Positions 1-32,877 of a stretch of 32,877 nucleotides of DNA are shown in pieces. This stretch comes from Planctomycetota bacterium. GTDB lineage: Bacteria; Planctomycetota; GCA-002687715; DRQF01. Position 1 is the first letter of the stretch. Every line of letters begins with the position of its first letter. The stretch lies in assembly GCA_036479435.1 (NCBI GenBank), contig JAZGFI010000053.1, positions 1-32,877 on the forward strand, given 5' to 3'. The translations under genes and the position numbers were made by a program. The notes beneath the pieces are model-generated. The model made no database searches and was not told the DNA's origin. It saw only the letters and a list, made by a program, of their open reading frames with translations.

Positions 1-2
1 TG

Positions 3-626
3 TTCATCGCGGGTGAACGGGTGGCGGCGCTCGATGACGTCAGACTTAGCCCCGACTCCAACACGAAGATTGCTTTTTCTAATTTCGACAACCGCATCAC
101 GCTGCACATCGATGGCGAGCTGGTGGCGCAGGCCGATTATCGGCATCCGCCGATGGCGCAGGAACGGCTTTTTAGGGTCGAACGTGCCACGGCCTTCGGC
201 GTCGAAGACGCGCGAGTCGTCTTCAGCGAGGCCCAAGCCTATCGCGACTTGTACTATCGGGGGCATTCCTCCTCAGATATCCCCGCCGGCCACTACTTTG
301 TCATGGGCGACAATTCGGCCGCGAGCAAAGACTCCCGCGAATGGCGGCGAATCTCGATCCACCCCGAGGGCCTCGGCGGTCGAACAATCAACGGCGATCT
401 CGAAGCGGTCGTCGATCCCAACGATCTCGACTCACGATTGGAAAACCCCTTCGTCAAGGACGGCCGGCAGTACTTTGTCGACGAGTACGGTAATGTGCTC
501 GACATCACCGACCAGGTGATCTTCCCGGTTCTGAACGACGAATGGCCTTGGGTACCACGCCGGCTCATCTCAGGGCGGGCCTTTGCCATTTTTTGGCCAT
601 GGGCGCGCCTGGGTGTCGTGCGTTAA
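3..626 (+). CDS. lepB: Signal peptidase I, C-terminal part (5'-truncated by the window edge)
   Basis: Frame is open from position 3 (FIAGERVAALDD...). Contains IPAGHYFVMGDNSAASKDSR (box E) and terminal ISGRAFAIFWP. The catalytic Ser/Lys boxes lie outside the window. Confidence 0.85.
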   Translation, partial: FIAGERVAALDDVRLSPDSNTKIAFSNFDNRITLHIDGELVAQADYRHPPMAQERLFRVERATAFGVEDARVVFSEAQAYRDLYYRGHSSSDIPAGHYFVMGDNSAASKDSREWRRISIHPEGLGGRTINGDLEAVVDPNDLDSRLENPFVKDGRQYFVDEYGNVLDITDQVIFPVLNDEWPWVPRRLISGRAFAIFWPWARLGVVR

Positions 627-674
627 AGCACATGGAAGTCCTGCGCTGAGAGCAGCGTGAAGACGGAGCACAAC

Positions 675-2375
675 ATGAACGAATCGAATTCAGCTTTAGC
701 CCAGTCCCCCGGCGACAAGTCCGCGGCCGCTCTCGACGGAGCTCAGGCCGCCATCGGCGATGCTCAGGCCAAGAAAAAGAAGTGGGGGAAGAAGGAAAAG
801 GAGAACCTCGGGTTTTGGCGTGAGAACATCGAGGCCCTCGCGGTCGCGATCGTGATGGCGCTGACCGTGAAGCTCTTTTTCTTCGAAGCGTTCAAGGTGC
901 CCACGGAGTCCATGGAGCCGGCCATCATCGGCCGCGTGGAGGGCGGCGACCGCCTTATCGTCAATAAGTTCGTCTACCAGCTTCGCGACCCGAGACGCTG
1001 GGAGATCATCGTCTTCCAGTACCCGCTAAACCGCCTCGTCAACTACGTGAAGCGCTGCGTGGGAATGCCCGACGAGTGGCTGTTCATTCGCAACGGCGAC
1101 ATTTACACATCGGATGGCAGCTTAGAACACGCCGCCGCTCTTAAGGCCGCGAGCATTCAACGAAAACCGGACTCCGTGCAGGACGCCATCTTCGATCGCG
1201 CCAACCTCATTCCGCCGAGCGACCGCGAAGTCGCCCAGTTCACGCGCTATTGGGAAAAAGCCAACGGCGAGTTTGGAAAAGGCAGTGTCGCGCCCCTCAA
1301 GAGCGACGGCAAAATCGTTTTCCGAGCGAAGAGCGGGGTCACGCTCGTCAAGTTCAAACGCCCCCCGTCCCAACTCGAACGCCGGGGCCCCGACGGTGTG
1401 GTTTCGGTACCCGTGATCTCGAATCGGCGCTACGACAGTTGGTCGCCTTCCGCCGACAAACCCGGCGGCCTGCTGGGAATCCTCGGGTCGCCCGGCCCGG
1501 CTCGTGGCACCGCACCGGGCCCGGGCTACGACGATGAAGTCGGCGACATCCGACTGAACTTCGAGGTCGAGCCCGCAACTGGCGAGGGCACCGCCATTAT
1601 CCGTCTCTTGGACGGCACCCACGGTATCCCGATTCAGGTCGAGATCGCGGTGGAAGGATCGGGTCGCACCAGCCGCCTGCTCTTCGGCGAGGTCTCCAAA
1701 GACCTCGACGTCAAGCTTAGGCCCAATGAATGGACCGAGATATCCGTCGCCAACTGCGACGACCGCATCTTGATCATCGTGGACGGCGACGAAGTGGCCC
1801 GCCACGACTATCGGCACGCCTTCATCGAACCGAACGAAGCAAAAATCGGCGGGGGCCCTGCGCCGGCACCGGGGGAGGATTTTGTAGCGCGCGCCTTCCA
1901 GCCGACCCACGACTTGCCCCACGAAAATGGCGTTGCCTTTGGCTTCGACGGGGGGCGCGCCGGCGTCCGCGCCATCGAGCTGTCGCGCGATCTTTACTAC
2001 ACCTACGCCGGACAGACCGATTTTAAGATCCCTGAGAAGTCCTACCTCATGTGCGGCGACAACTCGCCCAACAGCTTGGACGCGCGAGGATTCAAGGCCA
2101 CCATCCTCGAGTACAAAAACGACGATGGCGAAGTGGTCACGATGCGGGGCGATGCCGAAGGCGTGAGCGCAGACGAATCGAAACCGCGACCGATGATGAA
2201 CCCCTTCAATAACGACCAGACTTTTTACGATGACTTTGGCAACACGATCGAGTTGGACCCGAGCCGCATCATCAGTCAAAAGACCGTCTTCGCGCACTAC
2301 GTTCACCGCGACCAGATCGTGGGCCGCGCCTATTTGACTTTCTGGCCGATCATGCAGGCTGGCATCATCCGATGA
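675..2375 (+). CDS. lepB: Signal peptidase I with large inserted domain
   Basis: TM helix (IEALAVAIVMALTVKLFFF), catalytic Ser in VPTESMEP, GDRLIVNKF, catalytic Lys in YVKRCVG, box E YLMCGDNSPNSLDAR, terminal VGRAYLTFWP. ATG 675 has GGAG at 665-668; GTG 657 is an alternative start. Confidence 0.92.
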   Translation: MNESNSALAQSPGDKSAAALDGAQAAIGDAQAKKKKWGKKEKENLGFWRENIEALAVAIVMALTVKLFFFEAFKVPTESMEPAIIGRVEGGDRLIVNKFVYQLRDPRRWEIIVFQYPLNRLVNYVKRCVGMPDEWLFIRNGDIYTSDGSLEHAAALKAASIQRKPDSVQDAIFDRANLIPPSDREVAQFTRYWEKANGEFGKGSVAPLKSDGKIVFRAKSGVTLVKFKRPPSQLERRGPDGVVSVPVISNRRYDSWSPSADKPGGLLGILGSPGPARGTAPGPGYDDEVGDIRLNFEVEPATGEGTAIIRLLDGTHGIPIQVEIAVEGSGRTSRLLFGEVSKDLDVKLRPNEWTEISVANCDDRILIIVDGDEVARHDYRHAFIEPNEAKIGGGPAPAPGEDFVARAFQPTHDLPHENGVAFGFDGGRAGVRAIELSRDLYYTYAGQTDFKIPEKSYLMCGDNSPNSLDARGFKATILEYKNDDGEVVTMRGDAEGVSADESKPRPMMNPFNNDQTFYDDFGNTIELDPSRIISQKTVFAHYVHRDQIVGRAYLTFWPIMQAGIIR

Positions 2376-3121
2376 GCCTGCTCGTCGCCGAGTCCTTGAC
2401 AAAACGCTACGGCAAAAAGACAGTCGTTGACCAGGTTTCCTTAGAGGTAGCCAAGGGCGAGATCGTCGGCTTGCTCGGCCCCAACGGCGCGGGCAAGACC
2501 ACGACTTTTTCGATGGTCATGGGCTTAGTCCGACCCGATGCGGGACGGATTCGATTCGGAGACCGCGACGTCACGACGATGCCCGTCTCAAGGCGCGCGC
2601 GCATGGGCATTGGCTACCTCGCCCAAGAGCCCTCGGTCTTTCGACGTCTCAGCGTGGTTAAGAACGTTCTCGCCGTCTTGGAATGGATGCCGGGTTTGAG
2701 TGCCGGAGAAAGAAACGACCGCGCGCGAGAGGTCTTGGAAGAGATGACGATCTTAGATCTGGCGACGCAGCGCGCCGATTCGCTATCTGGAGGGGAACGG
2801 CGGCGCCTGGAGATCGCCCGGCTCTTGGTGGCCGATCCCGAGCTCGTCTTATTGGACGAGCCTTTTGCGGCTGTCGACCCCATCGCCGTCGAAGAGATTC
2901 AAAAACACGTCGCCAAGCTTCGAGAGCGCGGCATGGCGATCCTGATCACCGATCACAGTGTGCGTGAAACGCTGTCGATTACGGATCGGTCCTACATCAT
3001 CCACGACGGGCGCATCCTCGAAGAGGGGACGCCCCGAGAGCTCGTGGCCGACGAACGCGTCCGCCGCGCCTATCTCGGGACGCAATTCGCAATGCCCGAG
3101 CTCGATGCGCAAGGCGAATGA
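2372..3121 (+). CDS. lptB: LPS export ABC transporter ATP-binding protein LptB
   Basis: Walker A GPNGAGKTT, GYLAQEPSVFRRL, LSGGERRRLEIAR, LLDEPFAAVDPIAV, ITDHSVRETL. ATGA overlap with the lepB stop. Confidence 0.93.
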   Translation: MSLLVAESLTKRYGKKTVVDQVSLEVAKGEIVGLLGPNGAGKTTTFSMVMGLVRPDAGRIRFGDRDVTTMPVSRRARMGIGYLAQEPSVFRRLSVVKNVLAVLEWMPGLSAGERNDRAREVLEEMTILDLATQRADSLSGGERRRLEIARLLVADPELVLLDEPFAAVDPIAVEEIQKHVAKLRERGMAILITDHSVRETLSITDRSYIIHDGRILEEGTPRELVADERVRRAYLGTQFAMPELDAQGE

Positions 3122-3453
3122 GCCCCCGGTTTTCGCGCCGCCGAAGGATAGATAACTTGGTTTAGGAGAATCGCTGCCGGTATTTCTCCACGGGTTTTCC
3201 ACTAGTTAAGATTTCTTCACCCAGATTTTTACTAAAGCGTAACTCCTATTTCGATAGCGTATATAGCCTCCAGTTGCCCTTGCGAGGCGGTCGGCTTGAC
3301 GCCGCAGCTTATATGTTCTTTGCAATTTATCCTTTTTGTATTTTCACCCAGGGCCAAGAGCTGTAGAGTCCCCCATCTCTCCACAGGAGGTTGGTCGCAT
3401 TCAACATTCTGGCTGGAGTTTTCCACAAGGGATTCAGGGTAGGACGCGCCGCC

Positions 3454-4464
3454 ATGACTTCTAGCGAGAAGTTCCGTATTCTTCTCGTCGATGATGAACC
3501 ACGACTACGGCAAGCCTTGGCGGATTATCTCGTCAAGCAACGCTACAAAGTTGTGACGTCTGAAGACGGAGACGAGGCTCTTAAGTTGCTTAAGACCTCC
3601 TCGTTTGATCTAGTTTTGACCGACATCTCGATGCCCAACATGTCGGGTATCGAGCTGTTGAAGGAGACCAAACGATACGACGAGAACGTCGATGTCATCA
3701 TGATCTCGGGCTATCTGGACATCACTTACGCCATCCAAGCGATGCGACAGGGCGCTTACGATTTTTTCACCAAGCCTTTCAACTTCGAAAAAATTCAGCT
3801 CACGATCGAACGGGTGCGAGAACGCCAACGCCTTCGCGACGACGCCGCCCGCTACTTGGTCTTAAAGCGCGAGCAGGAACTGGCGATGGAAACCACGCTG
3901 AGCCTCGCCAGGGCCGCCGAAGAGCGCGATTCTCAAAATACCGGGCACGGCAAGCGCACCGCCCTTTACGCCGAGCGACTCGCGGCTCGACTGTGCTACT
4001 CGGAGGCCAAGCTTGAACGCTTAGTGCTCGCGGGCCGGCTCCACGACATCGGCAAGATCGGCATCGACGACGCGATCCTCAACAAGCCAGCGTCGCTCAC
4101 CAGCAGCGAATTCGCGACCATGAAACGGCATTGCGAAATTGGTGAGTACATCTTGAAGCCGATCTCTTTTTTCAAGGATATCTCCCCCATCGTCCGCTGG
4201 CACCACGAACGCTACGACGGCACTGGCTACCCCGACGGACTCTGCGGCGAGGAGATACCTCTCGATGCGCGGATTATCTGCATTGCGGATTTCTTCGACG
4301 CCATCACTTCCAAACGCCCCTACCGCCAACCCGAAACGCTCGAATCCGCGCTGGGCATGGTTTTGGAGCAACGCGGAAAGATGTTTGACCCGGTCTTGGT
4401 CGATGTCTTTATCCCGATGATGCGCGAAGAGACCGCCACCGTTGGTTCCGGGGCCCGCGCTTAG
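3454..4464 (+). CDS. Response regulator with REC + HD-GYP domains (RpfG-type c-di-GMP phosphodiesterase)
   Basis: REC motifs ILLVDDE, LTDISMPNMSG, KPF; HD-GYP motifs HDIGK, HHERYDGTGYP, IADFFDA. ATG 3454 chosen because the REC domain starts right after it. Confidence 0.9.
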   Translation: MTSSEKFRILLVDDEPRLRQALADYLVKQRYKVVTSEDGDEALKLLKTSSFDLVLTDISMPNMSGIELLKETKRYDENVDVIMISGYLDITYAIQAMRQGAYDFFTKPFNFEKIQLTIERVRERQRLRDDAARYLVLKREQELAMETTLSLARAAEERDSQNTGHGKRTALYAERLAARLCYSEAKLERLVLAGRLHDIGKIGIDDAILNKPASLTSSEFATMKRHCEIGEYILKPISFFKDISPIVRWHHERYDGTGYPDGLCGEEIPLDARIICIADFFDAITSKRPYRQPETLESALGMVLEQRGKMFDPVLVDVFIPMMREETATVGSGARA

Positions 4465-4561
4465 AACGGTCACAACCTCCACGCTGCGACGGTCCGTGTC
4501 CTTGATGGGCAGGGCTCCCGTCCGTAGGATCCAGGGCACTCCCCCACCCTGGAGACTCGAA

Positions 4562-5314
4562 ATGCAAATCACGGTGTGCGTTGCGGTTACACCCGCCACC
4601 GACACGAAAGTCAAAATCGGATCCGATGGCCGGAGCCTGGATCCAGCCGACGTTTCCTACGAGCTCAATCCCTACGACGAACTCGCGGTCGAAGAGGCCC
4701 TTCGCACCGTCGAAGCCGCAGGCGAAGGGGAAGTTCAAATCCTCACCGTAGGCGACGGATCACAAAAAGAAGAAGTCAGAAAGTGCCTCGCTCGCGGCGC
4801 CCATCGCGCCACGATCCTAAAGACCTCCATCGAAAACGCGGACTCCGCTTCGATCGCCAAAGCCCTGGCCGACTTCATTGCTCAAGGCGAAAGCCAGCTG
4901 GTGTTTTTGGGCAAGCAAGCGGTGGATGGCGACAACGGCCAGGTTCCTTCGCAACTAGCCGTGAGACTGGGCTGGCCGGTCGTCACCAAGATCTCCAAAC
5001 TCGTAATTGCCGGTGACGGCTTCAGCGCCGAGCGCGAGATCGAAGGCGGCATCGAAAAGATCGAAGGCTCCTTGCCCTGCGTGTTCAGTACGGAAAAAGG
5101 TCTCAACGAACCCCGTTATCCGAAGCTCAAAGGCATCATGCAGGCGAAGAAAAAGCCCCTCGACGAAGTCGAGATCAGCTTAGAGCCCGCCAAGTTGCTG
5201 CTGGATTCCCTCGAACTGCCCCCCGCGCGGCCAGCTGGTCGCATCATTGGCGAAGGCCTTGAAGCCGTCGACACTCTCATCGACCTGCTCAAGAACGAAG
5301 CCAAGGTCATCTGA
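4562..5314 (+). CDS. etfB: Electron transfer flavoprotein beta subunit
   Basis: NPYDELAVEEAL, GKQAVDGDNGQV, NEPRYPKLKGIMQAKKKP. GGAG at 4551-4554 precedes ATG 4562. Confidence 0.93.
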   Translation: MQITVCVAVTPATDTKVKIGSDGRSLDPADVSYELNPYDELAVEEALRTVEAAGEGEVQILTVGDGSQKEEVRKCLARGAHRATILKTSIENADSASIAKALADFIAQGESQLVFLGKQAVDGDNGQVPSQLAVRLGWPVVTKISKLVIAGDGFSAEREIEGGIEKIEGSLPCVFSTEKGLNEPRYPKLKGIMQAKKKPLDEVEISLEPAKLLLDSLELPPARPAGRIIGEGLEAVDTLIDLLKNEAKVI

Positions 5315-5396
5315 AACCAGATTCACCGTCTCGTGGCGCAAGCTCTAAATTCGTTCTGGGAACGAACATCGCGCACGAACTCAAAAGGAGAACAAC

Positions 5397-6383
5397 ATGC
5401 CCGCGGGAATCCTCGCATTTTGCGAACAGCGGGGCGGCCAGCTCAAAAAGGCCGCACAAGAGGCCGTTTCGACCGCTGCCAAACTGAAGACTGATCTCGG
5501 TGGCGACGTTACGGCTGTCGTCATCGGCAAGGGAATCCAAGGCGCCGCGGCCGGTCTCGCCGCCTACGGTGCCGATCGAGTGGTTTGTTTTGATCAAGAC
5601 CACTTCGCCCTCTACTCCACGGGTGGCTACGGGCGAGCGCTCATGCAAGCTTGCAAGAGTATCGACCCGGCAGCGATCATTATCCCCGCGACCGCGATGG
5701 GCAAAGACCTCGCGGCCTGGGTCGCGGCAAGCCTCGACGCGCCGCTCGCGACCGACTGCGACGCCATTGAGGCGTCGGCGAACGGCGAGATCAAAGCCTG
5801 CCGTCCGGTTTACGCCGGCAAGGCCAAGGCCTGGGTCCATGCCAGCAGCGCCCCCTTTGTCTTGGGAATTCGCCCTAACGTTTTCGGCATTGTCGAGCAC
5901 CAACCGGGCGCCAGTGTCGACGCTGAAGTCATGGCTGAAGAGTTCTCCATGGACGCCGTACGCGCCATCGTTAAGGACATCAGCGCCGCAGAGAATGCCG
6001 AACTCGACGTCGCGGAGGCCGACATCATCGTCGCCGGCGGGCGTGGCGTCGGCAAGGCCGAAGGTTTTGCGCCGCTTGAAGAGCTCGCGAAGGTCCTCGG
6101 CGCCGCCGTGGGTGCTTCCCGCGCGGTGGTCGACGCCGGTTGGCGCGATCACGCCGCCCAAGTCGGACAAACCGGAAAGGTCGTGTCGCCCAAGCTCTAC
6201 TTTGCCTGCGGAATCTCCGGTGCGATCCAGCACTTGGCCGGCATGCAGACCTCACAAGTCATTGTGGCCATTAACAAGGACGCGGAGGCACCGATCTTCA
6301 AAGTGTCAAATTATGGCATCGTGGGCGACCTTTTCGAGGTTGTCCCGGCCCTCACCGAGGCCTTCAAAAAGGCCCTCGCCTAG
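5397..6383 (+). CDS. etfA: Electron transfer flavoprotein alpha subunit
   Basis: [63 protein letters not shown] upstream. Confidence 0.95.
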
Positions 6384-6520
6384 CCTCACTCGGCCAGCCA
6401 ACCACAGGGATGCTACGATCCCATACGGTGAATCACCGAAGCTCCAGCTTGCAAGAAACCTTGGAGCTTTACGTCTTGTTCTTGACCCAGCCCACCCAGC
6501 CCCATGGCGAACCTGAGCTC

Positions 6521-8302
6521 ATGACCTCAAATTCGAACCTCCCCCTCATTGCGTTTCGCTCGATTGCACTTGGCGCTCTCGTGTTTTGTCTCCTCTTGCC
6601 TTCCGGTTGTGGCGACGAGGCCAGCAGTACCGGCGTCGGCAACGGTGACAAGGCCCAGGCATCCCCCATCACCGACGGGGCCCGCGAGCGCTTGGACCGA
6701 GCTAGTGACAACGCCAAGAAACTCCACGAAACCTTGGTGTGGATTCGCGGCCAAGCGAAAGGAAAAAAGGGGCTCGAAGGCGGCAGCGTCGGCGTCATGA
6801 TGCACCGCACCGAGAGAAACCTGACATCGAGTGTCACGGCCTTGGTGAAAAAGATCGGCAATGCCGACAGCCTGCCAAACTTGAAAAAACTCGAAACTTG
6901 GATCGCTGAGACCATCGCCAGTGAAAAATCCAGCGGGCACGAGGCCATCACCGCGAACCTCGAAAAACAGCTTTCGAGGTCCCGCGAGTACATGCTCGCC
7001 ATGGACCCGAACAACGACGCGCTTCGCGTGTCATTGGGCTGGCACAAAGTCGAAGTTGACTTTGATGATGTTGGCGAGGCCCCGTATCTCGACACCACAG
7101 ACTTCGACGAACTCAAAAAAGTCAAGAAGTTGCTCAAGGCCGCCGGCGAAAAAAGCGGCCACACCATTTGGCTGCGGCCCGGTTGGAATGGCGAGGCCCG
7201 ATACAATAAGTTCTTGGCTTCGATCGAAAAGAAAAGGGTCGCCTATGCCAAGCTCATGGAAGACCCTTGGGAACAAAAGGCCCAAAAAATCGCCGAAGAA
7301 GTCGGCGCCTTCATCCGCAAAGACCTTGAAAACGACTCCTACAAGTTCGTCGCGCGTACTCACCGTCCCTATGTATTGATCGTTGAAAAAGACAGTCGTT
7401 GGAACGAAACCGAGGTTGCGCGCAAGCGTGGCGAGGCTTTGACCCAGCTTCACCAAATTTACTACGAAAAATACGCGAGTAACGTGAAGCTCGAAAAGGT
7501 CAAAGACCCCGTGCCGGTGATCTACTTTCACAACCACGACGCCTATGTCCGCTACACTCAAAAACGCGGTATGGGTGGAGCCTCGGGCCACTTTGAACCC
7601 TCAACGGGCCGCCTTTTCACTTCAAAGGAAACCGACATCGGCACCGTTTTTCACGAAGGGGCTCACCAGCTTTCCTTTTTCTCGAGTGGTGCCTCGGTCA
7701 GCTTTCTTGAGCGCTCGTATTGGTTCGAAGAGGGTCTTGCCGAATACCTCGCGGCCAATACGATCAGCAAGGACAAAGAGAACGACCGCTGGGTCTACGA
7801 AATCGGTCTGCTGCAAAAGGGGCGTTTGAACTACTGGCGTACCAACCCGCAAAAAGCTTACAGCGTTTGGGACCTCATCGAGCTCACCTACGCCCACCGC
7901 GAGATCAACACCCGTAACGACGACCAAGACAAAAACCTCATGGTCTACTCGCAGGGCTGGTTCCTTTGCTACTTCATGAACAACTTCAACATTGACGCCA
8001 AAGGCATGGTCGTTATTGGCAAGCACGGCAAGTACCGCGACGCTTGGATTCGCTTTTTCGAGTCCAACCTCGGCGGCAACAGCTCGCGCGAAAAATTCCT
8101 CGAGTGCATCGGCGCTAAGGGCCAAGACGACCCCAAGTTCATCTTGTTCGACAAAGAATTCAATGCCTACTTCGAATGGATGAACCGCAAGCTCGCCATG
8201 AAGCAGGACAAAGACAAGAAACTCATCCCCTGGGCCGACGTCATCAACAAGGGTCGCCACACTGGCGAACTCATCGACGACATGCTCTACCCGCCCGAGT
8301 AA
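6521..8302 (+). CDS. Putative lipoprotein with DUF1570-like zinc-metallopeptidase motif
   Basis: Hydrophobic N-terminus ending LLPSGC (lipobox-like); TVFHEGAHQL (HExxH) followed by WFEEGLAEY and YSQGW. Start uncertain (6410 or 6521). Confidence 0.65.
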   Translation: MTSNSNLPLIAFRSIALGALVFCLLLPSGCGDEASSTGVGNGDKAQASPITDGARERLDRASDNAKKLHETLVWIRGQAKGKKGLEGGSVGVMMHRTERNLTSSVTALVKKIGNADSLPNLKKLETWIAETIASEKSSGHEAITANLEKQLSRSREYMLAMDPNNDALRVSLGWHKVEVDFDDVGEAPYLDTTDFDELKKVKKLLKAAGEKSGHTIWLRPGWNGEARYNKFLASIEKKRVAYAKLMEDPWEQKAQKIAEEVGAFIRKDLENDSYKFVARTHRPYVLIVEKDSRWNETEVARKRGEALTQLHQIYYEKYASNVKLEKVKDPVPVIYFHNHDAYVRYTQKRGMGGASGHFEPSTGRLFTSKETDIGTVFHEGAHQLSFFSSGASVSFLERSYWFEEGLAEYLAANTISKDKENDRWVYEIGLLQKGRLNYWRTNPQKAYSVWDLIELTYAHREINTRNDDQDKNLMVYSQGWFLCYFMNNFNIDAKGMVVIGKHGKYRDAWIRFFESNLGGNSSREKFLECIGAKGQDDPKFILFDKEFNAYFEWMNRKLAMKQDKDKKLIPWADVINKGRHTGELIDDMLYPPE

Positions 8303-8332
8303 GGCCTCGATAGAAAAAACCGCCGCAAGCGT

Positions 8333-8363
8333 CGAGGGCTGGCTTCTTAGGAGTCAGCCCTCG
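8333..8363. terminator. GC-rich hairpin between convergent genes, possible bidirectional terminator
   Basis: CGAGGGCTGGCTTC-TTA-GGAGTCAGCCCTCG, a 14-bp stem with two G-U pairs on the + strand. No adjacent U-tract. Confidence 0.45.
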
Positions 8364-8373
8364 CTCGCTAGGA

Positions 8374-9941
8374 CTAATGGCGGAAGTGCCGGCGGCCGGT
8401 GAACACCATCGCGATGCCGGCGGCGTCGCAGGCCTCGATGATTTTTCCATCGCGGATAGAGCCGCCAGGTTGAACCACGGCGCGGATACCGGCCTTTTTT
8501 GCGGCGAGAATGCCGTCGGGAAAGGGGAAGAAGGCGTCCGAGGCCATTACCGCGCCCTGGCAACGATCGCCGCCCTTGCGTCCGGCCAGCTCGACGGAAT
8601 CGACGCGGCTCATTTGACCCGCTCCCGCCGCAACGAGCGTACGGTCTTTCGCGTAGACGATGGCGTTGCTCGTGACGTTGCGAACCAATTCCCAGGCGAA
8701 ACGAAGGTCATCCATTTCGGCTTCGTCGGGTTGGCGTTCGCTGACGACTTTGAAGTCGACTGCGCCGATCAAGTCCGGATCTTGAACGAGCATCCCGCCG
8801 CGTATCCAACGCAATTCGAGCTCGCGATCGGCGAACGCTGGCTTTAGGTCATCGCATTCGAGCAGGCGAACGTTTTTTCCCCACTTGGCTCCGGTTTGGA
8901 GAATTTCGAGGGCATCGCCTTCATAGCGAGGGGCCACGACGACTTCGTAGAACTTTTCCTTGACCGCCATCAAGCGCGCCACTTCAGGAGTGAGCGGCTG
9001 GTTGAAGGCGACAATGCCGCCGAAAGCCGACTGGGGGTCGCCCGCATAGGCCGCTTGATAGGCCTCAACTTGCGAGTCGTCGCGACTGGCCGCACCGCAG
9101 GGGTTTTTGTGTTTGATGACGGTGCAGCCAAAGCCCTCTAAACCACGCACCGCTTCCAGCGCGGCCGCCGCGTCGAGGTAGTTGTTGAACGAAAGCGCTT
9201 TGCCCGAATGCTGATGTGCCCAGGCCACCGAGGCCTGCACGGGCTCGTCTGAGGTGTAGAGCGCTGCACGTTGGTGCGGGTTTTCTCCGTAGCGCAAAGA
9301 CTGCCTTTGGTCGAAAACGAATTGGAGCCGTTGCGGCAGTTCCTCAGCGTCGCGTAGCATCCAAGATGCGATTGCGGCGTCATAGGCTGCGGTGGTTTGA
9401 AAGGCCTTGGCGGCCCATTGGCGGCGCTCAGCCGGCGTCGACGTTACCTGACCTTTCTCGGCGTTCGCGATGAGCGAAGCATAGTCGACAGGATCGGTCA
9501 CGACGGCGACAAAGTCGTGATTCTTGGCGGCCGAGCGCACCATGCTTGGCCCCCCGATGTCGATCATCTCGATCGCGTCTTCGTCTTTGCAATCGGGCTT
9601 CGCGATGACTTCGCCAAAGGGATACAGGTTCACGACGACGAGATCGATCGGAGTAATTCCGTTGGCCGCAGCCGCCTTGCGATGCGAGTCGACATCGCGA
9701 CGCATGAGCAGGCCACCGTGGATACGCGGGTGAAGCGTCTTCACTCGCCCGTCCATCATTTCCGGAAACTCCGTGATCTTCGAAACCGGAGTCACGGCGA
9801 TGCCTTCGCCTTCTAAGAGTTTAGCGGTACCGCCGGTCGAAATGATCTCGACGCCGGCATTGGCGAGAGCACGACCCAGCTCAAGGACGCCGTCTTTTTT
9901 GAAGACGCTGATGAGGGCACGCTTGATGACGATTTCGCCGC

Positions 9942-9945
<4 letters not shown>
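8374..9945 (-). CDS. purH: Bifunctional AICAR formyltransferase/IMP cyclohydrolase
   Basis: [61 protein letters not shown] 9945 overlaps the prfB stop (ATGA). Confidence 0.97.
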
Positions 9946-11055
<1,110 letters not shown>

Positions 11056-11155
11056 GTTGGGTACTCTTGGCGGGTCGAGATTGGACAGATTTTGTGTCGT
11101 TAAGCTAGTGCAGCGGCGTCAAACCGCGGGGGCCCAAGTGCGAGAACGAAGGCCC

Positions 11156-11659
11156 TCAGTTCTCGCTGACGCTCTGGCCTTCGTTTCGGATAGGGCCGCG
11201 CTCGGAGGTATCGTAGTCGCGAGTGAAGCCGTGGATTTCGGTCTGGCTGTAGGCCGAGAGGATCTTGCCTTTTTCGCTTTTTAGAAAACGCATGATCATG
11301 GCGAGGATTTTCAGGTAGCGATCCTGCTGACCACTGCAACCGATAATCATACATATGAGCTTGACGGGCTGGTCGTCGACGACTGAGGAATACTCGATTC
11401 CGTCGTTCGAGTAAGCCAGGGCCACCGCGAACTCCGGGACATCCGGGAGCTTGGCATGGGGCACGGCGATGCCGTAGCCAATGCCCGTGCTCATGAGGAC
11501 TTCGCGACTCAAGATCGCGCGTTCCGCTTCGATTCGCTGGGGAATCGCTCCCGAACTTGCCAACACATCCAGGAGGCTCTGAAGCGCTTCGTTTTTGGAG
11601 CGGCATTCGAGCTTGACGATGCGTGAAGCGGGCAGGAGTTCCGAAAGCGAATCGACCAT
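11156..11659 (-). CDS. PTS EIIA domain protein (fructose/nitrogen-type, PtsN-like)
   Basis: REVLMSTGIGYGIAVPHA with the phospho-acceptor His, and DDQPVKLI. Confidence 0.88.
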   Translation of the reverse strand: MVDSLSELLPASRIVKLECRSKNEALQSLLDVLASSGAIPQRIEAERAILSREVLMSTGIGYGIAVPHAKLPDVPEFAVALAYSNDGIEYSSVVDDQPVKLICMIIGCSGQQDRYLKILAMIMRFLKSEKGKILSAYSQTEIHGFTRDYDTSERGPIRNEGQSVSEN

Positions 11660-11747
11660 GCCCCTATCTTAGCGAGGATTCAGACCCGCTCAACGACCCA
11701 TCCTGGCCCCACTGGCGTCTGGCCGCGTAATCGGCCATGATTCAGGC

Positions 11748-12512
11748 ATGCACCACGAAACTTCAGACCCCCGATTCGAGCGACACCAGGCCAGTTTTCA
11801 AGTTGAGCCGGCCTGGTACCTCGAAGACAATCTTGTCGATTCTCCCCACACGGACCCCGGTCCCCGGGAGCCGCGTCCTCTCCTTTTGGCTCTACACGGC
11901 ATGGGCCAGGACGCTCTACGGTTCCACAGCGACCTCCACGGGCAGCTCGACGAGCGCTTCATCGTGGTCTACCCGGACGGCCCCCTCCCCCTTGAAATCA
12001 ACGAGGACGGCGGCACGCGCCGCGAAGGGCACGCCTGGTACATCTATACCGGCGACCAAGAGCGCTTCTTGGCTTCGGCGATCCGCAGTGAGGCCTATCT
12101 GCACGATCTCATCCACCAGGTCATGGCGATGCGATCGGTGGACCCGCGGCGGGTCTACTTGGCCGGTTACTCCCAAGGGGGCTACTTGGCGGGGATCATG
12201 GCCCTGCGGCGGCCGGACCTCTTCGCTGGCGTGGCGACGATCAACTCGCGCGTCAAAAATGAGATCCCACCGGACCGCAAGAGCGGCGACGCCAAGCTAC
12301 CCCTGCTGGTTCTCCACGGCGAAAAAGACCGCTTTATTCCGGTAGAAGTCGCGGAGGAATCCGCGAACCGCCTCCGGGATCGTGATTTCCCGGTGACTTT
12401 TAAGCGCTACAGCTCGGGACACCGCTTCACCGAAGAGCAGATAAAAGACCTCGCCACATGGCTCGACACCATCGACCGCGCAACGGACTTGGACTTGTCT
12501 CAAACGACATGA
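11748..12512 (+). CDS. Alpha/beta hydrolase (phospholipase/carboxylesterase family)
   Basis: LALHGMG, nucleophile elbow GYSQG, LHGEKD, and GH (catalytic His). Confidence 0.85.
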   Translation: MHHETSDPRFERHQASFQVEPAWYLEDNLVDSPHTDPGPREPRPLLLALHGMGQDALRFHSDLHGQLDERFIVVYPDGPLPLEINEDGGTRREGHAWYIYTGDQERFLASAIRSEAYLHDLIHQVMAMRSVDPRRVYLAGYSQGGYLAGIMALRRPDLFAGVATINSRVKNEIPPDRKSGDAKLPLLVLHGEKDRFIPVEVAEESANRLRDRDFPVTFKRYSSGHRFTEEQIKDLATWLDTIDRATDLDLSQTT

Positions 12513-13708
12513 GATTGGCTGTTTTCGTTTTTATAGGATGGGTCACGGCGGCGGTGCCCTTCGTGGTGGCCGCGACGCCTCACGACCCGCCCCCGGTGTT
12601 CCCGGAGATGTTCCTCGAAGAAGATCATCTTTCCTACCGCATCTTAATGTGGTCTCAGATCTACCGCGCCACCTACGGCTTCGAGCATCTCGACATCGAA
12701 GCGAACGCCGTAAAGGAAGCGAAGCTCCGCGAGAAAGTGCTCTGCGATTGGGTCGATTCACACGCTCCGGTTTGGATCGATGGCGTGAGGGTGCGCCCAA
12801 CCCTCGAGAAGCTCACGACGCACTTCAATGACCTGCAAAACGTCACCATGTATTTTCGCTACTCGACCCCGACGCCACCGAAGCGGGTCCGCTATCGCTG
12901 GACCGATTTCTTATTCGAAGACGACCTGAGCTTGCCAGAGATCAGGAGTTTCTTCACTTATCCCGAAGACATGTTGATCAACACTTTCACGGCCGAAGAA
13001 AAAGAGTTCACCTGGCACCGACCGGCACCAACCATCCCTGTTCTGCCGCTCGATGTCATCGGCGATAGGCTCATGCCTCCCACACCGCTAACGATTCCGA
13101 TCCCGGTGGGTTCAGCCGCTATCGTGCTCTTGGCCGCTTTAGCGATGATTCTTGGCGGGCCACTCAAGTGGAGTTTGCGCACACGCCTCATGGTTCTCGC
13201 AGCAGGAATCGCTCTGGCTTACGCCGCGAAAAACATCGCGATATGGGAAGTTGAGTCGGGGACGGCGACAAAGGACCACTTGATCTCAGAAAACGACGCC
13301 AAAGAACTCTTCCGATCGCTCCACGCGAACGTCTACCGCGCTTTCGACTACGACACGGAAAGCGCGGTCTACGACACCCTAGCCGAAAGTGTCAGCAAAG
13401 ACCTCCTCGACCGCCTCTACAACGAGATCTACCGCAGCCTCATCATGCGCGAAGCGGGCGGTGCCGTCGCCTCGGTCAAGGCCGTCAAGATCTTCGACGC
13501 CGCGATAAATCTGCCCAGCGATACTTCCGAGCACCGCTTCGAGGTCAACTGCGACTGGCAGGTAAAAGGTGTGGTCGAGCACCAAGGGCACAAACATCTC
13601 AGAACTCAGCGCTACCGGGCGCGTTATCAGGTTGCGAGACGAGACGGGAAATGGCGTCTTTCCGACGTCGAAATCCTCTCGCAAGAACGCATCGACGACG
13701 ATCAGTAA
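12509..13708 (+). CDS. Hypothetical exported/membrane protein with C-terminal His cluster
   Basis: ATGA overlap with the hydrolase stop; hydrophobic N-terminus; two central TM helices; C-terminal WQVKGVVEHQGHKHLR...GKWRL. Confidence 0.7.
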   Translation: MRLAVFVFIGWVTAAVPFVVAATPHDPPPVFPEMFLEEDHLSYRILMWSQIYRATYGFEHLDIEANAVKEAKLREKVLCDWVDSHAPVWIDGVRVRPTLEKLTTHFNDLQNVTMYFRYSTPTPPKRVRYRWTDFLFEDDLSLPEIRSFFTYPEDMLINTFTAEEKEFTWHRPAPTIPVLPLDVIGDRLMPPTPLTIPIPVGSAAIVLLAALAMILGGPLKWSLRTRLMVLAAGIALAYAAKNIAIWEVESGTATKDHLISENDAKELFRSLHANVYRAFDYDTESAVYDTLAESVSKDLLDRLYNEIYRSLIMREAGGAVASVKAVKIFDAAINLPSDTSEHRFEVNCDWQVKGVVEHQGHKHLRTQRYRARYQVARRDGKWRLSDVEILSQERIDDDQ

Positions 13709-13727
13709 AACCAAAGGAACGACCGCC

Positions 13728-14705
13728 ATGAAGGGCATCCAACTCTCTACTTTCAAGCCAACCTCTTTGGTCGCGATCCTCGCCATCACCTTGGCGGCAA
13801 TGGCGGCCTGCGGCGACGAACCAAAATCCGGCAGCAGCAATAAGCAAACCCTCGACCGCTTAGTCGTCGCGACGACCTTTTATCCGACGACCTACTTTGC
13901 CGAGCGCATCTTGGGCGACCTCGGTGAAGTAAAGTGCCCGGTCCCCGCCGACGCCGACCCGATATTTTGGAAACCGCGCGACGAAGACATCGCGACTTTT
14001 GTCGCGGCCGACCTCATCATCTTGAACGGTGCCGAATTCGAAAAATGGGTCGCAAGCGCCAGCCTGCCCGAATCAAGAGTCGTCAACTCAGCCCAAGAAC
14101 TCGAATCGGAGTTCCTTAACTTTGAAAGCGGGGCCACGACCCACAGCCACGGCCCCCAAGGCGAGCACAGCCACGAGGGCTTGGACGGCCACACCTGGCT
14201 CGACCCCCTAAACGCCAAGCGGCAGGCGCAGGCCATCACTAAGGCCATGGTTCGCCTCTTGCCGCAGAACAAGGCCACCCTCGAAGCCAACGCCCGCGCT
14301 CTCAACCAAGACCTCGACACCCTCGACAAAAACCTGCGCAACCTCGTCGCCGAAATCGACAAGTTACCCGCAATCTTCGCGTCGCATCCCGCCTACAACT
14401 ACCTCGCCAAGCGCTACAAGTTGCCGATCATCAACCTCGACCTGGACCCCGAGTCCATCCCCTCTGATTCCGCGATCCAATCCATCGCCCAAAAAGCCAA
14501 ATCCCAATCCATCCGCGCCATCATCTGGGAATCGCAACCAACACCCGAAGTCGCCGCCGCCTTCAAAAAGCGCTGCGGCCTCACCAGCTTCGTCGTCTCC
14601 CCCGCCGAAACCCTCGACGCCAACTCTCGCGCCTCCGGCACCCACTACCTCAGCATCATGAACCAAAACCTAAGAGCCCTCGGCGAAGCCTTCGCCACCC
14701 AATAA
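13728..14705 (+). CDS. Metal ABC substrate-binding lipoprotein (ZnuA/TroA/PsaA family)
   Basis: AAAGGA RBS; lipobox MAAC; VVATTFYP, ADLIILNG.EFE.W, His loop HSHGPQGEHSH, DGHTWLDP, SHPAYNYLA, YLSIMNQNL. Confidence 0.88.
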   Translation: MKGIQLSTFKPTSLVAILAITLAAMAACGDEPKSGSSNKQTLDRLVVATTFYPTTYFAERILGDLGEVKCPVPADADPIFWKPRDEDIATFVAADLIILNGAEFEKWVASASLPESRVVNSAQELESEFLNFESGATTHSHGPQGEHSHEGLDGHTWLDPLNAKRQAQAITKAMVRLLPQNKATLEANARALNQDLDTLDKNLRNLVAEIDKLPAIFASHPAYNYLAKRYKLPIINLDLDPESIPSDSAIQSIAQKAKSQSIRAIIWESQPTPEVAAAFKKRCGLTSFVVSPAETLDANSRASGTHYLSIMNQNLRALGEAFATQ

Positions 14706-14736
14706 CCCACCCAAATACGCCAAACCCTCAACTTTC

Positions 14737-14822
14737 GCGTCAGACGTTTTTCACTACCCTTTACTTAGTACTGCAGGCCCTAATGTTGAGCAGGGGAAAG
14801 GGTAGTGAAAAGCGTCTGACGC
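14737..14822. repeat. 86-bp element with 26-bp inverted repeats (REP/MITE-like or large terminator hairpin)
   Basis: GCGTCAGACGTTTTTCACTACCCTTT (14737-14762) matches the reverse complement of AAAGGGTAGTGAAAAGCGTCTGACGC (14797-14822) at 25/26 positions, with a 34-nt spacer. Confidence 0.8.
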
Positions 14823-15748
14823 TAGTCTTGCGGGTTTTCTTTTTCTTTGGTTTGGGGGCGGCGGGGGTGGGAGTTGAAGAAGTTCCAGATGAGTTTGGTG
14901 GCGGCGAGGGAGTGGGAGCGTTGGCGGGGCCAGCTGTGGTCGCCATTTTTGATGCTGTAGAGTTTGACTTCGACGCCGTTTTTGCCTTTGGTCCAGGTGT
15001 CGATGTGGACTTTGCCTTTGGCGTGGTCTTGGCGCTTTGATTTTTTGCAACCGTTGTGCTTGGCGATGAAGGCGGCGGATTCCATGGCGGAGGTTAGGCC
15101 CTTGTACTTAGCTTTTTTTCCGTTCGCTTGGTCGTAGGCGACGACCTTATCGGCGATGCCGTGGATGGAGATGACTGAGATGGGGACCTTGGGAACGGTC
15201 TTGCCGATTCTGAGGCCCGCGACCGGGCCAATCGCAGCGACTCGATCTGAGTGCGTGGTGGCAAAAGAGTAGCTCATGAAACCACCGCTGCTGTGGCCCG
15301 ACATGTACACGCGGTTTTTGTCGACAGCGAGCTCTTTCGACAAGGCGTCGATCAAAGCCGCGAGGAATTTGGAGTCTTCGGTCGCTTGGCCCCGCCAGCC
15401 ACTTTTCCAAGTCGTGGGCGACCCCAAGGCGCTGGGGAAGGCGACGATGAAACGCTCTTGGTCGGCGAGCTTTTTCCAACCGTAGTAGCGACTGGCGGCG
15501 ATCCGAGCGTTGCCGCCACGGCCGTGGAGCATGAGCACCAACGACAGCGGCTTTTTTGAATTCTTCTTGTAGCCACGGGGGACGTGAAGGATGTACTGGC
15601 GCTTGGTCTTTCCTATCGCCAAAGTACGCTCGTGAGTGCCGGCTTTCTGAGCTGATAGACTCGGTGCCGTCGCGCCCAACAAGAGCCCAGCAACGACGAC
15701 CAAGACTGCTGGCCAAAAGCGAAGCGTCAACCCGGAAAAATGCGACAT
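14822..15748 (-). CDS. Secreted esterase, PHB-depolymerase/LpqP-like alpha/beta hydrolase
   Basis: Signal peptide (…LSAQ), YILHVP, LMLHGRGG, VYMSGHSSGG, IHGIAD, GDHSWP. GAGGAGG RBS upstream. Confidence 0.82.
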   Translation of the reverse strand: MSHFSGLTLRFWPAVLVVVAGLLLGATAPSLSAQKAGTHERTLAIGKTKRQYILHVPRGYKKNSKKPLSLVLMLHGRGGNARIAASRYYGWKKLADQERFIVAFPSALGSPTTWKSGWRGQATEDSKFLAALIDALSKELAVDKNRVYMSGHSSGGFMSYSFATTHSDRVAAIGPVAGLRIGKTVPKVPISVISIHGIADKVVAYDQANGKKAKYKGLTSAMESAAFIAKHNGCKKSKRQDHAKGKVHIDTWTKGKNGVEVKLYSIKNGDHSWPRQRSHSLAATKLIWNFFNSHPRRPQTKEKENPQD

Positions 15749-15797
15749 GAAAGGTCCTCCTCAGGCTCGAAAACACGAGGAAAGCTGACGCGTTCCT

Positions 15798-16982
15798 CTA
15801 AATAACGCCGTGTTTTTTACCCACCGCCACGAAAGCCGCTACGGCGCGACCTAGTTGAATATCGTCGTGACCGGCGCTGATCTGAACCCGAATACGGGCA
15901 GCACCCTTGGGAACGACCGGAAAACTAAAGCCGATGACGTAGATTCCCTCGAGCAGCAGGTCGCTCGCCATGTCTTGAGCGAGCTTGGCGTCGCCCAGCA
16001 TGATCGGGACGATGGGATGCACCCCGGGACGGATGGCGAATCCGGCGGCCGTCATCGCCTCACGGAAACGCATTGTGTTGGCTTCGAGGCGATCGCGAAG
16101 TTCGGTGGTTTCCGACAGCATCTTGAGGCACTCTAGACCCGCACAGACCAAGGCTGGAGCCAGCGTGTTCGAGAATAGGTAGGGCCGTGAACGTTGGCGC
16201 AAGAGCTCAATGATCTCGGCCTTGCCCGTCGTGTAACCGCCGCTGGCTCCGCCGAGAGCCTTGCCCAAAGTTGAGGTGATGAGATCGATGCGGCCTTCGA
16301 CGCCGCAGTGCTCGGGCGTGCCGCGGCCGGTCTTGCCGAAAAACCCGGTGGAATGGCATTCGTCGACGTGCACGAGGGCGTCGTACTTTTCGGCAAGGTC
16401 ACAGATCTCGGCGAGTTTGGCGATGTCGCCATCCATCGAAAAGACGCCGTCGCTAGTGATGATGCGAGTGCGCGCGCCAGCAGACTCCTTCAAACAGTTT
16501 TCGAGTTCCGTCATATCAGCGTGGGCGAAGCGGAAACGCTGGGCCTTGCAGAGACGGACCCCGTCGATGATGGAGGCATGATTCAAGGAATCAGAAATGA
16601 TCGCGTCTTCTTTGCCCAAAAAGGGCTCGAAGAGGCCACCGTTGGCGTCAAAGCAAGCAGCGTAAAGGATCGTATCCTCGGTCCCGTGAAACTCAGCGAT
16701 CGCGCTTTCGAGCTCCTTGTGAATCGTCTGGGTACCGCAGATAAATCGCACACTGGAAAGGCCTAGACCCCAAGCCTCAAGACCATCTTGCGCGGCCTTG
16801 ATCAACCGGGGGTTGTCGGCGAGGCCAAGGTAATTATTCGCACAGAAGTTCAGCACTTCTACCCCACCGACCTCGATGCGCGCGCTCTGCTTGCTGTTGA
16901 TGACCCGTTCGTCTTTTGAAAGGCCCGCTTGTCTGATCGCGGCGATTTCGCCCTGTAGTCGTTTTTGGACTTCGCCGTACAT
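15798..16982 (-). CDS. kbl: Glycine C-acetyltransferase (2-amino-3-ketobutyrate CoA ligase)
   Basis: [48 protein letters not shown] (PLP Lys), [16 protein letters not shown]. Confidence 0.96.
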
Positions 16983-17045
16983 CGTCTCTCCTAATTCTTC
17001 GTTAGTGATAGTGGGCGCGCACTCCGCCCAGATTGGTGTTTGGAG

Positions 17046-18068
17046 CTACTTGCCGTAACGCTTTCGAATGTTCGGCAGCAGGTACTCCTTCATCGTGCGC
17101 TCCAAGTCGAAACGGGGAGCAAATCCCCAGTCTCGGCGCGCCGCCGAGTCCTCAACGTCCAGGGGCCAACTATCGACGATGGCCTGCCGTTTTTCGTCGG
17201 GCTCGAAACGAATGTCCGCGCCGGGGAAGGCCTCGCGAATCAACTCGGCGAAATCGCCCGCACTCGGATTGAAAGCCCCGATATTGTAGACCGTCCGCGT
17301 CATGGCGTCGGTATCCGCCGCGGCAAGCCGCAACATCCCGTCGACGGCATCGGGCATCGCCATGAAGGGGATCTGGGTATCCTCACGCACAAAGCAAGCG
17401 TAGGGTTCGCCCTTGGCCGCGGCGTGCAGCATCTCCGGGATGTAGTCGCTCGTACCGCCGCTCGGAACCGTAAAAGCCGAGATCAATCCGGGGAATCGAA
17501 TCGCACGAAAATCGACCCCCTGCTTGACCGGCTCTGCGGCCAGCTGCCGATAGTGATTGGAGTAATAGCGTCCAAGATGTTCGCAGTAGAGTTTATTGCA
17601 GCCGTACATCGTCGTCGGCAGCGTCCAATCGCGCTCTTTCACGCGACCCGCGCGGGCCTTCGTTTCAAGGTCGGGTAGACCATAGGCGGCAATCGAACTC
17701 GGAAAAACGAACTTCACGCGCGCGCCGTGCCAGCGCGATTGTTCAACCGCGAGTTCGAGCAGATTCAAAGTGCCCTCGACGTTGACCGCATGTGCGGTGC
17801 TGGGCGTAAACTCCGCCCGCGTCGACAGCAAGGCCGCAAGGTGCAAGATCGCGTGAATCTCGAACTCGCTGACCAGGCGCCCGAGGAGCTTTTTGTCGAG
17901 CACATCGCCAACAATCGTGTGAGCACACTTGGGAGCCAAACGCGAGTCGATGTCGTTGAGATCCAAAGCGAGAACGTCGTAACGCCCCTCGTCCGCCAGG
18001 GCGTGGATGAGGCCGTGACCGACTTCGCCATTGGCTCCGGTAATGAGTACCACGGGTTTTCGGCTCAA
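17046..18068 (-). CDS. SDR/epimerase-family enzyme, probable L-threonine 3-dehydrogenase
   Basis: GANGEVG Rossmann motif, HLAALLS, PSSIAAYG, MYGCNK, IRFPGLIS, GGTSDY, IVDSWP; lies directly upstream of kbl. TTG start at 18068 follows AGGAG. Confidence 0.82.
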   Translation of the reverse strand: MSRKPVVLITGANGEVGHGLIHALADEGRYDVLALDLNDIDSRLAPKCAHTIVGDVLDKKLLGRLVSEFEIHAILHLAALLSTRAEFTPSTAHAVNVEGTLNLLELAVEQSRWHGARVKFVFPSSIAAYGLPDLETKARAGRVKERDWTLPTTMYGCNKLYCEHLGRYYSNHYRQLAAEPVKQGVDFRAIRFPGLISAFTVPSGGTSDYIPEMLHAAAKGEPYACFVREDTQIPFMAMPDAVDGMLRLAAADTDAMTRTVYNIGAFNPSAGDFAELIREAFPGADIRFEPDEKRQAIVDSWPLDVEDSAARRDWGFAPRFDLERTMKEYLLPNIRKRYGK

Positions 18069-18158
18069 GGCGCAGCTCCTAGGTGGCGGTCTGAAACAGG
18101 GAGTCGCCAACTTTAGCTTCGGGTTGTCAGAATGCCCAGAGCTGAGAACTGGGGCGGT

Positions 18159-19541
18159 TCAGGGGCTTTCCTCGCTGGGCTCTGCTGGCTTTTCTCCGGC
18201 TGGCGAGACTGGCGAGACTGGAGATGCGGCATCCGGCATCGGCATGGAGACGGGTGATGAGCTTGGGGTTGGCTCCACCGCCGCCGACGAGGTGGCCGAA
18301 GCCGCGGCATAGGCCGCACGGATGCTCTCCAAGGCCGCCGTCGCTGCGGGTTTATCGAGAGCCTTCCACCGCCCGCGGACTTTTCGGGTTTCGAGGCCTT
18401 TTTTGCCAACCTGCAGGCTGGTGATATGCCGTCCATCCTCGGGCGAAAAAACGTGGGTACGACCCTTGGCTCCGAGAACGATCCAGGTCTTTTCTTTTAG
18501 GTCCTCATAAAGCCGGTCGAATCGAACCGAAACCAGATCAGCCTGCGCCATCCCTGTAGGCCGGTCTTGCTGTTCCGCACGCCCTCTTGCGTGATCAGTG
18601 CGCCATTGCTCGCGGCGATCGTGCCGCTTCAAACCCGATGCCATGTCGGCCAATAGTTGCGTCGCGGCCTCGGCGGCGGCCTTTAGACGAAGGCCTGGAT
18701 CCAGTCGTTTCAATTCCTGATTGATCGCCGCCAAACTCCAGTCGGCGCGGCGCAACAATTCGATGAAGCCGTAGGGCTCGTCGGAACCTAAGAGCGTTTC
18801 GGCTCCTCTGCCATCAGGCAAGATGCCTATCGTGTTCAGGCCAAGGCGCACCACTTTCGAGCGCGTCGAAGACCGAATGATCTGAATCGTGACCGCAAAC
18901 TTGCCCTCGTTGTCCGCGCCGTTCTGCCGAAAGTAGCCGATCAGAATCTGCCCCCGGATGTCGTAAACGCGATCGCGCTTCGCAAAAATCGGCATGCGGT
19001 TCGAGACCAAGTCCTCCCGGTCGACGGCGAGGATGACCGAGCGCGGGCGCTCCGAAGACAGAATCTCAAATTCCGGCCGGCCTTGGTCTAGAGCCCAGGC
19101 AAGCAGAGGCTGCCACTGCGGAATCCCCGTTTCGCTATAGCCACAAAAAATCTCCCGCGGGCCGTGGGGGCGGCAAGCTTCGGTGTCGGCCCGATCTTCA
19201 AAAAAGGAATAAACCGCCCCGGGGCGAAAAGCCGCGTGAGCCAAGATCGCATCGTCGAGGTGCTGGTCGAGGGAGGATAGGGCGGTTTTGGCCCGAGCCT
19301 TGATCGATTTGTTGTGCCCACTGAAATCGATGGGCAAGGAAAGGTCGAGCTCAGGCAGCGAGCGGACGACATCACGGGCGTGGGGCTTGCTGAGGAAAAC
19401 TTTGCGGCCAATTTCGCCCAAGCGAGCCAATACCTCCTCAAGCTCCCCTTGCTGGGGGTGCTCGGGCTCCTGGCGTTTTTTCTTGGGCTTCCGACGTCTG
19501 GGGCTGGACGGCGTCGGGGGCGAGGGGGATCGTTCGGTCAT
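18159..19541 (-). CDS. Hypothetical protein with basic N-terminus and low-complexity C-tail
   Basis: Long ORF filling the gap between the dehydrogenase and valS; no family confidently recognised. Start could also be 19574. Confidence 0.7.
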   Translation of the reverse strand: MTERSPSPPTPSSPRRRKPKKKRQEPEHPQQGELEEVLARLGEIGRKVFLSKPHARDVVRSLPELDLSLPIDFSGHNKSIKARAKTALSSLDQHLDDAILAHAAFRPGAVYSFFEDRADTEACRPHGPREIFCGYSETGIPQWQPLLAWALDQGRPEFEILSSERPRSVILAVDREDLVSNRMPIFAKRDRVYDIRGQILIGYFRQNGADNEGKFAVTIQIIRSSTRSKVVRLGLNTIGILPDGRGAETLLGSDEPYGFIELLRRADWSLAAINQELKRLDPGLRLKAAAEAATQLLADMASGLKRHDRREQWRTDHARGRAEQQDRPTGMAQADLVSVRFDRLYEDLKEKTWIVLGAKGRTHVFSPEDGRHITSLQVGKKGLETRKVRGRWKALDKPAATAALESIRAAYAAASATSSAAVEPTPSSSPVSMPMPDAASPVSPVSPAGEKPAEPSEESP

Positions 19542-19662
19542 AGCCAAAGCATAGCTCTTGGAGGCCCCGATCACTCACTGATATGATCCCAACCTAATTC
19601 GGGCCCGAGAGTGGGCTCGGATCGACAAGATCTGCGGTTTGCCAAACGAAAGATGCCACCCG

Positions 19663-22323
19663 ATGCGCGAGATCCCCAAGAAGTACAAAGCCGCCGAATC
19701 CGAAGCCCGGTGGCAGGCCTTTTGGGAAGAACAGGCGATTCACCGCTGGGACCCCGAGTGCGACCGCGACGAGACTTTCGTCATCGACACCCCACCGCCC
19801 ACGGTTTCGGGTTCTCTCCACGTCGGGCACGTCTTCAGCTACACCCACCAGGACCTCATCGCCCGCTATCAGCGCATGCAGGGCAAAAACATCGCCTATC
19901 CGATGGGCTGGGACGACAACGGCCTGCCCACCGAACGCCGGGTCCAAAACGTCTTCGGCATCCGCTGCGAGCCGCGCCTACCCTACGACGCCGACTGGAA
20001 GCCGAAGCGCGGTAAGGGCAAAAAAGACCCCATTGAGGAGATCTCGCGCCGAAATTTCATCGAAGCCTGCACCGAGATCACCGAGGAAGACGAGGCGGTC
20101 TTCGAACAGCTTTTTCGGCGCTTAGGCCTCTCCATCGACTGGTCGCAGCAGTACGCGACGATTGACGCCGCCTCCCGCAAAGTCTCGCAGCTGAGTTTTT
20201 TGGATCTCGTCCGCAAAAACGAGGTCTACAGCACCGAATCCCCCACGATGTGGGACATCGACTTCCGCACCGCTGTCGCCCAAGCCGAAGTTGAAGACAA
20301 AGACCGCCCGGGTTTCATGCACGTCCTCCGCTTCGGCATTGGTGGTGATCTGGAAGCTGGCAACGACGACACTGAATTTAAGATCATGACGACGCGCCCG
20401 GAGCTCCTTCCGGCCTGCATCGCCGTGGTCGCACACCCCGACGACAAACGCTACCAGCCCTATTTCGGCAAGACCGCCATCACGCCGCTTTTTGGCGCGG
20501 AAGTCCCCATCCTCCCCGCCGAACACGCCGACCCGGAAAAAGGCACCGGTATCTTGATGGTTTGTACTTTCGGCGACGCGATGGACGTCGATTGGTGGAA
20601 GCAATCCAAGCTGCCCTTGAAGCAAATTATCGGTTTGACCGGACGCCTGCTCTCGGTTGAGTTTGGCAGCGGCAATTTTCAGAGTCTTAACTCCGCCAAA
20701 GCTCAGAAACACTACGACGAAATCGCTGGCCTCTACCCCAAGCAAGCCAAAAAGCGCCTCGCAGAGATCCTCGCCGAAGAAGGCAGCGGGCCGAAGGGTC
20801 AAGGCGCCGCTCTGGTCGGAGAACCCGAGCCGATCACGCACCCGGTGAAGTTCTACGAAAAGGGCGATCGCCCGCTGGAGTTCGTTCCGACCCGCCAGTG
20901 GTTCGTGAAGATCCTCGACAAAAAAGAGGAACTCCTCGCACAGGGCGCCAAGATTGACTGGCACCCGCCCTTCATGCGCAAACGCTTCGACTCTTGGGTC
21001 GAAGGGCTCAACCAAGATTGGTGCATCAGCCGCCAACGTTACTTCGGCGTCCCCTTCCCCGTCTGGTACGAGGTCGACGACGATTCACAGCCGATCTACG
21101 AGCGCCCGATTTTCGCCGAAGATGCGATCTTGCCCGTCGATCCTTTGAGCGATGTCCCGACCGGATTCACCGAAGACCAGCGCGACCAACCCGGTGGTTT
21201 CAGCGGTGACCCCGATGTCATGGACACCTGGGCCACCAGTTCGCTCACGCCGCAAATCATGAGTCATTGGAGAAAAGACCCGGCGCGTCACCAGCGCTTG
21301 TTCCCCATGGACGTTCGCCCCCAGTCCCACGAGATCATCCGCACTTGGGCCTTCTACACCATCGTGAAGGCCTGGCTACACGAAAAAGAGATCCCCTGGA
21401 AGAACGTGGTCATCAGCGGTTGGATCCTCGATCCCGATCGCAAAAAGATGAGCAAGTCCGTGGGCAACGTCGTAACGCCCGATCACCTTTTGGACGATCA
21501 CTCCGTGGATGGCGTCCGCTACTGGACGGCGCGGGCGCGCCTCGGCCAAGACACCGCCTTTGACGACAAGGTCTTTAAGGTCGGCAAGAAACTCGCCAAC
21601 AAGATTTTCAACGCCAGCCGCTTCGTACACACGCAAATTGAGAGCGCCACCGCTGGCGCCGCCGTCCCCGGCAATAAGGCCATCACCGAAGCTTTGGATT
21701 TGGCCTTGGTGGACCGCCTGCGCAAGACCGTGGACTCGGCCACGAAGGCCTTTGAAGCTTTCGACTACGCGGGTGCCTTACAAGTCTCAGAAGAAGCCTT
21801 TTGGAGTTTCTGCGACTACTACTTAGAGCTGGTGAAGATTCGCTCCTACGCCGAAGAAGACTCCGCTGGCCGCCGGTCCGCTCTCGCGACTCTGCAATTG
21901 TCCTTGCACACCTACTTGCGACTCCTCGCGCCGTTTTTGCCCTACGTCACCGAAGAAGTGTGGTCTTGGCGCATGGCGGGCGAAGGTCGCGACGCCTCCA
22001 TCCACACCACCCAGTGGCCGCAATCCGCCGAATTTGCGGCAATTCCAGCTCCCGCGCAGGCCACTAGCTACGCCGCCGCGGTGTGCTTAACCGCCTTCAT
22101 CCGCGGGGCGAAATCCGAAGGGCAAAAAAGCCTACGCTGGCCGGTCAGCCAGATTTCGATCACCGGCAAGGCCGCCGACATCGCGGCCCTTGAACCCCTG
22201 CTGGACGACGTCCTTCTGGCTGGCAATGCGAGCCGCGATATCGTCGAAATCACTGAAGGTGATAGCGCCGACGGAGAAATGTTTGAGGTCAAAGTAACCC
22301 TGGCTCAAGAAGAAGCAGACTGA
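19663..22323 (+). CDS. valS: Valine--tRNA ligase, archaeal-like (type 2) subfamily
   Basis: IDTPPPTVSGSLHVGH, MGWDDNGLPTE, TTRPE, DWCISRQR, DVMDTWATS, EIIRTWAF, KMSKS. No evident C-terminal coiled-coil arm. Confidence 0.95.
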   Translation: MREIPKKYKAAESEARWQAFWEEQAIHRWDPECDRDETFVIDTPPPTVSGSLHVGHVFSYTHQDLIARYQRMQGKNIAYPMGWDDNGLPTERRVQNVFGIRCEPRLPYDADWKPKRGKGKKDPIEEISRRNFIEACTEITEEDEAVFEQLFRRLGLSIDWSQQYATIDAASRKVSQLSFLDLVRKNEVYSTESPTMWDIDFRTAVAQAEVEDKDRPGFMHVLRFGIGGDLEAGNDDTEFKIMTTRPELLPACIAVVAHPDDKRYQPYFGKTAITPLFGAEVPILPAEHADPEKGTGILMVCTFGDAMDVDWWKQSKLPLKQIIGLTGRLLSVEFGSGNFQSLNSAKAQKHYDEIAGLYPKQAKKRLAEILAEEGSGPKGQGAALVGEPEPITHPVKFYEKGDRPLEFVPTRQWFVKILDKKEELLAQGAKIDWHPPFMRKRFDSWVEGLNQDWCISRQRYFGVPFPVWYEVDDDSQPIYERPIFAEDAILPVDPLSDVPTGFTEDQRDQPGGFSGDPDVMDTWATSSLTPQIMSHWRKDPARHQRLFPMDVRPQSHEIIRTWAFYTIVKAWLHEKEIPWKNVVISGWILDPDRKKMSKSVGNVVTPDHLLDDHSVDGVRYWTARARLGQDTAFDDKVFKVGKKLANKIFNASRFVHTQIESATAGAAVPGNKAITEALDLALVDRLRKTVDSATKAFEAFDYAGALQVSEEAFWSFCDYYLELVKIRSYAEEDSAGRRSALATLQLSLHTYLRLLAPFLPYVTEEVWSWRMAGEGRDASIHTTQWPQSAEFAAIPAPAQATSYAAAVCLTAFIRGAKSEGQKSLRWPVSQISITGKAADIAALEPLLDDVLLAGNASRDIVEITEGDSADGEMFEVKVTLAQEEAD

Positions 22324-22327
22324 GCGA

Positions 22328-23815
22328 TCAGGACGATTGAGCGGCGCGGCCCGCGGCCACGGCGCTCTTGATCCGCGCCGCAACTTCGGCATTCCCCAAG
22401 ATCTCGGCGCAGTCGAAAACGCCGGGGCCTTGGGTTTTTCCGGTGAGCGCCGAGCGCAAGGGGCCCATCAACTTGCCAATGCCTAGTTCGCGTTGCTCGG
22501 CCCAGGCCTTGGCTCTTGTTTCCATCGCGGACGCGTCTACCGCGCATGCAGCGGATGTACCGAGGAATTCGAGGTACTCTTCAAGGAGCTCCGGGGCACC
22601 GGCCTTCTTCAGGTTCTTCATCGCCTTGCCTTCGATCTTAGCGACGCCCTCATAAATCCAGGCCGCATCCTCGACAATCTGCGAGTAAAAGCGTAGCCGT
22701 TCCTGCTGAGCGCGCGCCAACACTCTAAGCTGCCGACTTTGTTCGGCCGTGGGCGGCTCGGCGACCCATCCTTTTTGTTGCAGGTAGGGCCTTATGCCCG
22801 CTTCGATCTCCGCGACACCAAAACGCCGCAAATAGTCGCCGCAAATCCAATCCAATTTATCCAGCGGCAGGCGCGCTCCCGATCGATTGACGCTGGCCAA
22901 AGAAAAACGCTCGATGAGTTCATCGCGCGTCATGACTTCCGTCTTGTCGTCAAGACTCCATCCGACCGACGCCAACCAATTGACAAGTCCCGCCTCGGGA
23001 TAGCCCTTTTGCTGGTAAAGCTCGAGGGCTGCCTCTGGATGCTTGCGCTTGGAGAGCTTGCCGGACCCGGTGGGCCCAAGGATGAGGGGCAGGTGCGCGT
23101 AGCGCGGGGTATCCCAGCCCAAAGCCTTGAAGATCAACACCTGCTTGAAAGTGTTGGTTAGGTGGTCTTCGCCGCGAATGACGTGACTGATCTCCATCAG
23201 GTGGTCATCGATCACCACGACAAAGTTGTAGATCGGCATCCCGTTGCCGCGAATGAGAATGATGTCTTCGATGTCTTTGGTTTCGACCCGCACTACACCT
23301 CGAATTTCGTCGTCGACTTCGACGGTTTCGTCCTCGGGAACACGCAGACGCCAAGTGTGTTCTTCGCCAGCGTCGATACGGCGCTTCGCCTCGGCCGGAT
23401 CAAGGTCGCGGTAGCGACCGTCGTAGCGCGTGGACTCGCCCGCAGCTTCTTGCTTGGCTCGTAATTCGGCGAGTTCTTTCTTCGTCGCGAAGCAGGGATA
23501 AACGGCACCGATCTCAATCAGTTGATTGGCCCAATGCCGGTAGAGATCTTGCCGCTCACTTTGCGAATAGGGGCCGAAGGGGCCGCCCTGCTCGGGGCCT
23601 TCGTCGGGAGTGAGGCCCAGCCAATCCAAACCTCGAAAAATAGTCTCGCGGGCCGCGTCTGTATTGCGCGCGGCATCGGTATCTTCCATGCGCAGCACGA
23701 AGGTGCCACCCTTTTGACGGGCATAGAGCCAATTATAAAGGGCGGTCCGGGCGCCCCCGATGTGAAGGTATCCCGTGGGGCTGGGGGCAAATCGAACGCG
23801 AACGGCATCAGTCAT
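22328..23815 (-). CDS. gltX: Glutamate--tRNA ligase
   Basis: RFAPSPTGYLHIGGART, HVIRGEDH, KLSKR, plus a C-terminal anticodon-binding helical domain (LRSALTG...GP). Confidence 0.95.
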   Translation of the reverse strand: MTDAVRVRFAPSPTGYLHIGGARTALYNWLYARQKGGTFVLRMEDTDAARNTDAARETIFRGLDWLGLTPDEGPEQGGPFGPYSQSERQDLYRHWANQLIEIGAVYPCFATKKELAELRAKQEAAGESTRYDGRYRDLDPAEAKRRIDAGEEHTWRLRVPEDETVEVDDEIRGVVRVETKDIEDIILIRGNGMPIYNFVVVIDDHLMEISHVIRGEDHLTNTFKQVLIFKALGWDTPRYAHLPLILGPTGSGKLSKRKHPEAALELYQQKGYPEAGLVNWLASVGWSLDDKTEVMTRDELIERFSLASVNRSGARLPLDKLDWICGDYLRRFGVAEIEAGIRPYLQQKGWVAEPPTAEQSRQLRVLARAQQERLRFYSQIVEDAAWIYEGVAKIEGKAMKNLKKAGAPELLEEYLEFLGTSAACAVDASAMETRAKAWAEQRELGIGKLMGPLRSALTGKTQGPGVFDCAEILGNAEVAARIKSAVAAGRAAQSS

Positions 23816-23938
23816 GGGAGCTTCCTTGGGGGCGGTCAGTCCGCATCGCAGGGCCAGACCGCTCGCATCGTAGGGATAGAGGTCGCGCGGCTCAAATATC
23901 GGAGCCCTAGCCGGCCGAGAAAAAATTCGATTGAGCCC

Positions 23939-23965
23939 TAAATTGAGACAAGCATCGTCCGAAAA
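23939..23965 (+). promoter_or_regulatory. Sigma-28 (FliA/WhiG)-like promoter for small-RNA candidate A
   Basis: TAAA-N15-TCCGAAAA, compared with consensus TAAA-N15-GCCGATAA. Confidence 0.4.
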
Positions 23966-24127
23966 GCTTGGTGAAGAAGGAAATGGAAGAGGGCGAGTCC
24001 TAAAGGTGGCAACACCAATTGGACTCGATGACGAACAGCCTCGAAAGAGGAAGACTCGTCAAGACAACACGAGATCGTCGATGTTGTCGACGCCGCGGGC
24101 CCAAAAGCCCTGCGGCGTCTTTTTTTT
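23947..24127 (+). ncRNA. Structured small-RNA candidate A
   Basis: Stem CGAGTCC/GGACTCG capped by GGTG-GCAA-CACC; stem TGACGA/TCGTCA capped by CCTC-GAAA-GAGG; possible closing stem GACAAGCATCG/CGATGTTGTC. Followed by an intrinsic terminator, with no credible + strand gene upstream. Confidence 0.55.
24089..24127 (+). terminator. Intrinsic terminator (+ strand)
   Basis: GACGCCGCGGGC-CCAAAA-GCCCTGCGGCGTC followed by T8. Confidence 0.85.
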
Positions 24128-24142
24128 GCCAAGGGCCGAGGC

Positions 24143-24182
24143 ATAAAAGAGCCCCGATCGTCTTGACGATGATCGGGGCTCT
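24143..24182 (-). terminator. Intrinsic terminator (- strand)
   Basis: Perfect 12-bp stem AGAGCCCCGATC (24148-24159) / GATCGGGGCTCT (24171-24182), with a TTTAT tail on the minus strand. Confidence 0.75.
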
Positions 24183-24283
24183 CAATTTGCCATGAGCTGA
24201 CGGATTCTCTCCGCCAACAGCGGTTTCCCACCTGGCTTTCCCGTTCCCTCGCTCACGACCCCCCAGTCGTAAGCAATCCCTCT
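24143..24283 (-). ncRNA. Structured small-RNA candidate B
   Basis: Minus strand: hairpin TTGCTTACGAC-TGGGGG-GTCGTGAGCGA; purine linker GGGAACGGGAAA; three-way junction in which GCCA/TGGC encloses GGTGG-GAAA-CCGCT and GTTGGCGGA-GAGAA-TCCGTCAGC. The G-U pairs work only on this strand. Confidence 0.5.
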
Positions 24284-24289
24284 AATAGT

Positions 24290-24317
24290 AGTTCGGATTA
24301 GGCGCAGCGATTCTTGA
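24290..24317 (-). promoter_or_regulatory. Sigma-28-like promoter for small-RNA candidate B
   Basis: Minus strand TCAAG-N15-TCCGAACT; a TACTAT hexamer overlaps its 3' end. Confidence 0.35.
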
Positions 24318-24368
24318 ATAAAAACCCGCTACTTCACATTAAGCGGAGCAGAATCCGGCCTTGGGCCT

Positions 24369-25484
24369 TCAGGGACGCTTCGGGTTGGTTCCGCGCGCAG
24401 CGGTCTTGAGCAAACGCGTCAGCTTCCCGGTCTGTCCGCTGCGACGCAGGCAGACGATGACCCCGTGGAGTGCTTTGAGCTCGTGCTGGCGACGAAGGAC
24501 TTGCGCGCGCAATTCGCGTTGCCGTAGGCTTTCTGGAGGCTGGCTCGACAAAGAACGAGAACGAGCCAAGACGCCGCGAGAGGATCGCCGCAGGACACGC
24601 CTAGATTTGGCTCGGAGCGCTCGCTCGATCAAGTTTTTTGCATCACGGGCGGCGAGGGAGAGCTCGGGCCGGCCCTTGGCAAGCTCATGTTTGACGAGCT
24701 GTTGCACAATCTCATAACGCGGAAAGGCCTGCGCGAGACTGATTAACAGAGCCACGCGAGAGTGAACCTGAACCTTCTCACTGCGAGCAAGCCTCACTAG
24801 GATCGCCACCTGACCTTGGGCCTCGCGGCTGCCTGCGACATCGACGTCGTGGGTCTTTGAACTCAGCTCAAGCAGAGGATCGCGCCGCGCCTCGTTGGCC
24901 GCCGCCCGTAACCCGATCGCGATGCAAGCCGCAAGATGAACCTCGGCGGCCTGACCGGCGGGGTCCAGCACCAATTCGCGGAGAGCTTCACTCTTCGCGT
25001 CCGATGCCGCACTCAAAAATCCAAGGCCCAGGGCCGCCGCGGCCCGCAAAGCCGGATCTGCGGACGCAGCCCGATCATTCAGCCAGGCCCCGGCAAAAGC
25101 GCGCTGGCAAGCCAGGGCTTCCAGATAGGGTCGCGCTCCAGGATCTCCCAACAGGCCGAGGGCGATGATGAGGTCTTCTCTCGACCGCCCCGTGGACCGT
25201 TCTACCGCGGCAATGAGAGCCGCGAGGGTGTGGGGATCGCGCCGACGCGCCAATTCCAAAGCGGCCAGCGTGATCGCTTCGGGATGCGATTTTCGCAGTG
25301 TCCGAAGGAGATCGGCGGCGGATTTCCTTTCTAAGCTTCCCACGGTCCTATGAGGCAGTGAAAACCCCTTAAAGCTTTGGGAATAAGCACCTTGTGCTCC
25401 CATACCCAGCACCATCAATACCGCGAGCCAAGCCGCCGTGGCGCGGGCTCCTCGCAGCGTGATGGGCCGGGGAATTGAGGACAT
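24369..25484 (-). CDS. Exported HEAT/PBS-lyase-like helical repeat protein
   Basis: Signal/TM segment, then repeats such as REDLIIALGLLGDP, LRAAAALGLGFL, VHLAACIAIGL; Arg-rich tail. ATG 25484 preferred over 25529. Confidence 0.6.
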   Translation of the reverse strand: MSSIPRPITLRGARATAAWLAVLMVLGMGAQGAYSQSFKGFSLPHRTVGSLERKSAADLLRTLRKSHPEAITLAALELARRRDPHTLAALIAAVERSTGRSREDLIIALGLLGDPGARPYLEALACQRAFAGAWLNDRAASADPALRAAAALGLGFLSAASDAKSEALRELVLDPAGQAAEVHLAACIAIGLRAAANEARRDPLLELSSKTHDVDVAGSREAQGQVAILVRLARSEKVQVHSRVALLISLAQAFPRYEIVQQLVKHELAKGRPELSLAARDAKNLIERALRAKSRRVLRRSSRGVLARSRSLSSQPPESLRQRELRAQVLRRQHELKALHGVIVCLRRSGQTGKLTRLLKTAARGTNPKRP

Positions 25485-25518
25485 GAAGGAGCTCCGGGAC
25501 GACAGATTGACCCCCCTC

Positions 25519-25546
25519 TTATCGACCAATTTGGCCAGCAGCTTCA
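25519..25546 (-). promoter_or_regulatory. Sigma-28-like promoter upstream of the HEAT-like gene
   Basis: Minus strand TGAAG-N15-GTCGATAA (7/8 match to GCCGATAA). Confidence 0.45.
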
Positions 25547-25557
25547 GTGTTTTGATA

Positions 25558-25662
25558 TAACTATCTATTGCTAAGCAACTTATGGACCACCGCGCCTCCT
25601 AAACAGCGTTGCAATATCTCGACCGAAGACTTCATCCTAACTTGCTGTAAGATAGTGACTTG
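25558..25662. promoter_or_regulatory. Two TAACT-N15-ACTTR motifs in the divergent promoter region
   Basis: TAACT-atctattgctaagca-ACTTA (25558-25582) and TAACT-tgctgtaagatagtg-ACTTG (25638-25662), starting exactly 80 bp apart. Confidence 0.45.
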
Positions 25663-25742
25663 TGAACCCATACCCCCCTGCCTTGCGGGCCTGACCGGCT
25701 TTCCCTACAACGATGTCCTCGTATCGAGGCGGAGCTTTTTTG

Positions 25743-26681
25743 ATGACCGAGCTAAAACGAAAACCCGCCTGGCTGAAGATTCGTCCGCCCGCGGGCGCGG
25801 AATACCAGCGCATTAGGGGCCTCCGTCAGGGACTCAAGCTCGCCACGGTTTGTGAAGAAGCGGCCTGCCCGAACGTGGCGGAGTGCTGGGGAGGGGGCAC
25901 CGCGACCTTCATGCTCCTCGGCGACACCTGCACCCGCGGCTGCCGTTTTTGCAACGTCAACACCGGCAACCCCCGGGGCGTCGTCGACCGCGCCGAACCC
26001 GAAAACCTCCTCGAAGCCGTCGCCACGATGGAGCTCGACTACGTCGTCTTAACGATGGTGGATCGCGATGACCTCGAAGACGGCGGCGCCGCTCATATCC
26101 GCGACTGCATTCAGAGCCTAAAAAGCGGCCTGCCCGATCTTCGCGTCGAGATTCTGACCGGAGACTTTCGCGGCAATCGCGAGGCCATTCGCCTGGTCGC
26201 CAACTCTGGCTGTGACGTCTTTGCTCACAACATCGAAACCACGCGAACCTTGACCGCCAGCGTGCGCGACAAAAAGTGCGGCTACGATCAAACCCTCGCC
26301 GTGCTGGAGTTCGCAAAAAAGGTCAATCCGAAGCTCGTCACGAAATCTTCGATCATGTTGGGCCTGGGCGAATCCGACCAAGATGTCGAGCAAACCCTGC
26401 GCGACCTGCGCGAAGCGGGCTGCGAGATCGTCACCATCGGCCAGTACCTTCGCCCCGCCGAGAAATTCCTGCCGGTCGTCGATTATGTGACCCCTGAGGC
26501 CTTCGCCGACTGGGAACAGCGCGCCTTGGATTTGGGTTTTGCGTTTTGCGCCTCAGGGCCCTTGGTCCGCAGTTCCTACCGTGCGGGCGAGCTGTTCTTG
26601 ACGCGTTATCTCGCCCAGCGCAATACCGCCAAGCCGACCCCGCACCACGACCTTCGCTCGGAGGAAAACTCCAAGCTATGA
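25743..26681 (+). CDS. lipA: Lipoyl synthase
   Basis: KPAWLK, CEEAACPNVAEC (CX4CX5C), CTRGCRFC (radical SAM), HNIET, GQYLRP, RSSY. GGAG precedes ATG 25743. Confidence 0.97.
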   Translation: MTELKRKPAWLKIRPPAGAEYQRIRGLRQGLKLATVCEEAACPNVAECWGGGTATFMLLGDTCTRGCRFCNVNTGNPRGVVDRAEPENLLEAVATMELDYVVLTMVDRDDLEDGGAAHIRDCIQSLKSGLPDLRVEILTGDFRGNREAIRLVANSGCDVFAHNIETTRTLTASVRDKKCGYDQTLAVLEFAKKVNPKLVTKSSIMLGLGESDQDVEQTLRDLREAGCEIVTIGQYLRPAEKFLPVVDYVTPEAFADWEQRALDLGFAFCASGPLVRSSYRAGELFLTRYLAQRNTAKPTPHHDLRSEENSKL

Positions 26682-27727
26682 AACAGATTCTCGATCGTGA
26701 CGGTCACCTCAGCCAAGCGGATGCCTTGACGGCGTCACGTACTGAGCTTCTTGAGATCTACCGACTCGCGAAACTTACTCGCCGAGCCGACGAAGAGATG
26801 TTGCGCCTTCAGGCCGAAGGTCTGGGCGACCTGTCTTTCTTCGTGCCAAGCTTCGGCGAAGAAACAGCGCATGTTGCCGCCACCCTCGCGCTCGAGTTCG
26901 ACGACCTGATATTCCGCGGCTTGCGGGGCAGCGGCATTGCGCTCGCGCGCGGCGTTGACCTGCATGCCTTTTTTGCGGCCGCACTGGGTTGCGACCAAGC
27001 CATGGGTCGATCCCTCCCGGGCCTCAGCGCCGAACCGGAATTCAGCATCTGCTGCGGGTCGGCCCGCCCGGCTGCGTCTTTGATGCCAGCGGTCGGTGCC
27101 GCACGAGCCTTGGCCCTCAAAGGCCAAGCACAGCCTCGCATCGCGGTCGCCTTTTTTGGCGTTGGCAGCACGCAGCACCCGGATTTTGCGGGGGCCTTAG
27201 AACTCGCGACCCATCTTGAGAGCCCGGTCTTGTTTTTAGCCACGAGTGATCGTCAGGGACCAAGCGGTGAGATCGCCGCCCGCGCCGAAAACGCGGGAGT
27301 CAGCGCCGAATACGTGGACGGTGACGACGCTATTGCCGTCTTCGAAAGCGTGCGCAGCCTCAGCCAAATCGTGCGTCAAGACGGCCGCCCGGGCTTGATC
27401 GAAATGGCGGTTGAGTTTCCGGAACCTGGTGGCAATCCCGGATCGAATCCGGCCCACGATCGCTTGGGGAATTTCCTGAAATCAGAAGGACTATTACCTG
27501 ATGACTTAAGCCGCGAGATCAACCGAGCGATCGACCGTGAAGTCGTCGAAGCTCGCGATGCAGCTAGCAATCTTAAGACCCAAGAGCCGCGGCCCCCGAG
27601 CGAACAGATCTTTGCTGAGGTGCTGTGCCGGGCAAGCGCAGACTTGGAAGGCCAAGATCAAAACTACCGCGATTTTGACGCGGAGTACGGCGGCTCGGAA
27701 GATCCCGACGCCAGGTGCCTCCTTTGA
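26678..27727 (+). CDS. 2-oxoacid dehydrogenase E1 alpha-like protein with degenerate ThDP-binding motif
   Basis: E1alpha landmarks (GEET, AVGAA.A, VDGDDAIAV, RPGLIE) but GDG..NN reads GVG..SD. ATGA overlap with the lipA stop. Confidence 0.8.
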   Translation: MKQILDRDGHLSQADALTASRTELLEIYRLAKLTRRADEEMLRLQAEGLGDLSFFVPSFGEETAHVAATLALEFDDLIFRGLRGSGIALARGVDLHAFFAAALGCDQAMGRSLPGLSAEPEFSICCGSARPAASLMPAVGAARALALKGQAQPRIAVAFFGVGSTQHPDFAGALELATHLESPVLFLATSDRQGPSGEIAARAENAGVSAEYVDGDDAIAVFESVRSLSQIVRQDGRPGLIEMAVEFPEPGGNPGSNPAHDRLGNFLKSEGLLPDDLSREINRAIDREVVEARDAASNLKTQEPRPPSEQIFAEVLCRASADLEGQDQNYRDFDAEYGGSEDPDARCLL

Positions 27728-27741
27728 CCGCGAATTCAATC

Positions 27742-28749
27742 ATGACGACCGATCGCGACAATTTTCCAGCTGACCCTGGCGTGGATAACCGCCCCATGAG
27801 TGACATGGCCACGCAGATATTAGAAGGCTTGACCAAGGCCATGTTGGCGGACGACAAGGTCTTGTGCCTGGGCAACGAAACCGAAACTCAAGGCGGGCTC
27901 TTCGGCGCGACCCGAGGCTTGGTCGAGGATTTTGGCCCCGAACGGGTCCTGACTTTGCCCGACAATCCGCGTGCTCAACTTGCGACAGCTTTGGGAATGG
28001 CGCATGCCGGACTACGCCCCGTGCTGAGTTTGAACTTCGGTGACGATGTGCTCGGAGCGTTGGACATCCTCTGCGATGACATCGCCACCTTGCGCTATCG
28101 CAGTGGCGGGCAGAATTCTTGTCCGATGGTGCTGCGACTCCCCAGTGGCGGCGGCATCGGAGCCGGCCCCGCGCACAGCCGCGACCTGGCTCGCGAACTC
28201 GGCGGCCAAGCTGGCTTGCGCGTCGTCGCCTGTGGTTCGGCGGCAACCGCCAAGAGCTTGATTGAGCAAGCTATACGCAGCGACGACCCCGTCGTGCTGC
28301 TGGAACCAAAATCGCTCTATCGCGAGCGCGCGGCGGCAAGGGTCGCTGAGCTCGATCGGGCCTTGGTTCTCCACCAAGGCGATGATCTCAGCCTTTTCGC
28401 CTGGGGCGCTGCCGTTCCGGTCGCTCGCGAAGCTGTGGAGCAAGCGGCCGAACTGGGCATCGAGATTGAGTTGATCGACCTCGTCAGCATCAACCCGCTG
28501 GACGAAGAGACGATCTTGTCCTCGCTTCGCAAGACCGGCCGCGGTGTCATCGTCGAAGAAGGCAGTAAGCGCGGCGGCATCGGCGCCGAAGTCGCCGCGG
28601 TGATCGCCGAACGTGCCATTGATTCGCTTGAGGCACCGCTTCTGCGCGTCGCCGGTTGGAACACGCCCCTTAGCCGTTGCGGCGAGGAGCTCTACAGACC
28701 AGATTGCGGTCGCGTCATGCGAGCCGTCGAACAAGTCATCGATTTCTGA
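27742..28749 (+). CDS. 2-oxoacid dehydrogenase E1 beta-like protein lacking the ThDP-activating Glu
   Basis: GGLFGATRGL..FG..RV, RYRSGG, P.GGG.G...HS, DPVVLLEPKSLY, IDL.SI.PLD, KTGR, LEAPLLRV. The DTPxxE motif reads TLPDNP. Start uncertain (27715, 27742 or 27796). Confidence 0.85.
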   Translation: MTTDRDNFPADPGVDNRPMSDMATQILEGLTKAMLADDKVLCLGNETETQGGLFGATRGLVEDFGPERVLTLPDNPRAQLATALGMAHAGLRPVLSLNFGDDVLGALDILCDDIATLRYRSGGQNSCPMVLRLPSGGGIGAGPAHSRDLARELGGQAGLRVVACGSAATAKSLIEQAIRSDDPVVLLEPKSLYRERAAARVAELDRALVLHQGDDLSLFAWGAAVPVAREAVEQAAELGIEIELIDLVSINPLDEETILSSLRKTGRGVIVEEGSKRGGIGAEVAAVIAERAIDSLEAPLLRVAGWNTPLSRCGEELYRPDCGRVMRAVEQVIDF

Positions 28750-28761
28750 AAGGGATAGGCC

Positions 28762-30033
28762 GTGGCCTTCGAATTCAAATTGCCCGATCTCGGTGAAGGG
28801 GTCGCCGAGGGTGAGATCATCGAGTGGAAAGTCGCAGTTGGCGACACCGTCGAAGAAGACACTGCGTTGGTCGAAGTCATGACCGACAAGGCGACCGTCG
28901 AGATCCCCTCGCCGCAAGCGGGGACGATCAAAGAGATCCGTCACGAAGCGGGTGCCGTGGTGCCCGTGGGAGAAGTACTCGTGGTGATCGAGGGGGGCGG
29001 CGAATCCGCGACTCCGGCCGCTGCCGCACCTGCGGAGGCAACACCGCAGGTGCAAGCGGAGGTCAAGCTCGCGCCACCCGCGAGTGGCGCCAGCGCCCCG
29101 GTGGCCGCTCCGGCTCCACGGGCGGCAGCGCCCGCCGCGAACTCCGCCTCGGTCTTGGCGGCCCCGGCAACGCGCAAGCTGGCGCGTGAACTCGGAGTTG
29201 ACTTGAGCGCCGCCCAAGGCAGTGGTCCTCGCGGGCGCGTCACCAAAGATGACGTGCGCGCCCTCGTTGGCACTAGCCCCCAAGCCACTCCGACGGCGGG
29301 CGCCTCGGCGCCCGTCACGCGGCCCGAGGGATCACGACAAACGATCACTCCGTATCGCGGATTGCGCAAAAAAATCGGCGATCAAATGGTCGCGAGCGCC
29401 TTCAGCAAACCGCACTTCACTTTGGTCGAAGAAATCGACATGACCGCGGTCAACGATTTGCGCAAGACCTACAAAGAAACCGCGGCCGAACGCGGAGTGA
29501 AGCTCACCTTTTTGCCCTTCATCATGAAGGCCTTGATCGCGGCCTTGAAGCACCATCCCGCCCTCAACGCTATCCTCGACGAGCAAGCGGGCGAGATTAT
29601 CACCTACGACGACGTCCACCTTGGCTTTGCCCTCGACACCGACCGCGGCTTGATGGTGCCTGTCATCCACGACGCCAACCGCAAGAACATGTACGAGCTT
29701 GCCGGTGATCTCGGACGTTTGAGCGGCGCCGGCCGCGACGGCAGCATTTCGCGCGAAGAGATGAGCGGCTCGACGATCACCATCACCAGCGCTGGTTCCA
29801 TCGGTGGCTTGTTTGCCACACCGATCATCAACCATCCCGAGGTTGCCATCCTCGGCATCTACCGCATTGAGGATCGCCCCGTGGTCGTCGCTGGCGACGT
29901 CGTCGTGCGCAAGATGATGTACATGTCGATCACCTTGGATCACCGAATCGTCGATGGCGGCGAAGCGGCGCGTTTCATGAACACGATGAAGCGCCTCCTC
30001 GGCGACCCCCGAACGATGCTGATGGAGGCATAG
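28762..30033 (+). CDS. Dihydrolipoamide acyltransferase (E2) with a single lipoyl domain
   Basis: Lipoyl domain EVMTDKA, Ala/Pro linker, subunit-binding domain AAPATRKLARELGVDL..GSGPRGRVTKDDV, catalytic DHRIVDG. Confidence 0.95.
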   Translation: MAFEFKLPDLGEGVAEGEIIEWKVAVGDTVEEDTALVEVMTDKATVEIPSPQAGTIKEIRHEAGAVVPVGEVLVVIEGGGESATPAAAAPAEATPQVQAEVKLAPPASGASAPVAAPAPRAAAPAANSASVLAAPATRKLARELGVDLSAAQGSGPRGRVTKDDVRALVGTSPQATPTAGASAPVTRPEGSRQTITPYRGLRKKIGDQMVASAFSKPHFTLVEEIDMTAVNDLRKTYKETAAERGVKLTFLPFIMKALIAALKHHPALNAILDEQAGEIITYDDVHLGFALDTDRGLMVPVIHDANRKNMYELAGDLGRLSGAGRDGSISREEMSGSTITITSAGSIGGLFATPIINHPEVAILGIYRIEDRPVVVAGDVVVRKMMYMSITLDHRIVDGGEAARFMNTMKRLLGDPRTMLMEA

Positions 30034-30036
30034 GCG

Positions 30037-31437
30037 GTGGAATCTTTCGATACCGTTGTCGTTGGCTCGGGGCCGGGAGGTTACGTGGCCGCCATTCGTC
30101 TCGGGCAGCTCGGGGTTAAGACCGCCATAATTGAAAAAGGCGAGCTCGGGGGGGTGTGCCTAAACTGGGGCTGCATCCCGTCCAAGGCCTACATCAACGC
30201 CGCAAAAGTCATCGAGCACATCGAGACCGCAGCTGAGATCGGCATCAGCGCCTCCAAGCCCACAGTTGATCTGGCGAAGATGAAGACTTGGAAGGACGGC
30301 ATCGTCACCAAGCTGACCGGAGGCATCGGTTTTCTGCTCGAGAAAAACGGCGTCACCATCATCAAGGGTGAGGCGAGTTTCAAAAACGACAGCACGCTTA
30401 TCGTGAAGGGCAAAGAAACTAAAGAGCTGAGATTCAAAAACGCGATTGTCGCGACCGGTTCTCGCTCGACGGAGATCCCGCCCTTTCCCTTTGACGGCGA
30501 GTTCGTGTTGACGAGCCGTCACATGCTCGCGCTGACGAAAGTCCCCAAAGACCTTGTCGTCGTGGGCGGCGGGGTCATCGGGCTTGAAATCGGCATGTTC
30601 ATGAACAAGTTCGGATCGAAGGTCACCGTCCTTGAGATGACCAAGCAAGTCTTGCCCGGCATCGACCCTGAGATCGTCAAAGTCTTGGTGCGCAAACTCA
30701 AAAAGCGCGGCATCAAAGTCATGACGGAAACCAAAGCACTCGGCTTTGAGGGCAAGGCTGGCAAGTTGAAGGTCCGCGCCGAGGACAAAAAAGGCAAGGT
30801 CCACGAGATACCGGCGGAAAAGATCCTCGTCAGTGTCGGCCGCCGTCCGAATAGTGAAAACATCGGGCTCGAAAAAGTTGGTATCAAGCTTGACGCGCAG
30901 GGCTTCATCACCGTGGATGCGCAGCTAAAAACCTCGAACCCCAAGATCTTCGCAATCGGCGACGTCGCCGGTGGCGCACTCTTGGCCCACAAAGCCTCGA
31001 AAGAGGGACTCGTTGCCGCGGCCGTGATTTCCGGCAAGAACGAAATCTACGACGTGCGCGTCATGCCCGCCGCCGTCTTCACCGACCCCGAGATCGCCAC
31101 CGCCGGCTTGACGGAAGCCGAGGCCAAAGCCGCCGGTCACAAGGTTCGGGTCGGCAGTTTTCCCTACAGTGCGCTCGGCAAAGCCATGGCGGTCCGCGAA
31201 ACCGAGGGCTTCGTCAAGATGGTCGCCGACGCCGACAGCGATCGTGTTCTCGGCGTGCACATCATCGGTTACGAAGCCTCGAACCTAATTTCTGAAGCAG
31301 CCCTTGCGATCGAAATGGGCGCCTGCGTCGAAGACATCGCCTTGACCGTCCACCCCCACCCCACCATCGGCGAGAGCATGATGGAGGCAGCAGAAGCGGT
31401 ACACGGCCACGCGATCCACATCTACAATCCCAAGTAA
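30037..31437 (+). CDS. lpdA: Dihydrolipoyl dehydrogenase (E3)
   Basis: [45 protein letters not shown]. Confidence 0.97.
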
Positions 31438-31452
31438 CGAATTCAGGTTCAG

Positions 31453-32154
31453 GTGAACGAAGGCTCGCGACAACATGACCAGGGTCAAGGTCACGAGCCT
31501 TTTGCGCTTAGGGTCGAAGTCCTAGGCGTCGTCGACTACGCCGACGCCTTGGCCCGTCAAGAAGACCTCGTCGCCCGCCGCGCCCGCGATGAAGTTGGCG
31601 ACACGCTCCTGCTCTTAGAACATCCGGCTCTCTTTACTCTGGGTCGGGGCAGCGACCGCGCGAGCCTTCCCCAAAACTCAGATCTCCCTCTGATCGAAAC
31701 GCGTCGCGGCGGCAACATCACTTACCACGGCCCGGGGCAGATCGTCGGCTACTGGATTCGAAAGCTCGTCGGCGAAGACCGCGATCTGCATCGGCACCTA
31801 CGTCTCATCGAAGAGCTCCTCATTCGATCCTTAGCTGACTTCGAAGTCGCAGCTTCGCACCGCGAGGGCCTCACCGGAGTCTGGACGGAAGGCGGCAAGA
31901 TCGCCTCGATCGGTGTCGCGGTTCGATCTTGGGTCACCTACCACGGATTTGCCCTCAACATCGACGTCGACCCCGCCATCTACAGGCATTTTCGCCCCTG
32001 CGGCCTCGAAGGCTCAGTCATGACGAACCTCGCGACAGAACTCAAAAACCAAGCTGCGACTCCAAAGGTGGAGGGCCACCACTCCTTGGCCATCGAGGCC
32101 CTCACCCGAGCGTTCAAGACGATTGATCCATCTACGACGGCATCGTGGGGTTAA
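31453..32154 (+). CDS. lipB: Lipoyl(octanoyl) transferase
   Basis: [32 protein letters not shown]. Confidence 0.94.
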
Positions 32155-32529
32155 GAACAGAGAAAATAGGTCAGAGGGAGAATGATGACTGGCACGATAT
32201 GGCAGGTTCTTGATCGCCAGGAGTGGGGAATCGGTATGACAATTCGTCGCAGGCCAAAAGCACAGCTTGGCCCAGACTCGGGCCGCAGATTCGCCTTCTT
32301 GCATGATAAAGACCAGTAACCTCACTACCTTCCTATGGCACTTAGGTGCTTGGGCGGGGAAGCTTGGGAGTGGGGTATTGGCTCTGGAGTGGCTTCAGGG
32401 GTGAGGCAAGACCCAAAAAAACCGACGACAAAAAGATGGATGCTTTGCCAATGTCGGACAGGCCTGTATAAAGGCGAGTCCTCGGCAAGGATGTTGTTCC
32501 GGTCCAAGGCGCCCACAATGCGGGCGGGT

Positions 32530-32647
32530 GGGAGTTTCGCTCCCTAAGAAGCAGTTGCCAGAGATCACCTACCTGTTCACTCGGGTTTGTACCCGAGGAT
32601 ACCTGTCGGCAGAAGTTCGCTTCTGCCAAGAGTCGGCTTGCCGACTT
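32530..32647 (+). promoter_or_regulatory. Hairpin-rich putative 5' leader of the downstream secreted-protein gene
   Basis: GGGAG-TTTCG-CTCCC; CTCGGGT-TTGT-ACCCGAG; GGCAGAAG-TTCG-CTTCTGCC; AGTCGG-CTTG-CCGACT. Confidence 0.5.
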
Positions 32648-32678
32648 CCCCCCTTTGGTTTATTTGAGGAACCTAAAA

Positions 32679-32877
32679 ATGAAAACTGGATTTAAGGCAC
32701 TCGCCTTTGCTCTCGTCGCGACCCTTTGTGTCGCGGGCATGGCAAGCGCTCAGTTTGACGTGAATGGCCCTAACGCCAATCTCACGCTTCAGGGCAACGT
32801 CCCTAGCGCTGTCGACCCCGTCAACCACGACGTCACTGTCTTGGTTCCGGGCAACATGGTTTTGTCGATCACCACGG
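32679..32877 (+). CDS. Secreted protein, N-terminal part (truncated by the window edge; absent from the ORF track)
   Basis: GAGGA RBS, then MKTGFKALAFALVATLCVAGMASA-QFDVNGPNANLTLQG...: a classic Sec signal peptide with an ASA cleavage site. The frame is open to the window end. Confidence 0.8.
   Translation, partial: MKTGFKALAFALVATLCVAGMASAQFDVNGPNANLTLQGNVPSAVDPVNHDVTVLVPGNMVLSITT

Follow-up and report, generated by a model that had tools for sequence, protein, structure and literature searches.

The window, meaning the whole stretch of DNA analysed, is 32,877 nucleotides long (contig JAZGFI010000053.1 of a Planctomycetota bacterium, genome G000 in this study). It carries an operon of lipA, E1 alpha, E1 beta, E2, E3 and lipB with the following features:

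25713..26681, plus strand: lipA, lipoyl synthase, intact (TIGR00510, 382.6 bits against a cut-off of 310)
26678..27727, plus strand: pseudo-E1 alpha (alpha1), 349 aa; fold retained, cofactor motifs and both loops gone
27158..27166, plus strand: GVG where GDG is expected; Mg/diphosphate Asp gone (alignment, translation)
27242..27250, plus strand: TSD where xNN is expected, then a shortened inner loop (alignment, translation)
27413..27445, plus strand: EFPEPGGNPGS, outer-loop remnant; catalytic His gone (alignment, translation)
27674..27712, plus strand: FxxEYGGxxDP, C-terminal tail of alpha, conserved across the dead alphas of the family
27715..28749, plus strand: pseudo-E1 beta; activating Glu gone, His and C-terminal domain retained (alignment)
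27952..27969, plus strand: TLPDNP where DTPxxE is expected in beta (alignment, translation)
28027..28038, plus strand: SLNF at the EIQF motif of beta (translation)
28165..28179, plus strand: GPAHS of beta, His present (translation)
28585..28638, plus strand: beta-beta helix and IDSLEAP loop, kept; with the terminal Phe, the modelled E2-docking surface
28762..30033, plus strand: E2 with one lipoyl domain, PSBD and catalytic domain (Pfam domains)
30034..30036, no strand: 3-base gap between E2 and E3, site of a second, intact alpha (alpha2) in relatives
30037..31437, plus strand: E3, dihydrolipoyl dehydrogenase, intact (TIGR01350, 561 bits against a cut-off of 409)
31453..32154, plus strand: lipB, octanoyltransferase, intact (TIGR00214, 146.8 bits against a cut-off of 83.6)

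LipA, E3 and LipB all scored above the NCBIfam cut-offs. E2 passed no equivalog cut-off, but Pfam placed lipoyl, PSBD and catalytic domains on it and its TDKA and DHRIVDG motifs were present. The first-pass annotation had called the motifs of these four proteins intact. The translational coupling of alpha to lipA that it described is visible on sequence inspection as an ATGA overlap joining the lipA stop and the alpha start. Both E1 ORFs are open and full length, with no stop or frameshift, and the motifs it had listed all translate as it stated: GVG, TSD and TLPDNP at the coordinates it gave, EFPEPGGNPGS, SLNF and GPAHS at those listed above. The start of beta is uncertain (27715, 27742 or 27796). 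A promoter and terminator scan gave no signal exceeding shuffled sequence. Assembly error, which had been named as a possible refutation, was ruled out by a contig from run X3, obtained in a study distinct from X1 and X2, that covers 25500-32300 without a single difference or gap. The X2 contig is equally identical over 25500-32300, and X2 may be the source of the assembly. A word-based search with alpha at E ≤ 1e-20 returned only alpha itself.

The catalytic and cofactor residues of E1 given in the accessible text of PMC2663715 are D173, N202, Q200, Y102 and H271 in alpha, and E59, F85 and H128 in beta. Alignment to solved E1 chains agreed with the earlier reading: GEG/GDG is replaced by GVG and NN by SD, the inner loop is shortened, and DTPxxE and EIQF are altered. 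The outer loop of alpha is shortened as well, the His271 equivalent is absent, and the Y102 equivalent is lost too (it reads FRGLRG). The Glu59 equivalent column of beta holds Pro, and beta retains the equivalents of His128 (GPAHS) and Phe85 (SLNF). The alignment confirmed that alpha is without GDG/NN and both loops and beta without the activating Glu; both subunits are predicted to be catalytically dead, and the pair would almost certainly be unable to bind or activate ThDP.

The fold is retained. PF00676, PF02779 and PF02780 scored above cut-off (E1 dehydrogenase and transketolase Pyr/C-terminal folds on two chains), and the Atlas model of alpha (pTM 0.82) gave TM scores of 0.79-0.89 against E1 alpha models. 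Against the NCBIfam cut-offs, alpha reached 130 bits (cut-off 411) and beta 208 (cut-off 321); since alpha2 of intact relatives also stays under its cut-off (377 vs. 411), it is the size of the gap that counts, not the miss itself. Columns were counted as conserved if they are so in at least 90% of the intact relatives, and regions were set by us from the motifs. Of these columns, alpha keeps 42 of 67 outside the cofactor motifs and loops but 7 of 29 within them (Fisher p = 7e-4), and beta keeps 35 of 47 in the C-terminal domain but 7 of 21 in the cofactor motifs (p = 2.5e-3). The same pattern holds in 11 dead alphas (27% kept in cofactor motifs and loops vs. 60% elsewhere) and in seven degenerate betas (41% vs. 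72-83%). Motif losses exceed chance and are concentrated on the cofactor motifs. At the other end of the chain, the tail columns F333, E336-G339, D342 and P343 are invariant in 6/6 dead alphas, and the tail is found in G001 and G005 too; this C-terminal tail is probably an assembly contact.

Selection was estimated from three pairs of dead-pair genomes (dN/dS 0.18-0.37), the cleanest of which excludes G000. In that comparison (G001 vs. G005, both subunits dead, neither gene gapped), dN/dS was 0.18 in alpha and 0.19 in beta, compared to 0.11, 0.12 and 0.08 in the operon neighbours lipA, E2 and E3 respectively. Values were 0.31 and 0.26 in G039 vs. G073, and 0.37 and 0.36, close to saturation, in G000 vs. 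G003. Selection on the dead pair is about two-fold relaxed relative to its neighbours. The pair stays free of stops and frameshifts across branches of more than 1 substitution per site, and there is little doubt that purifying selection holds it in place as it loses its catalytic parts. A further proposed refutation combined neutral evolution with close orthologues that have normal motifs; selection is purifying, and the close orthologues are degenerate as well. Low dN/dS, the concentration of losses on the cofactor motifs and the preserved beta docking surface argue against simple decay, and a neutral pseudogene is ruled out by dN/dS, the non-uniform loss and the lack of stops and frameshifts.

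In its ancestral form the operon carries two alphas, both intact. Alpha2 is cleanly absent from the operon in G000, G001, G003 and G005, and alpha1 is cleanly absent in G012, G014 and at least two of 80 further genomes (lipA directly before beta); deletion of either alpha is thus possible, yet dead alpha1 persists. In G002, G004, G006 and G008 alpha is dead while beta and alpha2 are intact. Once alpha2 is absent, alpha and beta are both degenerate; in family f1 the state of beta chemistry follows the presence of alpha2. The GDG position of dead alphas reads V, W, A, G, D, I or P. In the seven degenerate betas, His is gone in six and Glu in three. The most advanced cases, G001 and G005, have an eroded docking helix too (3-4 of 6 columns kept), and the alpha of G087 is shortened to 267 aa. 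A second alpha/beta pair in G087 is intact. Motif-less alphas are also common among Myxococcota-like sequences, beside an intact beta. In 21/21 readable metagenome loci a dead alpha lies beside a beta that retains the Glu motif; alpha2 follows E2 in one of the eight loci of sufficient length, and as those genomes are unassembled it may lie elsewhere. The outer loop alone is lost in WP_169928236.1 of the cultured organism Labilithrix luteola, and the His loop is absent in 119 of 120 sequences of its neighbourhood. On the E2 tree, the source family is nested among intact operons (support 98/93). A single transferred dead operon, or one dead-alpha clade, was rejected by an AU test on E2 (p-AU 4e-5; quick tree, four long-branch rows of 43 removed, E2 history as a proxy for alpha history).

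The first-pass annotation had supposed that a working E1 is encoded elsewhere, and predicted working E1s were indeed found in the genome: a fused E1 alpha/beta (contig C279), AceE (C39) and SucA (C174). The fused E1 is present in 15 of 401 genomes. Alpha is dead in all 12 readable Planctomycetota genomes with a fused E1, a co-occurrence that rests on four families rather than 12 independent cases. In G007 and G134 the sequence breaks off ahead of the GDG position, and the G089 locus is unassembled; the two-by-two count omits G042 and G024, where alpha was not seen beside beta. Among 99 Planctomycetota genomes without the fused E1, alpha was intact in 92, missing at that position in seven and dead in none; these 99 were picked by a beta or alpha match (80 of them by hand from about 115 whose beta is at least 60% identical), a choice that fully degenerate operons without a fused E1 would escape. 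Dead copies occurring only where a separate fused E1 is present, among the related genomes examined, suggests a docking or regulatory part for them. The fused E1 gene adjoins panB and its best solved matches are branched-chain E1s, so from its sequence it is probably a branched-chain 2-oxoacid E1. Its beta half has neither the terminal Phe nor the acidic LEAP loop of the usual docking motif: Gly occupies the LEAP Glu position in 110/117 sequences (aligned by eye), and no Phe matches the beta terminus. The fused chain also has a C-terminal WxWIPPR tail.

Docking of the dead pair on E2, one of the suggested roles, received modelling support. Two pseudo-beta chains with the PSBD scored 0.68 (best of three controls, 0.00), although resemblance to the solved 1W85 complex may drive this score. 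The runs shared at least 86% of contacts, with a partner pLDDT of at least 78 and an interface formed by IDSLEA and the terminal Phe. The docking mark used is reached by 116 of 157 solved pairs and 2 of 215 mismatched pairs, and is roughly applicable here. Competition for the lipoyl domain, also suggested, is unlikely because the loops that contact this domain are deleted.

The core of the earlier interpretation, that a non-catalytic E1 is retained and working E1s are encoded elsewhere, is supported, its inactivity being predicted from sequence. We tentatively favour, at somewhat less than even confidence, an adaptor: the pseudo-E1 sitting on E2 would tether the fused E1 to the core. Alpha and beta would, nearly for certain, have lost ThDP binding and activation; purifying selection would very probably keep the pair as its catalytic parts go; the pair would likely still assemble as alpha2beta2 and dock, as modelled, on the PSBD of the operon's E2; and other E1s would, in all likelihood, take over catalysis, the dead state accompanying the stand-alone fused E1. 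The weakest step, which we infer with some hesitation, is that the dead tetramer may hold the dimeric fused E1 on the common E2 core via a new surface, much as E3BP, a dead E2 paralogue, tethers E3. Several observations speak against the adaptor. Displacement followed by relaxed selection predicts the same co-occurrence; the docking result may stem from likeness to 1W85; the simplest hybrid of fused chain, dead alpha and dead beta would have two dead sites, and the beta-beta helix of the fused E1 carries invariant residues of its own (R663, Q666, G667); G001 and G005 erode the docking helix under the relaxed selection described above; and the metagenome betas keep a Glu motif that a pure tether does not need.

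An entrenched relic in slow decay is an unlikely but substantial alternative. The fused E1 would have made alpha1 catalysis redundant, with alpha1 retained at first because alpha2 and beta need it for assembly; once alpha2 had gone, the loss of either half would be harmful (misfolding, polar effects on E2/E3), and the pair would persist with no positive role. The stages seen (outer loop only, then alpha dead, then both degenerate without alpha2), the match between beta chemistry and the presence of alpha2 in family f1, a dN/dS about twice that of the neighbours and the shortened G087 alpha all fit such decay. By contrast, the operon shows clean deletions of either alpha, the dead pair outlasts the long branches noted above with its frame open, and none of the 12 readable fused-E1 genomes has lost the dead alpha.

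Less probably, the dead tetramer would act as a competitor or placeholder, filling the PSBDs of a single E2 and setting the loading of E3, AceE or other E1s with no contact with the fused E1. Its docking surface is conserved and modelled, and a single PSBD takes a single E1 tetramer (PMC2663715, accessible text). Several E1s share one E2, in some genomes with a second beside it: the E2 gene count is 1 in 8/14 genomes, the operon's E2 is one of only two found in G000, and AceE in G000 has no E2 neighbour. However, AceE occurs in 30/39 genomes whatever the alpha state, which makes the shared hub older than the dead state and also rules out AceE as the trigger of alpha2 loss. Competition alone leaves the association with the fused E1 unexplained, and co-transcription of the pair with E2 and E3 would leave little scope for regulation.

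That the opened cleft has come to bind a new ligand or to catalyse a new reaction is very improbable; the fold is kept, the source beta keeps its His and the alphas share the conserved tail, but no conserved new pocket was seen for the different ligand once suggested, and no common replacement residue appears among the varied GDG positions and the betas that have lost His or Glu. The least probable reading is a mixed particle of the dead pair with one fused chain, with one live site if beta is intact and otherwise dead and inhibitory: in trans geometry, fused alpha and an intact beta would form a live site, and dead alphas accompanied by an intact beta without alpha2 nearby would then be explained. 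Against this, the fused E1 has invariant beta catalytic residues of its own, its dimer helix differs from that of beta, both sites would be dead in G000, and alpha2 may lie elsewhere in the unassembled metagenome genomes. A hybrid with the active site inside the fused chain was likewise unsupported: the fused E1 model is transketolase-like (TM 0.71 by target, rmsd ~8) rather than DXS-like (0.47, rmsd ~21), so the simplest hybrid (fused chain, dead alpha and dead beta) would have two dead sites.

The pair has partial parallels among known systems. Heterotetrameric PDH/BCKDH E1 (Geobacillus 1W85, Thermus 1UM9, human 1DTW; TIGR03181 class) shares the fold, the alpha/beta split, the operon partners (E2, E3, lipA, lipB) and the beta C-terminal docking surface; in the pair described here, by contrast, the Mg/diphosphate ligands, both loops and the H271 and E59 equivalents are gone, and the ancestral operon has two alphas. 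E3BP (protein X) of mammalian PDH is a catalytically dead paralogue tethering another component (PMC6270654, accessible text). Like the present pair it belongs to a 2-oxoacid dehydrogenase complex, but it is a dead E2, whereas here a bacterial E1 is dead and tethering is only proposed. Plant DXS clade 3, an inactive ThDP-enzyme paralogue under relaxed purifying selection, has a Ka/Ks of 0.19 vs. 0.12 in the part of PMC13610720 available. This is near the present 0.18-0.19 vs. 0.08-0.12, although DXS is a single chain outside any multienzyme complex. Human TKTL1 has a heterodimer role; it differs in being a eukaryotic transketolase without an E2 partner. It is a degenerate transketolase-fold paralogue (PMC12525540, accessible text). 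EsgAB of Myxococcus xanthus, compared by description rather than sequence, is a split alpha/beta branched-chain E1 of Myxococcota reported active in the accessible portions of PMC4320627 and PMC11980068. In the literature searched, which included few subscription journals, no dead, selected E1 was found described.

E1 is a textbook enzyme. If the adaptor reading is true, the pair would be a new component class for 2-oxoacid dehydrogenase complexes and would show the sharing of one E2 core among several E1s. It is possible, though rather doubtful, that bacteria repeatedly turned a 2-oxoacid dehydrogenase E1 into a dedicated non-catalytic adaptor. A widespread fused E1 that lost its own docking site would then act on the E2 core solely by way of a dead alpha2beta2 tetramer, and several families of Planctomycetota, with probably many Myxococcota, would have a four-component complex. 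Many alphas in these lineages that carry a pyruvate or 2-oxoisovalerate dehydrogenase annotation are probably wrongly labelled. Whatever the mechanism, nature has run the birth of a pseudoenzyme here repeatedly and in stages, the outer loop going first, followed by the inner loop, the Mg motif and finally beta. Close relatives span the intact, half-dead and fully dead conditions, making adaptor vs. entrenchment directly testable, and the cultured L. luteola carries an early stage of the loss.

The genes lipA, E1 alpha, E1 beta, E2, E3 and lipB form one uninterrupted run in the window, which includes:

25713-26681, lipA
26678-27727, E1 alpha
ending at 28749, E1 beta

As the first-pass annotation had read them, the Mg/diphosphate motif of the alpha subunit is lost (GVG and TSD at the motif positions), its inner loop is shortened and the outer-loop His is absent; in E1 beta the activating Glu position is Pro and the His is retained, as is the Phe. 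PMC2663715 describes the roles of the altered positions and gives 0.7% and 3.8% of complex activity for the beta H128N and H128Q substitutions respectively. Assembly error is rejected: a contig from another study (sequencing run X3) matches positions 25500-32300 with no difference, and the identical protein is carried by 4 contigs. The pair is E1 by descent and fold. Judged by the four features tested, it is not an active E1, and by sequence it classes as a pseudoenzyme.

Elsewhere, the window carries:

21-2375, two adjoining genes for signal peptidase I; in the second (572 aa) a large insertion separates its catalytic segments
9942-11060, minus strand, prfB, with the usual CTT TGA C site at ~10989 and its N-terminal part in another frame, which fits a programmed +1 frameshift
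12458-13708, plus strand, ORF of 416 aa, no Pfam match
15798-18110, minus strand, an epimerase-fold oxidoreductase, probably threonine dehydrogenase, followed by glycine C-acetyltransferase (passes the TIGR01822 cut-off)
18159-19574, minus strand, ORF of 471 aa, no Pfam match

In relatives, the operon order is lipA, alpha1, beta, E2, alpha2, E3, lipB, with two intact alphas. By contrast, all readable alpha1 genes in the window's family were dead (cofactor and catalytic motifs lost by sequence). Beta is intact and alpha2 present in G002, G004, G006 and G008 (alpha2 of G008 is cut by the contig end after GDG/NN). Beta is degenerate in the window's genome (G000), G001, G003 and G005, and searches of these four genomes (81-92% complete) gave no alpha2 orthologue; the E2-E3 gap in G000 is 3 bases. 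The E2 tree nested the family (99/98) in its order among intact operons (98/93), indicating that the dead state arose in place.

The operon with one beta and two intact alphas is common among these Planctomycetota (loci L034-L049 and relatives, e.g. L042 and L043), and may give alpha1-alpha2-beta2 heterotetramers or two specificities. Alpha1 is cleanly absent, with lipA directly before beta, at L102 and L103 (genomes G012 and G014, which retain alpha2) and at L258 and L260. AceE was not found in the family of G012 and G014 (0/5). Some proteins that group with alpha2 in the tree (P0043, P0089, P0097 and P0035) are partly or fully motif-less, so either paralogue can die.

The expected dN/dS below 1 was borne out (Nei-Gojobori method, JC correction). 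Between G001 and G005, where both subunits are dead, dN/dS was 0.18 in alpha and 0.19 in beta (pN/pS intervals 0.19-0.32 and 0.17-0.32 respectively), and 0.11, 0.12 and 0.08 in the neighbouring lipA, E2 and E3. It was 0.31 and 0.26 (alpha and beta) for G039 vs. G073, and 0.37 and 0.36 for G000 vs. G003, the latter being weak evidence at dS 1.7-1.9. Loss is targeted: 11 dead alphas kept 27% of the conserved columns in cofactor motifs and loops vs. 60% elsewhere, and 7 degenerate betas kept 41% of conserved cofactor columns vs. 72% in the C-domain and 83% in the dimer helix and LEAP loop (G000 alone, p=7e-4 for alpha and p=2.5e-3 for beta). Selection is also clearly relaxed, since the pair diverges by ~60% between G000 and G003 vs. 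~27% for E2, E3 and LipA. PMC13610720 describes a similar selection pattern in plant DXS3.

A working E1 had been predicted elsewhere, and G000 (5.47 Mb, 92% complete) encodes three others with intact-looking motifs:

contig C174, SucA, adjoining its own E2 and E3
contig C279 (L054:2116-4323), fused alpha/beta E1, 735 aa, between thyA and panB
contig C39 (L206:7770-10454), AceE, above the TIGR00759 cut-off, no adjoining E2

The fused E1 has GDG..DN, the His loop, Glu and His. Its panB neighbour (adjoining in 5 family members) and best solved matches suggest branched-chain 2-oxoacids as substrate. Only two E2 genes were found in G000, so the operon's E2 probably serves both AceE and the fused E1. 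E2 lay within 1.5 kb at only 3/30 AceE loci examined, which suggests that E. coli-type E1s share a single E2 with the split or fused ones. A further 2-oxoacid route is a 2-oxoacid:acceptor oxidoreductase alpha (G000:C288:29450-31243, above cut-off).

As a family the fused E1 is conserved; the matches listed (120) were 66-77% identical or the query itself, and Myxococcota, Planctomycetota and Proteobacteria (loosely labelled) are among those named. It was present in 15/401 Planctomycetota genomes, in four families. The alpha before beta was dead in 12/12 readable fused-E1 genomes (G000-G006, G008, G039, G063, G073 and G087; G007, G134 (cut) and G089 (unassembled) were left out). Among 99 genomes without the fused E1 (80, with 75 intact and 5 lacking the alpha, plus 17, G012 and G014), 92 alphas were intact (GDG, NN, His loop), 7 genomes had no alpha there and none was dead. 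The Fisher value for this table overstates the association, because related genomes are not independent. A single clade of dead-alpha operons was rejected (p-AU 4e-5, 21 vs. 18 rows), indicating at least two origins. AceE, found in 30/39 genomes, does not follow the alpha state.

A profile built from six dead alphas, which favours motif-less matches and includes its own seeds, was run against 1.84 billion representatives. Of 150 matches listed, 133 were 300-480 aa long; 43 of these had GDG, NN and the His loop, 61 lacked all three and 29 were partial. Their names point to Myxococcota. Labilithrix luteola WP_169928236.1 retains GDG/NN without the His loop; the loop is also missing in 119/120 of its neighbours. 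A search for a DNA pattern in which the second Asn had to be lost gave 32 metagenome loci (taxonomy inferred); the Glu motif was kept in 21/21 readable betas, and alpha2 followed E2 in 1/8 loci long enough to tell.

The terminal Phe was kept in 7/7 dead betas, and the dimer helix and LEAP loop mostly so. The modelled complex of two pseudo-betas with the E2 subunit-binding domain (PSBD) scored 0.68 vs. 0.00 in the best of 3 controls (score mark reached by 116/157 solved and 2/215 mismatched pairs). Its contacts fall on IDSLEA and on the terminal Phe, with contact agreement between runs of at least 86% and partner pLDDT of at least 78. As a like complex is already solved, this score reflects likeness more than binding. 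The fused E1 model (pLDDT 89, pTM 0.90) has a shorter loop with Gly at the LEAP Glu position (aligned by eye), no terminal Phe and its own invariant dimer-helix residues. Its conserved C-terminal WxWIPPR tail (L054:2116-4323), which the monomer model predicts with low confidence, may stand in for the alpha tail or serve as a docking peptide. The predicted domain arrangement is like transketolase and SucA, unlike DXS, so active sites would form between chains; a hybrid of the fused chain with dead alpha and dead beta, our first model, would then be inactive and was dropped.

The fused E1 would thus supply chemistry without the usual docking site, and the dead pair a docking site without chemistry: the dead alpha2beta2 would sit on the PSBD and tether the fused E1 dimer through a new surface. 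We tentatively favour this reading because the parts are complementary and because the dead state never occurred without the fused E1 in the genomes examined, though clean deletion of either alpha occurs. That the pair is an entrenched relic is less likely, and that it competes for the docking site less likely still. No description of a dead bacterial E1 was found in the open-access literature searched. The dead E1 pair is real, recurrent and under selection; as a putative tether, the pseudo-E1 would work in like manner to E3BP, as PMC6270654 presents it.
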